Below, in pieces: positions 1 to 64,000 of a DNA stretch of 64,000 bases (position 1 is the stretch's first letter; the number at the start of each line of letters is the position of its first letter). The translations under genes were made by a program, and so were the position numbers. The notes under the pieces were generated by a model. The model was not told the origin of the DNA, made no database searches, and saw only the letters and a list, made by a program, of their open reading frames with translations. This DNA is from Desulfotomaculum sp. Its GTDB lineage: Bacteria; Bacillota; Desulfotomaculia; Desulfotomaculales; Nap2-2B. The stretch covers positions 16,018-80,017 of the forward strand of contig DMZI01000037.1 in NCBI GenBank assembly GCA_003485325.1, read 5' to 3'.

Positions 1-2262
1 ATGCTCGAGAACGAATTAAAATCCGAGCTTTGTGGAATTGCCGTGATTACGTTCGCTATTTTAGGCCTGGTAAGTTTATTTACACACGCTGTGGGCGCGG
101 TTGGACAATTCTTAAATCAGTGCCTTTCCGTTGCAGCCGGACAAGGAAAGTTGCTGCTTCCGGCGCTTTTTTTCCTCCTGGGAATAAAAATTATCCGGGA
201 GCGCAGTAAAATTAAACTCGACACGCAGGTAATCGGAACAGCGCTGCTGATGTTTTTAATCCTGAGTTTTATCCATCTTTCCATACCTGTCGGGGCATCC
301 TTCAATGCCGGGCAAAAAGGCGCCGGGGGAGGTATTTTAGGAGCTGCGGGAAGTTATCTGCTTCTAAAATACTTCGATATCACGGGCAGCTATATTATCC
401 TGTCCTCCCTGATGATCATTTCAATTGTACTTTTAACGAAACTGCCAGTCTCCCGCTTATGCAGCCTTCTGGGCAGGTATTCCGGTACAGCGGTTAAAAA
501 GGCATATAACAAAATTGCAGATTTTATTTTTATTGAGGTTGAAGAGGGAAAGGAAAAACCCCCTGAAACAAAAAATACAAAGGCAAATACATTAATAATC
601 AACAATAGTGAAAATACCCCGGTTTTTCTCCCGTCCCCCCTAATCCAAGGCAAGAAATCCGGCGGGGAAACGCCTATAATAAACAGTGAAGCTCAAATCA
701 ATACGCTTTCCGAAAAAACAGGCAGGACAAAGGCGAAACAGCAGCCTATAAATTCTTCCCCGACATCCGACGATAAAACATTTTGTCTGCCGCCGACCTC
801 ATTGTTAAACTGGAAAAAAACCAGGGAACATACCGTAACGGACAGGGAAGTCAATGAAAAAATACGTGTCCTTGAAGAGACCTTGGCCAGTTTCGGAATT
901 AACGTACGCGTTACCCAGGTAACAATCGGCCCTGCCATTACACGCTATGAAATACAGCCCCCTGTGGGTGTAAAATTAAGCAGGATTATCGGCCTTTCCG
1001 ACGACTTATCCCTTGCGCTGGCCGCTTCGCATGTACGCATTGAAGCTCCCATCCCCGGCAAGGCTGCCATAGGAATCGAGGTCCCCAACAAAGAAATTTC
1101 CACTGTTCACCTTAAAGAACTGGTTGAAAGCAAAGAATTCGGCTCAGCTTCCTCAAAAATCGCGGTTGCTTTGGGTAAGGACATATCGGGCACACCAATT
1201 GTTACGGATCTTTCCCAGATGCCCCATCTTCTTATAGCAGGGGCAACCGGATCCGGAAAGAGCGTCTGTATTAATACCATGGTGGCCAGTATCTTGTTTA
1301 AAGCCACACCTGAAGAAGTAAAAATAATTTTAATCGATCCCAAGATGGTTGAACTTACCAACTATAACGGCATTCCCCATCTGATTACCCCTGTAGTGAC
1401 AAACCCTAAAAAAGCTTCCGGAATCCTGCACTGGGCGGTTAAAGAAATGGAGCAAAGATATGATTTATTTGCCGCGGTGGGAGCAAGAGACATCATCCGG
1501 TACAACAAAATGCAGGCGGAACTTCAAAAACAATTCAATGAAGATGAATTTCCGGCCGGGTCTGTGGATGCAACCCAGACACTGAACAGTAATGGCACGC
1601 TGCCCTTAATTCTGATTATAATTGACGAGCTTTCAGACCTGATGATGATTGCGCCTGCAGAAGTGGAGGATTCCATTTGCCGGCTCGCTCAGATGGCCAG
1701 GGCCGCAGGAATACACCTTGTGCTGGCCACCCAACGGCCTTCAGTGGATGTAATCACGGGATTGATTAAGGCCAATATACCTTCACGAATTTCTTTCGCA
1801 GTATCGTCTCAGATGGATTCAAGAACTATTCTTGATACGGGCGGCGCTGAAAAATTACTTGGCAGGGGAGATATGTTATTCTTTCCCGTTGGTTCATCCA
1901 AACCGGCAAGAATCCAGGGAGCATTTTTAGCTGACAAGGACACCGAAAATTTGGTCAGTTTTCTCAAAGAACAGGCTCAGCCAAATTACAATCCGGACAT
2001 GGCCAATGTGGCTGAAGAAGAAAACATTTCCTTCTTTGAACAGGATGACAATCTCCTTCCACAGGCGGTACAGTTGTTTATTGAACAGGGAAACGCCTCG
2101 GTTTCAATGCTTCAGAGAAGGTTTCATATCGGATATGCCCGGGCGGCAAGGTTGGTTGACATTATGGAGCAGCGTGGAATAGTAGGCAGTTTCGAAGGAA
2201 GTAAACCCCGCTCAATCTTAATGACCCTGGAGCAATTCCAGCAATCCTTCAAACAAATTTAA
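1..2262 (+). CDS. ftsK: DNA translocase FtsK/SpoIIIE
   Basis: 753-aa ORF with N-terminal TM helices, Walker A AGATGSGKS, Walker B LILIIIDELSDL and a C-terminal gamma wHTH (SVSMLQRRFHIGYARAARLVDIMEQRGIV). The ORF opens at the window edge, so the true start may lie upstream. Confidence 0.9.
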   Translation: MLENELKSELCGIAVITFAILGLVSLFTHAVGAVGQFLNQCLSVAAGQGKLLLPALFFLLGIKIIRERSKIKLDTQVIGTALLMFLILSFIHLSIPVGASFNAGQKGAGGGILGAAGSYLLLKYFDITGSYIILSSLMIISIVLLTKLPVSRLCSLLGRYSGTAVKKAYNKIADFIFIEVEEGKEKPPETKNTKANTLIINNSENTPVFLPSPLIQGKKSGGETPIINSEAQINTLSEKTGRTKAKQQPINSSPTSDDKTFCLPPTSLLNWKKTREHTVTDREVNEKIRVLEETLASFGINVRVTQVTIGPAITRYEIQPPVGVKLSRIIGLSDDLSLALAASHVRIEAPIPGKAAIGIEVPNKEISTVHLKELVESKEFGSASSKIAVALGKDISGTPIVTDLSQMPHLLIAGATGSGKSVCINTMVASILFKATPEEVKIILIDPKMVELTNYNGIPHLITPVVTNPKKASGILHWAVKEMEQRYDLFAAVGARDIIRYNKMQAELQKQFNEDEFPAGSVDATQTLNSNGTLPLILIIIDELSDLMMIAPAEVEDSICRLAQMARAAGIHLVLATQRPSVDVITGLIKANIPSRISFAVSSQMDSRTILDTGGAEKLLGRGDMLFFPVGSSKPARIQGAFLADKDTENLVSFLKEQAQPNYNPDMANVAEEENISFFEQDDNLLPQAVQLFIEQGNASVSMLQRRFHIGYARAARLVDIMEQRGIVGSFEGSKPRSILMTLEQFQQSFKQI

Positions 2263-2433
2263 ACTTCAAAAGAATATATCTCCTGGCTTAAATATAAATT
2301 TATGCTATACTGTTTATAAATTAAAACAGGTTCCGGTCTGGTGAGGGCTCTTTAAAAGCGTCTCAATAGCAGAAACTTGTTTTTTATACATCCGGTTTTT
2401 CTATGTGTGAGATTTATCTTCTGGGGAAGTTAA

Positions 2434-2595
2434 ATGGCTAAAGAAAAAGCAGGTAAAAAAACGCAGGAAATTAGTCAGGTTGAAACGATAGCTCAAATCG
2501 TTCAGCGGACAAAAAAGGACATACTCTGGGTGGGAGTATGCATTGTTGTATCTGTAGTTATAAGCCTGATTGCCGGTCAGCTGATCAAGTTCTAA
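2434..2595 (+). CDS. small hypothetical membrane protein (53 aa)
   Basis: ATG at 2434 follows GGGGAAG. The product MAKEKAGKKTQEISQVETIAQIVQRTKKDILWVGVCIVVSVVISLIAGQLIKF has a charged N-terminus and one C-terminal TM helix. It is below the ORF-track size cut-off. An extended -10 TGcTATACT lies at 2303-2311. Confidence 0.3.
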   Translation: MAKEKAGKKTQEISQVETIAQIVQRTKKDILWVGVCIVVSVVISLIAGQLIKF

Positions 2596-2597
2596 TT

Positions 2598-4631
2598 TTA
2601 GTGAATATCCTGGTTGGTAGTCAAATCCTTATTCCTGCCATGCAACTCCAGCCGCAGTTCAATAATCAAATCTCTTAGTTCGGCAGCCCGTTCAAATTCG
2701 AGTTTTCGCGCAGATTCACGCATTTCCCTTTCCAGCTTGATTATTATTTGCTTAAACTCTTTTTTGTTGGCGCCCTTTTTGACATAACCGCCATTGGGCC
2801 GTTTTTTCCCCTTTACAACAGGGTGGGTAGCCTCAATCAAGTCCCGTACAGCCTTCTGTACCGTCCGGGGTGTAATGCCGTATTTCCGGTTGTATTCCAC
2901 CTGAAGCCTGCGCCGCCGTTCAGTTTCCCCGATAGCTCTTTTCATAGAATCAGTTACCTGATCGGCATACATGATAACCTTTCCTTCAACATTCCGGGCA
3001 GCCCTGCCAATTGTCTGGATAAGTGAACGCTCGGAGCGGAGAAAACCCTCTTTGTCCGCGTCAAGGATAACTACAAGACTTACTTCAGGCAGATCCAGGC
3101 CTTCCCTTAACAGATTAATGCCCACCAGAACATCAAATGCCCCCAAACGAAGGTCCCGTATTATTTCCATACGCTCCAGGGCGTTGATGTCTGAATGCAT
3201 GTAGCGCGTCTGTATATTAAAACCTACCAGGTAATCGGTTAAATCTTCCGCCATTTTCTTGGTCAGGGTGGTTACAAGGACACGCTGCTTTTTGGCTACA
3301 CGGCTGCGTATTTCTCCGAGCAGATCATCTATCTGGCCGCGTGTCGGACGAACGGAAAGTTCGGGATCTACCAGGCCTGTAGGCCTGACGATTTGCTCGA
3401 CAACCCGTCTGCTTCGCTCGATTTCGTATGGCCCGGGAGTCGCTGATGAAAAAATCACCCGTTTAATCCTTTTTTCAAATTCACCAAATTTTAGAGGCCT
3501 GTTGTCAAAAGCGGAAGGCAAACGAAAACCGTGCTCAATCAATGTTTCTTTGCGTGATCGATCCCCCTCATACATCCCTCTTACCTGAGGTATTGAAACA
3601 TGGGATTCATCAATAAACATAAGAAAGTCGTCAGGGAAATAATCAATTAGCGTATAAGGAGGTTCTCCCGGCAGTCTTCCGGTCAAGTGGCGTGAATAAT
3701 TTTCGATGCCTTTGCAGTAGCCCATCTCGCGCATCATTTCTATTTCATAATTTACACGTTGCTCCAAACGCTGGTATTCCAGGATTCTACCCATGGAATT
3801 CAATTCTGCAAGCCGGTCTTTTAATTCAATTTCTATATTTGAAATAGCCCTCTCCAGCCTGGATCGTGAAACCGTATAATGGCTGGCTGGGAAAATTGAA
3901 ACATGCTGGCGTTCACCCAGCGCCTCACCGCTGACAACATCGAATTCAAGCAGGCGCTCAATCTGATCACCCTGGAAATCAACCCGCACGGCCCTTTCGG
4001 TGTAAGAGGCCGGGTATATTTCCACTATGTCTCCCAAGACACGAAAAGTCCCGCGGGTAAAACTTATATCGTTGCGCTGATACTGTATATCCACCAGTTT
4101 CCGTAACAACGCGCCGCGTTCGAAGACAGCTCCTTTACGAAGTGAAATTACCAGATCCCTGTATTCCCCCGGATCACCAAGACCGTAAATACAGGAAACG
4201 CTGGCCACAATGATCACATCCTGCCTTTCAAAGAGAGAACAGGTTGCGGAATGGCGCAGTTTATCAATTTCCTCATTTACTGAGGAGTCTTTCTCAATAT
4301 ATGTATCCGTTTGTGGAATATAAGCTTCCGGCTGATAGTAGTCATAATAACTGATAAAATACTCAACGGCATTAAGAGGAAAGAACTCCTTAAACTCACC
4401 GCAAAGTTGTGCGGCAAGTGTTTTGTTGGGAGCCAGGACAAGCGTGGGGCGTTGAACAGCCTGAATTACCTGAGCCATCGTATATGTTTTTCCGCTGCCT
4501 GTAACCCCCAGCAAAGTCTGCATGGGAAAACCCTTGTTTATGCCGTCGATAAGCTCAAAGATGGCTTTTTGCTGGTCACCGCGGGGTTCGAAATTAGATT
4601 TTAATTCAAAATTCAAGTTCTCCCACTTCAC
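2598..4631 (-). CDS. uvrB: excinuclease ABC subunit B
   Basis: 677 aa with Walker A GVTGSGKT, helicase motifs and a C-terminal UVR domain ([18 protein letters not shown]). Confidence 0.95.
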
Positions 4632-4647
4632 TGATCAGTTTTTTAAG

Positions 4648-5967
4648 TTATTCGCCGCCGGCGCCTTCACTTCCTTCTGAACTCCCTTTACCGGCCTGCC
4701 CTTCCTGGACCGATTCAATATTCTTTATCTCACCCGGAATCTCGACCTCTACTTTCTTTCCTTCCTGGGTCGTAATTTTTAACTTGGTCTTGGCATTATT
4801 CTGTTTGCTGCCTGAGCCGCCTTGTCCCTGGCTCTGGCTGCTTCCGCTATCCCCGCTGTTTTCCTGGCTTTCACTTCCCTGTTCCTTGCTTTCCTGCCTG
4901 CCTCCCTGCTTTTGTTCCTTGCTCCAACGCTGTTCAAGCAGGTAGGAGTTGTTTTTTTGAATCAGCTGTACAGGGACGATCCTGGCTGGAACACCGTAAT
5001 CTCCGTTTAAAATACGGTTATCATACTGCAAGCTGCCCGTTTTGGAAAGGCTGACCGCCGCGTCATAGGCATACTGGCCGACTAATTCGGGCATGGTATC
5101 TATCTCTGCATTATGTTCACCTTCAATTAACGCCCGTGAAGATTCCTCATCCGCCCCCACCCCGACTGTGATCACATAATGACTGGAACCCCGGAATTGC
5201 AATGCTTTTACATACTCCATAACGAGGCGGCTGTCAGTGGCCAATATGGCGTCAATCCCGCTGTTGTTATATTTATTTAAAAACTGGTCCGCTGTCATCG
5301 CGCCCAATCCGGGCTCATTCTTAAGACAGACGATTTCTTCGATAATCTTTACACGCGGCTCTTTATTTAACTCATCCCGGATTCCGGCAACTATTTCGTT
5401 TGAAATTTGATCCCTCTGGTCCCCCCTTAAAATAAAAGTATTCAAAAATTGGCGCCTTTCTACTCCGGGGAAAACCTGATTTGTGTAACCGCCATTAAGC
5501 GCCTTAAGCAGGTAAATTGCTTCCAACCTGCCGGCTAGAATATGGTCTGAAGTTATATAGCCGTCTACCGGAACATTCCTTGGCAAAGTTTCCAGGGCTA
5601 ACACTTTTATGTTTGCCCTTTTAAAACGTTCGATAACCGGATTAACCGACGTTGGATCTACAGGTTGGACAATTAAAGCTTTCAGCTGTTTTGTTCCCTT
5701 CTGCAAAAGCTGATCGAGCTGTTTGATTTGTTCCTGGGCGTCGTTTTTCGCATCTAAAAATTCAATTTTGGTATCTTCTTTTTTACTTCTCTTCATCATT
5801 TCCTGCTGGATGATTTTGTTTCCGTCCAGCCGCAAATCAGAAAAGGATACGGCAAGGTTAAGACTCTCACTGATTGGTTTTCTTTCTGCTTGCTGACCGC
5901 AGCCGTTTACTATAACGAGGCATACCGCTATTATTAACGGGAATATCCGTTTTAACGCAATGAGCAT
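4648..5967 (-). CDS. sugar-type periplasmic substrate-binding lipoprotein with a low-complexity C-terminal tail
   Basis: Signal peptide plus lipobox (LVIVNGC), followed by an RbsB/LacI-like type I binding fold. The last ~90 aa are Gly/Ser/Gln/Glu-rich. No ABC permease or ATPase is adjacent. The stop lies 16 nt upstream of the uvrB start. Confidence 0.65.
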   Translation of the reverse strand: MLIALKRIFPLIIAVCLVIVNGCGQQAERKPISESLNLAVSFSDLRLDGNKIIQQEMMKRSKKEDTKIEFLDAKNDAQEQIKQLDQLLQKGTKQLKALIVQPVDPTSVNPVIERFKRANIKVLALETLPRNVPVDGYITSDHILAGRLEAIYLLKALNGGYTNQVFPGVERRQFLNTFILRGDQRDQISNEIVAGIRDELNKEPRVKIIEEIVCLKNEPGLGAMTADQFLNKYNNSGIDAILATDSRLVMEYVKALQFRGSSHYVITVGVGADEESSRALIEGEHNAEIDTMPELVGQYAYDAAVSLSKTGSLQYDNRILNGDYGVPARIVPVQLIQKNNSYLLEQRWSKEQKQGGRQESKEQGSESQENSGDSGSSQSQGQGGSGSKQNNAKTKLKITTQEGKKVEVEIPGEIKNIESVQEGQAGKGSSEGSEGAGGE

Positions 5968-6105
5968 TTATATCCCTCCTGTTTTTAAACCTATCAATAT
6001 TATGCTTAATCCAGGAAGCAAATATGAAATCCGCATGAATATGTACTTAATTCCAAATTTCAGTCATACAAATTAATTCAGGATGAAAAAGAAAGGTGTG
6101 ATTGG

Positions 6106-6408
6106 ATGGAAATACTTAAGTATTACTGGCAGCGGTTTTGCAGGCTTTTTGTGGAAAAACGGCCTGCTGAACGGTTGTTTACTATTCTTGATTCTGTAGA
6201 TGAATCACGAAGGTCCTGGCAGGCGGCGTTAAAGGAATTTAATCTTGCAGAAAAAGATTTTATCGATTATTCAAGCTATAAAATAATTGCCTCCCAAAAA
6301 AGGTATATTTATTTGTTGCGGCAGGCACAAAACCTCGGAGCAACCTCCTGGCCGGCAAATGAACTGAAACCACTGGCATCAAGCCTGCCCGTGACTAATG
6401 ATAATTAA
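6106..6408 (+). CDS. DUF2508 (YaaL-like) protein
   Basis: 100 aa. The segment ESRRSWQAALKEFNLAEKDFIDYSSYKIIASQKRYIYLLRQAQ resembles my memory of the YaaL/DUF2508 pattern. Confidence 0.4.
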   Translation: MEILKYYWQRFCRLFVEKRPAERLFTILDSVDESRRSWQAALKEFNLAEKDFIDYSSYKIIASQKRYIYLLRQAQNLGATSWPANELKPLASSLPVTNDN

Positions 6409-7043
6409 CAATATGCTGAGTAATGGCCGGGGTCTACAAGCTCGCGGTACTTGGCCACTACCTGCTTGAAATCTTCCCAGGTTTCCTTTTTCAGGTTTGG
6501 ATTGCGCAAGAGGGCCGCCGGATGGTATGTGGGCATTATATAAAGTTCACCTTTTTTTACCCAGTTGCCCCTTTCACGTGTTATTTTGCCCTTTGGATCC
6601 AGTAAAGCCTGTAGAGCGGCGGCGCCAAGCAAAACAAGGATCTTTGGCTTTAGAATTCGCAACTGGGCCTGCAGGTTAGGGCTGCAGGCTATAATCTCTT
6701 CTGCGATGGGAGTTCTGTTGCCCGGAGGCCGGCACTTGACAACATTAAGGATGTATGCGTGGCTGAATCTTTCAAAACCGCAGACCTGCAGGATTTTATC
6801 CAGCAATTGCCCTGCCCTGCCAACGAACGGCCTGCCCTGCAAATCTTCATCTGCTCCCGGTCCCTCACCGCAAAGCACCAGGTTTGCTTTTGGACTGCCT
6901 TCTCCAAATACCACGCCCCGGCATCCGCTGCGCAGGGCGCATCTGTTACAGGTTTTTACCTTCACTTCCAGTTCGGCAAGATTATCGAACCCGGAAAGGT
7001 CCCAAACCGGATTGGACAATAAGTTATGTTCGTCAAAAAACAA
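6405..7043 (-). CDS. uracil-DNA glycosylase, family 4 (Fe-S type)
   Basis: Motif GEGPGADEDLQGRPFVGRAGQLL and N-terminal cysteines CNRCALRSGC, with C-terminal HPAALLR. Confidence 0.85.
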   Translation of the reverse strand: MFFDEHNLLSNPVWDLSGFDNLAELEVKVKTCNRCALRSGCRGVVFGEGSPKANLVLCGEGPGADEDLQGRPFVGRAGQLLDKILQVCGFERFSHAYILNVVKCRPPGNRTPIAEEIIACSPNLQAQLRILKPKILVLLGAAALQALLDPKGKITRERGNWVKKGELYIMPTYHPAALLRNPNLKKETWEDFKQVVAKYRELVDPGHYSAYC

Positions 7044-7097
7044 TCCCGTACCCCTCCTGCATATGTTTAGAAGATAAATACAACAGGAAATAAGGGG

Positions 7098-7286
7098 TTA
7101 TTCCTTTTCCAGGATTATTTTATGGTCAACCAGAGCAAGCTCGGCAATCTTTGCTTTGATTATTTTACGCCGGCCAAAAATATCTTCCAGGATAAGGCCG
7201 TCTTCCCGGGGAATTACTTTATCCACGGATTCGAAAAACAACTCCTCAAGACCGCCTTCGCGCAGATATGCGTTTGCTTCACACAA
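7098..7286 (-). CDS. CooT-family small protein (putative nickel-binding)
   Basis: The ORF track starts at ATG 7301 (MVVGVL-CEANAYL). An in-frame TTG at 7286-7284 gives MCEANAYLREGG...DHKIILEKE. This matches the family N-terminus Met-Cys-Glu and its ~62-aa size. GGTGGG lies just upstream. Confidence 0.6.
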   Translation of the reverse strand: MCEANAYLREGGLEELFFESVDKVIPREDGLILEDIFGRRKIIKAKIAELALVDHKIILEKE

Positions 7287-7492
7287 AACGCCCACCACCA
7301 AAAATAATAAACTACCGCGTTGCTGCAGCCGCTTTAAAAAATTATATTACCCTTCAAATTAACTTGTCAACGGTCATCTTTTAAGGGCCAGCGATACCAG
7401 TGGGAAAGTGCCTTTTCAGTACTATAACTTTTAGAAAAACCACTCTTTCCTAGTTCAAGGCCGGGCGGCGGCGCCTCCAGAAATACCAGGAT

Positions 7493-8542
7493 TTAAGGTA
7501 GTATAATAATGTTAGTTACCACAGGACGCTCTTTGCCGTCTGAAGGACGGTTTAAGACATTGCCCTCGAATACAAATGAACTTGATCCACCGCCATCTAG
7601 GTTATAAGCCTCAATTATACCAAATTCAATCAACTTAATCTGCAGGTCTTCTAAAGTAACTCCACTGCTCCAATCAGCTTGGCGCCCATCAACAACAGCT
7701 AAAATCAAATCGTCATTGCCGTATTCACCGATAATGGTCCTGGGTTGTTTCTGATTCTGCCACTTAATAGGTATATGTAATGGCTTGCGATTCTTTATTA
7801 AGGCAGGAACAAAACTAACCCCGGCTATCGGTTTAAGCTTTAACAACTCATTTTTTTCATAAAAAACACCACCTAGTAGTTCCCCTGTCGAATCTATTCC
7901 GGCAAAAAATAGGTCATTATGCGAAGGGTTAAACCCACCAATTAACTTACCGTTAATAACGGTATTGCCAATGGGCAGGGTGTATTGCCGCCCATCCTGC
8001 ATTATGTGATAAAAACCACCGCCGTTTACTCCCAGTACCGCACCGGTCCGCTTAACTGCAGCGCTGGTAATCTCGCTTTCACCCAGAGTGTCCTTGCCTA
8101 AAACTATTTGGAAAACAGCGGGATCAAATAATTTAAGCTTAGCGATATAACCCCGGTAACCTAAACCCTTAAGTTCAAATACCTTAATCTGTACCCTGTC
8201 GGAATGGTGCTCGCCAATAGGCATCCCCAACCGGTTCATTATGATCTTTTCATATATTTCATCAGACAACTTTTTTTGTGACCATGTTTTTTGGGTGAGT
8301 TCTTTTAACATACTCTCATTCTCTTGTTGCAGACGTTCCAGTTCCACAGCGTTTAGTTTTATGAAGCCAATCTCTTGCTCCATATTTAAGATATCATGCT
8401 GTAGCTTTTCTGTGGACGACACTATCTTTTTCAGGGGGATTTGCATCATATCAGCGTGACCATGAAGGGCATAGTAAACACCACACAATAAGCCGGATAA
8501 GGGAATCAGCAGGCTGACAAAAAAAATGTTAATAATCCACAT
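7493..8542 (-). CDS. membrane-anchored phosphodiester glycosidase family protein (DUF2233/NAGPA-like)
   Basis: N-terminal TM helix, a coiled-coil segment, then a C-terminal domain carrying YNLDGGGSS. Confidence 0.6.
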   Translation of the reverse strand: MWIINIFFVSLLIPLSGLLCGVYYALHGHADMMQIPLKKIVSSTEKLQHDILNMEQEIGFIKLNAVELERLQQENESMLKELTQKTWSQKKLSDEIYEKIIMNRLGMPIGEHHSDRVQIKVFELKGLGYRGYIAKLKLFDPAVFQIVLGKDTLGESEITSAAVKRTGAVLGVNGGGFYHIMQDGRQYTLPIGNTVINGKLIGGFNPSHNDLFFAGIDSTGELLGGVFYEKNELLKLKPIAGVSFVPALIKNRKPLHIPIKWQNQKQPRTIIGEYGNDDLILAVVDGRQADWSSGVTLEDLQIKLIEFGIIEAYNLDGGGSSSFVFEGNVLNRPSDGKERPVVTNIIILP

Positions 8543-8915
8543 TGCCGGATTCCTGCAAAATACTAAGACTTTTTTTCAGTTCTTTTAACTGTTTATCCAT
8601 TTCCTCAATACGTTTTTTAACTTCCTCGCTTGCTGTTCCGGTGCTGGATAAAGTTTTATCCGTATGTGTCAGAGACTCCTTTATAATTTTCATTTCAGTG
8701 CTTAAAGACTGTATTTTTTCCTCCAGATCCTGCACGTTTAATGCATTAGTTTCTTGAATTTCCAGGGCCATTTGGTCAATGTACTGTCTGGCATACCAGA
8801 AACCCCCTGCGAAAAGGCCTGCCCATAAAAGTACTAGCGCTAGGATTACCCGCAACTGGTTGAAACCAACTGTTTTTTTAGCTTCCCTTTCCTTTTCCAA
8901 CCCTATAACCCCCAA
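8529..8915 (-). CDS. membrane-anchored coiled-coil protein, unknown function
   Basis: 128 aa with one TM helix (VILALVLLWAGLFAGGFWYA) and a heptad-like C-terminal half. It overlaps the downstream gene by 14 nt. The start is TTG in the ORF track and is uncertain. Confidence 0.4.
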   Translation of the reverse strand: MGVIGLEKEREAKKTVGFNQLRVILALVLLWAGLFAGGFWYARQYIDQMALEIQETNALNVQDLEEKIQSLSTEMKIIKESLTHTDKTLSSTGTASEEVKKRIEEMDKQLKELKKSLSILQESGNVDY

Positions 8916-9385
8916 ATGGAATTATTTTAACCCTGATAGATTAGTTCACCACTTTATTCCATTCGTTTTCCATCTCCAAGCATAACTTTTACCTAAAGAT
9001 ACAGGCTAAGATATAAGCTCTAACCTGCCTGTTAGTAAACGTCTTGCGTAGTATTAGTTCACTTTGCATGAATCTCGAAATCCTGAATTAATTTTCTGAG
9101 CTGTTATTGGTGGGCGATTACGCAAACATAACTGCCATTCAGCAATCAAAGGCAGCGCCTTAGCTGTTTTTTGCAGATATTATAAACGACTTCAACGTCA
9201 TAGATAATACTTTACTTGATCTATGGAGGACATATCTTTTGCATACATGGTCTGGTCTTCAAGCTGACGTAAATACCAATTATGGATTGGCAGTAGGATC
9301 AGGGGTTCTCAGTTCAATTCTGGTAGATTTTCCTGGACAACACTTTTTGCTAATAATTAACCTATTTTTCTCTGTCTTATATTTA

Positions 9386-10612
9386 TTAACGATTCTCTAT
9401 TTGTATAATTTTACCCTCCCATGTGCGTAAGAAAACTTTATCTTTTTGTATTTTCTGGATGTAGTTGGGCATTATCGGTATCTTGCCAAGTCCACCCGGG
9501 GCATTAACGATGAACGTAGGTATTGCCAGCCCAGAGGTGTGACCGCGTAACGACTCCATAATATTCAGTCCTTGGGCAATGCTTGTTTGAAAATGACAGG
9601 TCCCCTGCACATTCTTGGCATGAAATATATAGTAGGGACGGACCCTTATTTTCAATAACTCTTGACATAGTTTTCTCATTACAAAAGGCTCATCATTAAT
9701 CCCGCGTAGCAAAACTGCTTGATTGCCGAGCACAACTCCGCCTTCGGCGAGCCGATCGCAGGCTAATTTAGCCTCAGGAGTAACCTCCAGAGGATGATTG
9801 AATTGGGTATTGATAAAGATTGGCGGATACTTGCGTATAATGTCAACTAGCTCCGGAGTGATTCTCTGTGGCATGGTTACCGGGATCCTGGTTCCGATAC
9901 GCTTTATTTCGACATGAGAAATGTTGTGCAGCTTGTCCAGGATAAATTCTAATGTCTGATTGCTGAGCATCAAGGCATCTCCTCCGGTAATAAGCACATC
10001 CCGGATTTCTTTATTTTGGGCAACGTAATCAATTGCTGCGCCAATATCTTCCAGACATGCATGTTGATCAACTTCTCCAATATTGCGTCTTCTCTGGCAG
10101 TGACGGCAGTACATTGCGCACTGGTTAGTTACATTGATAATCATACGGTCTGGATACCTGCGAGTCACACAGGGAGCTGGTGAGGTAGTCGCTTCGTTCA
10201 TTGGATCCAGACTGCCTCCTGGAGCCAACTCTCTAATATCAGGAATAGCCTGACGGTATATGGGACTACTCTGAAAATCTTCAGTTAACAAACTTAGATA
10301 ATAGGGAGAAATGGCCCATCGATAAAGTTTGCCTACTTTATCGATGCGTTTTTTGTCAAGGTCACTTAAACCGATTATTTTGGCTAAAACTACACTATCT
10401 TTAATCCGGTTCCTAAGCTGCCATTTCCAATTAACCCAGTCCTCCTCTGTGCCATCCAGAACTTCCAATATTTTTCGCTTTCTTTTTGCAACTTGTTTTT
10501 CCATATCAGGCAACGATTTTACGTGCTCCAGGAAAGAGAGAGTGTCCTTTTTAAGTTCTTTGCTTCTAAGTAAAGATTGGGACAGATTATCCGTGTTCCC
10601 TGCTTCTCTCAT
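9386..10612 (-). CDS. KamA-family radical SAM aminomutase, glutamate 2,3-aminomutase-like
   Basis: CAMYCRHC (CxxxCxxC) cluster motif and end-to-end similarity to lysine 2,3-aminomutase. However RPYYIFHAKNVQG and FIVNAPGGLGK carry Lys and Asn where LAM has the lysine-binding Asp293 and Asp330. The SD AAGGAG precedes ATG 10612. Confidence 0.7.
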   Translation of the reverse strand: MREAGNTDNLSQSLLRSKELKKDTLSFLEHVKSLPDMEKQVAKRKRKILEVLDGTEEDWVNWKWQLRNRIKDSVVLAKIIGLSDLDKKRIDKVGKLYRWAISPYYLSLLTEDFQSSPIYRQAIPDIRELAPGGSLDPMNEATTSPAPCVTRRYPDRMIINVTNQCAMYCRHCQRRRNIGEVDQHACLEDIGAAIDYVAQNKEIRDVLITGGDALMLSNQTLEFILDKLHNISHVEIKRIGTRIPVTMPQRITPELVDIIRKYPPIFINTQFNHPLEVTPEAKLACDRLAEGGVVLGNQAVLLRGINDEPFVMRKLCQELLKIRVRPYYIFHAKNVQGTCHFQTSIAQGLNIMESLRGHTSGLAIPTFIVNAPGGLGKIPIMPNYIQKIQKDKVFLRTWEGKIIQIENR

Positions 10613-10671
10613 GTTATCACTCCTTTTAATTAGTCATAAACAGGTATGTAATAATCGAAAAGGGACGAGGA

Positions 10672-10706
10672 TTAAATAAAAATAAACCAAAGGCAACCCT
10701 CTGGTT
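10672..10706 (-). terminator. intrinsic terminator (expression platform of the c-di-AMP riboswitch)
   Basis: On the minus strand AACCAGAGG-GUUG-CCUUUGGUU is followed by UAUUUUAUUU, located between the aptamer and the aminomutase start. Confidence 0.65.
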
Positions 10707-10721
10707 ATGCTAATATAATAT

Positions 10722-10858
10722 CAAACCCGGATTCCCTTTCGGCGCTTACGAGGTTAGCTGACGGATTCGGGAAAAGGGAATTCCCTGCCAAAATCGGTTT
10801 CACCCCAATAAAAATCGGTTCCCCCGCTCTCTCTTCATAAGAGATTCGGCGCATTTTT
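10722..10858 (-). promoter_or_regulatory. c-di-AMP riboswitch (ydaO-yuaA class)
   Basis: The minus strand reads CGCCGAAUCUC...AGAGCGGGGGAACC...GGGGUGAAAC...CCCGAAUCCGUCAGCUAACCUCGUAAGCGCCGAAAGGGAAUCC. This carries the hallmark GGGGA-CC, GGGGUGAA and CAGCUAACCUCGUAAGCG blocks of the ydaO motif as I remember it. Confidence 0.85.
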
Positions 10859-11114
10859 AAACTGCAGTATCAATTTTAAAGCAGTCAATACATGGGCATA
10901 CTCCGTTCGCTTGTTTTTATAATCTTAGATAATAATTCAATATCATTTAAGATTGGTTTTTATATTTATGATAAACTGTATTTGTGGCAGAATTACGGAA
11001 CAATTCAATAGACGTATAAAATTATTTTTAGATTGACTACTTCATATATTTTTGCCACAATTCTGACCTATACTATAAATAAGTTAAAAAGGAGACAGAG
11101 ATATCCTTAAAGAG

Positions 11115-11798
11115 GTGGTTACTTTGCAGACTGTTTTTGTTATAGATGATGAAGTGAATATACGGGTATTAATCACTCAGTATCTCCAAAAGGAAGGTTT
11201 TAAGGTAGAAGCTTTCGGCAGTATCGAGGAACTAAACCACCGTTTGAAGGAGAGATATCCAGATATGTTCATCCTGGATATAATGCTGCCCGGACAGGAC
11301 GGCCTGGATTTTTGTCAAAAAATCCGGGAGCACAGCTGGGTTCCGATAATATTTATTTCGGCGCGCCGCCAAGCTTTAGATCGTATTACGGGGCTTGAAA
11401 TAGGCGGGGACGACTATTTGTCAAAACCTTTCAGCCCTCGTGAACTAGTAGCACGTGTGCACTCAGTGCTTCGCCGCACGAAGAATATTCCTAAGACAGG
11501 ACAATACTTTCAAGTTAACAACCTTAAATTGCGTCCCAATGACAGATTGAGCCTGGTCAATGAATGTGAAATTGGTTTGACTAACAGGGAGTTTGACCTG
11601 CTTCTACTGCTTGTTCAGCATCCCCAGCGTACTTTCAACCGTCAAGAGTTGCTGGACAAAATCTGGGGCTATGATTATATGGGATCAGAACGAGCCGTAG
11701 ACGACCTGATCAAACGCTTGCGCAAGAAGTTAAGGAAGAGCGGTTCAAAAACCAATATTCAAACTATATGGGGTTATGGGTACCGACTAGATGGGTAA
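11115..11798 (+). CDS. OmpR-family response regulator
   Basis: Receiver domain (VIDDE...LDIMLPGQDG...SKPF) plus a winged-helix output domain (IWGYGYRL). The start is GTG. Confidence 0.9.
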   Translation: MVTLQTVFVIDDEVNIRVLITQYLQKEGFKVEAFGSIEELNHRLKERYPDMFILDIMLPGQDGLDFCQKIREHSWVPIIFISARRQALDRITGLEIGGDDYLSKPFSPRELVARVHSVLRRTKNIPKTGQYFQVNNLKLRPNDRLSLVNECEIGLTNREFDLLLLLVQHPQRTFNRQELLDKIWGYDYMGSERAVDDLIKRLRKKLRKSGSKTNIQTIWGYGYRLDG

Positions 11799-13191
11799 AC
11801 TGCAAAGCATATCAACTAAAATAGTTATAAGTTATCTGGCTGTGGTGATTTCAACCATACTAGTAACAGCTTTAGCCTTTTATCCAATGTTGATAGAAGT
11901 TTTAGAAAAACGAGCTGAGATTGGTTTAGAAAAGCAGGCCTGGGAAATATCACATGCTATTCTGTCCCGTCAGTCCGGCTTATTAGTAAATGGAGAATAT
12001 GATTTTCCCCTAACCATAATCCTACTAGGCCGATCGGTAGAAAGTGATTTTTTATGTCTTAATACCCAGGATAAAATTGTTTTTAGCAGTAAACCAGAGC
12101 TGTTTTCTTCCGGTCTGTCATTATCTCAGTTGGCGGTAAAGTTACGTAAAGAGGAGACATTTGACAGGAATAAGTCTAATATCTTTAAGAGTGAAAGTTA
12201 TCTAGCGGCTGAAGTGCCTATAAGGTCGTCTGCCGGGTTAGAGGGAACGGTAATGACATTTATAGCTTTCAGCACTTTGCATGCCTTGTACTGGGAGATG
12301 CTGTTATTGTTCTTTGGCTGTTTTTTAATCGCCCTTATAGTCGCCCTTATAATAGCTTTCTTCTTGATTCACTATCTTGTAAGACCTCTAAGAAGGTTGG
12401 AAGAATATGCAAAGGCTGTGGGCAATCGCCAGTTTGATATTCGTTTAGAGACTAAGTCAAATAACGAATTGTCCCAGTTAGCTGCTGCTTTAAACCAGAT
12501 GGCTGATCAGCTGAAAAGCCATGATGAGGGGATGCGCCGCTTTTTTCGGAATGCTTCCCATGAGATGAAAACACCCTTGATGAGCATTAATGGTTACGCT
12601 GAAGGTATTCGTGATGGTATTTTTACCGGTCCAGAGATAGAAAATGCTATCGAAATTATTCATAAAGAAAGCTTACGCATGAGAAACTTAGTAGAAAACA
12701 TGATAGATATTTCCATCCTTGAACAGCCGCATAAGAATTATTTTCTCCCTCATGATCTTTACTATATTATAGAAGAGTGTAGAAGGACTGTCGGCGGTTA
12801 TGCCATGGAAAAGAAAATAGAAATATTATCTTTGGTGCAGAAGAATACTTGGGTCAGCGGTGACTGGGATCAATTGTGCAGTCTTTTGATCAACCTCTTG
12901 TCCAATGGAATTCGTCATGCTAAAAGCTTTGTCAAAGTTAAGTCTCAGACTATTGATATTGAAAATAAGGTACTAATAACAGTACATGATGACGGCGCTG
13001 GTTTTAATACGGAAGATCTAAATCATGCTTTTGAATATTTTTATACCGGCGTAAACGGGGGTTCCGGTCTTGGTCTTCCGATAGTAAAGAAAATCGTCAC
13101 TGAGCATAACGGGCAGGTCAGAATTTATAACTCCAGCCAAGGCGGCGCAATAGTGGAAGTCGTTTTATGGGCGGCAAAGGGTGTGAGTTAA
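11791..13191 (+). CDS. sensor histidine kinase (HAMP-HisKA-HATPase)
   Basis: Two TM helices, a HAMP domain, the H-box FFRNASHEMKTPL, the N-box LLSNGIRHA and the G-box DDGAGF...GGSGLGL. It overlaps the regulator gene by 8 nt. Confidence 0.9.
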   Translation: MGKLQSISTKIVISYLAVVISTILVTALAFYPMLIEVLEKRAEIGLEKQAWEISHAILSRQSGLLVNGEYDFPLTIILLGRSVESDFLCLNTQDKIVFSSKPELFSSGLSLSQLAVKLRKEETFDRNKSNIFKSESYLAAEVPIRSSAGLEGTVMTFIAFSTLHALYWEMLLLFFGCFLIALIVALIIAFFLIHYLVRPLRRLEEYAKAVGNRQFDIRLETKSNNELSQLAAALNQMADQLKSHDEGMRRFFRNASHEMKTPLMSINGYAEGIRDGIFTGPEIENAIEIIHKESLRMRNLVENMIDISILEQPHKNYFLPHDLYYIIEECRRTVGGYAMEKKIEILSLVQKNTWVSGDWDQLCSLLINLLSNGIRHAKSFVKVKSQTIDIENKVLITVHDDGAGFNTEDLNHAFEYFYTGVNGGSGLGLPIVKKIVTEHNGQVRIYNSSQGGAIVEVVLWAAKGVS

Positions 13192-14408
13192 CCGCGGACA
13201 AGTTTTTTCAATAACTGTCCAAAAGTTCTTTTTGCTCCTAAATCCAGGTATGCTTTTTCGAAGCCGTCCGGCGCCGGGATAAAACCAAGAATTTCTTGAT
13301 TTTCCGGGACTGTAGCTGTTCCCCTTTTAAATATCTGATCCTGGCCATGCAAAAATTCTACCTCGCAATAACGTTCTTCCGTTAAAAACATACCCGGCGG
13401 CGTTTCGCTGGAAACTTCCCGGCCGTTTATTGTTAAAATTACATCACCGGAACGGACACCCGCTCTCCAAACAGGCGTATCTACCAAAACATCAAGCACA
13501 CGTAAGCCCTGATCAGTTGGAACGTAAAGCGGCTTACCCTTTAACTCCAGTTCCTTACCAAGAAAAATAACCAGCTCATGCCCTAACGGAGAAAACAAAG
13601 CAGCAATAAAGGCAGCCGTCCGCATATCCTGAGACAGAAAACTCAAAAACAACAGTATAACACTGTAAATTCCCAGGTACAGTGCTGATAATCTGCTCTT
13701 TTGATTCGGATTATGGGAGATGGCCAAATCTCCGTATCCCAGGCAGGCTACAACAGGAATAAGTCCATAAGCCAAATATCCCGGTCCTCCTGAAAAAGAG
13801 GTTTTCAGAAGGGGCCACCAGCCAGGCATACTGTCAAAGCTGATCGGGTTACCTGCTATAGATAACACTGCTATAGGAATCGGCCATATTTTCTGTAAAT
13901 TAAATCCACCGACCAGACGCCCGTCCGGAGTCCTGAAATAGGCGGGGACAGCCCCGAGATGGCCGCTTACCAGGATAAGCACACTTTCAACCATGTGTAA
14001 AACGGCGACAAGGGCTAAAACCTGGGCTATGTTCAAGGAAGGAAAACCAAAAATAAGGTTAGCCAGGGTAAGTATTCCGCCTGCATAAGCAAAGCATAAA
14101 AAACGGGGGTTGATCAACATTAACAGGACGGCAATCGGCCACAGGTAAAGAAGGCTGGAACCATTAAGGCTTAAACCAACCGTGACAATCAGCATACTGC
14201 CAACCAGCCCGCCTATGATTCCATATGCCATTGCGGTAAGTATATCCGGCCAAACCCTTTTTGTAACAACGCCAAACAAGCTGTCCCTTGCCGCAGCCAT
14301 GTGCCTGTACTGCAAAGCTACCAGGCCAACGACGAGCCAGAAAACCCACTCAGTAAAAACATTGGCTAAAGAAGCCATTATCTGCCATAGATTATTTATT
14401 AAAAACAA
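13188..14408 (-). CDS. polytopic membrane protein with C-terminal PDZ domain (MinJ-like)
   Basis: Many TM helices followed by a PDZ domain (LRVLDVLVDTPVWRAGVRSGDVILTINGREV). It sits beside ctp and ftsEX, as in the Bacillus subtilis minJ...ctpB-ftsX-ftsE neighbourhood (from memory). Confidence 0.55.
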   Translation of the reverse strand: MFLINNLWQIMASLANVFTEWVFWLVVGLVALQYRHMAAARDSLFGVVTKRVWPDILTAMAYGIIGGLVGSMLIVTVGLSLNGSSLLYLWPIAVLLMLINPRFLCFAYAGGILTLANLIFGFPSLNIAQVLALVAVLHMVESVLILVSGHLGAVPAYFRTPDGRLVGGFNLQKIWPIPIAVLSIAGNPISFDSMPGWWPLLKTSFSGGPGYLAYGLIPVVACLGYGDLAISHNPNQKSRLSALYLGIYSVILLFLSFLSQDMRTAAFIAALFSPLGHELVIFLGKELELKGKPLYVPTDQGLRVLDVLVDTPVWRAGVRSGDVILTINGREVSSETPPGMFLTEERYCEVEFLHGQDQIFKRGTATVPENQEILGFIPAPDGFEKAYLDLGAKRTFGQLLKKLVRG

Positions 14409-14446
14409 CTTGTCACTGCCTTTGTTATTTTTTACTCTTCTTAAGA

Positions 14447-15628
14447 TCAGGCCGCCTCTTTTAACATCTCTTCCAGAATTTCGACTGCTTTTTGAAGCTG
14501 CGTGTCTTTTCCAACAAGCTTTGAACTATGCTCAATGTATAAATCGGGAACGATTCCTTTTTTATCAATATCATGTTTGGAAGGTGTCAGATAACGGGCT
14601 GTAGTCAACTTTACACCGGCGCCGTCACCAAGTGTAAAAATCTCCTGGACAACACCTTTTCCAAAGGTCTTTTCACCGATCAGGAACCCTGCTTTCCTGT
14701 CTTTTATCGCTCCGGCCAGAATCTCCGCCGCGCTGGCGCTCATCTTGTTAACCAATACTACTATGGGCATTTTAAGGTTATGTCCTTCCACAGAATAAGT
14801 CTCATCTTTTCCAAAACGGTAGTCAATATAAACAACCGGCCCCTTCGGTACAAAGTACTCAGCTACCTTTACTGTAGACCTGAGTTCGCCTCCCGGATTA
14901 TCCCTGAGATCCAGGATTAGACCGTTCATATCCTGCTTCTTCAGCCGTTCCAGGATATTTTTTACTTCCTGGGGCGTACCTTCGGTAAACTGGGCTATTG
15001 AGATATATCCTGTTTTTGTTTGAGGCAACAGATAACCTTCGGCGGTAGGCACATTAATTTTTCCTCTTGTTATTTCAAATACTCTTTCGTCAAAAACACC
15101 TGCCCTTTTTACAGTAAGCTTAACATTCGTATTAACCGGCCCCTTGATTAAGCCTACGGCTGTCTCCAGATCCATATTTTTTGTGTCACGGTCGCCAATT
15201 TTTGTGATGATGTCCCCTTCAACAATGCCTGCTTTTCTGGCCGGCGTCCCAGTGTATGAACGCACGACTACAAGATAGCCGTCTTTCATACCGACAAGAA
15301 TACCCAGACCGTCTATTGTCCCTTTTATTTGCTCCTGAAGGATCTTTGAAAGCATGTCAGAATCAAGGTAAACCGAGTATGGATCATCCAAAGAATCAAC
15401 AAGGCCGCGTATTGCTCCATCAACAAGAGTCGTTGTTTTAACAGGTTCAAGATAACGGGCGCCGACAAGTGAAATTACCTTGAACAGATTTCCCATATGG
15501 TTGTAATTCGCAACAACAACAGCAACGGCGCCGGCTGCAAAGAGCAGGATTAAAAAAGCAAAAATAACCAACCCCCGCGAAAACCAGTTGTCATTATAAT
15601 CCCTCTGAGATAATCGGCCCATAAACAA
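14447..15628 (-). CDS. S41 carboxy-terminal processing peptidase (CtpA/CtpB family)
   Basis: N-terminal TM anchor, a PDZ domain and the S41 catalytic region (LVNKMSASAAEILAGAIKD...GKGVVQ). Confidence 0.9.
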   Translation of the reverse strand: MFMGRLSQRDYNDNWFSRGLVIFAFLILLFAAGAVAVVVANYNHMGNLFKVISLVGARYLEPVKTTTLVDGAIRGLVDSLDDPYSVYLDSDMLSKILQEQIKGTIDGLGILVGMKDGYLVVVRSYTGTPARKAGIVEGDIITKIGDRDTKNMDLETAVGLIKGPVNTNVKLTVKRAGVFDERVFEITRGKINVPTAEGYLLPQTKTGYISIAQFTEGTPQEVKNILERLKKQDMNGLILDLRDNPGGELRSTVKVAEYFVPKGPVVYIDYRFGKDETYSVEGHNLKMPIVVLVNKMSASAAEILAGAIKDRKAGFLIGEKTFGKGVVQEIFTLGDGAGVKLTTARYLTPSKHDIDKKGIVPDLYIEHSSKLVGKDTQLQKAVEILEEMLKEAA

Positions 15629-15767
15629 CCTCCAGCAAATTAATTTTCAAAAACATGTTATTATAATATACCTGCGGACAGGATTTAAAAACCCAAAAAA
15701 AACAAAATTGCAGGAGATGATCTCCTGCCTTGAATTGACTTTTATTCCTTTTATTCAATTTACGCTC

Positions 15768-16901
15768 TTACACATAAGATAAAGGATTTACCGGCTTTCC
15801 ATTGACCATAATAATAAAATGCAGATGCGGCCCCGTTGACATTCCCGTGCTTCCTACTCTTGCTATGGCCTGCCCTTTTTTAACATTCTGGCCTGTGGAG
15901 ACCAGCTGGGAGGACAGGTGAGCATACATTGAAGTAACGCCATTACCGTGATCCAGCATGACAATTTTGCCGTAACCGCTCATAGAGCCAACATTGATTA
16001 CTGTCCCGTCCTGGGTGGCCACAACTTTTACACCATTGGGAGCAGGAATATCTATTCCGTCATGAAAACGCACGACATGTAAAATTGGGTGCATACGGTT
16101 GCCGAAACCCGAAGAAACGCGTGTGTATCCGGGAAGCGGCCAGGTAAAACTTCCGCTGCCCTTTGCCTCTCCGCCCTTTGAATTTTGCAGGGCGATCTTT
16201 TCGATAATTTCCCTTTCCTGAGCTTCCAGACGGTCAATCTCATCCTCATGGCGGCTTAACTCCGACCGCGCTGAGACGACCAATTCCCTTTGAGCAAGCT
16301 GATCCTTATTTAACTCATTTCGTGCGGCAACCTGTCTTTGCAAAAGAGTAGTTATCAGCAAGCGCTTATCCTCCAAAGCCGACTTCCTGTTTTGAACTTC
16401 CTCTTTTTGATTCCGCACCTCGCTCACTATTTTAGCGTCATGCCCCACAATTGCTTTCAGCAGTTCATACCGGACAATAAAATCCCCAAAACTTTTTGAG
16501 TCCAACAGTACCTCGAGATAGCTAATCCGGCCGAAAAGGTAAATATTATACAGCCTGCCGCTCAGTTGGGATTTGCTCCTGACCAGGCTTTCTTCGGCTT
16601 TCTTTAAATCTTTTTCGGCTTTTGTCAGATCGGTCGTAGCAATAGACAAAGAGGTGTTTAAATCCGAGATTTGTTCTTCTTTATTATTAATTGACCTGTT
16701 TATTGAAGAAAGACGGCTTACGTAATTATTAACTGCTTTCTTTTCCTCTTTTACCTCCTGCTTTTTGACTGAAAGCTTGTCTCTTGTCTCTTTCAGCATT
16801 TCTTCAAGGCTTTTCCCTTCTGCATAGCTCACAAAAGAACCTACGAAAAAAAGCATTGTGAGAATTAAAACCAGCTTTTTAACAAGTTTTCTGGATAACA
16901 T
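15768..16901 (-). CDS. M23 peptidase with N-terminal coiled coil (EnvC/PcsB-like FtsEX partner)
   Basis: Signal/TM segment, a long coiled coil and a C-terminal LytM domain ([10 protein letters not shown]...[12 protein letters not shown]). Confidence 0.85.
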
Positions 16902-16922
16902 TTGGATCTCCTATAAAAACTG

Positions 16923-17807
16923 CTAAACTTTCAAGAACCTGTGCACGGAAATCGAACTGCCCGCAGCGCCGATAAGCAGTCCTAAAACCAACAATCCCAA
17001 ATAAACAGGCGCCAGCTTGTCCATTTGTCCTACAATAGGAAGAAAAGGCATCGTAACGGCTATCTTATCGATAATAATCGTATACACTAAATATACGATT
17101 ATCGAGGCCAGCAGGGCGCCGGAAAACCCTAAAACCACTCCTTCCAGCAAAAATGGAAAACGTACAAACCAGTTAGTGGCACCAAGAAATTTCATAATTC
17201 CAATCTCTTTTCTCCGGGAAAAAACTGAAACGCGAATCGTTGTAGAAATAAGAAATACAGCCGCCAACCCAAGAACTACGACACTTGTCAGGCTCGTTAT
17301 TCTTATCCAGCGTGTTACGATAAGCAGTCTTTCCACTACCTCCTGGCCGTAGATTACATTGCTGACACCATTGAATTTATATATGTTTGCAGCTACCTGA
17401 GGCGCCAACTCGACACTTTTAGTTTTTACCCTGAATGAATCGGGAAGCGGGTTTTCATCTAAATTTTCCGTAATATCTTTTTCGTTGCCTAAACTGGTCA
17501 GCATATTTTCCAAAGCCTTTTCCCTGGAAACAAACTCTACTTCAGAAACCCCGGGCAGGAATTTTAGCTGTTCTTTTAAATGGTTGATTTCACTCTTGTT
17601 CAGGTTGCTTTCCAGGAAGACATTAATTTCAAGCATAGACTCAAGGGTATTTATAAATGCGCTGGTATTTATGGCAGCCAGCAGGAAACAGCCAAGGATA
17701 AACAAAGACACCGTCACTACGCCTACCGAGGCAAGTGACAGCCAGTTATTGCGGACAAGGGAATTAACGGCTTCTTTAAAATAATAACCTGCGGCGCTAT
17801 GCCCCAT
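16923..17807 (-). CDS. ftsX: cell division permease-like protein FtsX
   Basis: 294 aa with four TM helices, an extracellular loop domain and the typical FtsX C-terminus. It overlaps ftsE by 11 nt. Confidence 0.9.
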   Translation of the reverse strand: MGHSAAGYYFKEAVNSLVRNNWLSLASVGVVTVSLFILGCFLLAAINTSAFINTLESMLEINVFLESNLNKSEINHLKEQLKFLPGVSEVEFVSREKALENMLTSLGNEKDITENLDENPLPDSFRVKTKSVELAPQVAANIYKFNGVSNVIYGQEVVERLLIVTRWIRITSLTSVVVLGLAAVFLISTTIRVSVFSRRKEIGIMKFLGATNWFVRFPFLLEGVVLGFSGALLASIIVYLVYTIIIDKIAVTMPFLPIVGQMDKLAPVYLGLLVLGLLIGAAGSSISVHRFLKV

Positions 17808-18492
17808 GACCGTAAACCCCGCTTTCCTCGTCCCTCACTACTTTGCCGCCGGACAAGGCAACCACTCTTTTTTTCATTGAATCTACTATATCCCAGGCAT
17901 GCGTGGCCATAATTATGGTTGTTCCCCGGCCATTTATTTCCTGAAAAAGCTTCATCAATTCGCGGGAAGTACCGGGATCTAAATTGCCGGTGGGCTCATC
18001 AGCAATTAATAACAAAGGGTTATTGACAATTGCACGGGCTATGCATGCCCTCTGCTGCTCTCCTCCGGAAAGCTGCTCGGGATACATTTTTGCTTTCCCC
18101 TCCAAACCAACTACTTTCAGCGCTTCCGGCGCCAGTTTCTTTATCCAGTGATTTGAAGCGCCTGTAACCTGTAATGCAAAAGCAACATTATCATAGATGG
18201 TCCTTTGGGGAAGCAGGCGGAAATCCTGAAAAACCATACCTATCTTTCTGCGGTGGAAGGGGATTTCCCCCGGGCGTAAGCGGACAACATTTTTCCCGTT
18301 GAAGACGATCTGCCCGCGGGTTGGCAAATCTTCCCGAAAGATAAGCCTGGTCAGGGTAGTTTTACCTGCTCCGCTTGGGCCGACAAGAAAAATAAATTCA
18401 CCTTTTTTTATATGGAGAGTTACATTGTTTAAAGCTACCGAATTATTCTTATATATCTTGGTAACGTTATAAAAACGAACCACTACGCACAC
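17797..18492 (-). CDS. ftsE: cell division ATP-binding protein FtsE
   Basis: Walker A GPSGAGKTT, signature LSGGEQQR and Walker B LLIADEPTGNLD. The start is GTG, and an alternative GTG at 18483 has a better SD. Confidence 0.9.
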   Translation of the reverse strand: MCVVVRFYNVTKIYKNNSVALNNVTLHIKKGEFIFLVGPSGAGKTTLTRLIFREDLPTRGQIVFNGKNVVRLRPGEIPFHRRKIGMVFQDFRLLPQRTIYDNVAFALQVTGASNHWIKKLAPEALKVVGLEGKAKMYPEQLSGGEQQRACIARAIVNNPLLLIADEPTGNLDPGTSRELMKLFQEINGRGTTIIMATHAWDIVDSMKKRVVALSGGKVVRDEESGVYGHGA

Positions 18493-18576
18493 CCCATGAT
18501 GTTAACTGATAAATAATACACTTCTTAAAAGATAATTCGACATGAAATACGGAAATCCTTTTCTAAAAAACCCAAA

Positions 18577-18975
18577 TTATTGCAGCTTTGCAGGGAGGAA
18601 CTTGCCCTCGGCAGTAACGGCCTGCTTTTCGTCAGGCAAGGTTATCGCGGCCGAAAGTTTGCAAAGCCTTCTGCTGCTGTCCGTTTCCCGCGCCTCTATG
18701 AGAAGTTTTTCACCTATGGAAACCGGCAGACTGAAACTGATTTTCATTTCCGCCGTCACGGCAATTTTATTTTGACTCCAGAGCAGCTGGCCCATAGCCT
18801 CGTCCAAAAGCGTGGAAATCAAGCCGCCGTGCATCAAACCGTTCCGCCCCTGGTGATTTTCACCCGCCGTAAAATAAGCCCGGCAAACATTGTCCTGCAA
18901 TTTGAATTCCACGTGAAAGCCATTCGGATTGGAAGAGCTGCAGGCAATGCATAAATTATTTCTCCGGTCTTCCAT
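18577..18975 (-). CDS. PaaI-family hotdog thioesterase
   Basis: 132 aa with NPNGFHVEF...HGGLISTLLDEAMG, typical of PaaI/4HBT thioesterases. Confidence 0.7.
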   Translation of the reverse strand: MEDRRNNLCIACSSSNPNGFHVEFKLQDNVCRAYFTAGENHQGRNGLMHGGLISTLLDEAMGQLLWSQNKIAVTAEMKISFSLPVSIGEKLLIEARETDSSRRLCKLSAAITLPDEKQAVTAEGKFLPAKLQ

Positions 18976-19047
18976 TTCTTCACCCTTACAAATTTTAACA
19001 GCCGGGTTGCCCCGGCTGTTAATTTACTTTAGTTTAGCTTAAATTAT

Positions 19048-21072
19048 CTAACGGGTTATGTTGTAAACCAAAGGTACGATCAGTAAAGCAACGATGTTGA
19101 CAACCTTAATCATCGGGTTGATCGCCGGACCTGCCGTATCCTTCAAGGGGTCGCCCACTGTGTCGCCGGTTACCGCCGCAGCGTGAGCCATAGACCCTTT
19201 ACCGCCGTATAAACCATCTTCAATGGCCTTCTTGGCGTTGTCCCAGGCGCCGCCTCCCGCAGTCTGGAAGATAGCCAGGAACAAACCGGTGATGATTGTG
19301 CCCAGAAGCATTCCGCCGAGGGCTTCCCTGCCAAGGGCAAACCCTACAATTAGCGGGGCCAGGATAGGTACAAGGGCGGGCACGATCATTTCTTTCAAAG
19401 CCCTGGCGGTAACGATATCAACGCAACGTCCGTATTCGGGACGCGCTTTGCCTTCCATCAATCCCTTTATCTCACGGAACTGGCGGCGCACTTCAATAAC
19501 AACTTCACTTGCGGCACGGCCAACAGCGCCGATTGCAAATGCGGAGAACAGGAAAGGCAGGGCGCCGCCGATCAGCAGGCCTGCAAGCACATACGGGTTG
19601 TTGATTGAGAAACTGACTTCCTGCCCGGATAACTGTGCCAACTGATGGGTATAATCGGCAAAGAGAACGATGGCCGCCAAGCCTGCGGAACCGATTGCGT
19701 AACCCTTGGTTACAGCCTTGGTGGTATTGCCAACGGCGTCGAGAGGATCAGTAATTGCGCGTATTTCCGGGGGTAGCTCGGCCATCTCGGCAATGCCGCC
19801 GCCGTTGTCAGTGATCGGACCGTAGGAATCAATGGCCACTACGATACCGGTCATGGAAAGCATGGCCATGGAAGCAATGGCGATACCATACAGTCCGCCC
19901 CCTGCTCCGGCGCCTACGCCGGCGCCAACGCCGTAAGATACTAAAATACCGATTACAATTACGAAAGCGGGTATTACACTCGCCTCCATAGCAACAGAAA
20001 GTCCGGTAATAATGTTCGTGCCGTGCCCTGATTGCGAAGCTTCGGCAATTGACTTAACCGGACGGAAGGCTTTAGAAGTATAGTAGTCTGTAATATAAAC
20101 CATCAGCATGGTTATTACTATCCCTACCAGAGCAGGCCAGAAATAGCCAGCTGCAGGAGCGAACGATTTAGTAAACCAGAAACCAATCAGTGCAAGAATA
20201 GCTGACGCCCAGAGCCCCTTGTAAAGAGCTCCCATGATATTCTGGTTGCCGCCCATACGAACGAAAAAGCTCCCGATAATCGAGGCAATGATAGCTACAG
20301 CGCCAAGGATGATCGGGTAAGCCACCGCGATAGGGTTATCGGGGAACACGAGGTGACCCAGCAGCATTGCGCCTATTGCAGTCACAGCATAGGTTTCAAA
20401 TAAGTCTGCGGCCATACCGGCGCAGTCGCCGACGTTGTCTCCCACGTTGTCAGCGATAACAGCGGGGTTCCGGGGATCGTCCTCGGGAATGCCCGCTTCA
20501 ACTTTACCGACCAGGTCGGCGCCCACATCTGCGCTCTTGGTATAAATACCTCCGCCAAGACGTGCGAACACGCTGATCAAGCTGCCTCCAAAACCCATTC
20601 CAACTAAAGAAACCGGATCATTAAACATAAGGAACAATCCTGAAATACCCAGTAACGCAAGGCTCACGCAGATCATGCCGGTTACCGAACCGCCCCTGAA
20701 AGCGACAACCAGCGCATAGCCTATACCGGATTTGGCGGCTTCCGCGACACGGGTGTTGGCGCGGGTGCTGACGATCATACCAACGTAACCGCATAAACCT
20801 GAAAAGATAGCTCCTATAATAAATCCAACAGCTGTTTGCATACCCAAACCGATCCATAGTAAAACGGCCACAATTACGCCGACTATGGCGATTGTCCTGT
20901 ACTGACGGCTTAAATAAGCCATCGCGCCTTCCTGAATGGCGCCGGAGATTTCCTGCATCCGCTGGGAACCTGCCGGTCTGCCGAGTACCCACGAAATAAG
21001 AAAGATTGCAAATAAAATACCAATTATAGAGGCAATAATACCCAACCATGAAATAGATGCTAAACTAGCCAA
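19048..21072 (-). CDS. hppA: membrane-bound pyrophosphate-energised cation pump
   Basis: 674 aa with about 16 TM helices and the motifs [29 protein letters not shown] and [11 protein letters not shown]. Confidence 0.95.
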
Positions 21073-21244
21073 TGCATTTCACCTGGTTTTTAAAAACCCG
21101 ATCCAAGATCAGGCGCCTCTGACCAGGCTTTTCAAGCTCCTTTCTGCATCAGATTTGTCCCTTATCCCTGTTAGCAAAAGGATACAATGGGATGGAACTG
21201 ATTAATAAAATAATGAGGCTGTTTGAAAAACTTTCTCTCCCCGC

Positions 21245-21472
21245 TTATTGCCAGAATCCCAGCAAAAGAGAGGTGATCCCGAATAAAACGGCCACAACTG
21301 TCGTAACCTTGCCCAGCAACTCGTCCAATCCCTTCTTTTTACCAAAAAGGGCTTCCGCGCCACCGGTAATGGCCCCGGAAAGTCCCGCGCTCCTTCCCGA
21401 CTGCAGTAACACCGCAGCAATCAATATCAGGGCAACGAGTATATGAACAACAGTTACCAGGCCTTTTACCAT
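21245..21472 (-). CDS. secG: preprotein translocase subunit SecG
   Basis: 75 aa with two TM helices and the motif LLQSGRSAGLSGAITGG. Confidence 0.85.
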   Translation of the reverse strand: MVKGLVTVVHILVALILIAAVLLQSGRSAGLSGAITGGAEALFGKKKGLDELLGKVTTVVAVLFGITSLLLGFWQ

Positions 21473-21577
21473 ACCTCCACCCCCTCTCCCGAGATATTTT
21501 TTATTTAAAATCTATAACATTTTTTATTATAACATGTCTTATAAAAATGACAATTAATCAAAGAAAACATAAAAACA

Positions 21578-21934
21578 TCATTCGTTCCTGGCCAGACCAA
21601 GCTTGCCTGCATCGCCCCAAAGCCGTTCAAGATTATAGAACTTCCTGTCCTCCTCCAGAAAAACATGGACGATCAGGCTTCCATAATCCATCAAAATCCA
21701 CTTTGCCTGACGCCAACCCTCCAGACGGGGGACAAGTCCCGCTTCTTTTTCGATTTCTTCAATAATTCCCTCGGCAATACTCTTGACGTGAATTGTCGAT
21801 CTCCCGGTACAGATAAGAAAATTATCCGCCATGATAGAAGACGTGCTTATATTCAAAACAACAATATCATAAGCTTTCTTAGACCTAGCGGCGCGTACGG
21901 CAGTTTCTGCCAACACACCCGGATCTAACGTCAA
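21578..21934 (-). CDS. rsfS: ribosome silencing factor RsfS (iojap)
   Basis: 118 aa with KKAYDIVVLNIS...ADNFLICTGRS...WILMDYGSLIVHVF. Confidence 0.9.
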   Translation of the reverse strand: MTLDPGVLAETAVRAARSKKAYDIVVLNISTSSIMADNFLICTGRSTIHVKSIAEGIIEEIEKEAGLVPRLEGWRQAKWILMDYGSLIVHVFLEEDRKFYNLERLWGDAGKLGLARNE

Positions 21935-22041
21935 AAATACTCCCCCTTACTGAAAAAATCCTTTATAATTATTTATTATTAATTATTCGCCCTAATAATT
22001 GAATTTCCTGCTTCCAGTTTGACCGCCTTTCCATTTTTTTG

Positions 22042-22293
22042 TTACTTTTCACGTACTTTCGCCTGATTTACAATTAATACACGGCCTTCCATTTCCTTGC
22101 CGTTCATTGCTTCAATAATCAGATCAGCGTCTTCTTCCTTAACTTCCACAAAACCAAAACCGCGTGATCTGCCTGTCTGCCTGTCCCGGATTATCCGGCT
22201 GCTGATTACTGCGCCATGCATCGAGAAAACCTCTTCCAAATCTTCAGATCTCGTCGCCCATGGAAGATTACCCACATATAATGTGCGCGCCAC
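22042..22293 (-). CDS. RRM-type RNA-binding protein
   Basis: RNP2 LYVGNL and RNP1 RGFGFVEV. An in-frame GTG at 22293 gives MARTLYVGNL, the usual N-terminus; the ORF track starts 6 codons earlier. Confidence 0.8.
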   Translation of the reverse strand: MARTLYVGNLPWATRSEDLEEVFSMHGAVISSRIIRDRQTGRSRGFGFVEVKEEDADLIIEAMNGKEMEGRVLIVNQAKVREK

Positions 22294-22375
22294 TTCTTTA
22301 AAGCACCCCATTCCTGTATGAATAAGTTTGTCATTATATTATTTCCAGAAGAAATTGACTCGATTCAATAGAATA

Positions 22376-23011
22376 TTAATCCTTGTAAAGGTTGTGCTCT
22401 TTGATGTATTTTTCCACGTTTTCAGGCAGCAGGTATTTAATAGGCTTTCCGGCCGGGATACGCTGCCGGATATCCGTGGATGAAATGGCCAGAGCCGGCA
22501 CTTCCATGACAATTATTTTTTCGAGTTTATCGTCAGAAAGGCCGGGCAAACCTTCTTTCAGGCTGACTAGTTTGTACCCCGGACGTGTAGCCGCAATAAT
22601 AAAACACATGGAAAGAAGCTCCAAAACATTTTTCCAGCTTAAAATTTCCAGGACGGCATCTACCCCGGTTATGAAATAAATATCAGCATCCCGGTAAAGG
22701 CCGGAAATTTCCCTTACCGTATCTATAGTGTAGGACATTCCTTCTCTTTCTATTTCTATTGCCGAAACAGTAAAAAAAGGGTTGCTGCTTACAGCCAGGT
22801 GGGTCATCACCAAACGGTGGTGGGCGCCGGAGATTTGCTTGGGGATTTTATGCGGCGGGTTGCCGGCGGGCACAAAGATAACCTTGTCCAAATTAAAATG
22901 ATAGCGGGCTCCTTCCGCGGCTACCAAATGACCGTAATGAACAGGGTCGAAAGTTCCTCCCATGATTCCAATTCTCTTCAACACCGGTCTCCTCTTTTTA
23001 CGTTCTTTCAT
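22376..23011 (-). CDS. nadD: nicotinate-nucleotide adenylyltransferase
   Basis: GIMGGTFDPVHYGH (HxGH), ISSTDIR. The true start is probably about 11-13 codons downstream of the ORF-track ATG. Confidence 0.9.
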   Translation of the reverse strand: MKERKKRRPVLKRIGIMGGTFDPVHYGHLVAAEGARYHFNLDKVIFVPAGNPPHKIPKQISGAHHRLVMTHLAVSSNPFFTVSAIEIEREGMSYTIDTVREISGLYRDADIYFITGVDAVLEILSWKNVLELLSMCFIIAATRPGYKLVSLKEGLPGLSDDKLEKIIVMEVPALAISSTDIRQRIPAGKPIKYLLPENVEKYIKEHNLYKD

Positions 23012-23056
23012 GTTTTTGCATTAAGAACTGTCCGACTTATTGTCACTGAGAAAAAA

Positions 23057-24175
23057 TTAAACATTCATGACCAGATTGTTGCGGTGGATCACCTCATCAT
23101 ACGCCTTGCGTCCTGGTGTTCTTGCTCTTTCCCAAGTCTTCGTGCCTTTAATTATTTCTATATCTTCTGAAGAATAATTTACAATTCCCCTGGCAATTTC
23201 GCGCCCTCCCGGTTCTATAACACTTACCGTATGTCCAATTTTAAAGTTGCCTTCAACACGTTGGATACCTGACGGCAGCAGGCTCTTTCCCTTGTTCAGC
23301 AAGGCTGCCGCAGCGCCATCGTCAACAAAGATTCTCCCCTGAACGGTCGAGTTGTAAGCTATCCATCTTCTCCTGTTGGCGAGACGTGACAAAGGCCAAA
23401 AAATCGTTCCCAGGGTTTCGCCCGCCAGCACACGGCGGATTACCTCCTTTTCCCCCGCTGCGGCAAGCACCGTTGTTATTCCGGAATGCATGGTAATCCT
23501 TGCAGCCTGAAGCTTCGTAATCATTCCCCCGGTGCCGAGGGCAGACTTAGAACCTGTGGCTATTTTTTCTATCTCCGCTGTTATCTCCTTAACCTCGGCA
23601 ATCAATTTCGATGATGAAAAGCGCGGGTCTCCTGTATACAACCCATCGATGTCAGACAATAAAATCAACAAATCAGCGTCAACCAATACGCTGACCAGCG
23701 CAGCCAGGTTATCATTGTCTCCCAGTCTTATCTCATCCACCGCGACTGTGTCATTTTCGTTAATTACCGGCACTACACCCATACGCAGCAAGGCGGACAT
23801 TGTATTGCGCGCATTCAGAAACCGTTTGCGGTCAGAAAAATCTTCACGGGTTAAAAGGACTTGCCCGACAGTGATATCATGTTTTGCAAACACTTTTTCA
23901 TAAAATTTGATCAACATTCCCTGACCAACTGACGCGCAGGCCTGTTTTTCCGGGATACTCTTTGGACGGTGTGCAAAACCGAGTCTTTGTATGCCTAAAC
24001 CTATTGCCCCCGAACTGACTAAAAGAACTTCAACGCCTTCGCGCTGCACGCCGGCAATCTGATCAGCCAGACTTTCAATTTGGGAAATGTTCAAATCGCC
24101 CTCTTTGCCAATCAGGGAACTCGAACCTATTTTAACTACAATTCTTTTAAATGAAGGTAAATCCCTTGATTCCAA
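23057..24175 (-). CDS. proB: glutamate 5-kinase
   Basis: Amino-acid kinase domain (VVKIGSSSL...) and a C-terminal PUA domain (IARGIVNYSSEDIEIIKG). Confidence 0.9.
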   Translation of the reverse strand: MESRDLPSFKRIVVKIGSSSLIGKEGDLNISQIESLADQIAGVQREGVEVLLVSSGAIGLGIQRLGFAHRPKSIPEKQACASVGQGMLIKFYEKVFAKHDITVGQVLLTREDFSDRKRFLNARNTMSALLRMGVVPVINENDTVAVDEIRLGDNDNLAALVSVLVDADLLILLSDIDGLYTGDPRFSSSKLIAEVKEITAEIEKIATGSKSALGTGGMITKLQAARITMHSGITTVLAAAGEKEVIRRVLAGETLGTIFWPLSRLANRRRWIAYNSTVQGRIFVDDGAAAALLNKGKSLLPSGIQRVEGNFKIGHTVSVIEPGGREIARGIVNYSSEDIEIIKGTKTWERARTPGRKAYDEVIHRNNLVMNV

Positions 24176-24257
24176 AAAAGGTCACCTCTATTTAAAATGC
24201 TTTCTAAAAGAAAGAATAGCATAACTAACCTTTCTCTTTAACCTTGCTCTTTAAAAG

Positions 24258-25523
24258 TTACGGATAAAAGACAAATTGGTACTTTCCTACCTGGACAGTA
24301 TCGCCTTCTTTTATGCCGGCATCCTTTAACGCTTTTTCCAGCCCCATCCGGTCGAAGATCTTCTGCAGCCGTTTTACTGACTGGGAATTATCCAAATCAG
24401 TCATGGCAACAATTTTTTTAATCCTGTCCCCTTCCACATAGTAAATCCCTTCCCTGTGAACCACCTTAAAAGGCTCTTCTTCGTTAAAGACTGTAACCCT
24501 GGAGAATTCAGGAACGGTTTGCGGAACGGAAATCTGAAGGAGCATTTGTCCTATATTATGGATAAGGGTTTTTAACCCCTCGCCCGTCAATGCTGAAACC
24601 GGAATTATTTTATATTCCCCGGAAAGATGCTTTTGCAGGCGGGAAAGGTTTTCCGCGGCCTCAGGCAGGTCGATTTTATTTGCGGCAATCAGCTGGGGCC
24701 GCTGGGCAAGGGTGGGATTATATAAAGAAAGTTCCCTGTTAATAACCGAGAAGTCATCAAGCGGGTCCCTTCCCTGCATTCCACTGATGTCCAGGACATG
24801 AACAAGCAGCCTGGTCCGCTCAAGGTGCCGTAAAAACTGGTGGCCAAGGCCCGCCCCTGTATGCGCCCCTTCAATCAAACCGGGAATGTCGGCAACCACA
24901 AAGCTGAAAGATTCATCGACTCTTACAACTCCAAGATTAGGAACAACAGTCGTAAACGGGTAGTCAGCGATCTTGGGGCGTGCTGCAGAAATCCGGGAAA
25001 TCAATGTCGATTTGCCGGCGTTGGGAACTCCGATAAGGCCCACATCCGCCAGGAGCTTCAGCTCAAGTTCCAGCCAGAGCTCCTCCCCGGGCTCCCCTTT
25101 TTCAGCTATCGTCGGGGCTTTATTATGGGGGCCTGCAAAACGCGCGTTTCCCCTGCCGCCGCGCCCTCCGTGAGCTACGATGAATTCCTGGCCTTCTGTG
25201 ACGAGATCGGCAATTATTTGCCCCGTATCTTCGTTTCGTACGACAGTACCCGCGGGAATACGCAGATACAGATCTTTCCCCGCGCGGCCGTGCATATCTT
25301 TGCCCATGCCGTGCTGGCCCCGCTCCGATTTGTAATGCCTTTTGTAACGGAAGTCGATTAAAGTAGCCCGCCCGCCATCAACACGGAAAATAACATCGCC
25401 GCCCCGTCCGCCGTCTCCTCCCGAGGGTCCGCCGTCGGGAACATACTTTTCCCTGCGAAAAGCGACGCACCCGTTGCCTCCGTCGCCCGCCTTAACGTAA
25501 ATTTTAACTTTATCGTAAAACAA
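24258..25523 (-). CDS. obg: GTPase Obg
   Basis: Gly-rich Obg fold (KAGDGGNG...GGRGGRGN), G1 GVPNAGKST and a C-terminal OCT domain. TTG at 25523 gives MFYDKVKIYVKAGDGGNG and removes the overlap with the upstream gene. Confidence 0.9.
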   Translation of the reverse strand: MFYDKVKIYVKAGDGGNGCVAFRREKYVPDGGPSGGDGGRGGDVIFRVDGGRATLIDFRYKRHYKSERGQHGMGKDMHGRAGKDLYLRIPAGTVVRNEDTGQIIADLVTEGQEFIVAHGGRGGRGNARFAGPHNKAPTIAEKGEPGEELWLELELKLLADVGLIGVPNAGKSTLISRISAARPKIADYPFTTVVPNLGVVRVDESFSFVVADIPGLIEGAHTGAGLGHQFLRHLERTRLLVHVLDISGMQGRDPLDDFSVINRELSLYNPTLAQRPQLIAANKIDLPEAAENLSRLQKHLSGEYKIIPVSALTGEGLKTLIHNIGQMLLQISVPQTVPEFSRVTVFNEEEPFKVVHREGIYYVEGDRIKKIVAMTDLDNSQSVKRLQKIFDRMGLEKALKDAGIKEGDTVQVGKYQFVFYP

Positions 25524-25546
25524 AATATCACCATCACGAATAACTT

Positions 25547-26143
25547 TTAGCCAGTTTCCTTTTTGGGCAGGCAAAACGATACTTCGCACAGGTTTTCTGT
25601 TTCTGTAAGAACAACATTGCCCCCCCAGGCGCTCATGCTCCGGTTGACGGCTTCAACGCTTTCATTCAGTCCTTCACGAAACGCCGAAATTGAAAAACCA
25701 AGGCGGCAGATAAACTTTCCCGGTTCTTCCATAAAGCTGACCTTTAAATTACGGTTTTCCACCTCAGGCAAAAAACCTGACAGTGCTTTACTAAATATTT
25801 CGCGCAGGCCGGAACCGAGATCTTTACCCGGCGCCAGGCACGATTCCGGACTTCCCTCTATTCGCAGGTCAATCTCAACACCATATTTTGCAGCCTGGTT
25901 CCTGGCCTCTAATAATGCTGCCGCAACTTCAGGCGGTTTAAGATTAATGATTTCTCCAAAACGGTTAATCTGCATTACTGCTTCATTAATATATTTTTTG
26001 GCCTGCTCTATTTTATTTAACTGTATAAATCCGGAAATAACCTGAATGTGGTTTATAAAATCATGCCTTTGCACACGTAGTATTTCCAGAAACATGTCTG
26101 TATCCATTACAAGACCCCCATATATCTTAAAGATGGTTCTCAT
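25547..26143 (-). CDS. Spo0B-like phosphotransferase
   Basis: LRVQRHDFINHIQVISGFIQL matches the Spo0B/SPOB_a His-helix (B. subtilis SRHDWMNKLQLIKGNLSL). The gene sits between rpmA and obg, exactly as spo0B does. The start may be the internal Met at 26107. Confidence 0.6.
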   Translation of the reverse strand: MRTIFKIYGGLVMDTDMFLEILRVQRHDFINHIQVISGFIQLNKIEQAKKYINEAVMQINRFGEIINLKPPEVAAALLEARNQAAKYGVEIDLRIEGSPESCLAPGKDLGSGLREIFSKALSGFLPEVENRNLKVSFMEEPGKFICRLGFSISAFREGLNESVEAVNRSMSAWGGNVVLTETENLCEVSFCLPKKETG

Positions 26144-26210
26144 GCAACGGTATTATAAAAAAGGCCGGCTTTTGTACCGGCCTTTCTTTCTCATATGGGT
26201 TGATGGAAAC

Positions 26211-26474
26211 CTATCCTACAGGAACTGGTTCCACACTTACCTGTTTTTTGTCACGGCCCCTGCGCTGGTAGGAAACAAGGCCGTCTACAAGCGCAAACAA
26301 TGTATCGTCCCTGCCCTTGCCAACATTATTTCCGGGATGAATCCTGGTTCCTCTCTGCCGCACAAGGATGCTGCCAGCAGAAACTATTTGACCGTCATAA
26401 CGTTTTACACCCAGCATTTTGGGCTGTGAATCACGCCCGTTGCGTGAACTTCCTACTCCCTTTTTATGAGCCAT
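26211..26474 (-). CDS. rpmA: 50S ribosomal protein L27
   Basis: [19 protein letters not shown]..., with no N-terminal propeptide. Confidence 0.95.
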
Positions 26475-26494
26475 GGTTATTCACCTCCTGATTA

Positions 26495-26812
26495 CTAAAC
26501 AATCTCTTCGATCTTTTCTACAAACACCTGCGTAAAGGCTCGCCTGGCGCCTTTTTTGCGGCGGTAATTCTTCTTTGCCTTATATTTAAATACGATTACT
26601 TTTCGGCCCCGTCCGTGGTCCACAGCTTTTAAAGTAACTTTTGCCCCCGTTACGAAAGGTGTTCCTATTTTTATATTTTCTCCGTCCGAAACGGCCAGCA
26701 CCTTGTCAATGGTAATTTCCTGACCAGCTTCAACGGGAAGTTTATCTACCAGAAGCGTTTCCTTTTCCCGTACACGGTACTGCCTGCCACCAGTTTCAAT
26801 AACTGCGTACAC
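26495..26812 (-). CDS. rplU: 50S ribosomal protein L21
   Basis: MYAVIETGGRQYRV... with a GTG start. Confidence 0.95.
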   Translation of the reverse strand: MYAVIETGGRQYRVREKETLLVDKLPVEAGQEITIDKVLAVSDGENIKIGTPFVTGAKVTLKAVDHGRGRKVIVFKYKAKKNYRRKKGARRAFTQVFVEKIEEIV

Positions 26813-26892
26813 CCGTTCAACTCTCCTTTATCCTGTTCAAACTATAAATACATAAGGGCGGTTTTTAAAACCACCAGCAAACCACATGTTAT

Positions 26893-26920
26893 ATTTTAAC
26901 ACAGTATTGCCCGATGTCAA
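26893..26920 (-). promoter_or_regulatory. putative sigma-A promoter of rplU-rpmA
   Basis: On the minus strand: TTGACA (26920-26915), a 16-nt spacer, then TAAAAT (26898-26893). A GGUGGUUUU/AAAACCGCC hairpin follows in the leader. Confidence 0.4.
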
Positions 26921-27241
26921 GAAAAATGCATAGTCAAGATACATAAAACCGTTAATGTTGACAAGTTCACCATCCCCAAGTTATAATTCTTTTGGTAATT
27001 TGCTTACATCGGGTTTTGTCGCGGCATACACGTCTTTTGTCTTTTTTGCTTTCACAGATAAAGCCGGATAATGGGGGGTGTTGGTTTTATACAAATAAAT
27101 AGGCAGGAAAAGCGGTATTTTTTAGCTTTGAAAGGGGAAAAGGAGAGGCAATTTTAAGGTTGGATCTTTTCCAGCCAGATAATTATTTATAACATTATTT
27201 TTTGACCCCTTATGAATTATTACTAAAATAGGAGGCGCGTG

Positions 27242-28801
27242 ATGGCTACTAAATTTGATCATATTTACGATGATTATATGAAAAGGCGGAAAGCCGCCCT
27301 TGCCATGGGAGGAGAAGCAGCTATAGAAAAGCGCAAGGCGAAGGGACAAACCAACGCCCGCGAAAGACTTGATCTGCTTTTGGATCCGCATTCTTTCTGG
27401 GAAGTCGGCGCTTTTATGAAGCACCGTCAATCAGAATTCGGCATGAGTAAAGTATATGTCCCTGCAGAAGGTGTTGTGGCAGGATACGGGAAAATAAACG
27501 GCCGTAATGTAGTTGTTATATCAGAGGACTTCACAGCCATGGCCGGCACTTTCGGAGAGTATCACGGAAAGAAGTTCGTCTGGGCTCTTGAATTTGCACA
27601 GAACAAAGGTTGGCCTTTCATTGGCATAAACGACTCCGGCGGCGCACGGCTTCAGGAAGGAATGGATACCTTGGAGGCATACGGCTGGACCTTTGCAGCC
27701 CAGTGCCGCGCTTCCGGCATCATCCCGCAGATAGCGCTTCTTTTAGGGCCCTGCCTTGGCGGCCAGGCCTACCATCCGATTATGAACGATTTCCTGATTC
27801 AGAGCGCAAAGACCGGCTTTTTAGGTATCGCCGGACCCGCTTTTGTAAAAACCATGACCGGTGAAGAAATCTCCCTGGAAGATCTTTCCGGCTGGGAACC
27901 CCATGCCATTAAGGCAGGGAACACGCATGTCGTGGGAGAAGACGATTTTGAGTGCATTGATATGGCCAAAAAACTTTTATCCTATATGCCCAATAACAAC
28001 AAGGAAAAGCCCCCGGTTATAAAAGTCGGCGACGACCCCATGAGAGAGATTCCTGAACTGGATGACTTCCTGCCTGATGAAAATCTGTCGACGCCTTACG
28101 ATATGTACCCGCTTATCGATATGGTTGTGGATAAGGGAAGCTTCTTTGAAATCCACAAAGATTTTGCTCCAAATTTAATTGTCGGCTTCGCACGCTTCGA
28201 CGGGAGATCGGTCGGCATTGTCGCCAATAACCCCGACTACCTGGCAGGCGCCATGAACTGCGACTCCTCCGACAAACTTGCCAGATTCGTCCGTACATGC
28301 GACCTGTTTAATATCCCGGTGGTTACCTTCGTGGATTGCCCTGCATTCTGGATTGGTTCCGAAGAAGAGCATAAGGGAATTTTACGTCACGGGGCGAAAA
28401 CCCTTTATGCCTGGGCTGACGCCACTGTGCCTCTTATTGCCGTAATCATCGGCAAATCATATGCGGGCGCTCATTACGCCATCCTGGACAAGAGCATCGG
28501 CGCAGACCTGTGTTACGCCTGGCCGACAGCCAAGATTAACATCGTCGGCGGCGACACTGCGGCAAGCGTAATCTTTGCCAAGGAAATCAAGAACTCTCCG
28601 AACCCGGCTGAAACAGCTGCAAAAAGAATCAATGAATACCGGACAATGTACGAACATCCTTACCAGCCCGCGGAACGCGGTTATGTTGACGACGTGATTA
28701 TGCCTCACGATACAAGAAAAATCGTCTGTCAGGCTCTTGAGATACTGGAGAACAAGATAACTGCCAGGCCTTGGAGAAAATATTCAAATATTAACCTGTA
28801 A
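27242..28801 (+). CDS. acyl-CoA carboxyltransferase (methylmalonyl-CoA/propionyl-CoA carboxyltransferase beta-type)
   Basis: 519 aa with a two-lobed carboxyl-transferase domain (GGARLQEG...; IVANNPDYLAGAM...). AGGAGG lies 6 nt upstream of ATG 27242. Confidence 0.85.
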   Translation: MATKFDHIYDDYMKRRKAALAMGGEAAIEKRKAKGQTNARERLDLLLDPHSFWEVGAFMKHRQSEFGMSKVYVPAEGVVAGYGKINGRNVVVISEDFTAMAGTFGEYHGKKFVWALEFAQNKGWPFIGINDSGGARLQEGMDTLEAYGWTFAAQCRASGIIPQIALLLGPCLGGQAYHPIMNDFLIQSAKTGFLGIAGPAFVKTMTGEEISLEDLSGWEPHAIKAGNTHVVGEDDFECIDMAKKLLSYMPNNNKEKPPVIKVGDDPMREIPELDDFLPDENLSTPYDMYPLIDMVVDKGSFFEIHKDFAPNLIVGFARFDGRSVGIVANNPDYLAGAMNCDSSDKLARFVRTCDLFNIPVVTFVDCPAFWIGSEEEHKGILRHGAKTLYAWADATVPLIAVIIGKSYAGAHYAILDKSIGADLCYAWPTAKINIVGGDTAASVIFAKEIKNSPNPAETAAKRINEYRTMYEHPYQPAERGYVDDVIMPHDTRKIVCQALEILENKITARPWRKYSNINL

Positions 28802-28816
28802 AGTCAAGCCTTTAAC

Positions 28817-28850
28817 AAAAGGGTCTTCTAACCGGAAGACCCTTTTTATT
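28817..28850. terminator. bidirectional intrinsic terminator
   Basis: AAGGGTCTTC-taaccg-GAAGACCCTT is a perfect 10-bp stem, followed by TTTTATT and preceded by an A-run. It lies between convergent genes. Confidence 0.8.
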
Positions 28851-28852
28851 CG

Positions 28853-29308
28853 TTAACCAGCCTGTTTTAAACCATTCAATTCTTCCCTGCCCTTTTTCAC
28901 CTGCTCCGAGAGTTTTTCCAGATTTTTTTCAATCCCGCTTAAAACATCATCAGCGTAATCGCGTGCCCCCTGTTTAATTTCGAAGGCAATCTGTTCCGCC
29001 TTCTGGATTGTTTCCTCAGCTATTATTTTGGCCTGGCGTGATATTTCACTTTCCTCAGCCTGCCTGTCTACCTGTTTTTTAGCATCTTCCATAATCCTTG
29101 ACGCCTCTCTTTTTGAATCGGCCAGCACCTTTTCGCGCTCCTGGATCAACCATTTCGCCTGACGCATTTCTTCTGGTATAGAAGTGCGGATTCGGTCAAG
29201 GCAATCCAGCAGCCGGTCTTCATTGATTAAAACTTTCCTTGTCAGGGGAACCCGCATACTTTCCTCGACCAGTTCTTCAAGTTCATTTAGAATATTTGAC
29301 AGCTCCAC
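28853..29308 (-). CDS. coiled-coil protein, unknown function
   Basis: 151 aa, highly charged and helical (…EREKVLADSKREASRIMEDAKKQVDRQAEE…). I recognised no catalytic motif. Confidence 0.4.
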   Translation of the reverse strand: MELSNILNELEELVEESMRVPLTRKVLINEDRLLDCLDRIRTSIPEEMRQAKWLIQEREKVLADSKREASRIMEDAKKQVDRQAEESEISRQAKIIAEETIQKAEQIAFEIKQGARDYADDVLSGIEKNLEKLSEQVKKGREELNGLKQAG

Positions 29309-29338
29309 TTATAAACCTCCCTTTTACTTGGGCTTGGA

Positions 29339-29914
29339 CTATCGGCCAGTCCGGGTTTGAAAACTATAAAAAGTCAACAGCGTATCCCCATACCTTTGTT
29401 GGCGTGTTAGCGTTAAATCATCAACCCTGGCCGGCAACACCTCTCTTTTACTGCTTTCCACAATAATAACGCCATCCGGCAAGAGCAAACCGCAGCTGCT
29501 GATCATTTCGATTGTAGGCTTTTCCAGGCGCTGCTCATATGGTGGATCAAGAAAGATAATATTATAAAGCTCTTTTCTGTTTGCCATTAATTTAAGGGCT
29601 TTTAAAACATTTAACTTGATTACATAAATTTGGGCTGACAAATCCCCGGGCAAAAAACGAAGGTTTTCATATATAGCCTGCACAGCTTTGCTGTTTTGGT
29701 CTACGAAGCAAACCTGCCGCGCGCCCCGGCTTATAGCCTCGATACCCACATTGCCGGTTCCGGCATAAAGGTCTAAAAAACGGCTTTCCTGAACTCTCCC
29801 GCCGAGTATGTCAAAAAGAGCCTCTTTAACTCTGTCACCGGTTGGACGCCCTTTCCAACCACGGGGCACTTTTAACAGGCGGCCCCTGTATATGCCGGAA
29901 ATTACCCTAACCAT
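29339..29914 (-). CDS. rsmD: 16S rRNA (guanine966-N2)-methyltransferase RsmD
   Basis: MVRVISGIYRGRLLKVP...RPTGDRVKEALFDIL...FLDPPY. The internal Met at 29914 matches the family N-terminus. Confidence 0.85.
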   Translation of the reverse strand: MVRVISGIYRGRLLKVPRGWKGRPTGDRVKEALFDILGGRVQESRFLDLYAGTGNVGIEAISRGARQVCFVDQNSKAVQAIYENLRFLPGDLSAQIYVIKLNVLKALKLMANRKELYNIIFLDPPYEQRLEKPTIEMISSCGLLLPDGVIIVESSKREVLPARVDDLTLTRQQRYGDTLLTFYSFQTRTGR

Positions 29915-30056
29915 GCCAAGCTTTCCTTCTTCCGTACATTTTACCATAATCTTAACACAATGATTAAACTAATTTGCATTAATTAAGTATTTTCCTAGAA
30001 TTTACGCACATAAACAAAAATTATGGGGAAATGCTATATCTGTGCAATCATAGAAG

Positions 30057-31028
30057 GTGATTATTATGTTAAGTCAAGTTTACCAGAATTTTGGAATCAG
30101 TTTAGACCTTGCTTTAGAAGCCAGAGAAATTGTCCGCGGGGAAACCGGCCAGGAAATTCCGGGTGTAAAGGTCGATCAGGAAAATTACGAACATGCCCAA
30201 GTAACTATAGTCAATATTATGGAACAATACGCGGAAAAAATCATGGGAAAACCGGTTGGTATTTACATAACCATTGAAGCGCCGGTAATCAGGGAAAACA
30301 ATCCCCCGGCGCATAAGGAAATAAGCGAGATACTGGCCCGTTATCTTAAAACACTAGTCAATCTCCCCGAATACGCCAATATTTTACTGGTCGGGCTGGG
30401 AAACTGGCGGGCAACCCCTGACGCCCTGGGTCCTGAAGTAGTTGAGCAAAGTCTTGTTACACGCCACCTTTTCAATTACGCTCCCCAGACATTGAAACAA
30501 GGGATGCGATCCGTCAGCGCCATGGCTCCCGGCGTATTGGGGATTACAGGCATAGAAACTGCAGAAATCATCAAGGGCGTTGTGGAAAAGATCCATCCGG
30601 AACTAATCATAACCGTCGACTCACTGGCTGCCCGCAGTGTAACACGCATCGCAACAACAATCCAAATAGCCACCACCGGAATAAAGCCCGGTTCCGGTAT
30701 TGGAAACCAAAGGTCCGTCATTAACCAGGAAACAATGGGCGTGCCCGTGATAGCAATCGGTGTGCCCACAGTGGTTCACGCGGCCGTCATAGCCAGCGAC
30801 GCTATTGAACAGTATTTAAAACAGGCGCAAACAAACAATCAAGCAGGCTCAAACTTTTCGCAGCAGGTAATCAATAAAGTACTTGAACCCTTTGGGGGAA
30901 ATCTTACGGTCACCCCCAAAGAAATTGACACCTTAATACACAGCACGGCAAAAATTATAGCGACCGGTATAACATCCGCTTTACAGCCGGAATTAACCCA
31001 GGATGATTACACATTCTATATGCATTAA
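30057..31028 (+). CDS. gpr: germination protease GPR (spore endopeptidase, A25)
   Basis: LLVGLGNWRATPDALGP...APGVLGITGIETAEIIKGV...TVDSLAARS...GVPVIAIGVPTVV aligns with B. subtilis Gpr. Confidence 0.9.
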   Translation: MIIMLSQVYQNFGISLDLALEAREIVRGETGQEIPGVKVDQENYEHAQVTIVNIMEQYAEKIMGKPVGIYITIEAPVIRENNPPAHKEISEILARYLKTLVNLPEYANILLVGLGNWRATPDALGPEVVEQSLVTRHLFNYAPQTLKQGMRSVSAMAPGVLGITGIETAEIIKGVVEKIHPELIITVDSLAARSVTRIATTIQIATTGIKPGSGIGNQRSVINQETMGVPVIAIGVPTVVHAAVIASDAIEQYLKQAQTNNQAGSNFSQQVINKVLEPFGGNLTVTPKEIDTLIHSTAKIIATGITSALQPELTQDDYTFYMH

Positions 31029-31267
31029 ATACCAATTAAGGACACTTTCCAGCGGCAAGAAAACCGATAACCTCAAAACTGTTTTTCCGGCTGCAGTCTA
31101 TTTTAGCATGGCCATAAATTTGCCGAAAAAAACCGGTAGACCAGTTAAGCTTTTACCCTAAACTGGCCTTCCGGCTCATATCCATTTTCAATTAAATACA
31201 GTAGTTTAAAGAAAATATATCCTTTACTCATCTTCGGATCTCAGCTAGGAAAAACTCCCTTTAGGAA

Positions 31268-31519
31268 CTAACGGCCGCCGGCGGTAACCTGAGGAGTCGG
31301 AGGCTGGTTGCCGCTAGCCAGGCTTGTCTCATAAGCAGCGATCATCTTTTTGACCATGTTACCGCCTATGGCGCCATTAACACGGGAAGGAATATCACCC
31401 ATGTAACCACCCTGGGGAACCTGAATACCAAGCTCGGCAGCAGTTTCCCACTTGAACTGCTCCATTGCGTTGGAAGCCTGATTAATGAGAATCCTATTCG
31501 ATTTCTGTCCCTGTGCCAT
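31268..31519 (-). CDS. alpha/beta-type small acid-soluble spore protein
   Basis: 83 aa. AMEQFKWETAAELGI is a GPR-site-like E-x-A-x-E-L, followed by GDIPSRVNGAIGGNMVKKMI. Confidence 0.9.
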   Translation of the reverse strand: MAQGQKSNRILINQASNAMEQFKWETAAELGIQVPQGGYMGDIPSRVNGAIGGNMVKKMIAAYETSLASGNQPPTPQVTAGGR

Positions 31520-31691
31520 TTAATTTTCACCTCCTTATTTTCAGCTTAAGTTTATTATGAGCATTAATAAATTGCTTTAAACTAGAACATTTTACCCAGT
31601 TAATAGCTTGAAAATAAGGATTTAAAAACTATTAGAGTTAAATTTTATTTCGCTTTAAATTGTAACGAAATTATAAAATATTGTTCAAAAA

Positions 31692-33788
31692 TCAACCCCC
31701 TCCCCAATTTAGCATTGACCTTGCCTGTAATTCTTCCCTCAATAACATATTATCGCGGCAGGTAAGCTCCGGATCGGTTTCCAGCAATTTAAAAGCCTCC
31801 CTCCTGACCTGCAAGATTAGCCGCTGATCACGGATCAGGTCGGCTGCTTTAAATCCCGGCAAACCGGACTGGCGGAATCCCGTCAATTCGCCCGGCCCCC
31901 TTAAAGACAGGTCTGCCTCGGCCAGGGAAAAACCGTCTGCGATCCTGGTAAGGGTTTTTAAACGTTCCCGCGCATCCTCAGATTGCGAGTCCGAGGCAAG
32001 AATGCAGTATGATTCCTGACTGCCCCGCCCCACACGCCCGCGCAGCTGATGCAGCTGGGCGAGGCCAAACCGCTCCGCTCCCAGAATCACCATAACGCTG
32101 GCGTTCGGCACATCTACACCCACCTCGATTACGGTAGTTGAGATCAAGACATCCACATCACCGCTGTAAAAAGACTTCATAACCCTTTCTTTCTCATTGG
32201 TTTTTAATCTTCCGTGTAAAAGGGCAACTCTGCAATCCCGAAAGAAAATTCCCGAAGAGAGCTCTTTTTCAAGTTCAACCGCCGCCTGCACATCAAATCT
32301 CTCAGATTCCTCTATAAGAGGGCAAATTATATATGCCTGCCGGCCCAGATCCACCTGCCTGCGGATAAAACGGTAAACTGATCCCATGTCTGTTGACAGG
32401 TATGTCTTGACCGGTTTGCGGCCAGGGGGAAGTTCCCGGATCGTGCTGATTTCAAGATCACCGTAAAAAGTCAGGGCTAAAGTGCGCGGTATCGGTGTAG
32501 CAGTCATGATCAGGACATCAGGATAATGCCCCTTGGACTGCAAAAGAGCTCTCTGCCGCACACCGAAACGGTGCTGTTCATCAATCACGACCGCCGCAAG
32601 GTTCTTGAATTCCACATCGTCCTGGATAAGAGCATGGGTTCCTACTATAATCGATATTTGGCCGCCGCGCAGCCTTTCAAGAAACAATAAACGTTCTTTC
32701 TTCCTGAGACCGCCTGAAATGAACCCTATTTCGATCCCCGAATCTTTCAGGAGGCGCCGCAGGCTGAGGTAGTGCTGCTCTGCAAGAATCTCGGTCGGCG
32801 CCATCAGCGCTCCCTGCAGACCGCTGCCGACCGCCTTCAGCAGAAACAGCAGGCTGACAACAGTTTTACCTGATCCAACGTCGCCCTGCAGCAAACGGTA
32901 CATCGGACCGGCCTTGTCCAGATCACGGTTAATTTCCCGCCAGGCGCTGTTTTGGCCTGCCGTCAAAGTAAAAGGGAGTCTTTCGATGAATTCTTCCAGA
33001 ATATCAGGGTGAGGCAAGTAGTGATGGGGTTTGCTTATCCTGGTCAGTTTCAAACGCCGTAAACCAAGGGCAACCTGAAATAAAAAAAAATCTTCCCAGA
33101 TAAAACGTTCTTTTGCTTTTTGAGCTTTTAGGTTACTGGAGGGGAAATGAACTTCCTTCAGGGCTGCCGGCAAAACAGGCAGAGCATACTCTTCAACCAA
33201 ATGCGGCGGTATAAATTCCCTCAACCTGTGCGCCCATTCATCCAACCCTTTTTTAATGATCCTGCGCAGCAGACGCTGGCTGAGCTGTTCAGTAAGCGGA
33301 TAAGCGGGTACGATTCGCCCCTCCTGCAAAAGTTCCTCCCCTTCTTCGATTAACTCAAAATCACTTGCATATACCTGAACCTGTCCGGTTAAACGCTCTA
33401 TTTTACCTGTCAGGACAACTTTTTGCCCGGGTGAAAACTGTTTTTTTAGATAAGGCTGGTTAAACCAAACCCCCATAAAAAAACCACTGCCGTCTTTAAG
33501 CAGCAGTTTGGTAACAACAAGGCCCGGCCGTGGTTTTGTTTCCCTTACTCCCGTTACCGTCCCGATAAGAGTGGCCTTTTCGCCGTGAACAGTTTCAAAG
33601 GCCGTCTTTACCTGGCTCCTGTCCTCGTAATCCCGCGGGAAATAATAAAGCAGATCGTGAACAGTTTCTATTCCCAGCCTTTTTAAGACTGCCGCCCTTT
33701 TCGGGCCAACTGTCTTCAAGTACTGAATATTCTGATCTATGGGGTGATCCCGATGTGTTCTGGAAAACATACTTGCATGACCCTGCAA
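31692..33788 (-). CDS. recG: ATP-dependent DNA helicase RecG
   Basis: Wedge domain plus SF2 helicase motifs (GDVGSGKT, DEQHRFG, HGRLK...). The start is probably the Met at 33770. Confidence 0.95.
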   Translation of the reverse strand: MQGHASMFSRTHRDHPIDQNIQYLKTVGPKRAAVLKRLGIETVHDLLYYFPRDYEDRSQVKTAFETVHGEKATLIGTVTGVRETKPRPGLVVTKLLLKDGSGFFMGVWFNQPYLKKQFSPGQKVVLTGKIERLTGQVQVYASDFELIEEGEELLQEGRIVPAYPLTEQLSQRLLRRIIKKGLDEWAHRLREFIPPHLVEEYALPVLPAALKEVHFPSSNLKAQKAKERFIWEDFFLFQVALGLRRLKLTRISKPHHYLPHPDILEEFIERLPFTLTAGQNSAWREINRDLDKAGPMYRLLQGDVGSGKTVVSLLFLLKAVGSGLQGALMAPTEILAEQHYLSLRRLLKDSGIEIGFISGGLRKKERLLFLERLRGGQISIIVGTHALIQDDVEFKNLAAVVIDEQHRFGVRQRALLQSKGHYPDVLIMTATPIPRTLALTFYGDLEISTIRELPPGRKPVKTYLSTDMGSVYRFIRRQVDLGRQAYIICPLIEESERFDVQAAVELEKELSSGIFFRDCRVALLHGRLKTNEKERVMKSFYSGDVDVLISTTVIEVGVDVPNASVMVILGAERFGLAQLHQLRGRVGRGSQESYCILASDSQSEDARERLKTLTRIADGFSLAEADLSLRGPGELTGFRQSGLPGFKAADLIRDQRLILQVRREAFKLLETDPELTCRDNMLLREELQARSMLNWGGG

Positions 33789-33836
33789 CTTTTGATAGAA
33801 TAATCAACAGTCTATTCTTCAAGGGAGATGTGTTGA

Positions 33837-34028
33837 TTGGCCAGAAAATGTACAATCTGCGGGAAGGGCATAGAAGTCGGCATGAAGGTAAGCCACTCCC
33901 ACATTCGCACAAAGAAAACCTGGGCGGCAAACCTGCAGCGGGTTAAGGCGGTAATTGACGGCGCTCCGAAAAGAATTCTTGTTTGTACGCGCTGTTTAAG
34001 AAGCGGAAAAGTAAAAAGAGCAATCTAA
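33837..34028 (+). CDS. rpmB: 50S ribosomal protein L28
   Basis: MARKCTICGKGIEVGMKVSHSHIRTKKTW... Confidence 0.95.
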   Translation: MARKCTICGKGIEVGMKVSHSHIRTKKTWAANLQRVKAVIDGAPKRILVCTRCLRSGKVKRAI

Positions 34029-34047
34029 AGCTCTAACCGGCAATTTC

Positions 34048-35088
34048 TTAAAACCTCTTTAAACGCGGCGAATGGGTTATTCCCGGAATGCGCCCCCGCT
34101 TGGCAACCGGTTTTCCATCAACTTCTTTCAGATCCATTGTCATATCGATGGGCGGGGCGGATGATATATAGCTTCCTACTCCGAAAGAATCCGCGCCTGC
34201 CCTGTCAAGGACAACTATACGTTCAGGCGTTATACCCCCGCTAACCAGAATTTGGACATGTGAAAAGCCCCCCAGGTCAAGACGCGCCCTTATTTCACGG
34301 ACCAGTGAAGGTGTAACCCCGCCTCTTTCGCCGGGCGTATCCATCCTGACACCACTCAACCTTTCCTTCAGGGCTTCGGCGACCCTCAAGGTTTCCTCGG
34401 CTTCATCCTTGAAAGTATCGACCAGTATGATTACTGGCGCCCCCTCGGGCATAATCCGCCTGTAGATATCCGCAACCTTTACCGTATCGCCCAGGATAAG
34501 AATTACAGCATGAGGCATTGTTCCGGTTGGTTCCCGGCCGGCCAGTTTTGCCCCCAGAATACAGCTTGCTCCGTCCGCGCCGCCGATAATAGCAGCCCTT
34601 TCCATAACGGGCGCAACGGCGGGATGTACGTGGCGGGCGCCAAAGCAAACAACCTTTTTCGCGCCGGCGGCATCCTTGCACTGTCTGGCTGCCGTTGCCC
34701 AACCGCTTGAACTGGCTAAGATGCCCAGTAAGGCAGTTTCAAAGATTCCGAAACTATCATAGAGGCCGCTGATGCGCATAACAATCTCTTTTTCCCGGAA
34801 AGACTCACCCTCCTGAAGGGACCAAAGCTCAACACCCGTATCCTGCAACAGGCTTTTAACTTCGGGAACGCCCGCTAATATACCCGCATGCCGCGCAAAA
34901 ATTTCCGCTGTAACCGGAACCTGATCCAGCCCGGTTTCTTTTAAAATTTCCCTGGCCTTTACAAAGTAGATATCTGTAGTCCAGCCCTCTTTTATTTCCT
35001 GCTCGCTGGCGGAAAAAAGAAGCCTGTCAGGTGATATGGTGAGCTCTCCAATTTCCTTTAAGCTCCGCACCGTTTGGAACCGTCCCAC
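34048..35088 (-). CDS. nicotinate phosphoribosyltransferase-family protein (type II PRTase)
   Basis: 346 aa with GTMPHAVILI, ILVDTF and VRMDTPGERGG. The GTG start lies 3 nt after the ribH stop. Confidence 0.65.
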   Translation of the reverse strand: MGRFQTVRSLKEIGELTISPDRLLFSASEQEIKEGWTTDIYFVKAREILKETGLDQVPVTAEIFARHAGILAGVPEVKSLLQDTGVELWSLQEGESFREKEIVMRISGLYDSFGIFETALLGILASSSGWATAARQCKDAAGAKKVVCFGARHVHPAVAPVMERAAIIGGADGASCILGAKLAGREPTGTMPHAVILILGDTVKVADIYRRIMPEGAPVIILVDTFKDEAEETLRVAEALKERLSGVRMDTPGERGGVTPSLVREIRARLDLGGFSHVQILVSGGITPERIVVLDRAGADSFGVGSYISSAPPIDMTMDLKEVDGKPVAKRGRIPGITHSPRLKRF

Positions 35089-35091
35089 AAA

Positions 35092-35571
35092 CTATTCTTC
35101 CTTTCCGCCGGAAATTGCCTTAAGCAAATTGGCCATCTCGATGGCCATTTCAGCAGCGCTTCCGCCTTTATTCCCCGCTTTGGTTCCCGCACGTTCAATA
35201 GCCTGTTCGATACTGTCGGCAAGGATAACCCCAAACGTAACAGGTACTCCGCTGTCCAGGCTGATCCTGGCCACGCCTCTGGATACCTGGGCCGCCACAT
35301 GTTCGAAATGCGGGGTCGCGCCGCGAATTACAGCGCCGAGGCAAACAACAGCGTCAAAACGCCCAAGGCCGATCATTTGGCGGGCTACCGCAGGTATTTC
35401 AAAGGCGCCCGGAACCCAGGCCACTTCTATGTCATCGTCGGCAACCCCATGGCGCTTCAGCGTATCCAGAGCGCCGCTTAAAAGACGGTTGGTAATGAAC
35501 TCATTGAAACGTCCGACCACCACCCCGAATTTTAAACCCTGGCCTATTAAATTACCTTCGTAAACCTTCAA
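35092..35571 (-). CDS. ribH: 6,7-dimethyl-8-ribityllumazine synthase
   Basis: 159 aa with GRFNEFIT...VPGAFEIP...[14 protein letters not shown]. Confidence 0.95.
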
Positions 35572-35608
35572 TTTTTCCTCCTCCTTTTTTAATCAAAACT
35601 AAAAAATA

Positions 35609-36823
35609 TTAACCGTCTATTTTTAATAAATGTCCTAACTTGTTCTTTTTGGTAGATAAATAAAAACGGTTGTCAACTCCCGGAGAAATTTCAATGGGAA
35701 CTCTTCTGATAACTTTCAGACCGTATCCCTCAAGACCGACGATTTTTCTGGGGTTATTGGTCATCAGGCGTATTTTTTCCAGACCGAGGTCCGCCAGAAT
35801 TTGAGCTCCAATACCATAATCCCTCAAGTCAGGCGGAAAGCCGAGTTCTTCGTTAGCCTCGACTGTATCCCTTCCCTCGTCCTGAAGCTTGTAAGCCCTG
35901 ATTTTATTTAAAAGGCCAATTCCCCGCCCTTCCTGGCGCATGTATAAAAACACGCCGGCGCCTTCCTTTTCGATCATTTCCAGCGCCCTGGTGACCTGAT
36001 CACCGCAGTCGCAGCGCAACGACCCAAAAACATCCCCTGTCAGGCACTCCGAGTGAACCCTGACCAGCGGGGCTTCGACGGCGCTTAGATCGCCTTTTAC
36101 CAGCGCAAGATGCCCCTTTCCGTCAAGGGTACTTTCATAAGCTGCCGCGATGAAATCGCCATACCTGGTGGGAAGCTTCGCCTCATCAACCTTTCTGATG
36201 AGTTTTTCCGTACGCCTCCTGTATTGAATAAGATCAGCCACGGTAATAATCATTAGTCCGTGAAGGCTGCAGAATTTCATCAGGTCATCCACGCGGGCCA
36301 TTTTCCCGTCTTCTCTCATTATTTCGCAAATAACCCCGGCCGGAAAGCACCCTGCCAGCCTGGCCAGGTCCACTGAAGCTTCGGTATGGCCGGCCCGGCG
36401 GAGAACGCCGCCTTCCTTGGCCCTTAAAGGAAAAACATGGCCGGGACGCCTCAAATCTTCTGCTGAAGTCGTCGGGTCCAGTATCGCCTTAACTGTGAAA
36501 GCTCTCTCAAAAGCCGATATGCCTGTAGTAGTTTCCCTGTGGTCGACAGAGACAGTAAAAGCAGTGCCGTGAGGGTCGGTGTTATTGATCACCATAGGCG
36601 GCAAATTCAGCTCGTCCAGCCGCTCGGCCGCTAAAGGCATGCACAGAAGCCCCTTCCCGTATGTAACCATGAAATTAATTGCCTCCGGTGTGGCCTTTTC
36701 AGCGGCCATTACCAGATCCCCCTCGTTTTCCCGGTCCTTGTCGTCAATAACTACAATCATTTTGCCCTGTTGTATTTCCTTGATAGCTTCCTCAATAGTA
36801 TTAAACTTATATTCCATTGCCAT
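35609..36823 (-). CDS. ribBA: bifunctional 3,4-dihydroxy-2-butanone-4-phosphate synthase / GTP cyclohydrolase II
   Basis: 404 aa. The DHBP synthase half carries [16 protein letters not shown]. The GCH-II half carries [19 protein letters not shown]. Confidence 0.95.
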
Positions 36824-36859
36824 TTTCCCTTTCCAGAAGATTTTTAACCGGGCCTTTTT

Positions 36860-37516
36860 CTATAAAAATCCCTTATCAGCCAGGAAAGACAAGGATATTC
36901 CATCCTTTTTCTCCCCGGTACCAGGGCGGCCGTTTAATAAAAATTTTTCTATATACTTTCCGATAAGATCCGCTTCAAGATTTACATTATCCCCCGGGCC
37001 TTTATAACCCAGTGTAGTATTTCTGGCAGTATGAGGAATAATTGAAACCCGGAAACTTCGCTCATTAAAATTTACAACGGTAAGGCTTATGCCGTCAACA
37101 GCAACCGAACCTTTTTTAATTAAATAACGCGTTACCTCAACAGGGGCCGAAATATCAAATACCACAGCCAAATCTTCCATCTTTTTCCCTGAAATCACAC
37201 CTACTCCGTCAATGTGGCCACTGACCAAATGCCCACCCAGGCGGCCGTCCAAACGCATCGCTCGCTCAAGATTCAATACATCTCCGGGGCGCAGTTTGCC
37301 CAAGTTGGAACTGGCCAGGGTTTCAGCCATGACATCTGCTGTAAAGAAACCTTCTCCAAGCCTTGTAATCGTAAGGCATACACCATTGACAGCTATGCTA
37401 TCCCCCTGGCGCGCCTGTCTGATGACCTGCCCGGCTTTAATTTTTAATGCTGCGGATGCCGGGCCCCGCATGATTGTTATAAGTTCACCAAGTTCCTCTA
37501 CCAGACCAGTAAACAG
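36860..37516 (-). CDS. ribE: riboflavin synthase alpha chain
   Basis: The conserved N-terminus FTGLVEELGELITI lies upstream of the first ATG (37471). The only plausible initiator is CTG at 37516-37514, with GGGGTG 7 nt upstream, or ATT at 37522. Confidence 0.85.
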   Translation of the reverse strand: MFTGLVEELGELITIMRGPASAALKIKAGQVIRQARQGDSIAVNGVCLTITRLGEGFFTADVMAETLASSNLGKLRPGDVLNLERAMRLDGRLGGHLVSGHIDGVGVISGKKMEDLAVVFDISAPVEVTRYLIKKGSVAVDGISLTVVNFNERSFRVSIIPHTARNTTLGYKGPGDNVNLEADLIGKYIEKFLLNGRPGTGEKKDGISLSFLADKGFL

Positions 37517-37534
37517 TTCAATACACCCCGATCT

Positions 37535-38647
37535 TTAATCACGAAATTGCTTCAGGTAACCCTCCAGGCAAATATCCTCGCCAAACCTTGTTACAGTTAA
37601 GTTTTCAATCTGCGCGGCATCCGCCATCAGTGTTATTCCCCGGCCCCCCACCGGGCCTGGAGACAGCCGCCCGCCGACTATTTTGGGGGCGATAAACCAG
37701 ATTACTTTATCCACAAGGCCGCTTTCCAAAGCTGAAGCGTTTATTTCTCCTCCTCCTTCAATCATCACGCTGGTAATTTCCCGCCCGGCCAAATCCGCCA
37801 TCAACCGTTTTAAATCCACACGGGGCCCGTCTCCCGGCACGACAAGCACTTCCGCTCCCGTTTCTTTCAGCCGGGCAATCTTCTGTACGCCGGCGCCCCC
37901 AGTTGTTGCAATAATTGTCGGCGCTTCCGCCAACTGCGAAAGCACCTGGGAATTTAACGGCGTGCGGGCCAGGCTGTCGACTACAACCCGTACGGGATTT
38001 TTCCCTTTTTCACCAGGCAGCCGGACCGTAAGAAGCGGGTCATCAGCCAGCACAGTATTTATACCCACAAGAACGGCATCGTACAGATTGCGCAAAACAT
38101 GAACCCAGCTGCGGGCTTCGGGTCCTGTAACCCAACGCGAATCCCCTGTACGGGCAGCAATTTTACCGTCCACGCTCATTGCTGTCTTTAACATTACAAA
38201 AGGCCTGCCCGTGGTGATATACTTGATAAAAATTTCATTTAAAAGTAGGGCTTCTTCCTCCAAAACCCCTGTCGTAACTTCCACATTGCGCTGTTTAAGA
38301 TAAGCAATTCCCTTGCCGCAGACCAGCGGGTTCGGATCACTCATCGCTATGACAACCCTGCTTATTCCAGCCTCAACAACAGCATTTGCGCAGGGGCCGG
38401 TCCGGCCGTAATGACAGCAGGGTTCCAGATTTACGTAAAGTGTGGCGCCTTTTGCTTTTTCACCTGCATTGTCAAGAGCGATAATCTCGGCATGAGGGCT
38501 CCCGGCTTTATGGTGGTAACCTTCCCCGGCCACCTTACCGTCATTGACAACCACCGCCCCAACCATAGGGTTGGGGCTTGTTTTTCCCCTGCCCAGCCTC
38601 GCCAGTTCCAAAGCCCTGCCCATATAAAACCTGTCTTGATCATCCAT
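37535..38647 (-). CDS. ribD: bifunctional riboflavin biosynthesis deaminase/reductase
   Basis: CMP/dCMP deaminase motif HAEIIAL...PCCHYGRTGPC plus a reductase domain. ATG 38647 (MDDQDRFYMGRALELA) matches homologue N-termini. The ORF-track TTG at 38668 sits inside the riboswitch terminator loop. Confidence 0.9.
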   Translation of the reverse strand: MDDQDRFYMGRALELARLGRGKTSPNPMVGAVVVNDGKVAGEGYHHKAGSPHAEIIALDNAGEKAKGATLYVNLEPCCHYGRTGPCANAVVEAGISRVVIAMSDPNPLVCGKGIAYLKQRNVEVTTGVLEEEALLLNEIFIKYITTGRPFVMLKTAMSVDGKIAARTGDSRWVTGPEARSWVHVLRNLYDAVLVGINTVLADDPLLTVRLPGEKGKNPVRVVVDSLARTPLNSQVLSQLAEAPTIIATTGGAGVQKIARLKETGAEVLVVPGDGPRVDLKRLMADLAGREITSVMIEGGGEINASALESGLVDKVIWFIAPKIVGGRLSPGPVGGRGITLMADAAQIENLTVTRFGEDICLEGYLKQFRD

Positions 38648-38680
38648 AAATAATAAAAGCCCCGTCAAAACCTCCGGGGC
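38648..38680 (-). terminator. FMN-riboswitch terminator/sequestor hairpin
   Basis: On the minus strand GCCCCG-GAGGUUUUGA-CGGGGC is followed by UUUUAUUAUUU. The GGAGG lies in the loop. Confidence 0.6.
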
Positions 38681-38732
38681 AAAAGTATAACTTTACTCAT
38701 CCTTATAAAAATTATAAGGAGCTAAAGCCTTA

Positions 38733-38860
38733 AAACCTTCTCCCATCCAGACTGTTACTGTCGGCCCTGGATTTTCACCAGATCAGCCATAAAGGCTAGC
38801 GGGCTCAAAACCTAGTCGCTTCTTACCGCCGATAGGGAATTCCACCCGTCCCCGAAGGTG
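38733..38860 (-). promoter_or_regulatory. FMN riboswitch (RFN element)
   Basis: The minus strand reads CCUUCGGGGACGGGUGGAAUUCCCUAUCGGCGGUAAGAAGC...AGCCCGCUAGCC...GAUCUGGUGAAAAUCCAGGGCCGACAGUAACAGUCUGGAUGGGAGAAGGU. This is a near-consensus RFN element. Confidence 0.92.
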
Positions 38861-38874
38861 TTATTTTTATAAAT

Positions 38875-38904
38875 ATTATAAAGCCAATCTCAAGCGGATG
38901 TCAA
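38875..38904 (-). promoter_or_regulatory. sigma-A promoter of the rib operon
   Basis: On the minus strand: TTGACA (38904-38899), an 18-nt spacer, then TATAAT (38880-38875), just upstream of the RFN element. Confidence 0.6.
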
Positions 38905-38917
38905 CAATTCGACGAAT

Positions 38918-39583
38918 TTAGAGATTCTCACTTGCGCTGTCCGGCGGGGCATTGATTACAAGGCCGTATACTTTGTCCCTTACTTCCGGGGGAGTAATAA
39001 GGATTAAAACGTCTCCGCTATAAATGACAGTATCGGCCTGCGGTGAAAGGATTTCTTCCCCGCCCCGGTATACAGATAGTACCGTTGCTCCGGTTTTTAT
39101 CCTGAACTCCGCCTCGGCCAGTGTTTTACCGACAAGAGCCGAACTGGGCGATACCCTTATTTCTTCTACACGCTGCAGATTGCCGGCCATTTTTAAAGTA
39201 TAATCCAGCAGTTCATTCATCAGTTTTTCGATTTCCTGGTCGATGATTTCTCTTTCTTTAAGCAGACCGTGCAGCTTTTCCTGCATGGCCCGCAGCACTT
39301 TCCTGTGACCGTACTCGGTTAAAAAAGCCTCGGCAGCTTTTTGGGACTGAACGACAACTCCAACCCCGGGAACAACGTCGACAATACCGGTTTCCTGAAG
39401 AAGAGTCAAAGCCCGGCGGATCGTTTCAGGTGATACACTGTACTTTCCTGCCAGGGTAGACCTCCCGAACACCTTCTGGCCCTCCCTGTACTCACCCCTT
39501 ACGATGCGTGTCGCAATATCAACCGCAATAGTCGCATACCTTGCTAAAATCTGGGTATCCTGCCCCTCCAATGCTGTATCCAC
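38918..39583 (-). CDS. GntR-family transcriptional regulator with C-terminal TrkA-C (RCK_C) domain
   Basis: The wHTH is STLAGKYSVSPETIRRALTLLQETGIV. The TrkA-C-like end is VGKTLAEAEFRIKTGATVLSVYRGGEEILSPQADTVIYSGDVLILI. Confidence 0.75.
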   Translation of the reverse strand: MDTALEGQDTQILARYATIAVDIATRIVRGEYREGQKVFGRSTLAGKYSVSPETIRRALTLLQETGIVDVVPGVGVVVQSQKAAEAFLTEYGHRKVLRAMQEKLHGLLKEREIIDQEIEKLMNELLDYTLKMAGNLQRVEEIRVSPSSALVGKTLAEAEFRIKTGATVLSVYRGGEEILSPQADTVIYSGDVLILITPPEVRDKVYGLVINAPPDSASENL

Positions 39584-39702
39584 CCCTTAATATTTTTATG
39601 GCGCCATCATTATATCATTTAAAATCCCTAACAAAAAATAGCTCTTACTTAATACTAAAATAACTCAAATTTCGACATCAAATACAAGAGCTCCCTTGTA
39701 TT

Positions 39703-39741
39703 TAAAAGAACCTGGAAAAACTGTCAAAAGTCTTTCCAGGT
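39703..39741 (-). terminator. intrinsic terminator downstream of the thiolase gene
   Basis: On the minus strand ACCUGGAAA-loop-UUUCCAGGU (9 bp) is followed by UCUUUUAAA. Confidence 0.6.
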
Positions 39742-39770
39742 CCATCTTGTCTTGTTTTTTATTCAGTCAG

Positions 39771-41063
39771 TTACTTTCTTTCAAAAATTATCGCCGCGCC
39801 CTGGCCGCCGCCGATGCACATCGTCGCCAGGCCAAACTTCCGGTTATTGCGCTTCATTTCGTGGATCATAGTAACAACCAGCCTTGCGCCCGCACATCCG
39901 ATTGGATGCCCCAGGGATATGCCGCTGCCGAGCAGGTTGGTGTTGTCAAGGCTTATACCAAGTTCCCGTATGCAGCCGATTGCCTGTGAGGCAAAGGCCT
40001 CATTTAGCTCGATTACATCCATATCTGTAAGAGAAAGGCCGGTCTTGCTGAGAACTTTCTTTACAGCCGGAACAGGACCGAGGCCCATATAAGCAGGATC
40101 AACACCGCCTCCCGCAAAGCCTCTGAATGTGGCCAGCGGCTGCAGTCCCAACTCCCTGGCTTTATCCGCCGACATCATCAGCACAGCGGCGGCGGCGTCA
40201 TTTACACCGGAAGCGTTTCCTGCCGTAACAGTACCGTCCTTACGGAAAGCCGGGCCTATCTTAGCCATTTTCTCCAGGGTGGTTTCCATAGGCCTTTCAT
40301 CTGTATCGAATACAATCGGGTCACCCTTTTTCTGGGGAATAATCACAGGGACTATCTCCTCTTTAAAAAGGCCTTCCTTGATGGCTTTCCGGGCACGCTG
40401 GTGGCTTAAAAGGCCCAGTTCATCCTGCTCCAAGCGGGTAATACCGTACTTTGCGGCAATGTTTTCCGCAGTGTTACCCATATGATAACCGTAGAATATT
40501 TCCCAGACCCCGTCCAAAACCATCATGTCAAGCATTTCTCCCTTGGATGTAACATCCATCCGGTAGCCCCAGCGGGCTTTAGGGAGAATATAGGGGGCGC
40601 AGCTCATGCTCTCCATCCCACCGGCAACAACCACTTCCGCGTCGCCGGTCATGATTGCCTGCGCTCCCAGAGCAATAGCCTTCATCCCTGAAGCGCATAC
40701 CTTGTTGACGGTAAAAGCGTTTGTTTCCTTTGGAATGCCGCCGAAGATCGCCGCCTGCCGGGCAGGGTTCTGTCCCTGGCCTCCCTGGAGAACATTACCC
40801 ATGATAACCTCGTCAACCTGAACTTCAGGCAGGGAGTTATCCCAGTCATAAGCTTTTTTCTCAAGATCGGGCATTCCCATTTCTTTCAAGGCCTCGGGCG
40901 TAAAACTCATCAGTTCCGGACCCGACTTGGGCCTTAATCCCGCCTTCTTCAACGATTCCCTGATTACCAGAGCGCCCAGTTTAACCGCAGGCACGTCCTT
41001 CAAAGTAACGCCAAAAGTACCAATAGGTGTTCTTGCTCCGCTGACAATTACCACTTCTTTCAT
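39771..41063 (-). CDS. acetyl-CoA C-acetyltransferase (thiolase)
   Basis: [11 protein letters not shown] (active-site Cys), [11 protein letters not shown] and [10 protein letters not shown]. It is 430 aa with insertions relative to ~393-aa thiolases. Confidence 0.9.
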
Positions 41064-41245
41064 TATTCGAACCTAACCTCCCTTTATTAGATACAAAGGC
41101 TCCCAGTATCTGATATTTGAATGTAAAAAACTTTACAACAAATTATAGCAAACCAGGCTTTTTAACGCAATAATAAAAGCTCGCCGCAAAAACGCATAGA
41201 CTAGCGCTGGCTGGAGGAAAATATTACTTGTGAAGGAGGTGTGGT

Positions 41246-41788
41246 ATGGCCTGGCCCGGGTGGCTGATTGCCGCTTTTTTAATCTTAGTTTCCATTATCC
41301 TGATGGTTCCCGTTACTTTTTTGATCTGTTTTTCCTGCCGGGGAACTGAGTGTACGCTGGAAATAAAGATCAATGCCCTGCCTATCACTCTATATAAAAA
41401 AGAAAGCGCCTTCCCCCTGGGTAAAAACTGGCCTGATTTTAAGAAAAGCAAAAACTTTTCCGCCCGCAAAATACAAACGTTAAAAGCTTTATTTATCTTT
41501 TTAATACGGCGGGCAAAAATGGAACATGTCAGTTGGGAAACCAGGATCGGCACGCCCGACGCGTATTACACCGCCCTGGCAGCCGGCTGGTTATGGGGAA
41601 TAAAAGGCTTTTTACTGACTGCTTTATATCGTTATATAAAATCGAGAAATTCCCGCCCTCCTCTAATGAGGGTGACGCCGGTTTTTAACCTTGTTGTCTT
41701 TGACACGCGATTTAAAACAGTTTTTCAACTACGCGTTATAGATCTTCTTCTCGCCGGGCCAAAACTCATCTTTGCATTTTTTATTTGA
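41246..41788 (+). CDS. membrane protein, possibly DUF2953 (YtfI-like sporulation protein)
   Basis: 180 aa with an N-terminal TM helix and good SD GAAGGAGG. The family assignment rests on general resemblance only. Confidence 0.3.
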   Translation: MAWPGWLIAAFLILVSIILMVPVTFLICFSCRGTECTLEIKINALPITLYKKESAFPLGKNWPDFKKSKNFSARKIQTLKALFIFLIRRAKMEHVSWETRIGTPDAYYTALAAGWLWGIKGFLLTALYRYIKSRNSRPPLMRVTPVFNLVVFDTRFKTVFQLRVIDLLLAGPKLIFAFFI

Positions 41789-41846
41789 CTTAAAGGCCCA
41801 AGGCAGGAAAAACCTGCCCGGGTGAAGAAAAACAAGATAAAAAACC

Positions 41847-42302
41847 ATGGGGGAAAGTTTTATGAATACCAGGCGCCCGAATCTAAAAAAGTTTGCCGAG
41901 ATTGAATTGGGAATGGAACTTCCGGAGGTTAAAAAACAGGTCACGCAGGAGATCATCAACAAGTATGCCCATGCCTCCGGTGATATGGATCCGCAGCATA
42001 TTGATCCGGAGTTTGCCGGTCAAACAGTGTTTAAAGGTACAATTGCCCACGGACTGCTTACTATTGCCTATATTTCAGAAATGATGGCCAACTTTTTTAA
42101 AGACGGGTGGTACTCGGGAAGCGCCATGGAAATAAGCTTTCATGCGCCCGTACGGCCCGGTGACACAATCACGGCGTCGGGCAAAGTTAAAACAAAGAAA
42201 ACCTCGGGCGACAGAGGCATTGTAACTTGCAAAGTCGCCTGCACAAACCAGGAGAACGCCAGCATCATTACAGGAACTGCAACAGCTTTAGCGGAACTGT
42301 AA
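41847..42302 (+). CDS. MaoC-like (R)-specific enoyl-CoA hydratase, catalytic hotdog subunit
   Basis: YAHASGDMDPQHIDPEFA is a hydratase-2 motif with Asp and His present, followed by GTIAHGLL. Confidence 0.75.
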   Translation: MGESFMNTRRPNLKKFAEIELGMELPEVKKQVTQEIINKYAHASGDMDPQHIDPEFAGQTVFKGTIAHGLLTIAYISEMMANFFKDGWYSGSAMEISFHAPVRPGDTITASGKVKTKKTSGDRGIVTCKVACTNQENASIITGTATALAEL

Positions 42303-42347
42303 TTTCTTTATTTTGGCCGGGAGGGATCAGTTTTGGAGAAGGAAAAA

Positions 42348-42773
42348 ATGATCAGTTTTGAAGAATTTGAAGTCGGGCAAAAATTTAAGCCTCACGAGTT
42401 CACGATGACCAAAGAAACAATCTATAAATACGCTGAAGCCGTTTTTGATAATAACCCGCTCTATCGCGAAGAGGAAAGCGGTAAAAGCTCTTTTTACGGC
42501 AGTATTATAGCGCCCCCGACAAGCGCTGCCATATATATCATTTCCGCTTTTCAGTCGGAAGGCAAAATCCCCCCCGGCGCGGCGGTCCACGCAAGGCAGA
42601 AGTTCAAATTTATCAGGCCGGTATTTCCCGGGGATCACCTTGTAACCAATGTAACCGTGAAAAACAAGTTCGTCAAAATGGAACGCAAGTATGTGTTTTT
42701 TGAGATGATAACCTTAAATCAGAATGGCGAGCCGGTTGTAAACAGCGAAATAACGGTATTTTGGACGCAATAG
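42348..42773 (+). CDS. MaoC-N-type hotdog protein, probable non-catalytic partner subunit
   Basis: YAEAVFDNNPLYREE is the same motif position but has Tyr replacing the catalytic His. ATG 42348 follows GGAGAAGG. Confidence 0.6.
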   Translation: MISFEEFEVGQKFKPHEFTMTKETIYKYAEAVFDNNPLYREEESGKSSFYGSIIAPPTSAAIYIISAFQSEGKIPPGAAVHARQKFKFIRPVFPGDHLVTNVTVKNKFVKMERKYVFFEMITLNQNGEPVVNSEITVFWTQ

Positions 42774-42775
42774 TT

Positions 42776-43860
42776 TTATTTCTTCTCCATTATTTCCACA
42801 AAAACATTCGCTATTTCCGGGTCGAGCTGGGCGCCTGAACAGCGGGAAATCTCCTTTAAAGCCTCGTCGAAACCGGCTCCCTTGCGGTAAGGGCGGTCGG
42901 TGGTAATTGCATCAAAAGTATCCGCAACGGCAATTATCCTGCCCACAAGGGGAATATCGTATCCTTTTACCCCCTGAGGATAGGATAGCCGCTGCCGTCG
43001 AATTTTTCCTGGTGGTACATCGCTCCTTCATAAATCCCTTCGGCAAGCTGCCGGGGTTCCAAATCGGCAAGGATACGCGTGCCGATTTCCGGGTGCATTT
43101 TCATAATGTTCCACTCTTCGGAAGAGAGCGGTCTCTGAAGAAGAAGAACATTGTCCCGAATACCGATCTTGCCCACATCGTGCAGCAGGGCAGCCCTTTC
43201 CAGTAATTCCAATTCCTCGGGCGAAAATCCGAGTCCTTTTCCAATCATCACGGAATATTGGCTGACCCTCTCGGAATGGCCGTGTGTATAAGGGTCGCGG
43301 GCGTCCAAAGATGAGGCGAGCACCCTGATCAGGCTGTTCAGGAGCATTCCCTGCCAGGTATAAAGCCGGCTGTTTTCCAAGGAGATTGCCGCCTGCCAGG
43401 CAAAAGCCAGTACGATATCCAAGTCTGATTCCGTGAAATACTGCTCCCTTTCTTTATTCAGAAGCTGCAGGCATCCGATTACTTCTTTCCGGCCTCTTAA
43501 AGGTATACACAAAAGGGAACGGGTGACAAACCCTGTCGCGTCGTCAAACCGCCCGGCCCACGAGGCGTCCAGGTGGACATTCTTGATCAGGCGCGGCTCA
43601 TTTTCCGCCACGACCTGCCCTGCCAGACCTTCTCCTGGTTTAAGACGCAGGCCTTTTAAATCGTCAGCCTTGGGACCCCTGGCCACAAAAGGCGCCAGGT
43701 AACCGTCCTCTTCAGCCAGCCAAAGGGTTCCCGCCTCGGCGGATACAACCGCCATTGCCCTTTCAAGCACCAGTTCGAGAAGTTTTTCAAGCTCAAGCTG
43801 GGAATTTAAAAAACGGCTTGTTTCCAGAAGCATTTGCATTTGTTCTGAGGTAATCTGCAA
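42776..43860 (-). pseudogene. GAF + HD-GYP phosphodiesterase gene, frameshifted by a 5-bp tandem duplication
   Basis: The 297-aa ORF ends ...HQEKFDGSGYPILRG*. Another frame continues [67 protein letters not shown] to 42776. Gene strand GGC TATCC TATCC TCAG (42978-42987); deleting one TATCC restores GYPQGVKG. Confidence 0.85.
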
Positions 43861-44064
43861 TGGTTAAACTCCTGTTACAAAAGAGGGATAATTTTACCAA
43901 AGTAGGCTGTAGTATTTAATTCAACCTAAAAAAAAATATTCCTCTAAAAGAAACGCTGAAAATCTCCATAATATAGCAGGCTTCGACAAAAAAAAGAAGG
44001 CTTGAAACCTCAAAAGTAAGGATAAACATGGAAATAAGTATATCTTCATTTTTCAAAGTGGCTC

Positions 44065-44093
44065 TTGATATACCTGTTTTAACGTGCTATACT
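44065..44093 (+). promoter_or_regulatory. sigma-A promoter of the tRNA pair
   Basis: TTGATA (44065-70), a 17-nt spacer, then TATACT (44088-93), 24 nt before tRNA-Pro. Confidence 0.65.
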
Positions 44094-44117
44094 AATTTTG
44101 TATTTTAAGCCTTCTTG

Positions 44118-44195
44118 CGGGATGTGGCGCAGCTTGGCTAGCGCGCTTGCCTTGGGCGCAAGAGGCCGGGGGTTCAAATCCCTCCATCCCGACCA
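44118..44195 (+). tRNA. tRNA-Pro (anticodon UGG), CCA encoded
   Basis: Hand-folded cloverleaf. Acceptor CGGGATG/CATCCCG, D arm GCGC-AGCTTGGCTA-GCGC, anticodon arm CTTGC-CTTGGGC-GCAAG, T arm GGGGG-TTCAAAT-CCCTC, then A73-CCA. Confidence 0.9.
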
Positions 44196-44206
44196 ACTTT
44201 GACTAT

Positions 44207-44282
44207 GGACCGTTAGCTCAATTGGCAGAGCAGGCGACTCTTAATCGTCAGGTTGGGGGTTCGATGCCCTCACGGTCCACCA
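44207..44282 (+). tRNA. tRNA-Lys (anticodon CUU), CCA encoded
   Basis: Acceptor GGACCGT/ACGGTCC, D arm GCTC-AATTGGCA-GAGC, anticodon arm GGCGA-CTCTTAA-TCGTC, T arm GGGGG-TTCGATG-CCCTC. Confidence 0.9.
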
Positions 44283-44293
44283 TAAAAAGCAGC

Positions 44294-44333
44294 AATGGCA
44301 AGGGTTCCGATAGTGGAAGTCCTTGCCATTTTA
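44294..44333 (+). terminator. intrinsic terminator after the tRNA pair
   Basis: AATGGCAAGG-17 nt loop-CCTTGCCATT followed by TT. Confidence 0.7.
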
Positions 44334-44376
44334 GACTATGAATTAACGACAAATGCACTTATAGGGCAGCAAAGAG

Positions 44377-44781
44377 TTAATCAATTAGTTCGATTAAAAC
44401 TCCTGCGAAATCCTTTGGGTGTAAAAAAGTAAAATTTCTTCCACACCAATTCCTTGGTTTTTTATCAATTGGGGAGAGGCCTTTTTTATTAAGCTCTTCC
44501 ATGCTGCCTTCTACATCCGGCACTTTAAAAGATATTAAGAACATACCTTCTCCGTTTTTTTCAATAAATCTGGCAACTTCGCCGTCCGGACTGGTAGATT
44601 CCATGAGTTCGAAAGCAACTTCCCCAATCATAAACCTTGCAACGCTTATCTTTTCTTTCTCATCAATATAGTGATCAACTGCTCTTAAATCGAATGTCCC
44701 GGCAAATAGTTCTTCAGCCTTCTTAACATCTTTAACTGCAATGCAGATGTGATCAATTTTTTCCAACTTCATACTGAACAT
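44377..44781 (-). CDS. methylmalonyl-CoA epimerase (VOC/glyoxalase fold)
   Basis: 134 aa with KIDHICIAVKDVKKAEELF...FLHPKDFAGVLIELI. The start may be the Met at 44772. Confidence 0.75.
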   Translation of the reverse strand: MFSMKLEKIDHICIAVKDVKKAEELFAGTFDLRAVDHYIDEKEKISVARFMIGEVAFELMESTSPDGEVARFIEKNGEGMFLISFKVPDVEGSMEELNKKGLSPIDKKPRNWCGRNFTFLHPKDFAGVLIELID

Positions 44782-44838
44782 CTTCCTTTTTTTATTTTTT
44801 TACTTTACCCTTATGTACCCTGATTCCTAAATACCTGA

Positions 44839-46698
44839 TTACGGTTTTTCTTTAACATATAACGCGTTCAGGTTGAGCCAATAATTAAAAACATCATGTC
44901 GGGGGTCAACATGAATTTGCACATTGTTAAAAACAAGCAGGACAGTTATTTCCGGGGTCTCCAACTGCAGACTCATGTCCTTGACGGTTGCCTTGGGGTT
45001 TTTTGTCTTATCCGGCGAAAATTCCGCTTTAATCTCGTCTATATAAGCGTTCATGCTTTGCTTGAGAATCACGCGATCGTTCAATTCGATCTTTAAGACC
45101 GGTATATTACCAGTAGGGGTAGCTATCCAACTGATCCGGTATAATCCTTTATTCCCTTTAATTATGGCTGTGTCTTCCAATTTCTCCGGCTGCAGATTAA
45201 CAACCCAGTCATATTCTCCGATGTCTATTGCGCCGGCTGGCAACGTGAGGAAAAATCCAATTTTCCCCCTGGGTTCGGCTGCAATAGTGTCCTCGGGCGC
45301 CGACCATGTCTGTTCGAAGCCAAGCTTGATTTTGAATACATCGCTTTCACTCAGGTGTTTATCAAACCATGGCGGAAGCTTTGCATCTTCAGCACAAGCA
45401 AGGTAATTTACCGCATCGGTAATTGATTCTCTTACCGTCCGTTCCGGCTCTTTAGCTGCAGGGATCAGTTTATTATTTTCAAGCATACCCTGGCTGACCA
45501 GCATGTTTTCCAGACGGTTCACCTGGCATGTTACAGGCAGCTCCTGGTACCCTGCCACGGGCAGAACCGCGAAAACAGCCAGCGCACATATAAGGGTTAC
45601 AATCGCAGGATGGGATCTGGCCTTCATTATCAGCAGTAAAATAGACGCCGCCGCTGCAAAAATTAAAATCAAGATGAAGAAATACTCAGTATCTTTAAGC
45701 CCCGTCCTGCTCAACTGGATAAGTATAGCCCTTGCCTCAAATGCCAGAATTATCAGCGCGGCAAAGGGGTAAATTTGTCGGTAGAGCTTTGCCGGTCGTG
45801 ATTCATAATGGGTAACCATTATATGAAGCCAGATCCCGCCGATTGTATAACTGGCTGCGATACCATAGAGTTGATCAAACACTGGCCACGACCCTGTAAT
45901 AATGGTTTTACCTGCCCAGATCAGCAAGACGGCAGTTAAGGCCAGTACGATCGGTATTATGATATATTCCAAAAGTATCTCGATAAACCGCGGCTGTTTC
46001 TGGGCTTCCTCGCGGCGTTCGTCAATCTGTCCCTTGCGGAAGTCCGGAAAATAACCGATGAAAATTGTAAAAGTAAGAAATCCGACTAAAGTCCCTATAT
46101 ACTCATAGACTTTCTCGCTCATACCGCGGTAAAGGAGGGCCTGGACAGCGCCTGCAACTCCTGAGGTACCGGCCATAATAACCAGGCCGTAAACAAGGGC
46201 GATAAAAAAAGCCTTGTGCGTCATGAAAAATGAACGGGCAAAGCCTGTCTGATCTTCTGGATAGCCGGCCAGGATAATGAAGGCAAGAAAACTGATCAGA
46301 ATTGCAGCGCTGACACGTGATGCAGCTATGACCGATACTCTGACAAAACATGAATCGTCCAGGCCTGATTTAGTTCCGCCAAGCAGATAGAGCATTAGAA
46401 AGGCTGCGACTACAACCGCGACACCGAGCAGGTTGGCGACCAAGAATGCTTTTTTGGTGTTGAACCGGCTTTGGGCCGCAGTTATCGCGGCAAGGCTGAA
46501 AACAGCTCCCAGCGCAAAAGCCCAATGCAGACTGTTGAACAGAAGATTATATGGTTCCTGCTGTGGCCAATTTAGTTGAATCCTGATCATCGTCACAACC
46601 GCGAATGCCAGGGCGCTTCCTATGGTAACAGGGAATGTCTGAAAAGCCTTGATTGAGCCTCTGAATACTTGTGAAATCGACGACATAAATACATTCAT
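44839..46698 (-). CDS. polytopic membrane protein with C-terminal soluble domain (DUF4153-like), unknown function
   Basis: 619 aa with about 11 TM helices followed by a ~230-aa non-membrane C-terminal region. The family guess is weak. Confidence 0.35.
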   Translation of the reverse strand: MNVFMSSISQVFRGSIKAFQTFPVTIGSALAFAVVTMIRIQLNWPQQEPYNLLFNSLHWAFALGAVFSLAAITAAQSRFNTKKAFLVANLLGVAVVVAAFLMLYLLGGTKSGLDDSCFVRVSVIAASRVSAAILISFLAFIILAGYPEDQTGFARSFFMTHKAFFIALVYGLVIMAGTSGVAGAVQALLYRGMSEKVYEYIGTLVGFLTFTIFIGYFPDFRKGQIDERREEAQKQPRFIEILLEYIIIPIVLALTAVLLIWAGKTIITGSWPVFDQLYGIAASYTIGGIWLHIMVTHYESRPAKLYRQIYPFAALIILAFEARAILIQLSRTGLKDTEYFFILILIFAAAASILLLIMKARSHPAIVTLICALAVFAVLPVAGYQELPVTCQVNRLENMLVSQGMLENNKLIPAAKEPERTVRESITDAVNYLACAEDAKLPPWFDKHLSESDVFKIKLGFEQTWSAPEDTIAAEPRGKIGFFLTLPAGAIDIGEYDWVVNLQPEKLEDTAIIKGNKGLYRISWIATPTGNIPVLKIELNDRVILKQSMNAYIDEIKAEFSPDKTKNPKATVKDMSLQLETPEITVLLVFNNVQIHVDPRHDVFNYWLNLNALYVKEKP

Positions 46699-46940
46699 GG
46701 TATTCGCCTCCTATTTAACCCTTCTTCCCACAGCCATCTTTACTCGCTGCTGCTGTACCGTCGGACTCAACTATTAACCTTGATAACAGATAATTCTATT
46801 TTGCCTAGCTAATTCCTTCTCCTGCTGTAAAATCAAGAAATTGCAAAGTGAGTTCAGGGAAGAATTAACTATGTAATATCTTCTTAAATATGTTAATATT
46901 TAATTACAACGCAGGCGCCTTAACAACAGGAGAAATTAAA

Positions 46941-47360
46941 ATGCCCGGAATGCAGCATAAAGAAGAAGGTTTTACCATGATCGAAATGATGGTCGTGCTG
47001 GTCATCATCTCGGTGCTGGTCGTCGTCGGCGTCAAGTTTTACAGCGGATATATAGCAAAAGCGAAAATAGACAAGGCCAAGACTGATATTTCAACAATGC
47101 AGGCAGTGGTCGAAGGTTTTTACGCTGAAAACAATTTTTACCCCGGAGATACAGACGCCGCTTCGCTGGCGACCCTCGGCTTAAACACAGATCTGGTTAG
47201 TACATACGGCGGCGAGGTAAAAAATTACATGTATGATCAGTGGTTAGAAGGAAGGTCCTACAAGATTTATACAGGCAAACCGGTTGACGGAACTTTTTAT
47301 GTTGTGGGCGTAGGTACTGATGGAATTTCTGAAAAAGCAACAGTGCAGCCAACAACATAA
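46941..47360 (+). CDS. type IV pilin / pseudopilin (prepilin N-terminal methylation motif)
   Basis: MPGMQHKEEG|FTMIEMMVVLVIISVL is a class III signal (G-F-T-x-I-E). GGAG lies 8 nt upstream of ATG 46941. No pilus assembly genes are nearby. Confidence 0.8.
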   Translation: MPGMQHKEEGFTMIEMMVVLVIISVLVVVGVKFYSGYIAKAKIDKAKTDISTMQAVVEGFYAENNFYPGDTDAASLATLGLNTDLVSTYGGEVKNYMYDQWLEGRSYKIYTGKPVDGTFYVVGVGTDGISEKATVQPTT

Positions 47361-47383
47361 TCATTTACTTCTTTTCACGGTTT

Positions 47384-47677
47384 ATGCCTTTTGGCAGAAC
47401 TGCCCATCCCTCTCCTTAAGAGCTGATCCAGGCGCTGTGAGTTGATCTGGCGGGCGAACTGGAAGCGATTATCGGATATGAGGCTCATGCAATAGCTACA
47501 AATGATGAAAGAGTTAAAAAAGTCCTTTATCATATTGCAGATGAAGAAAGGCGGCACGTGGGCGAACTGCAGCAGCTTATTTTCCTTTTAAATCCCCATG
47601 AGCGGGAATATATTGACAAAGGAGCGCAAACGATTATCGAACAGCAATCCCATAGTTTTCAAACGCCTATCCAGTAG
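47384..47677 (+). pseudogene. ferritin-like/rubrerythrin-like small protein gene with two in-frame stop codons
   Basis: The frame reads MPFGRTAHPSP*ELIQAL*VDLAGELEAIIGYEAHAIATNDERVKKVLYHIADEERRHVGELQQLIFLLNPHEREYIDKG...*. The stops are TAA 47417-19 and TGA 47438-40. There is no Met after the stops and no SD before ATG 47384. Confidence 0.6.
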
Positions 47678-47737
47678 CCTTCAAAAAAGTTGGCAGGTTA
47701 TAATGGATTGTTTTAGCTTAAAGGCAGTATTAAAGTC

Positions 47738-47765
47738 AGGCCGGGGACAATTAACCCGGCCTTTA
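47738..47765 (+). terminator. putative terminator hairpin
   Basis: AGGCCGGG-gacaattaa-CCCGGCCT followed by TTTAAT, a weak U-tract. Confidence 0.45.
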
Positions 47766-47943
47766 ATGTAAGAAAACATATAAGTTTAAACCAAGCCTTG
47801 CCTTATCTTGCCAAAGATGGCCGGACTTTTAATTTACACATTTATATTTTGCTTATATTTTGTTTCTTGCAGAAGTCCCTTCCAAGAATTATAATTTATC
47901 AGGCAAAATCATAAAAAGTGTAAGGATATCCGGGGGTTCGTTC

Positions 47944-49329
47944 ATGCAAGAAATAACAGAAAAAATTTCTTTCACAAGGAGCGCCGGTGCGCAGAAGTCT
48001 TTTTTTGCGGGACTGGATCCGGCAAAATTTCTGATCCTGGGTTTTGCGGCTGTAATCCTGGCCGGGGCTGCGCTGCTGTGCTTGCCTTTTGCCTCGGCGG
48101 CAGGCAAGAGCACGGATTTTCTAACTTCACTGTTTACGGCCACCAGTGCGGTATGTGTAACCGGCCTCGTCGTGGTTGATACCGGAACGTACTGGTCTTT
48201 TTGGGGACAGTTAATTATTTTGGTTTTGATTCAGACCGGCGGCCTTGGGATTATGACCATGGCAACTTTATTTTTTTTGCTGATGGGTAAAAGGATTGGT
48301 TTCAAGGAACGGATGCTGATTAAAGAGGGTCTCAACCAGCTTGATATTTCCGGTGTCGTTAAACTCGCCAAGACAGTTCTGTTTTTTACTTTTATTACAG
48401 AAGGTGCTTTTGCAGTAATTTTAGCTTCCCGTTTATACTATACTGTCGGGTGGCCCCGTTGTTTGTGGTATGGCCTATTTCACTCGATCTCAGCCTTCAA
48501 CAATTCCGGGTTTGATATTTTTGGAAATGTGTTTGGCATGTTTAAAAGTCTAACCGCTTATGTCGACGACCCAATTATCGTTTTTTCAATTACAACTTTA
48601 GTTATTGTCGGCGGGATCGGTTTTTCAGTGGTCATGAACATCTCCCGCATCAAACAACACAAGCTCTCGGTCCATTCCTGGCTGGCCATAGTCATGACAC
48701 TGATCTTAATTGCCGGCGGAACATTATTGTTTTTGCTTTTCGAATGGTCGAACACGCTTAAGCCGCTCACCTGGGAAGGAAAGCTGCTGGCTTCTTATTT
48801 TCAATCAGTCACCCCGCGTACGGCAGGCTTTAATACGGTTGACATAGCCGGCCTGCGCTCGGCCACACAGTTCCTGCTTGTCATCCTGATGTTCATCGGG
48901 GCTTCGCCCGGTTCCACAGGGGGAGGAATTAAAACAACAACATTCGGATTGTTGCTGGTCGCAATCTGGTCTCACGCAAGGGGAAAGGAAGATGTGGAAA
49001 TCAAGAACCGCAGGATACCTACCGAGCAGGTATACAAAGCCCTCGGCGTGGCTCTTCTGTCAGGCTTTTTGGTCATTGCCGTAATCCTGCTCTTAAACCT
49101 GACTGAAAAAGCAAGTTTCCTGCCCGTCCTTTTTGAAACGGTGTCGGCCTTTGGAACAGTGGGCTTGAGCATGAACATGACCCCGACATTAAGCGACTTC
49201 GGGCGTATCCTTATAATTTTAACCATGTTTGTAGGACGCCTTGGACCGCTTACACTTGCTTACGCTCTCGCCCAGGGAAGGCAAAGAAGCGTCGTGCGGC
49301 ACCCCGTAGAGAAAATTTTGATTGGCTGA
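47944..49329 (+). CDS. Trk/Ktr-type potassium uptake membrane subunit (TrkH/KtrB family)
   Basis: About 460 aa and polytopic, with repeated selectivity-filter-like segments (TGGLG, NSGFD, TAGFN, GSTGGGIKT). The start at ATG 47944 (MQEITEK) is preferred. No ktrA/trkA is adjacent. Confidence 0.85.
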   Translation: MQEITEKISFTRSAGAQKSFFAGLDPAKFLILGFAAVILAGAALLCLPFASAAGKSTDFLTSLFTATSAVCVTGLVVVDTGTYWSFWGQLIILVLIQTGGLGIMTMATLFFLLMGKRIGFKERMLIKEGLNQLDISGVVKLAKTVLFFTFITEGAFAVILASRLYYTVGWPRCLWYGLFHSISAFNNSGFDIFGNVFGMFKSLTAYVDDPIIVFSITTLVIVGGIGFSVVMNISRIKQHKLSVHSWLAIVMTLILIAGGTLLFLLFEWSNTLKPLTWEGKLLASYFQSVTPRTAGFNTVDIAGLRSATQFLLVILMFIGASPGSTGGGIKTTTFGLLLVAIWSHARGKEDVEIKNRRIPTEQVYKALGVALLSGFLVIAVILLLNLTEKASFLPVLFETVSAFGTVGLSMNMTPTLSDFGRILIILTMFVGRLGPLTLAYALAQGRQRSVVRHPVEKILIG

Positions 49330-49507
49330 AACAGATTTAAGGAATTACAATGAGGTTCTGCGAGATATTACCATAGGCGAGCCTGTATTCTTAACAAAAA
49401 ATGAAAGCCTAATGATAAAAAAACAAGCATTGCCAGAGATATTACTACCTCTATAAGCGCAAACCCATTTTTGCCGGGTTTTGTGAACACTAAAAATCAC
49501 CCGTTTG

Positions 49508-49941
49508 CTACCCCACTTGTACTTCGCCTGTTAATGACCCTGTTTCTTTTGTTATACCATTAACCGTATGGTAAATAGTCACAGTTATATTATAAGTCCC
49601 GGCAGGCGGATTTGCTGTCAGACTCCCCGCCGCGTCCGTCCTGTTCCCGGTGACCCGGAACTGATAATCAGTGTGGGCTGAAATAGTCGTAGGGCCAAGG
49701 TCATCAATATTTTTTTGCTTTTAAATTCTTCTATCTTATCTTGAGCCAGGTCAACCGAAAAAGACCTGTCATTCGAGCGGTTGGCCATCCTGTAGTAGTC
49801 AGGAACAAGACGAACCAGGGGGATGAGCAGCGTAGCAAGTATTATGAAGGCAACTAGCGCTTCTAAAAGACTAAAGCCACAAACGCTCTTTATGTTTTTA
49901 TAAATTTCATTATTAATAGATTTCACTTTTAAATATCTCAT
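49508..49941 (-). pseudogene. minor pseudopilin gene with frameshift in an A7 homopolymer
   Basis: The N-terminus ...KSVCG|FSLLEALVAFIILA is a prepilin motif. After ...EEFKSKK (A7 on the gene strand = T-run 49710-49716) the 107-aa frame turns to junk. The +1 frame continues NIDDLGPTTISAHTDYQFRVTGNRTDAAGSLTANPPAGTYNITVTIYHTVNGITKETGSLTGEVQVG* to 49508. Confidence 0.75.
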
Positions 49942-50122
49942 CCAGTTTACATCTCATTTCAACAAGAAAAATTGTCGAAATATGAAACCCTGTATTTATT
50001 ATTATAGCATGAAAAGTTTGCAAGCCGGGATCAGATATTTTTTCTTATTCCAACCACTTAATTCTACAATGCGCATGCAATTAAATAAGATAATGTGCCG
50101 CAAATCACATACTTATAATAAT

Positions 50123-50149
50123 AAAAGAGGGGCGCGAATCCCCTCTTTT
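50123..50149. terminator. bidirectional intrinsic terminator
   Basis: AAAAGAGGGG-cgcgaat-CCCCTCTTTT, with flanking A and T runs on both strands. It lies 36 nt downstream of the acyl-CoA dehydrogenase stop. Confidence 0.8.
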
Positions 50150-50184
50150 ATATCTTTTCTTTGTTTAATTGGCCCGTTTTTTAT

Positions 50185-51351
50185 TTACGATTTGTTGGCC
50201 TTTCTGTAGCCCAGGGCGTCGTTGGCAACGATTGTCTTTTGAATGTTGCTCGTGCCCTCGACGATCTGGTAGTACTTGGCGTCCCGGAAGAGCCTGGCCA
50301 CCGGGTACTCCTCGGAATAACCATAGGCGCTGTAAATCTTCATCGCGTAGTCGGCGCACTTGTTCGCCGCCTCAGCGGCGAAAAGCTTGGCCATGGAGGT
50401 CTCCAGCGTGCAGGGCCTGCCCTTGTCTTTCAGGAAAGCCACCTTGTAGACCATCAGGCGGGCGGCGTTTATATCCACCACCATCTGGGCGATCTGATCC
50501 TGGATCATCTGGAATTTGCCGATCAGTTGGCCGAACTGCTCGCGCTGGTTGCAGTATTCAAGTGACGCATCCAGGCATGCCTGGGCGACACCAAGGGCGC
50601 CGGCCATGGAAGCAAGGCGGGTGTCGTCGAGCTGTTTCATAGCAATAACAAAACCCTCGCCTTCTTTGCCCAGGAGGTTTTCTTTGGGAACCCTGCAGTT
50701 TTCAAATGTGATTGAGCCTACCGGGCCGCCCCAGTTACCAAGCTTTTCGGTAATTGCCTCATTGGTGATGCCTTCAGACTTCATGTCTACGATAAAGGCG
50801 GACATTCCCTTTACTGGCCTTGAAGGATCGGTGTAGGCGTAAACCAACCCCACGTCCGCTACGGTGCAGTAAGAGATCCACATTTTGCTGCCGTTTAAAA
50901 CGTAATGATCTCCGTCAAGAATGGCCTTGGTTTTCATGGCGGCCACGTCGGAACCCGCATTCGGCTCTGTTAAGGCAAAACAGCCGAATACATCCGCATT
51001 GACCAGCGGCGGAACGTATTTCTTCTTTAACTCCTCGCTGCCGTATCGCAGGATGGTCATTGCAGGACCCAATAAATTGGCTGCAAAAGCGAGCCTTAAG
51101 GAACTCCACACCCTTGCCGTTTCTTCAGCCAGGATGGCTAAAGCCGCATAACCCATACCGTTTCCGCCGTACTCCTCGGGAACGGCACAACCAAAAAATC
51201 CCAGTTCGCCCATCTTTTTGACCAGATCGGGGCGGAAGCGGTGCGCCTTGTCATCGGCATCGCAAGTAGGTTTTACCTCTGTCTCGGCAAAATCGCGGGC
51301 AAGCCTTCGAATATCTTGCAACTCTTCTGAAAGATCAAAATCCATACCCAA
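50185..51351 (-). CDS. acyl-CoA dehydrogenase (short/medium-chain type)
   Basis: 388 aa with the ACAD N, M and C domains (…ALTEPNAGSD…, …YQIVEGTSNIQ…). Confidence 0.9.
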   Translation of the reverse strand: MGMDFDLSEELQDIRRLARDFAETEVKPTCDADDKAHRFRPDLVKKMGELGFFGCAVPEEYGGNGMGYAALAILAEETARVWSSLRLAFAANLLGPAMTILRYGSEELKKKYVPPLVNADVFGCFALTEPNAGSDVAAMKTKAILDGDHYVLNGSKMWISYCTVADVGLVYAYTDPSRPVKGMSAFIVDMKSEGITNEAITEKLGNWGGPVGSITFENCRVPKENLLGKEGEGFVIAMKQLDDTRLASMAGALGVAQACLDASLEYCNQREQFGQLIGKFQMIQDQIAQMVVDINAARLMVYKVAFLKDKGRPCTLETSMAKLFAAEAANKCADYAMKIYSAYGYSEEYPVARLFRDAKYYQIVEGTSNIQKTIVANDALGYRKANKS

Positions 51352-51370
51352 ATCTCCTCCTTAATTATGC

Positions 51371-51382
51371 TTGGTTAACCAA
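51371..51382. promoter_or_regulatory. perfect 12-bp palindrome, candidate operator
   Basis: TTGGTTAACCAA lies 20 nt upstream of the acyl-CoA dehydrogenase start, in the divergent region shared with the MFS genes. Confidence 0.3.
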
Positions 51383-51537
51383 AACTTTATTTGTAGATGT
51401 ATATTTTAGACACAAGTACTGTTATTTCCTGCCGGGTTCTTAAAAATTTTATTTCTTAAACGCTCTGATCATTGTTGACGAAAAGCAGGAAATATGCGGA
51501 TTCGACAGAAATATAATAAAAAATGAAAGGATCAGAC

Positions 51538-52812
51538 ATGTCAGACGATAAGCAAAATAAACCGGCGTTTTTTTACGGCTGGCTCGTGCTTGCAGCCTGC
51601 GTTTTAATTGGCATGACCGCTGCGGCCCAGTTGACCTATGGAATATATGTCAAGGAACTGATCGCCGAGTTTCACTGGAACAGGACGCTGACGTCGTCGA
51701 TCAGTTCGGTCCATTATTTTGTCTATAGCCTGGCAGCCGTTCTTGCGGGAACAATTGCCGACCGCTACAGGCCCAGGCCGCTTATTTTGGTTTCCGCCGT
51801 CCTGCTTGGCGGGGGCCTTCTCCTGTGCGGGCTTGCCCGCAACGTATGGCAAATGTACCTGTTCTTCGGGATTGTCGCGGCCCTTGGCACAAGCTGCTGT
51901 TATTGCGTGCCTTCCTCTATCGTACAGAGGTGGTTTATTGAAAAAAGATCCGTAGCGCTCGGAATAAGCATGTGCGGCATAAGCATCGGCAGTTTCGTAA
52001 TTTCCCTGCTTGTCGGTTACCTCATTCCCCACTACGGTTGGAGGGTGGGGTTTTTTGCCGAAGGGGCTTTTCTCTTTTCAATCATGATCCTGGCCAGTAT
52101 TTTCATGGCGGGAAATCCGGAAGAAAAGGGCCTTTTGCCATATGGCGCAGAAAAAATTCAAACCGCCAGTTTAATTACAAATCTAAATCAGAACGATGTC
52201 TGGACCTTTAAAAGTTTAATTGCCAACAAGTATTTTATAGGCTGTTTTGCCAACCAGTTTTTTACTTGTATTTCCCTGATCATCATGTATACTCATTTTG
52301 TAGCCAACGCAGAGGATATGGGCATCCCCAAACTGGCCGCCGCCGGCGCGCTCGGCATGGTCGGTGTCATCAGCGCCGCGGGAAGGTTTCAGGCGGGATA
52401 TCTCTGCGAAAGGATTGGATACAAAAAAGGCCTCATCCTTTCCTGCGGTCTTTGTCTCGTCGCCTTTTTATACCTTATTTTCGTAAGAAATCTGCTGATG
52501 CTTTACGTATTTGTTATTTTTTATTCACTTGGATACGGCGGCAAGGCAATGGCCCTGCCCGGACTGACGGGAGAGGTATTCGGAACAAATTCTTTGGGAA
52601 AGATCCTTGGCCTTATCGCCATAGCTTTCGGAACAGGAGGTTTTATAGGTTCGGTACTGGGAGGCTGGATATTTGATCAAACCGACAGCTATTGTTTAGC
52701 TTTTATCGCCGGGGCGTTTTTTTACCTGATGGCCATTCTTTCCGTTGCGCATATCAGGCCTAATCCGCAGCCGGCCGCGCACGTTCCCGCGAAACAACCA
52801 AAAAGGATTTAA
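51538..52812 (+). CDS. MFS transporter (oxalate/formate antiporter-like), paralogue 1
   Basis: 12 TM helices, FFYGWLVLAA... AAGGA lies 6 nt upstream of ATG 51538. Confidence 0.85.
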   Translation: MSDDKQNKPAFFYGWLVLAACVLIGMTAAAQLTYGIYVKELIAEFHWNRTLTSSISSVHYFVYSLAAVLAGTIADRYRPRPLILVSAVLLGGGLLLCGLARNVWQMYLFFGIVAALGTSCCYCVPSSIVQRWFIEKRSVALGISMCGISIGSFVISLLVGYLIPHYGWRVGFFAEGAFLFSIMILASIFMAGNPEEKGLLPYGAEKIQTASLITNLNQNDVWTFKSLIANKYFIGCFANQFFTCISLIIMYTHFVANAEDMGIPKLAAAGALGMVGVISAAGRFQAGYLCERIGYKKGLILSCGLCLVAFLYLIFVRNLLMLYVFVIFYSLGYGGKAMALPGLTGEVFGTNSLGKILGLIAIAFGTGGFIGSVLGGWIFDQTDSYCLAFIAGAFFYLMAILSVAHIRPNPQPAAHVPAKQPKRI

Positions 52813-52820
52813 TTTATAAA

Positions 52821-54074
52821 ATGTCAAACGAAGCGCAAAACAACCCCAAATTTTTTTACGGCTGGATCGTTGTTATAGCCCTTACTTTTGTCGGAATGAC
52901 GTCAGCCGCGCAGCTGACCTTCGGCATTTATGTCCTTGATCTGGCCAGGGAATTTGGCTGGAACAGAGCGCTCACATCTTCCCTGGCTTCGTTTAATAAC
53001 CTGTTCTATGGAATTTCGGCTATTATAACCGGTATCCTGGCGGATCGATACAGCCCCAAGATTACCGTCTGGGTGGCCGGGTTTCTTTTGGGCGGCGGGC
53101 TTCTTTTATCCGGCATGGCTCAAAACTACTGGCAGTTGTTTTTCTTTTTCGGGGTCATCGCCGGCCTCGGCACAGGATGCTGCTATTCAATTCCGTCTTC
53201 AGTCGTTCAAAAGTGGTTTATAGAAAAAAGAGGGGTTGCCCTGGGCGTCAGCATGTGCGGGATAGGCCTCGGCGCCTTCATCATCTCCCTGCTGGTAGGT
53301 TATCTCATTCCCATTTACGGGTGGCGGACAGGTTTTTTCGCTGAAGGGGCCCTTCTTTTCTTATTTATGTTCGTCCCCGCCTTTTTCATCGTCCGTGAAC
53401 CCCGTCAAATAGGCCTGCTGCCTTTGGGCATGAAAAATAGTCATCCTGACAACGGGCTTAATAAGCCCCACACCAATCTCGTCCTGCTGATTAAAAAACT
53501 GATCTCCAACCGGACCTTTTTATTGCTTTACGCCAATCAATTTTTTACCTGTATTGCGCTGTTGATTGTCTCCACCCACGTCGTGCCCTTTGCCGAGGAT
53601 ATGGGCATCCCCAAACTGGTGGCGGCAAGCGCAATGGGGCTGGTGGGTTTGTTCAGCGGTGTGGGGAGACTGCAGGCAGGTTTCGTCTGCGACAAAATCG
53701 GCTTCAAGAAAAGCCTGATTATTTTCTGCAGTATGTGCTGTATTGCCTTTTTGTATTTAATCACGGTGAAAAATATATGGATGCTCTATATTTTCGTGGT
53801 TATCTATTCCCTGGGTTACGGAGGCAAAGCCATGTCCCTGCCGGGCTTGGCGGGCTACTCGCTGGGAACGGGCTCGCTCGGCACAATAATGGGACTGATC
53901 TCCTCCGCATTCGGTCTGGGAGGTTTTATAGGCTCGATAATGGGCGGCTGGATTTTTGACCACACCCACAGCTATGTCTGGGCTTTTATCGCCGGCGCGT
54001 TTTGCTACGTAATAGCCATAATCTGCGCTTATCTAACCAAAAAAGAAACTGTCCTAGAAATTAACTTGCATTAG
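52821..54074 (+). CDS. MFS transporter (oxalate/formate antiporter-like), paralogue 2
   Basis: A tandem paralogue of the previous gene (FFYGWIVVIA...). The last 7 codons (LEINLH*) lie inside repeat copy A. Confidence 0.85.
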   Translation: MSNEAQNNPKFFYGWIVVIALTFVGMTSAAQLTFGIYVLDLAREFGWNRALTSSLASFNNLFYGISAIITGILADRYSPKITVWVAGFLLGGGLLLSGMAQNYWQLFFFFGVIAGLGTGCCYSIPSSVVQKWFIEKRGVALGVSMCGIGLGAFIISLLVGYLIPIYGWRTGFFAEGALLFLFMFVPAFFIVREPRQIGLLPLGMKNSHPDNGLNKPHTNLVLLIKKLISNRTFLLLYANQFFTCIALLIVSTHVVPFAEDMGIPKLVAASAMGLVGLFSGVGRLQAGFVCDKIGFKKSLIIFCSMCCIAFLYLITVKNIWMLYIFVVIYSLGYGGKAMSLPGLAGYSLGTGSLGTIMGLISSAFGLGGFIGSIMGGWIFDHTHSYVWAFIAGAFCYVIAIICAYLTKKETVLEINLH

Positions 54075-54248
54075 GAAGGTCAACTGCCTACGTGCTCATG
54101 TTCGCCTCTTATTCTTATACGAATTCGTTCACCCTCGGGCTTAAGTCAAACTCGGCATATTTCAAACCGCAGCAAGTTGTTTAAGCCTGCTCCATTTTAC
54201 ATACTCAGGCGCGCCACATATTTTAACGTTTGCTTATTTGGACTATCC
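54052..54248 (+). repeat. mosaic intergenic repeat, copy A (57-nt head + A/C-type body, ends CTATCC)
   Basis: The head at 54052-54108 has 3 mismatches to the family consensus. The body shares CTTATTCTTATACGAATTCGTTCACCCTCGGGCT with copy C. The unit fills the whole spacer between the MFS2 and acyl-CoA synthetase stops. Confidence 0.8.
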
Positions 54249-56360
54249 GGTTAATAAAATACGTGAATCAACAACCAACGCTTTATTTGGATAAACAATT
54301 ACAGGGTTCATATCAATTTCTTTAATCTGTGTGAAAGTTGTTACCAGAGTTGAGATTTTCATCAAGATATCGACAATCGGTTCAAGATTGACGACCACCC
54401 GGCCCCGGTAGCCTTGCAACAAAGAAAATCCCTTTATTTCTTGGATCATCTCTCTGGCCGCCAGGGTATTTAAAGGCAATAGCCTGAAGGAGACGTCATG
54501 ATAAACCTCTACAGTTGTTCCTCCCAGGCCAAACATTATGACCGGGCCGAACTGGTTATCCGTAATAGCTCCGATGATAACTTCTATACCTGGAGGGGCC
54601 ATAGGTTGAATACTTACGCGGACCAGGGGATCAAAGCATCTGCCTTTCAAGATAATTTCTTCATAAGCTTCCTTGATTTCTTTTTCACCGGCTAAATTCA
54701 GCATAACCCCGCCAATATCTGATTTGTGCACGATTAAAGGAGAGACAAGTTTTAAGACCACCGGCGTTCCCAATGAAGCTGCTGCACGACATGCTTCTTC
54801 TGAGCTTTCAATTGTTTTAACCGGGGTAACAGAGATCCCAGCTGTAGACAAAAATTCTTTTGCTTCCGGTTCAGTTAAAACATTTCGCCCTTCTTGTTCA
54901 ACTCCGGCAAGAATGAATTTAGCTTTTGCTTCATCCAACGCTGCCTGAGAGCTTTGCTCTGAAATGATTGTTTCTTTCTTTTGCCTTATGTCAGCGTAAC
55001 GGTATAAATTGGCCAGTGCCCGTGCCATCCTATCCGGTAACCTATAGACAGGTATATTTTTTCTTTCAATATCTTTTAGCTTACTGTCATTCGCTTCTGC
55101 GGGTGAATCCTGCATCAAAACAAAAGGTTTGGTGATTTCTCCGGCTGCTGCAAGCTGTTCGACAGCTTCCAGAATATTCGGTGTATACTCCGGATGATGA
55201 GTATTCAATAAAGCTACCATGTCAACATTATTATCTTGCATTATAAGCCTGAGCGTCTGAATAATAATTTGTTTATCTGATACCCCAAAGGTTATATCTA
55301 TAGGATTAGAGTGTAAAGTATAACGGGCCATTGAAGACAGACAGTTATCAAGTGCTTCTATAGTAGAATGCTCAAGTTCCGCTAATTTCAGCCCTTCTTG
55401 TTCGGCGACGCTGGTAAAAATAATCCCCAGGCCAGCCTGTACAGTAGCGATACCTACCCGGTTACCACGCGGAATAGGCGAAAGAGAAAGGATCTTGGCC
55501 GTATCTATTAGTTCATCAATGCTTGTCACACCGATAATCCCAGCATCCCGAAAGGCGGTCTGGTAGAGGTAAAAACTACCTGTCAGCGTCCCCGTATGAG
55601 AAAACGCTGCCCTGTTAACAGCCTCGGATCCTCTTACTTTATATGCCACTACGGGCTTAAACATAGTTATTTTCTTAGCTTCTTCAAGCAAAAGACGGGG
55701 ATTTTCTATTCCCTCCAGATACATTAAAACTACTTTTATTTCAGGATCACTGCCGAAATGAGCCAGGATGTCGGAAAACTCTACGTTACAGCGATTACCT
55801 AAAGCAACCGCTTTGCTTGTTCCTATGTTTTCATTTAACAAGGCGTAAAGAACAAGCATACAAACTCCTCCACTTTGACTGATCAATCCGATTGGACCCC
55901 GTGGGACCTCTTTTAAAAAAGGTACGAAGGAAAGATTTAAAGAACAGGCAGTATTTATTAATCCCAGGGTATTCGGCCCGATTATTTTCACTCCTGTCTC
56001 AATCGCAGACTGTAAGATTTCTTTTTCCAACTCCTGTCCGGTTTCAGCCTCTTTGAATCCTGAACTGATAATTATAACTCCCTTCGCTCCCGCTCTTGCA
56101 CAGTCTAAAACAGCTTCTTTAACAGCCTGGGAAGGGACAACGATTAAACCTATGTCGAAAGTTTCAGGTAATTCGGTAACCGAAGGATAAGTTATCACAC
56201 CGAATATTTCTTCATGATGAGGATTTATAGGATAAATAGTTCCCTTATACCCGCATTGTAAAAGGCTCATAAGACATAGACCGCCAGCCTTATAACTGTC
56301 ACTGGAAGCGCCGATTACAGCTACTGACTTCGGATTAAAAAAATAATTTAGAAGATCCAT
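54243..56360 (-). CDS. ADP-forming acyl-CoA synthetase (fused CoA-binding/ligase + ATP-grasp)
   Basis: 705 aa with an N-terminal CoA-binding domain (KSVAVIGASSDSYKAGG), a succinyl-CoA-ligase-like domain and a C-terminal ATP-grasp. It is visibly more AT-rich than its neighbours. Confidence 0.85.
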   Translation of the reverse strand: MDLLNYFFNPKSVAVIGASSDSYKAGGLCLMSLLQCGYKGTIYPINPHHEEIFGVITYPSVTELPETFDIGLIVVPSQAVKEAVLDCARAGAKGVIIISSGFKEAETGQELEKEILQSAIETGVKIIGPNTLGLINTACSLNLSFVPFLKEVPRGPIGLISQSGGVCMLVLYALLNENIGTSKAVALGNRCNVEFSDILAHFGSDPEIKVVLMYLEGIENPRLLLEEAKKITMFKPVVAYKVRGSEAVNRAAFSHTGTLTGSFYLYQTAFRDAGIIGVTSIDELIDTAKILSLSPIPRGNRVGIATVQAGLGIIFTSVAEQEGLKLAELEHSTIEALDNCLSSMARYTLHSNPIDITFGVSDKQIIIQTLRLIMQDNNVDMVALLNTHHPEYTPNILEAVEQLAAAGEITKPFVLMQDSPAEANDSKLKDIERKNIPVYRLPDRMARALANLYRYADIRQKKETIISEQSSQAALDEAKAKFILAGVEQEGRNVLTEPEAKEFLSTAGISVTPVKTIESSEEACRAAASLGTPVVLKLVSPLIVHKSDIGGVMLNLAGEKEIKEAYEEIILKGRCFDPLVRVSIQPMAPPGIEVIIGAITDNQFGPVIMFGLGGTTVEVYHDVSFRLLPLNTLAAREMIQEIKGFSLLQGYRGRVVVNLEPIVDILMKISTLVTTFTQIKEIDMNPVIVYPNKALVVDSRILLTG

Positions 56361-56619
56361 CCTCCTATCGAAATCCTTTCATATTTTTTTTATTTCTTAA
56401 AATCTTCTAAGACCTTCCTTTCTTCCAGCACACTTAACATTCTACATGACCGTAAAATCCTGGATCATCAATAAAAATAATAACATATCTGAATTTAAAA
56501 GAAAACAGCTATAAAGCATTAGCATGAATTAAGAAAGGGTGAAAATGTGAGTGTAGGAAGTTGTCTTAGTAGGAATAATCCTTCTGGATGGTTGACAGCC
56601 ATCCAAACATGCTTTAGAA

Positions 56620-56946
56620 ACCTTTTTAGTTAAATCTCGCTGATAATAGGCTATATAATTCCCATTTACGGGTGGCGGACAGGTTTTTCGCTGAGGGAGT
56701 TCTTCTTTTTTTTATTCATGTTCGTACCTGCCTTTTTTATTGTTCGGGATCCGGGAGAAAAAGTCCTTCTGCCTTATGGAGCGAAAAATAATCATCCCGA
56801 CAACGGGCTTAATAAGTCCCATCCCAATCTAGTCCTGCTGATTAAAAAACTGATCTCATAGCTACGTGTGGGCTTTCATTGCCGGCGCAGTTTGCTACGT
56901 GGTGGCCATAACTTTCGCTTTCCTGACTAAAAAGGAACTATCCTGA
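56620..56946 (+). pseudogene. internally deleted, frameshifted remnant of a third MFS paralogue
   Basis: 56633-56868 aligns to MFS2 53283-53510 (…ATTCCCATTTACGGGTGGCGGACAGG…CTGCTGATTAAAAAACTGATCTC) with indels. 56870-56946 aligns to MFS2 53967-54055. About 450 nt between the two segments is missing. Confidence 0.8.
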
Positions 56947-57296
56947 AAATAAGTATCCGATAGGCACGGCAATATCAACGCTCACTCCGGTGCTCCGCAC
57001 CGACAGCAGCACGGCTTGCTTCGGACCGGACTAGCGGTGCTGCAAAGGCGGCATGGCAAATTTTAAAAATATAGCTTCCATTATACTTCTGATCTCATTT
57101 AGCCTCTTCAAGAAACTACCAGTGTGCCGCTGGTTTCGCACCGCTGTCCGGTTACCCTCGCTTCGCCGGCTGCTGTTACCGGCGCTTCGCAATTCGTTCG
57201 CTGTTGACAACACCGTGCCCTTTGGACGGTTTTACTGAATGCTTACTTTTTCATCCTTCTGATGGCGCCGCTTGAAAGCGGCATGGGTGTCTATCC
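56941..57296 (+). repeat. mosaic repeat, copy X (head truncated to TCCTGAAAAT; long body; ends CTATCC)
   Basis: It is preceded by CTATCC (56938-43). It contains a B/D-type tail variant (GCTCACTCCGGTGCTCCGCACCGAC), an AT-rich core at 57055-57120 and the C-type end TTTTCATCCTTCTG...AGCGGCATGGGTGTCTATCC. Confidence 0.7.
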
Positions 57297-57420
57297 TGAA
57301 AATTAACTTGCATTAGGGAGGCCAACTGCCTTCGTGCTCATGTTCGCCTCAGACCGTCGTTGTCACGGTTTGCTCAGGTGCTCCGTGCCGGCATCGCCAA
57401 CGATTCGCTTCGAACCTGGA
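57294..57420 (+). repeat. mosaic repeat, copy B (57-nt head + B/D-type tail)
   Basis: The head at 57294-57350 has 2 mismatches. The tail is AGACCGTCGTTGTCACGGTTTGCTCAGGTGCTCCGTGCCGGCATCGCC. It abuts copy X head-to-tail and runs up to the pyrF stop. Confidence 0.8.
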
Positions 57421-57422
57421 AG

Positions 57423-58100
57423 TCAACTGATTTCCTCCAGGATTTTCTGAGCCGCGCTCCTTGGGTCAGCCGCTTTGGTAATCGGCCTGCCGATAACCAG
57501 GTAGTCAGCCCCCGCATCAATTGCTTCCCGGGGAGTCACCGACCTTTTGTGGCTGTCAACAGCGCTTCCCGCGCTGCGTATTCCCGGCGTCACAATTAGT
57601 ATGTCCCGGCCAAGTTCCCTCCTTAACAGGGCAGCTTCGGAACCGGAAGCAATTACTCCGTCGCACCCGCCCTGAATGGATTTTTTCACCCTGGCCAGGA
57701 CCAGTTCTTCAACGGAACAGCTGTAACCGAAATCCAAAATATCCGCTGCGTCCATGCATGTCAAAACAGTCACCGCGAGCAGTTTTAAATTCGAATTCCC
57801 GCGGCCGGCGGCAGCCGCTTCGATAATCCCGCCGTTTCCGTGAATCGTTAAAAAATCTACCCCGAGCCGCGCCGCCAGGATAACAACTTTTTGGACAGTT
57901 TCCGGAACGTCAAAGTACTTCATGTCCAGAAAAACACGTTTACCGCTGTCCAAAAGCCATTGCAGCATTTTCGTTCCGCCGGCAAGCTGTAATTCCATGC
58001 CCACTTTAAAGAAATCCACTACCCCGTCAAGGGACCGGACAAGTTCCATGGCCCTGGCCGGCTCGTCAAAATCCAGGGCGCAAATAATTCTCTTTTCCAT
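57423..58100 (-). CDS. pyrF: orotidine 5'-phosphate decarboxylase
   Basis: 225 aa with ALDFD...FLDMKYFDVPETV...IVTPGIR. No other pyr genes are nearby. Confidence 0.9.
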   Translation of the reverse strand: MEKRIICALDFDEPARAMELVRSLDGVVDFFKVGMELQLAGGTKMLQWLLDSGKRVFLDMKYFDVPETVQKVVILAARLGVDFLTIHGNGGIIEAAAAGRGNSNLKLLAVTVLTCMDAADILDFGYSCSVEELVLARVKKSIQGGCDGVIASGSEAALLRRELGRDILIVTPGIRSAGSAVDSHKRSVTPREAIDAGADYLVIGRPITKAADPRSAAQKILEEIS

Positions 58101-58114
58101 AAAAGCCCTTTCTA

Positions 58115-58369
58115 TCCTGAAAATTAACTTGCCTTAGGGAGGTCAACTGCCTACGTGCTCATGTTCGCCTCTTATACTTGTACGAACTCGTTCGCCCTCG
58201 GGCTCGGTAAAACTCGGCGCCATGCGCCTCAAACAGTTACCTCGCTTTACCTCGGGTTCACTCGTTCTTCGAATGAAGGCTCAAAATCGCACTTAAGGCA
58301 TTGCCCTCCCTTTGCTGATGAATTTTCATCCTCCTGCTGGTGTCACTTTAGCGGCATGGATGTCTATCC
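58115..58369 (+). repeat. mosaic repeat, copy C (57-nt head + A/C-type body + tail, flanked by TCTATCC)
   Basis: The head at 58115-58171 has 1 mismatch. TCTATCC occurs at 58111-17 and 58363-69. It fills the whole spacer between the fmdB-like stop and the pyrF RBS. Confidence 0.85.
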
Positions 58370-58370
58370 A

Positions 58371-58703
58371 TCAATCTTTAACATCGTCCGCCGCTTTCTT
58401 GCGCGCCTCTTCAATTACCCCGTCGAATTCCTTTCCGGGATCCATGCCCATTTCCTTCATGCGCTTTTTTGCCCAGAGGCCTACGTTGCGGTCGTCCTTG
58501 TAATAATCCTCGCTGCTCCTCGTGCTTGTATCAAGGCCGGCCAGCCGGTCACCCTCGCTGCGGTGGTAAGCAAAAGAGGACATAACCCGCACCAGGGAAG
58601 TCCCTTTGCAAAAAGGGCAGTACAGGCCTTCTTCTTCAAAAGACCTAACCAGCATCTCCACCTTTTTGCCGCAGTCGCCGCAGGAATATTCATAAACAGG
58701 CAT
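58371..58703 (-). CDS. FmdB-family zinc-ribbon protein
   Basis: MPVYEYSCGDCGKKVEMLVRSFEEEGLYCPFCKG is a CxxC...CxxC motif. The internal Met at 58703 matches the family N-terminus. Confidence 0.75.
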   Translation of the reverse strand: MPVYEYSCGDCGKKVEMLVRSFEEEGLYCPFCKGTSLVRVMSSFAYHRSEGDRLAGLDTSTRSSEDYYKDDRNVGLWAKKRMKEMGMDPGKEFDGVIEEARKKAADDVKD

Positions 58704-58743
58704 ATTTACTGCAACCCCTTTGTTTTTGAGTTTATGGGAAACA

Positions 58744-58773
58744 TTGACGTTTAACAATACTTTCTAATATAAT
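58744..58773 (+). promoter_or_regulatory. putative sigma-A promoter of ileS
   Basis: TTGACG (58744-49), an 18-nt spacer, then TATAAT (58768-73). Confidence 0.45.
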
Positions 58774-58835
58774 ATAAATCGTTGATCTTATGTAAGCAAG
58801 CCAAGATATTTTTTGTTTTCGAGGTGTTCAAAAAA

Positions 58836-61649
58836 ATGGACTACAGCAAGACCCTGAATCTGCCCCGTACGGATTTCCCGATGAGGGCTAATTTGCCTGT
58901 TCGCGAACCTGAAATCCTGAAATTCTGGAATGACATAGGTATTTACCGCCTGGTCCAGCAAAAAAACACAGGACGGCCGAAGTTTATCCTCCATGACGGG
59001 CCGCCCTACGCCAACGGCCATATCCACCTCGGACATACTTTAAACAAGATCCTCAAAGACATTGTGATTAAATATCACTCCATGGTGGGCTACGACGCGC
59101 CCTATGTGCCCGGATGGGACACCCACGGGCTGCCGATAGAACAGCAGGCAATCAAAAGCCTGGGCTTAAACAGGCATTCGATCAGTACCGTGGAATTTCG
59201 CAACAAATGCAAGGAATATGCGCTCAAATTCGTTGACATTCAAAGAGACGAATTCAAACGCCTGGGGGTGCGCGGGGACTGGGACCATCCTTACCTGACG
59301 CTGATGCCCCATTATGAGGCGGCCCAGATCGGGGTTTTCGGGGAAATGGCCAGGAGGGGCTTTATTTACAAGGGTTTAAAGCCGGTCTACTGGTGCGCAG
59401 CCTGTGAGACAGCGCTTGCCGAGGCCGAAGTCGAGTACCAGGACAAGCACTCTCCCTCGATTTACGTGAGGTTTTCCGTAACCGGCGGCAAGGGCGTCCT
59501 GCCGGAAAAGGACACCTGGGTCATCATCTGGACGACGACACCCTGGACACTTATTTCAAACACTGCAATCTGCCTTCATCCCGACTACGAATATGTGCTG
59601 TTTAAGTCCGGGGACAATAAATATCTGGTTGCCAAAGAACTTCTGGAAAACTTTTGCAATACAGCGGGCTTAAACTGCGAACAGATCCTGGATGAGTTTG
59701 CAGGACGGGCTCTCGAAGGCGTCTGCTGCAGGCATCCCTTCTTCGGCAGAGATTCAAAATTGGTCCTGGATACTTATGTAACACTGGATGCAGGCACCGG
59801 ATGCGTGCATATCGCCCCGGGCCACGGCCATGAAGATTATCTTGTAGGCCTGCGATACAACCTGCCGATGCTGTCGCCGATTGACAACCACGGCATCTTC
59901 ACTGAAGAAGCCGCTCAATTTGCCGGGCTGTTCTACAGCGACGCGAACGATAAGGTCAAAGAGGAGCTTTTGCAAAGCGGACATCTGCTCAAAGAGGAAA
60001 CAATTTCACACCAGTACCCCCATTGCTGGCGCTGCAAAAAGCCGATCCTGTTCAGGGCTACCGAACAGTGGTTTGCTTCCGTGGAAGGATTCCGCCAGGA
60101 TACCCTGGATGCTATTCACGGCGTAAGGTGGATCCCCCCCTGGGGTGAAGAACGCATTTGCAATATGGTGGCCGGCAGAAGCGATTGGTGCATTTCCCGG
60201 CAGCGGACATGGGGGGTGCCGATACCAATTTTCTACTGCGCCGGCTGCGGAAAGGAAATCATCAGCAAAGACACCACCGAGCATTTGCAGAAGCTGTTCC
60301 GCTCTCATGGTTCCGACGTGTGGTTTGCCCGCGAGGCTGAGGAACTTATTCCTGAAGGTTTGTCCTGCCCCGAATGCGGCGGGACCGTGTTTAATAAAGA
60401 AAATGACATTATGGACGTCTGGTTTGACAGCGGAACCAGCCACGCAGGCGTGCTGGAACAGCCCGAAATCTGGCCGGACTTAAGATGGCCGGCTGACCTT
60501 TACCTGGAAGGAAGCGATCAGTACCGGGGATGGTTCAACAGTTCCCTGTCAACTGCAATCGCCAGCCGGGGAGAGGCGCCTTACCGGGCTGTCCTGACGC
60601 ACGGTTTCGTGGTCGACGAAAAAGGGTACAAGATGAGCAAATCCCTGGGCAACGTCGTTGACCCGATGAAAGTAATCAAGCAGATGGGAGCCGATATCCT
60701 GCGCCTGTGGGTCAGTTCGACGGACTACCGCAGCGACCTGGCGGCTTCGCCAAATATCCTGAACCAGTTGTCCGACGCTTACCGGAAAATCCGCAACACC
60801 TGCAGGTTTCTTTTAGGCAATCTTTACGACTTTTCTTTAAAAACCGACCGGGTATCCTATCATAAAATGCCCGAGATTGACCGCTGGGCTCTTTTAAAGC
60901 TCCACCAGTTAATCCAGCGCGTGCTGACAGCATACAGCAATTATGACTACCACGTCGTTTATCATGCGGCGCACGGCTTTTGCGTCCTTGACATGAGCGC
61001 GCTTTACCTGGATATTATCAAAGACCGGCTCTACACGTCGCCGGCTAATTCACTTCAGAGGCGGTCGGCGCAAACTGTTCTGCACGAAACTTTAAATGTG
61101 CTGGTGCGCCTTTTAGTACCCATCCTCGCCTTTACAAGCGAAGAAATCTGGGGCTACCTTCCCAAGGAGGAAGGAACGCCGGTCAGCGTACAGATGACCG
61201 ATCTGCCGGAAGTCAATGAAGAATACCTGGATATCGAACTGGGCAAAAAGTGGGAAAAGCTTCTGGAAGTCCGGGAGGAAGCGACCCGTATCCTCGAGCA
61301 GGCGAGAAGGGACAAATTAATCGGCAACTCCCTTGAAGCGGCGGTTGACTTATATGCTGCGGGTGAACTTTTTGATTTCCTGCGGGATTCAGCGGAAGAG
61401 CTTTCCACCCTTTTTATAGTCTCCTCGGTAAAACTGCATCGCGCGTCTCAGGAGGACATCTTAAGCCCTGCGGCGGTAAACGGCCTGGCCGTAAAGGTCC
61501 GGCGGGCGCATGGCGAAAAATGTGAAAGATGCTGGATGTACCATGAAGATGTAGGAAAGAACGCCGCGTACCCGACACTGTGCCCGCGCTGTTCGGAAAC
61601 AGTCAGCAATATGGTAATGCCCGGCACGGAGCACTTGAGCGAACCGTGA
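58836..61649 (+). CDS. ileS: isoleucine--tRNA ligase (type 1, C-terminal zinc finger)
   Basis: HIGH motif PYANGHIHLGH, KMSKS motif YKMSKSLGN, a CP1 editing domain and C-terminal CERC...CPRC. ATG 58836 follows GAGGTG. About the last 20 codons overlap repeat copy D. Confidence 0.95.
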   Translation: MDYSKTLNLPRTDFPMRANLPVREPEILKFWNDIGIYRLVQQKNTGRPKFILHDGPPYANGHIHLGHTLNKILKDIVIKYHSMVGYDAPYVPGWDTHGLPIEQQAIKSLGLNRHSISTVEFRNKCKEYALKFVDIQRDEFKRLGVRGDWDHPYLTLMPHYEAAQIGVFGEMARRGFIYKGLKPVYWCAACETALAEAEVEYQDKHSPSIYVRFSVTGGKGVLPEKDTWVIIWTTTPWTLISNTAICLHPDYEYVLFKSGDNKYLVAKELLENFCNTAGLNCEQILDEFAGRALEGVCCRHPFFGRDSKLVLDTYVTLDAGTGCVHIAPGHGHEDYLVGLRYNLPMLSPIDNHGIFTEEAAQFAGLFYSDANDKVKEELLQSGHLLKEETISHQYPHCWRCKKPILFRATEQWFASVEGFRQDTLDAIHGVRWIPPWGEERICNMVAGRSDWCISRQRTWGVPIPIFYCAGCGKEIISKDTTEHLQKLFRSHGSDVWFAREAEELIPEGLSCPECGGTVFNKENDIMDVWFDSGTSHAGVLEQPEIWPDLRWPADLYLEGSDQYRGWFNSSLSTAIASRGEAPYRAVLTHGFVVDEKGYKMSKSLGNVVDPMKVIKQMGADILRLWVSSTDYRSDLAASPNILNQLSDAYRKIRNTCRFLLGNLYDFSLKTDRVSYHKMPEIDRWALLKLHQLIQRVLTAYSNYDYHVVYHAAHGFCVLDMSALYLDIIKDRLYTSPANSLQRRSAQTVLHETLNVLVRLLVPILAFTSEEIWGYLPKEEGTPVSVQMTDLPEVNEEYLDIELGKKWEKLLEVREEATRILEQARRDKLIGNSLEAAVDLYAAGELFDFLRDSAEELSTLFIVSSVKLHRASQEDILSPAAVNGLAVKVRRAHGEKCERCWMYHEDVGKNAAYPTLCPRCSETVSNMVMPGTEHLSEP

Positions 61650-61718
61650 CAACGACGGCATGAGGTGAACATGAGCACATAGGCAGTTGTCCTCCCTAAT
61701 GCAAATTAATTTTCAGGA
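61600..61718 (-). repeat. mosaic repeat, copy D (inverted; 57-nt head + B/D-type tail)
   Basis: The head is the reverse complement of 61662-61718, with 4 mismatches. The tail CCGTCGTTGTCACGGTTCGCTCAAGTGCTCCGTGCCGGG extends into the ileS 3' end. The left boundary is approximate. Confidence 0.8.
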
Positions 61719-61736
61719 CGGAGAGTGAACTTAATA

Positions 61737-62300
61737 ATGAAAGACGCCGTAATAGTAGTTGACATGCTCAAGGATAATATCAAAACCGATCTTCATACCG
61801 GAATCAGCGGGCAGGCCAAGACAATTATTCCGAACATCCAAAAGATGCTGGAGAAAGCCCGCGAAAAAGGGCTGATGGTCGTTTTTGCCTGCGACAGTTT
61901 TTACCCGACGGATAATTTGTTTCTGGGAGGAAAGATGAAGCCTCACGCCCTCCGGGGGACCCCGGGCGTAGAAGTGATTGACGAACTCAAACCGCTCAAG
62001 GGTGACATTGTTTTAGAAAAACGGCGGATGAGTTCTTTCTTTAAAACCGACCTGGATATTACCCTGCGGGACAATGGCGTGGAAAGGGTTGCGGTAGCGG
62101 GGATAACCACTCCGTACTGCGTCCTGCTGACGGCCTTCGACGCCTTTGCCAACGGTTTTAAAAGCGTTATCCTGGAAGACTGCTGCACAGCCTATCCTCT
62201 TGCCGGCCACGACGCGTGCGTAAACACGTACAGGAAGAGCCCTTTAGGGGAATATTTTAAAATCCTGAAGTGGGAAGAATATCTTTCATTGGTTGAATAA
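61737..62300 (+). CDS. isochorismatase-family cysteine hydrolase
   Basis: AVIVVDMLKD...LEKRRMSSFFKTDLD...VAVAGITTPYCVLLTAFDA carries the catalytic Asp, Lys and Cys pattern. Confidence 0.75.
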   Translation: MKDAVIVVDMLKDNIKTDLHTGISGQAKTIIPNIQKMLEKAREKGLMVVFACDSFYPTDNLFLGGKMKPHALRGTPGVEVIDELKPLKGDIVLEKRRMSSFFKTDLDITLRDNGVERVAVAGITTPYCVLLTAFDAFANGFKSVILEDCCTAYPLAGHDACVNTYRKSPLGEYFKILKWEEYLSLVE

Positions 62301-62320
62301 AGCAGGGTTCTTAACGGGAG

Positions 62321-62617
62321 TCAGATTCCCTCCCGGGAAAGAATTTCCTTGAACTGGGAATCCGTTAAGCCTGATATCTTAACCTGTTTGTGGCGATTGG
62401 CCAATCCGCTGATAATTTTCACCCTCGATTTGGAGATGCCCAGCTTTTCCGCCAGGAAAACCCGGCAGGCTTCGTTAGCTTCCCCTTCAACGGGCGCCGC
62501 GCTTAAACGAACTTTTAAAGCATCCTGGAAATAACCCGCCAGTTCATTTTTTGCCGACCGGGGCTGGACATAAATTTTGACAATCAAGTCATTGCCGTCA
62601 TAACGCAGCTTGAGCAT
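62321..62617 (-). CDS. DUF167 (YggU-family) protein
   Basis: IVKIYVQPRSAKNEL...APVEGEANEACRVFLAEKLGISKSRVKIISGLANRHKQVKI. The Met at 62617 fits the family length. Confidence 0.8.
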   Translation of the reverse strand: MLKLRYDGNDLIVKIYVQPRSAKNELAGYFQDALKVRLSAAPVEGEANEACRVFLAEKLGISKSRVKIISGLANRHKQVKISGLTDSQFKEILSREGI

Positions 62618-62642
62618 TTGTATAAACGCTTTCAGGTATTTT

Positions 62643-63410
62643 TTATTTTTCCGCGGCAATCAAGGCTGCCCCGTATGCCCCGACCAGTTGGGCTTTTTCC
62701 GGCACGTGGACGGCCTGTCCAAGGACACGGCTTAAGATTTCAACTACGGCGGCATTTAAGGCTACGCCGCCTGTCATGGCAATCTCCGGCTGGACATTCA
62801 AACGCAGGGCCATTCCTTCCAGGCGGTTTACAACCGCCTCAAAAAGGCCGCGGATAATTTCATCCTTGGGCTTTCCCGAAGCAAGGTGGGAGATAACTTC
62901 CGATTCGGCAAAGACTGTACAGGTGCTGCTGATGGGGACCTGCCCGGTTCCCCGCCTGGCCTGAGACACCATATCTTCCAGATCGCTTTCCAGAGCTCTG
63001 GCCATAACTTCCAAAAACCTGCCCGTACCGGCCGCGCATTTATCATTCATTACAAAGTCGACAACACGCCCCCTGGAATCAAGGCGGATTACCTTGCTAT
63101 CCTGCCCGCCCACATCAACTACCGTACGAAGTCCAGGGATAAGGCTGTACGCGCCGCGTCCATGACAGGTAATTTCCGTCACCTGCTTATCTGCAAACGG
63201 TATATTGGCCCTCCCGTAACCCGTGGTCACAATCCGGTTGACCTGTCCGGATGATATTTGAGCTTTCGCAAGAGCCTTTTCCAGTGATTCCTCCGCGCTG
63301 GCCCGGTTATTAATACCCGTGGGCGCCAGGGCGTCTCCGCTCCATAAACCGTCTGCGACGATAACAGCTTTAGTGGTTGTTGAACCGACGTCAATACCTG
63401 CAGTAATCAA
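62643..63410 (-). CDS. BadF/BadG/BcrA/BcrD-type ATPase (2-hydroxyacyl-CoA dehydratase activator-like)
   Basis: 255 aa with GIDVGSTTTKAVIV, DVGGQDSK and the cluster-ligand region NDKCAAGTGRFLE...STCTVFAESEV. Confidence 0.8.
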   Translation of the reverse strand: MITAGIDVGSTTTKAVIVADGLWSGDALAPTGINNRASAEESLEKALAKAQISSGQVNRIVTTGYGRANIPFADKQVTEITCHGRGAYSLIPGLRTVVDVGGQDSKVIRLDSRGRVVDFVMNDKCAAGTGRFLEVMARALESDLEDMVSQARRGTGQVPISSTCTVFAESEVISHLASGKPKDEIIRGLFEAVVNRLEGMALRLNVQPEIAMTGGVALNAAVVEILSRVLGQAVHVPEKAQLVGAYGAALIAAEK

Positions 63411-63439
63411 ATTTCCCTGCCCCTTTGAAAAAGAGAGAT

Positions 63440-63703
63440 CTATAATCCTATAAAATGCAAAAAAGTAATCAGTATCTTTTGGACAATTCCCAAAGCAAAA
63501 ATAGCGACTATCGGCGATATATCAATCATGCCGATGGGGGGTATGACGCGCCTGAAGATATTCAGCCACGGGTCAGTCACTTCATAGACAAATCTGATTA
63601 ACGAATTGTAAGGGTTGTGTGGAATAAAAGACAAAAAAATGCGCGCAATAATCAGCAGGTAGTAAATATAAAAAGCATTGCTGATAATTGAATCAATACT
63701 CAT
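63440..63703 (-). CDS. YggT-family membrane protein
   Basis: 87 aa with two TM helices, ...FVYEVTDPWLNIFRRVIPPIGMIDISPIVA. Confidence 0.8.
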   Translation of the reverse strand: MSIDSIISNAFYIYYLLIIARIFLSFIPHNPYNSLIRFVYEVTDPWLNIFRRVIPPIGMIDISPIVAIFALGIVQKILITFLHFIGL

Positions 63704-63712
63704 GGAACACCT

Positions 63713-64000
63713 CTATTTCAAGCTGCCGGAAATCTCCTTGGAACGCCGGGCAGCTTTGTCTACTGCCTTCATCAAGGCATAACGCAGGCCCCTTTTTTCC
63801 AGGGCCAGAAGTCCTTCAGCGGTAGTTCCCGCCGGTGAGGTTACCATATTTTTGAGCACGGCGGGATGTTCGCTTTTTTCTAAAACCATTTTTGCAGCGC
63901 CGAGCATGGTCTGGGCGCTTAAAAGAAGAGATACGTCCCTGGACATGCCCGCCCTGACGCCGGCGTCACAGAGCGCTTCCAGGATCAGAAACATATAGGC
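63713..64000 (-). CDS. proC: pyrroline-5-carboxylate reductase (C-terminal part; gene continues beyond window)
   Basis: ...LLSAQTMLGAAKMVLEKSEHPAVLKNMVTSPAGTTAEGLLALEKRGLR... is the P5CR dimerisation domain. The reading frame is open to the window end. Confidence 0.85.
   Translation of the reverse strand, partial: AYMFLILEALCDAGVRAGMSRDVSLLLSAQTMLGAAKMVLEKSEHPAVLKNMVTSPAGTTAEGLLALEKRGLRYALMKAVDKAARRSKEISGSLK

Follow-up and report, generated by a model that had tools for sequence, protein, structure and literature searches.

The eam locus

In the 64-kb stretch of Desulfotomaculum sp. DNA that was analysed (the window), a gene for a probable glutamate 2,3-aminomutase (eam) is located on the minus strand, preceded by a leader with the features of a c-di-AMP riboswitch; divergent from it are genes for a response regulator and a histidine kinase (Table 1). 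The initial annotation had named a neighbouring two-component system, and Pfam indeed finds the domains of both a regulator and a kinase (11115..13191). The same pair is divergent from eam in 13 related loci besides the window.

Table 1. Features of the eam locus, with positions in the window
Feature	Position	Strand	Evidence and remarks
eam, glutamate 2,3-aminomutase-type radical-SAM/PLP enzyme (predicted), 408 aa	9386..10612	-	NCBIfam, Pfam, 2A5H alignment
Shine-Dalgarno AAGGAGUG	10618..10625	-	sequence; 5 nt before ATG; conserved in alignment A2
Conserved post-terminator block AAUCCUCGUCCCUUUUCGAUUAUUACAUACCUG	10641..10673	-	alignment A2, RNAalifold
Terminator U-tract UAUUUUUAUUU	10674..10684	-	sequence, terminator scan
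Intrinsic-terminator hairpin (predicted): AACCAGAGG, loop GUUG, CCUUUGGUU	10685..10706	-	terminator scan, folding energy
c-di-AMP riboswitch aptamer (RF00379, ydaO class)	10729..10861	-	cmscan
Aptamer 3' tail GAAAGGGAAU	10731..10740	-	read from sequence; complementary to hairpin loop AUUCCCUUU
Aptamer hairpin loop AUUCCCUUU	10773-10781	-	read from sequence
Conserved box TTCTGCCACAAAT	10980..10992	-	window motif search; candidate eam -35 region or operator
Same box TTTTGCCACAATT	11050..11062	+	faces divergent two-component operon; overlaps promoter-like site 11033-11061
OmpR-family response regulator	11115-11798	+	Pfam; divergent from eam
HAMP/HisKA histidine kinase	11791-13191	+	Pfam; divergent from eam

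A simple consensus scan of the minus strand passed no sigma-70-like promoter for eam. The box TTnTGCCACAwwT has only two matches in the window, one on each strand of the eam/two-component intergenic region. In 15 related loci the exact box precedes eam in the orientation of the gene, and it aligns across the intergenic regions; together with AAATAT (CTGCCA, 17 nt, AAATAT) it makes a candidate promoter of eam, and the two-component system might act as a co-regulator of the gene.

The surroundings of eam had been described as an AT-rich block; the G+C content is lower there, but the difference is mild (0.41 for positions 7000-13200 and 0.43 for eam vs. 0.465 for the whole window). That the gene is monocistronic is plausible, as the next open reading frame on the same strand follows after a gap of 470 nt and eam has no conserved company among the genes that lie downstream, but a terminator scan past the stop codon yielded nothing convincing.

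The approximately 400 nt after eam (8964-9362) are absent from the nearest relative (L001); searches of this segment gave neither significant repeats nor a plasmid match, and its open reading frames are short and unsupported.

The enzyme encoded by eam

Eam is a KamA-family radical-SAM protein with the Pfam domains Radical_SAM and LAM_C. Its best-scoring family is the NCBIfam model for glutamate 2,3-aminomutase (TIGR04368), matched over profile positions 4-404 of 404 with 646.5 bits, which is 3.5 bits short of the NCBI equivalog cutoff of 650; the lysine 2,3-aminomutase (LAM) model TIGR03820 scores 457.2 bits, that is, 189 bits less than TIGR04368 and beneath its own cutoff of 525.4. The colinearity with LAM of Clostridium subterminale that had been proposed is seen in the HMMER alignment to PDB 2A5H, which spans residues 53-403 (E = 3.5e-119), and the radical-SAM motif CAMYCRHC is found at residues 165-172, with the cysteines at C165, C169 and C172. 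In the alignment YIFHAKNVQG stands opposite YIYQCDLSLG and IVNAPGG opposite VVDAPGG, and therefore D293 of LAM corresponds to K333 and D330 to N370, just as the initial annotation had it. Lys and Asn at these two places are, as Ruzicka and Frey reportedly established in 2007, the defining signature of glutamate 2,3-aminomutase; both residues are invariant in 81 sequences (the window and 80 homologous loci from other genomes).

Like LAM, Eam has the CxxxCxxC motif, the Arg triad and the PLP-binding lysine (K377, aligned with LAM K337). It differs from LAM not only in the two exchanged Asp residues but also in carrying Glu in place of LAM Cys268, in lacking the Cys-rich C-terminal segment (the alignment stops at LAM residue 363 of 416) and in an N-terminal extension of approximately 40 residues. 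Eam of Clostridioides difficile, on which TIGR04368 is based and with which the protein was compared via the profile, is likewise a KamA-family radical-SAM/PLP enzyme with Lys and Asn for LAM Asp293 and Asp330, whereas the window protein remains those 3.5 bits below the equivalog cutoff.

Taken by its sequence, the enzyme is probably of the glutamate type and not of the lysine type, as had been claimed: the family scores support this, and both the score under the TIGR03820 cutoff and the replacement of the two Asp residues set it apart from lysine 2,3-aminomutase (AblA/KamA). Glutamate would then be the substrate in the window organism. It is very improbable that the enzyme acts on lysine or another amino acid; some close homologues do bear database names such as lysine 2,3-aminomutase or KamA family, and the TIGR04368 score is slightly beneath the cutoff, but the far lower LAM score, the loss of both lysine-binding Asp residues and the genuine Asp/Asp AblA paralogues encoded beside eam in relatives (AblA paralogues of L001 and L005-L007 retain both residues) speak for a glutamate enzyme.

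The leader RNA

The aptamer matches Rfam RF00379 in cmscan with 90.5 bits (E = 6.7e-20; gathering score 38) over model positions 1-134 of 134, untruncated, and the match came up again in a second run; the ydaO-class blocks that had been pointed out in the minus-strand leader, AGAGCGGGGGAACC, GGGGUGAAAC and CCCGAAUCCGUCAGCUAACCUCGUAAGCG, are all there, both in the sequence and in the RF00379 alignment. The loop AUUCCCUUU (10781-10773) is perfectly complementary over 9 nt to AAAGGGAAU in the tail (10739-10731), and the two segments pair in MFE folding; their counterparts in the Rfam consensus, cucUuuu and aaaGaGaG, are complementary too, and A139, G141, G142 and A144 of the tail segment are invariant in alignment A2. 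We take this pairing to be the loop-tail pseudoknot known for the class from the structural literature.

The terminator described in the initial annotation, AACCAGAGG-GUUG-CCUUUGGUU followed by the U-tract UAUUUUUAUUU, is a hairpin of 9 bp (-12.4 kcal/mol) that begins 22 nt past the aptamer; downstream, as was also stated, AAGGAG (10625-20) precedes the ATG (10612-10). The leader consists of a high-scoring RF00379 aptamer and an expression platform resembling an intrinsic terminator; a response to c-di-AMP would be expected of it. The hairpin is kept in 18 close relatives, where changes in the stem (A-U, G-U, G-C) maintain the pairing. While the 5' arm varies in the alignment of close relatives, the 3' arm CCUUUGGU and the AAAGG of the tail show no variation, a sign of alternative pairing. 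One clear antiterminator was not found by duplex and MFE searches of the leader; because these yield only several short rival pairings of 5-7 bp each, none is named here. The best duplex with the terminator 3' arm reaches -11.7 kcal/mol, vs. -12.4 for the terminator itself, which counts against the proposed switch.

Between the U-tract and the Shine-Dalgarno sequence lies the conserved block AAUCCUCGUCCCUUUUCGAUUAUUACAUACCUG; its sequence allows pairing with the aptamer tail and includes the anti-Shine-Dalgarno-like CAUACCU. RNAalifold predicts a consensus structure for it, with 89% of cells paired vs. at most 59% with the partners slid; the block may have a regulatory role of its own. Control could then be mainly translational or post-transcriptional, by way of this block and its anti-Shine-Dalgarno segment, or transcription initiation governed by the two-component system could dominate, the hairpin in either case not being decisive. 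The pairing potential of the block with both aptamer tail and Shine-Dalgarno, the hairpins of the type CCCUCC...GGAGGG at the ribosome-binding site of distant loci (L041, L042, L045, L052) and the TGCCACA box common to the promoters of eam and of the two-component system are in line with this. We nevertheless give it very little credence: terminator and U-tract are conserved with stem changes that preserve pairing, the anti-Shine-Dalgarno segment of the window is mismatched (CAUACCU vs. the consensus CAUUCCU in alignment A2), and for published aminomutase leaders c-di-AMP has been shown to cause termination in vitro. Termination at the hairpin is the preferred mode of control.

Occurrence among related bacteria

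The pairing of riboswitch and eam is conserved across most related bacteria. Among the 80 homologous loci surveyed in other genomes, 76 have upstream DNA, and 67 of these 76 carry RF00379 directly upstream of eam on the same strand. A hairpin with a U-rich tract precedes the start codon in 61 of the 67 by our own rough scan, and a tandem Na+ aptamer is present in a single one (L055). Most of the surveyed loci have no conserved partner downstream of eam.

Comparison with known systems

The Bacillus subtilis ydaO (kimA) riboswitch reportedly follows an OFF logic by intrinsic termination, as described by Nelson et al. in 2013. This type member of RF00379 shares aptamer class and termination logic with the window leader, but the gene controlled in the window encodes a biosynthetic enzyme, neither a transporter of K+ or osmolytes nor a cell-wall hydrolase.

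Close to the window leader, too, are the tandem Na+/c-di-AMP riboswitches of White et al. 2022 (PMC9337991), which are listed upstream of eam, an osmolyte gene; Desulfotomaculum acetoxidans and Pelotomaculum thermopropionicum have such a tandem ahead of eam, and Dehalobacter sp. CF has one ahead of ablA. In the Dehalobacter aminomutase leader c-di-AMP triggers termination in vitro, and osmolyte control was proposed (PMC9337991). A c-di-AMP aptamer and a terminator before a 2,3-aminomutase gene for a beta-amino-acid osmolyte, with the same physiological rationale, are common to these tandems and the window; the window riboswitch, however, stands alone, without a Na+ aptamer, and has instead a conserved two-component system that is divergent from eam and shares a promoter box with it. 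A tandem Na+/c-di-AMP logic gate was considered for the window and rejected, as a search of 10550-11250 for RF03071 (Na+-I) returned nothing at E <= 10.

In the abl operon of methanogens (ablA-ablB), a 2,3-aminomutase likewise serves to make a compatible solute that is a beta-amino acid, and osmotic conditions control its formation, N-epsilon-acetyl-beta-lysine being synthesized upon salt induction (PMC1224877). Substrate and product are different there, and the window has no acetyltransferase and is regulated by a riboswitch.

Proposed function

The features above fit a transcriptional OFF switch by which c-di-AMP controls eam, Eam making beta-glutamate as an osmotic solute; we put the probability of this whole account at about 0.7. 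At high c-di-AMP (K+ and turgor replete), the aptamer with its bound ligand would sequester the 3' tail within the loop-tail pseudoknot; the hairpin at 10706-10685 would then fold and RNA polymerase would halt in the U-tract ahead of eam. At low c-di-AMP (hyperosmotic or K+-limited conditions), tail and loop segments would become available to the terminator arms as pairing partners, and read-through would allow Eam to be produced. The enzyme would convert L-glutamate to beta-glutamate, with Lys and Asn binding the distal group of the substrate at the places that Asp occupies in LAM, and beta-glutamate, a metabolically inert anionic solute, could balance K+ under osmotic stress. The analysis establishes the aptamer as to identity and completeness, the terminator, the family signature of the enzyme and the conserved pairing of riboswitch and eam, whereas the response to c-di-AMP, the exact antiterminator pairing, the substrate specificity in the window organism and the osmolyte role are those parts of the account that we infer.

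Glutamine synthetase can use beta-glutamate, itself a compatible solute, to form beta-glutamine (PMC1224877). The osmolyte role is supported by the relatives, because ablA-ablB (N-acetyl-beta-lysine synthesis) adjoins eam in L005, L006, L007 and L027, or a type I glutamine synthetase gene follows directly downstream in L002-L004 (gap 4-110 nt); no ablAB or glnA is located beside eam in the window, which counts against it. In Moorella exposed to blue-light stress, eam ranked among the genes with the strongest up-regulation, alongside a betaine transporter (PMC7835215). The earlier suggestion of osmolyte synthesis under c-di-AMP control agrees with these neighbours and with published work (PMC9337991, PMC1224877, PMC7835215). 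NMR evidence from methanogens spoke against the formation of beta-glutamate by an aminomutase there (PMC1224877), and the literature searched contained no demonstration of beta-glutamate accumulation in these Firmicutes. As eam is found near-constantly behind a c-di-AMP riboswitch and, in relatives, beside osmolyte genes, there is a strong circumstantial case that Eam of syntrophic and sulfate-reducing Firmicutes makes a solute for osmotic purposes or for balancing K+.

Riboswitch and enzyme could also operate as described with beta-glutamate as an intermediate, amidated to beta-glutamine or consumed in another biosynthetic or catabolic route, so that c-di-AMP would serve glutamate and K+ homeostasis rather than osmoprotection as such. 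The glutamine synthetase genes of L002-L004 can be read in this way; the Methanohalophilus glutamine synthetase turns beta-glutamate into beta-glutamine (PMC1224877), and an actinomycete glutamate 2,3-aminomutase supplies a polyketide starter unit (PMC11284099). The window, however, has neither glnA nor a decarboxylase or PKS gene beside eam, and a conserved downstream partner is missing in most loci, which makes an intermediate rather unlikely, and synthesis of beta-glutamate as a solute is the preferred reading.

The initial annotation had implied that c-di-AMP gating of de novo osmolyte synthesis would be novel; this does not hold, as it was already reported for 2,3-aminomutases including eam (White et al. 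2022, PMC9337991). The riboswitch-eam arrangement is confirmed to be real and sensible, but it is not new. It means that control by c-di-AMP extends beyond transport to de novo solute synthesis, an idea published before; what is added here is breadth, the riboswitch being present in 67 of 76 loci and in most cases not accompanied by a Na+ aptamer, along with further layers that can be tested and that involve no new principle.

One such extension is speculative and, in our estimate, doubtful. The stand-alone riboswitch may be one half of a two-input A-and-not-B gate, in which the OmpR-type two-component system sharing the TTnTGCCACAwwT box with the eam promoter would supply the "stress present" input, as the Na+ aptamer does in the tandems; the post-terminator block, which mimics the pseudoknot receptor of the aptamer and includes an anti-Shine-Dalgarno segment, might add a translational checkpoint on read-through transcripts, and the leader of the relatives' eam-glnA pair would control the making of beta-glutamine. 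If this were true, that pair would make beta-glutamine a bacterial osmolyte; to our knowledge, the only organism hitherto known to have beta-glutamine as a solute is a methanogen.

L005 and L007 have a structured repeat of 131 nt in their eam leaders, which was considered as a possible new tandem sensor and rejected; it has no Rfam match. Its 19-nt core is present in 116 metagenome stretches, and because it recurs several times per contig, the repeat is read as a dispersed intergenic element that is not specific to leaders.

Riboswitch and terminator upstream of eam

The initial annotation had placed a c-di-AMP riboswitch, a terminator and AAGGAG-ATG in front of eam, a gene for a glutamate 2,3-aminomutase-type enzyme; every element it quoted is present on the minus strand of 9200-11200, and the comparison with RF00379 that it had proposed for the leader gave 90.5 bits, well above the gathering score of 38 (E = 6.7e-20, Rfam, whole window), which confirms the observation far beyond chance. 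The match covers model positions 1-134 of 134, untruncated, and is one of four Rfam matches across the whole window at gathering thresholds. The 3′ tail of the aptamer, AAAGGGAAU (10739-10731), is a perfect complement of the hairpin loop AUUCCCUUU (10781-10773), a match that has its equivalent in the Rfam consensus, where loop and tail are likewise complementary. The terminator hairpin has a folding energy of -12.4 kcal/mol, with TATTTTTATT directly 3′ of it. We put the probability that eam is under the control of a c-di-AMP riboswitch in this leader at roughly 0.9.

Features at eam, in its surroundings and at related loci (L numbers, homologous eam loci from other genomes)
Feature	Position	Strand	Source or remark
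c-di-AMP riboswitch RF00379 (ydaO/yuaA leader)	10861-10729	-	Rfam scan
Terminator hairpin AACCAGAGG-GTTG-CCTTTGGTT	10706-10685	-	terminator scan
Conserved block 3′ of terminator U-tract	10641-10673	-	alignment of 19 leaders, consensus UCUCGGCCCUUUUCGAUUAUGAGCAUUCCUG
Shine-Dalgarno AAGGAG	10625-10620	-	sequence; then eam ATG at 10612
eam ORF, 408 aa, contains CAMYCRHC	9386-10612	-	ORF reading
TTnTGCCACAwwT box copies	10992-10980; 11050-11062	-; +	window search
Response regulator/kinase pair	11115-13191	+	also L001, L002, L005-L007, L011, L013-L018, L033
FMN riboswitch, 110 bits	38731-38863	-	Rfam; upstream of ribD-ribE-ribBA-ribH operon
tRNA genes (2)	44118-44279	+	Rfam
ablA (Asp/Asp type) after eam	L005 4489-5766, L006 4492-5790, L007 4466-5770, L027 1301-2581		ablB is the next gene in each
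eam-glutamine synthetase junctions	L002 4245-4359, L003 2437-2546, L004 3323-3327
~131-nt element	L005 2427-2636 (two tandem copies), L007 about 2560-2690

Conservation and published counterparts

Thousands of Eam homologues were found by protein search, the closest (62-90% identical) in metagenome-assembled genomes of Desulfotomaculaceae, Pelotomaculum and Syntrophomonadaceae. A scan of one genome per species gave 482 loci, and the survey took the 80 best of them (55-90% identity); hosts of the surveyed loci include Syntrophomonadaceae, Desulfotomaculaceae, Pelotomaculum, Moorella, Desulfitobacterium, Thermosyntropha, Gelria, and others. RF00379 lies directly upstream of eam on the same strand in 67 of these best 80 loci (Rfam, gathering thresholds), a figure that becomes 67/76 because 4 of the 13 loci free of it have no usable upstream DNA; at gathering score it is missing from nine Lys/Asn-type loci with upstream DNA (L017, L023, L049, L057, L061, L065, L075, L079, L080). 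By a rough in-house scan for a hairpin plus U-tract, 61/67 have a terminator-like element in the stretch from aptamer to start codon; a few distant loci have CCCUCC...GGAGGG hairpins at the ribosome-binding site instead. As a regulatory unit, riboswitch and eam are real and well conserved.

Tandem Na+ and c-di-AMP riboswitches are known from the eam leaders of Desulfotomaculum acetoxidans and Pelotomaculum thermopropionicum and from the leader of ablA, a lysine 2,3-aminomutase gene, in Dehalobacter; White et al. 2022 showed independent ligand-controlled termination in vitro and stated the aminomutase products to be osmolytes (PMC9337991). The idea in the initial annotation that c-di-AMP gates de novo osmolyte synthesis is thus correct and in agreement with that work, but already published; beyond it, no link between a c-di-AMP riboswitch and an aminomutase was found in the literature searched. 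In contrast to the published tandem, the window has a stand-alone c-di-AMP riboswitch, no Na+ riboswitch being detectable in its leader even at E <= 10, and it adds a conserved two-component neighbour and a conserved block behind the terminator. Only L055 (Pelotomaculum) has a Na+ riboswitch upstream as well (1/67), and the absence of this aptamer from 66/67 riboswitch-bearing loci suggests that the stand-alone form is the common one.

Predicted mode of switching

To our knowledge, all characterised members of the RF00379 class are OFF switches. Read-through of the Dehalobacter aminomutase leader is under 5% with c-di-AMP (PMC9337991). Among 19 aligned leaders (window and 18 close relatives) neither the terminator 3′ arm CCUUUGGU nor the tail AAAGG varies, and the 5′ arm shows A-U/G-U variation, the pattern expected if these segments enter alternative pairings; the tail might pair with the 3′ arm, or the loop with the 5′ arm. 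The competing duplexes are short and no single antiterminator pairing stood out, and so it is by inference that we propose that c-di-AMP binding would lead through the pseudoknot to formation of the terminator and loss of eam expression, and that low c-di-AMP would permit read-through into eam.

The conserved block 3′ of the U-tract may form a second, translational layer in read-through transcripts. It is able to pair with the aptamer 3′ tail, enclosing the terminator, and CAUUCCU in its consensus is able to pair with the Shine-Dalgarno AGGAGUG.

The enzyme

The best NCBIfam family for Eam is TIGR04368, glutamate 2,3-aminomutase (646.5 bits, profile positions 4-404 of 404), a score 3.5 bits under the NCBI cutoff of 650; TIGR03820, lysine 2,3-aminomutase (LAM), follows below its cutoff (457.2 against 525.4 bits), and the arginine 2,3-aminomutase model gives 370.7 bits. 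The sole solved relative is Clostridium subterminale LAM (PDB 2A5H, E = 3.5e-119). Alignment with it places YIFHAKNVQG opposite YIYQCDLSLG and IVNAPGG opposite VVDAPGG, so that LAM Asp293 and Asp330 correspond to Lys333 and Asn370, which bears out the replacements given in the initial annotation; its CAMYCRHC motif is likewise present in the ORF. Lys/Asn is reportedly the signature of glutamate 2,3-aminomutase (Ruzicka and Frey 2007), and both residues occur in all 80 fetched loci and the window; the contrast with AblA paralogues at related loci, which are Asp/Asp (YLYQCDLSEG, VVDAPGG) and score above the TIGR03820 cutoff, independently supports this signature. CxxxCxxC, the RRR segment and K377, the PLP lysine that aligns with LAM K337, are all retained in Eam; it has Glu in place of LAM Cys268 and lacks the Cys-rich C-terminus of LAM. 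Eam is very probably glutamate-specific.

Role of the product

The N-epsilon-acetyl-beta-lysine osmolyte pathway follows eam in L005, L006, L007 and L027, in the form of genes for a true lysine 2,3-aminomutase (TIGR03820, 626.7 bits) and for a beta-lysine N-acetyltransferase (TIGR03827, 267.8 bits); L005 has a terminator-like hairpin between eam and ablA. A glutamine synthetase of type I (TIGR00653, 531 bits) lies 4-110 nt after eam in L002, L003 and L004, which come next after L001, the nearest relative. Its sequence suggests a non-canonical start: the conserved N-terminus seems to begin at ATC in all three, a few bases after a GGAGG/GGGGG Shine-Dalgarno. Methanohalophilus glutamine synthetase converts beta-glutamate to the osmolyte beta-glutamine, and beta-glutamate, an anionic solute that is not itself metabolised, varies in level with K+ (PMC1224877); in Moorella, eam and a betaine transporter rank with the genes that blue-light stress up-regulates most strongly (PMC7835215). 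Through these neighbour genes and papers, a putative osmolyte or K+ counter-ion role is well supported by context, and the Eam product likely serves osmotic or K+ balance.

The window has no partner gene of the ablA-ablB or glutamine synthetase type at eam; a 128-aa ORF without family and a NAGPA-domain protein lie downstream. L001, 90% identical to the window in DNA, has a second c-di-AMP riboswitch (5888-6044, +, 85.2 bits) preceding an Asp/Asp-type lysine 2,3-aminomutase 1.6 kb downstream; synteny stops at about window 7492, and this second unit is absent from the window. Some 400 nt 3′ of the window eam (8964-9362) are absent from L001, whose gap here is 32 nt; they contain no clear ORF, repeat or plasmid match.

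Two-component neighbour and genomic surroundings

The two-component system noted beside eam is a conserved pair, an OmpR-type response regulator and a HAMP histidine kinase, oriented divergently to eam both in the window and at 13 related loci; the kinase sensor domain belongs to no recognisable family. The eam/two-component intergenic regions have in common the box TTnTGCCACAwwT, which matches exactly twice in the 64-kb window, both times there and divergently, and lies upstream of eam on its strand in 15 related loci. Read as a -35-like TTGCCA/CTGCCA with a TAnnnT-like hexamer 17 nt on, it is a candidate for a shared promoter or operator. Some of the 15 loci show no two-component system next to eam within the fetched region, and TGCCACA is still present in L017 and L023, both without RF00379.

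The window is ordinary chromosomal DNA of a spore-forming member of the Firmicutes, with genes for FtsK, UvrB, FtsEX, an M23 peptidase, CtpB-like proteases, H+-pyrophosphatase, Obg, Spo0B, Gpr and RecG and a rib operon (34048-38668, also with a QRPTase-like gene). The "AT-rich block" ascribed to eam holds only mildly, GC being 0.41 around the gene against 0.465 overall. The FMN riboswitch, rib operon and two tRNA genes are all ordinary.

In L005 and L007, a ~131-nt structured element with no Rfam match stands between promoter box and riboswitch. Its hairpins show compensatory changes between copies. The 19-nt core was found in 116 metagenome stretches, with several per contig, which makes a dispersed intergenic repeat the probable reading.

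Follow-up and report, generated by a model that had tools for sequence, protein, structure and literature searches.

Organization of the interrupted HD-GYP gene

In the 64,000-nucleotide stretch of Desulfotomaculum sp. DNA analysed here (the window), a gene of the GAF+HD-GYP type is present on the minus strand in two pieces. The 5' fragment (42967..43860, minus strand) is a 297-aa open reading frame (ORF) that begins with a TTG start (43860) and encodes the GAF domain and the HD-GYP domain through the GYP motif, followed by four out-of-frame codons (ILRG) and a TAA stop, the predicted product thus ending GSGYPILRG*. The 3' remnant (42776..42977, minus strand) continues in the -1 frame and ends EKK*; within it a 56-aa ORF with a GTG start (42776–42946, minus strand) matches HD_5.

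At the break the minus strand reads ...GACGGCAGC GGC TATCC TATCC TCAGGGGGTAAAAGG, with the codons ...TTC GAC GGC AGC GGC TAT CCT ATC CTC AGG GGG TAA, which confirms the doubled pentamer and the stop four codons further on (GYPILRG*) that an earlier, sequence-only reading of this DNA had described. The tandem TATCC-TATCC (42978..42987, minus strand) can alternatively be read as two copies of CTATC or of ATCCT, and the period-5 tract at the lesion is 12 nt long (CTATCCTATCCT, in the 42976–42989 region). The decamer TATCCTATCC, at 42978–42987 of the minus strand and within the GYP codons GGC TAT CCT, has this single exact copy in the whole window, where the chance expectation is 0.09 and at least one copy occurs in 8 of 100 shuffles.

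Deletion of one pentamer yields a 1080-nt ORF of 359 aa with its stop codon at 42776–42778. By Pfam the repaired protein contains a GAF domain (2e-18) and an HD_5 domain of the HD-GYP type (E=2.7e-33) that covers profile positions 2–170 of 170; in the unrepaired gene the HD_5 domain reaches only to the GYP motif. The HD dyad (LLHDVGK) and the GYP motif (DGSGYP) are both present, and align with H221/D222 and G284–P286 of PmGH, the GAF+HD-GYP protein discussed below. A single copy of the pentamer had been proposed to restore a complete HD-GYP domain of about 360 aa; a complete protein is indeed restored, with the qualification that this length is that of the two-domain GAF+HD-GYP protein and not that of the domain.

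The duplication across assemblies and orthologues

The same doubled pentamer is found in two other sources. Logan contig SRR6485785_174 matches the window at 100% identity across 6333 nt, TATCCTATCC included, and protein P0002 from the same Logan accession (SRR6485785) is identical to the 297-aa product. The GenBank protein KUK54430.1, from the 2015–16 metagenome-assembled genome (MAG) Desulfotomaculum sp. 46_296, also has the GYPILRG ending, and is moreover missing 70 aa of its GAF domain; the isoleucyl-tRNA synthetase (IleRS) of the window is 100% identical to that of the 46_296 MAG. In a search of 5.8 billion proteins with the repaired protein, all of the 100%-identical matches end at GYPILRG, and no intact allele above 93% identity was found. 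A scan of JGI metagenomes for both alleles (TATCC N0-10 TCAGGGGGTAAAAGGATA) returned no match.

The source is metagenomic, and an artefact of assembly or sequencing in a genome that truly contains a single TATCC has therefore to be weighed, but a 5-bp non-homopolymer duplication is an atypical error, as the sequence-only reading had also argued. With the same insertion coming from three assemblers (the window, the Logan assembly of raw reads and the GenBank MAG), which may share a sample, an artefact is very unlikely.

Comparison with orthologues, which had been suggested as a check, agrees with a duplication in the window lineage. The orthologues L005, L007, L009, L023 and L051, from four lineages, each have one TATCC, the site reading GGC TAT CCC CGG GGG GTA in the first four and GGC TAT CCA CAG GGT GTA in L051, and the orthologues share a neighbourhood of genes coding for a glyoxalase, the HD-GYP protein, two MaoC dehydratases, a DUF2953 protein and a thiolase. 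Because the orthologues hold a single TATCC, the tract is an insertion and not a chance repeat. The duplication is genuine and derived, and is apparently fixed.

Predicted consequences for the protein

Residues 6–356 of the repaired protein align (E=3.6e-54) with the Persephonella marina protein PmGH (PDB 4MCW; PMC4159591), a c-di-GMP phosphodiesterase of the same length and with the same two-domain GAF+HD-GYP architecture. PmGH has eight iron ligands (E185, H189, H221, D222, H250, H276, H277 and D305); D308 stabilises the metal centre and its alanine mutant has almost no activity, as do most metal-ligand mutants, with E185A and D305A retaining reduced activity, and R314 and K317 bind guanine (PMC4159591). 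Equivalents of the HD residues, K225, H250, H276, GYP, I294, D305, D308 and R314 are all found in the repaired protein.

The present allele differs from PmGH in being frameshifted directly after GYP. The equivalents of I294, D305, D308, R314 and K317 are all encoded downstream of GYP, in the out-of-frame segment 42776–42977, and the metal ligands and the post-GYP residues are consequently not in one reading frame; the 297-aa product also lacks everything from helix alpha10 onward. With the D305, D308, R314 and K317 equivalents out of frame, the 297-aa product is predicted from the PmGH comparison to be inactive, and with the post-GYP residues in another frame the present allele is a pseudogene of the family and not a functional member.

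Two other differences from PmGH extend to the whole orthologue group. The residue equivalent to E185 is a tyrosine, which places the group in the Y/F subgroup of PMC4159591, and the metal ligand H277, the second histidine of HHE, is replaced by glutamine throughout. The signature in the window gene is YHQEKFDGSGYP, with HQE in place of HHE; HQE is also present in P0001, P0004, P0005, P0007, P0012, P0036, P0020 and P0116, and HHE in more distant homologues. The family is defined by the signature HHExh(D/N)GxGYP, and members in which HHE is degenerate are inactive regulators (Galperin, bioRxiv 10.1101/2021.11.05.467447). Given HQE throughout the orthologue group, 'phosphodiesterase' is an annotation, the intact relatives included, and the group is described here as being of a putative c-di-GMP phosphodiesterase type.

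That the gene still works, whether as a split enzyme or through recoding, is highly improbable. On AGG-GGG-TAA the P-site tRNA-Gly could slip by -1 to produce a 361-aa protein, ...GYPILRGVKGYD... (GYPILRGVKG), and the run of five G residues before the stop allows perfect -1 re-pairing, with the next codon, GTA, in the needed frame (GTA AAA GGA...). However, the G-run and the sequence downstream of it are as in the intact orthologues (CGGGGGGTAAAAGG or CAGGGGGTAAAAGG), such that no dedicated recoding signal has evolved, and the canonical X-XXY-YYZ heptamer is absent. A split enzyme would depend on re-initiation at the GTG of the 56-aa ORF, which is called as an ORF with an HD_5 match, but 10 residues of the conserved GYP loop would be missing. 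The lesion is moreover young, and the sister lineages have simply lost the gene; any read-through would be incidental and low.

Age of the lesion and parallel losses in sister lineages

Pairwise dN/dS values are between 0.09 and 0.16 for all pairs of the orthologues, and in the 69 codons downstream of the break they are 0.08–0.13 relative to the intact genes of L005 and L051, with no visible decay. With dN/dS near 0.1 in all pairs the lesion is recent, and by this measure the gene was under strong purifying selection until very recently.

The orthologue is broken in two further lineages, each with a lesion of its own. In L002, L003 and L004 (GCA_002418775.1 included) the sequences diverge after GACGGCAG, 8 nt upstream of TATCC, and continue into unrelated DNA coding for the C-terminal part of a Y2_Tnp (IS91-family) transposase. 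A 1-nt insertion unique to L023 and the '46_80'-type proteins (KUK63283.1 and KUK84503.1 among them), CTGAATAAAG to CTAAAATAAAG, places a stop in the GAF part, and the ORF called there is just 209–212 aa long. The three broken lineages are mutually closest, with dS of 0.12–0.20 as against 0.35–0.39 to the intact L005 and L051. All three come from hydrocarbon or oil-reservoir-type metagenomes.

One orthologue has thus been broken in three ways in three sister lineages (by the 5-bp duplication, at an IS91-family junction, and by a 1-nt insertion), and the losses are repeated and recent. We infer a selective cause: three independent recent knock-outs in sister lineages suggest that selection on the gene has been relaxed or reversed within the clade.

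The pattern also bears on whether the duplication could be a switch. Pentanucleotide contingency loci include the CTCTT repeats of the Neisseria opa genes. The HD-GYP tract resembles these in being a 5-nt repeat in coding sequence whose copy number sets the frame, which is the format of a switch, and reversion from two copies to one may be mechanistically possible. It differs in having two units and not many, and in that no length polymorphism was seen. The sequence-only reading had offered slipped-strand mispairing between one and two pentamers, with the enzyme ON or OFF in the population, as one explanation of the tract, and this finds no support and is very improbable: known switches have many units, there is one unit at all five orthologous loci, and the 100%-identical matches all have two, no one-copy, intact allele of the same strain being found in the protein search. 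In two of the sister lineages, furthermore, inactivation of the gene was irreversible or took other routes, which fits loss, and the repeated recent loss argues against a reversible switch.

A mosaic repeat family in the window

The window contains five copies of a short, non-coding repeat that is present in several diverged copies per genome. Copy A (54050..54248, plus strand) begins with TGTCC followed by TAGAAATTAACTTGC and ends GGAC TATCC, its left part forming the final codons of an MFS transporter ORF. Copy B (56939..57296, plus strand) extends from TATCC and TGAAAATAAG to GGGTGTC TATCC, and its right pentamer is also the left junction pentamer of copy C (57297..57416, plus strand), which is truncated on the right side and ends ...GCTTCGAACC beside a native terminator hairpin. 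Copy D (58113..58369, plus strand) is placed between the stop of a Zn-ribbon gene and the start of pyrF, with a body of 247 bp (58118–58364); from left to right it consists of TATCC, TGAAAATTAACTTGCCTTAGGGAGG, further sequence to CCCTCCCTTTGCTGATGAATTTTCA, a hairpin tail of about 45 nt ending GGATGTC, and TATCC. Copy E (61621..61721, minus strand) is truncated, reads CGTCC followed by TGAAAATTAATTTGC..., and takes the place of the native IleRS stop, which lengthens that ORF.

Full copies share a modular structure in which TGAAAATTAACTTGCCTTAGGGAGG at the left has an inverted partner, CCCTCCC...GAATTTTCA, followed by the hairpin tail of about 45 nt ending GGNTGTC. Mini copies of 36–57 bp keep the two ends and nothing else. 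The termini (TGAAAAT... at the left and ...GGNGTC at the right) are not inverted copies of each other, and the long inverted repeat stops some 45 nt short of the right boundary. In about 10 of 20 copies TGAAAAT is immediately preceded by TATCC, and in the others the five bases there have 1–3 mismatches to it (TATTC, TACTC, TTTCC, TGTCC, TATCT, CGTCC, AATTC and CATAC are the variants), and the right boundary is always GTC-TATYC, which bears out the earlier description of TATCC at both junctions of these repeats.

Exact matches to the core AAATTAACTTGCNTTAGGNAGG occur at 11 loci in GTDB representative genomes, most of them in MAG SO_2017_LW3_34, which is 97–99% identical to the window where the two overlap (L017). 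No Rfam family covers the repeats at gathering thresholds, and no transposase or other autonomous partner was found for them.

Correia elements, RUP and BIME/REP are MITE-like or mosaic intergenic repeats of bacteria. The family described here is similar to these in being short (36–360 bp), non-coding, multi-copy and intergenic, with a modular mosaic structure, a long internal inverted repeat, presence or absence between close relatives, and short flanking direct repeats. It differs in its asymmetric termini, in the hairpin tail outside the inverted repeat, and in the strongly conserved flanking pentamer TATYC. An IS200/IS605-like assignment is possible, since the right-end hairpin and the fixed pentamer fit, but no left-end hairpin was recognized by eye. 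A 3-bp duplication (TCC) flanking the inner inverted repeat was set aside because the tail would then have to be a nested insertion of its own in each copy.

The mosaic family with TATYC junctions is previously undescribed and reshapes the ends of neighbouring genes, lengthening the IleRS and MFS ORFs and bounding a gene-carrying insertion of 3.4 kb.

Filled and empty insertion sites

Comparison of orthologous sites with and without a repeat identifies the repeats as insertions. Between the Zn-ribbon gene and pyrF the window reads CTTTC TATCC [247 bp] TATCC ATCAATC, and L050 has a mini copy at the same position (CTTTC TATTC [50 bp] TATTC ATCATTC); the site is empty and contains one pentamer in L045 (CTTTC TGTTC ATTAC) and in L047 (CTTTC TATTT ATCAATC). 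At the 3' end of the MFS gene, on its pyrF side, L050 is filled (TATCC [about 75 bp] TATCC) and L045 and L047 are empty, reading CCTGC and CATGC, respectively; in the window the site is filled by a 3.37-kb block between copies A and C. Insertion of copies D and E, and of the 3.37-kb block, followed the split from a lineage with 95% IleRS identity.

Several other comparisons did not provide usable pairs. L017 proved to be a complex replacement and not a clean empty site for copy B, and the flanks of an L047 copy downstream of an isochorismatase gene, and of the L005 mini copy relative to the window, are too diverged for filled and empty sites to be compared. A second scan of JGI metagenomes for empty sites, with the pyrF protein, returned distant relatives only (at most 46% identity).

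The two flanks of a copy covary, being TATCC/TATCC in the window, TATTC/TATTC in L050 and CATAC/TATAC in the L005 mini copy. The match between the left flank and the right end is often 7–8 nt long (TCTATCC), however, so the length of the direct repeat is ambiguous (5–8 nt) and a 5-bp target duplication is not established. On the question raised earlier, whether the insertions are flanked by 5-bp duplications of TATCC, the pentamer direct repeats are present but their length is ambiguous. The flanks are explained equally well if insertion duplicates a short, strongly preferred target and if the element has a fixed end and inserts at a look-alike target. Site-specific chemistries with a fixed target, whether of HUH enzymes or of tyrosine or serine recombinases, excise precisely and leave no footprint.

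Origin of the duplication

The locus is probably a young pseudogene of a PmGH-type GAF+HD-GYP gene in which the duplication arose by replication slippage across CT-ATC-CT. The host population, which matches the 'Desulfotomaculum sp. 46_296' MAG, gained the 5-bp tandem duplication inside the GYP codons; the ancestral sequence would have read GG-CT-ATC-CT-CAG, with CT dinucleotides 5 nt apart, and mispairing between the two CTs would give exactly CTATC-CTATC-CT, the 12-nt period-5 tract. The CT..CT microhomology itself is read straight from the sequence.

Short tandem duplications that arise by slipped-strand mispairing at microhomology are a familiar source of frameshifts, as at the CTGG hotspot of lacI. 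The HD-GYP lesion is similar in its short tandem unit, in a pre-existing short direct repeat (CT...CT), and in the frameshift and early stop that follow. It differs in having a microhomology of only 2 nt and no pre-existing tandem repeat, and in that its unit coincides with the junction pentamer of a mobile element. These differences count against slippage to some extent: 2 nt of microhomology is a weak substrate, no other clean 5-bp tandem-duplication indel is present in about 75 kb of aligned orthologous DNA, and slippage leaves unexplained that the duplicated unit is identical to the junction pentamer of repeats that were being inserted in this lineage over the same period.

That coincidence is the basis of a second reading, put forward from the sequence alone, in which TATCC-TATCC is a scar left by the TATYC-targeting repeats. 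An element would have entered GGC-TAT-CCT at its TATCC, duplicating 5 bp of target, and later have been excised exactly at its ends, the flanks being rejoined (e.g. by Ku/LigD end joining); in a variant, the element's enzyme would have cut abortively at the pentamer that it prefers, and repair would have produced the duplication. Several observations are in keeping with a scar. The pentamer match is exact and the preceding C fits an extended consensus, CTATCC; by our estimate well under 2% of 5-bp duplications would show such an identity by chance. The junction preferences of the family (10 of about 20 left junctions TATCC, right ends always GTC-TATYC), the covariation of flanks in several copies (TATCC/TATCC, TATTC/TATTC, CATAC/TATAC), the clean one-pentamer empty sites in L045 and L047, and the insertion of copies D and E and the 3.37-kb block in the lineage during the same period also agree with it. 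We note that in L013 CTATCC-TATCT stands directly before an element end, an arrangement that is suggestive but within chance expectation for about 20 copies.

Other observations weigh against a scar, and we hold this reading only tentatively, as an unlikely one. No relative among the homologues found has an element in the HD-GYP gene, and none of the empty sites contains a doubled pentamer, such that the proposed excision footprint is not demonstrated. Given a flank/end similarity that is often 7–8 nt long (TCTATCC), the duplication may have a length other than 5; homology-guided targeting by an HUH enzyme or a tyrosine or serine recombinase, with precise excision, would fit the pattern as well; and no transposase partner was found for the family. 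A survey for other TATCC-TATCC duplications was likewise negative, with no second footprint-like indel in the approximately 75 kb of alignments; decamers with at most one mismatch to TATCCTATCC are only mildly enriched, 20 being present in approximately 195 kb of related DNA where simulation gives 12.4 +/- 3.6.

Excision footprints that retain the target duplication are common among eukaryotic cut-and-paste elements and, to our knowledge, rarely documented in bacteria. The HD-GYP lesion is like these in having a doubled short flank sequence, no element left and a frameshift, and differs in that none of the homologues found has an occupied allele. A target duplication that persists when a transposon leaves has been discussed for prokaryotes, and raised as a possibility for haloarchaeal insertion sequences (PMC3119063).

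Replication slippage is the most likely origin of the duplication, and nothing special is required for it; a frameshift pseudogene is an ordinary kind of event.

Implications

For annotation, the locus should be treated as one pseudogene of a GAF+HD-GYP gene and not as two genes. If the scar reading were true, the locus would be a rare bacterial case of a target duplication retained after loss of an element, and would imply cut-and-paste movement and end joining in a spore-forming anaerobe; as the Tyr-Pro of GYP can be encoded as TAT-CCN, HD-GYP genes would then be a built-in target for the family. The pattern of parallel knock-outs is biologically more informative than the single lesion, and suggests that loss of this regulator is tolerated or advantageous in the hydrocarbon or oil-reservoir-type habitat.

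Mosaic repeats at gene ends and around a 3.37-kb block

Gene ends in the window are rewritten by insertions of the mosaic repeat family at positions 61621–61721 and 54050–54074. At the first, the IleRS gene has lost its native stop to copy E, and the protein ends in ...NMVMPGTEHLSEP in the window versus ...NIVMPE in the relative L045; at the second, the final codons of an MFS transporter come from copy A, giving the C-terminus ...KKETVLEINLH. Copy A also lies within a 3.37-kb block (window 54050–57416) that includes an ORF of 705 aa resembling acyl-CoA synthetase (ADP-forming) (54243–56360, minus strand), the 3' part of an MFS paralogue (56634–56938), and repeat copies B and C. In relatives L045 and L047 the block is missing, and the terminator hairpin and pyrF come immediately after the MFS gene; the block looks like a gene-carrying insertion with same-orientation family copies at its bounds.

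The copy B position (window 56637–57276) is occupied by only a 75-bp stretch (L017:790–864) in MAG SO_2017_LW3_34, a 97–99% relative of the window. This stretch contains a mini version of the element, CTACTC joined to TGAAAATAAGTTTTTCA plus a hairpin tail, and the MFS fragment is missing, so large stretches inside the elements have been deleted or replaced between genomes at this one locus.

Disruptions of the HD-GYP gene in related lineages

The GAF+HD-GYP gene that carries the TATCC–TATCC duplication in the window is also broken in a sister lineage with 93% nucleotide identity, at a point 8 nt upstream of the TATCC (L002:3097–3617), with the same interruption in L003 and L004 (GCA_002418775.1, DIEU01000070.1). 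The interrupting DNA in L002 begins with TGACACAAGGGGACG and codes on the opposite strand for the C-terminal part of a transposase of the IS91 family (Y2_Tnp); only one junction is visible, because the contigs stop within this DNA. Separately, L045 contains a perfect long palindrome, GGGGACGGTTCTCCTGTGTCTTAAGACACAGGAGAACCGTCCCC, preceded by GACACAAGAGACACAAGGGGACG (L045:4866–4940), and the motif GACACAAGGGGACG is common to this palindrome region and the terminal part of the L002 IS91-like DNA. The palindrome may belong to another family of repeats or IS ends, the second in these genomes.

In a third lineage (JGI 3300010235; L023:95–125) the gene has a 1-nt insertion in its GAF-coding part, changing CTGAATAAAG to CTAAAATAAAG and giving a TAA stop there, and as a consequence only a C-terminal ORF of 209–212 aa is called, in five assemblies; KUK63283.1 (from MAG 46_80) and KUK84503.1 are the same truncated protein. 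The broken gene of MAG 46_296, which matches the window's population, codes for KUK54430.1 (P0029), where 70 aa of the GAF domain are missing relative to the window, between LELEKLL and DSWAGRF. By protein-level comparison this gap corresponds to about window 43500–43780, and reflects either a later stage of decay within the population or assembly collapse.

Just upstream of the broken gene is a tRNA-Pro(TGG)/tRNA-Lys(CTT) pair (44118–44282, plus strand), and the window also includes minus-strand c-di-AMP (ydaO; 10729–10861) and FMN (38731–38863, ahead of the rib operon) riboswitches. In the P0001 lineage, where the HD-GYP gene is intact, a group II intron reverse-transcriptase/maturase ORF (RVT_1 and GIIM; L005:173–823, L009:109–759) lies about 3 kb upstream of it, with no counterpart at the corresponding place in the window.

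A variant HD-GYP signature

The window gene has HQE in place of the family signature HHE (43024–43032, codons YHQ-E), as do homologues P0001, P0004, P0005, P0007, P0012, P0020, P0036, and P0116 of the same GAF+HD-GYP orthologue group, whereas more distant homologues keep HHE. Relative to PmGH, the GAF+HD-GYP c-di-GMP phosphodiesterase of Persephonella marina, metal ligand H277 is replaced by Gln and the E185 position by Tyr in this group. Together, these substitutions would place the catalytic competence of the HQE subgroup in question.
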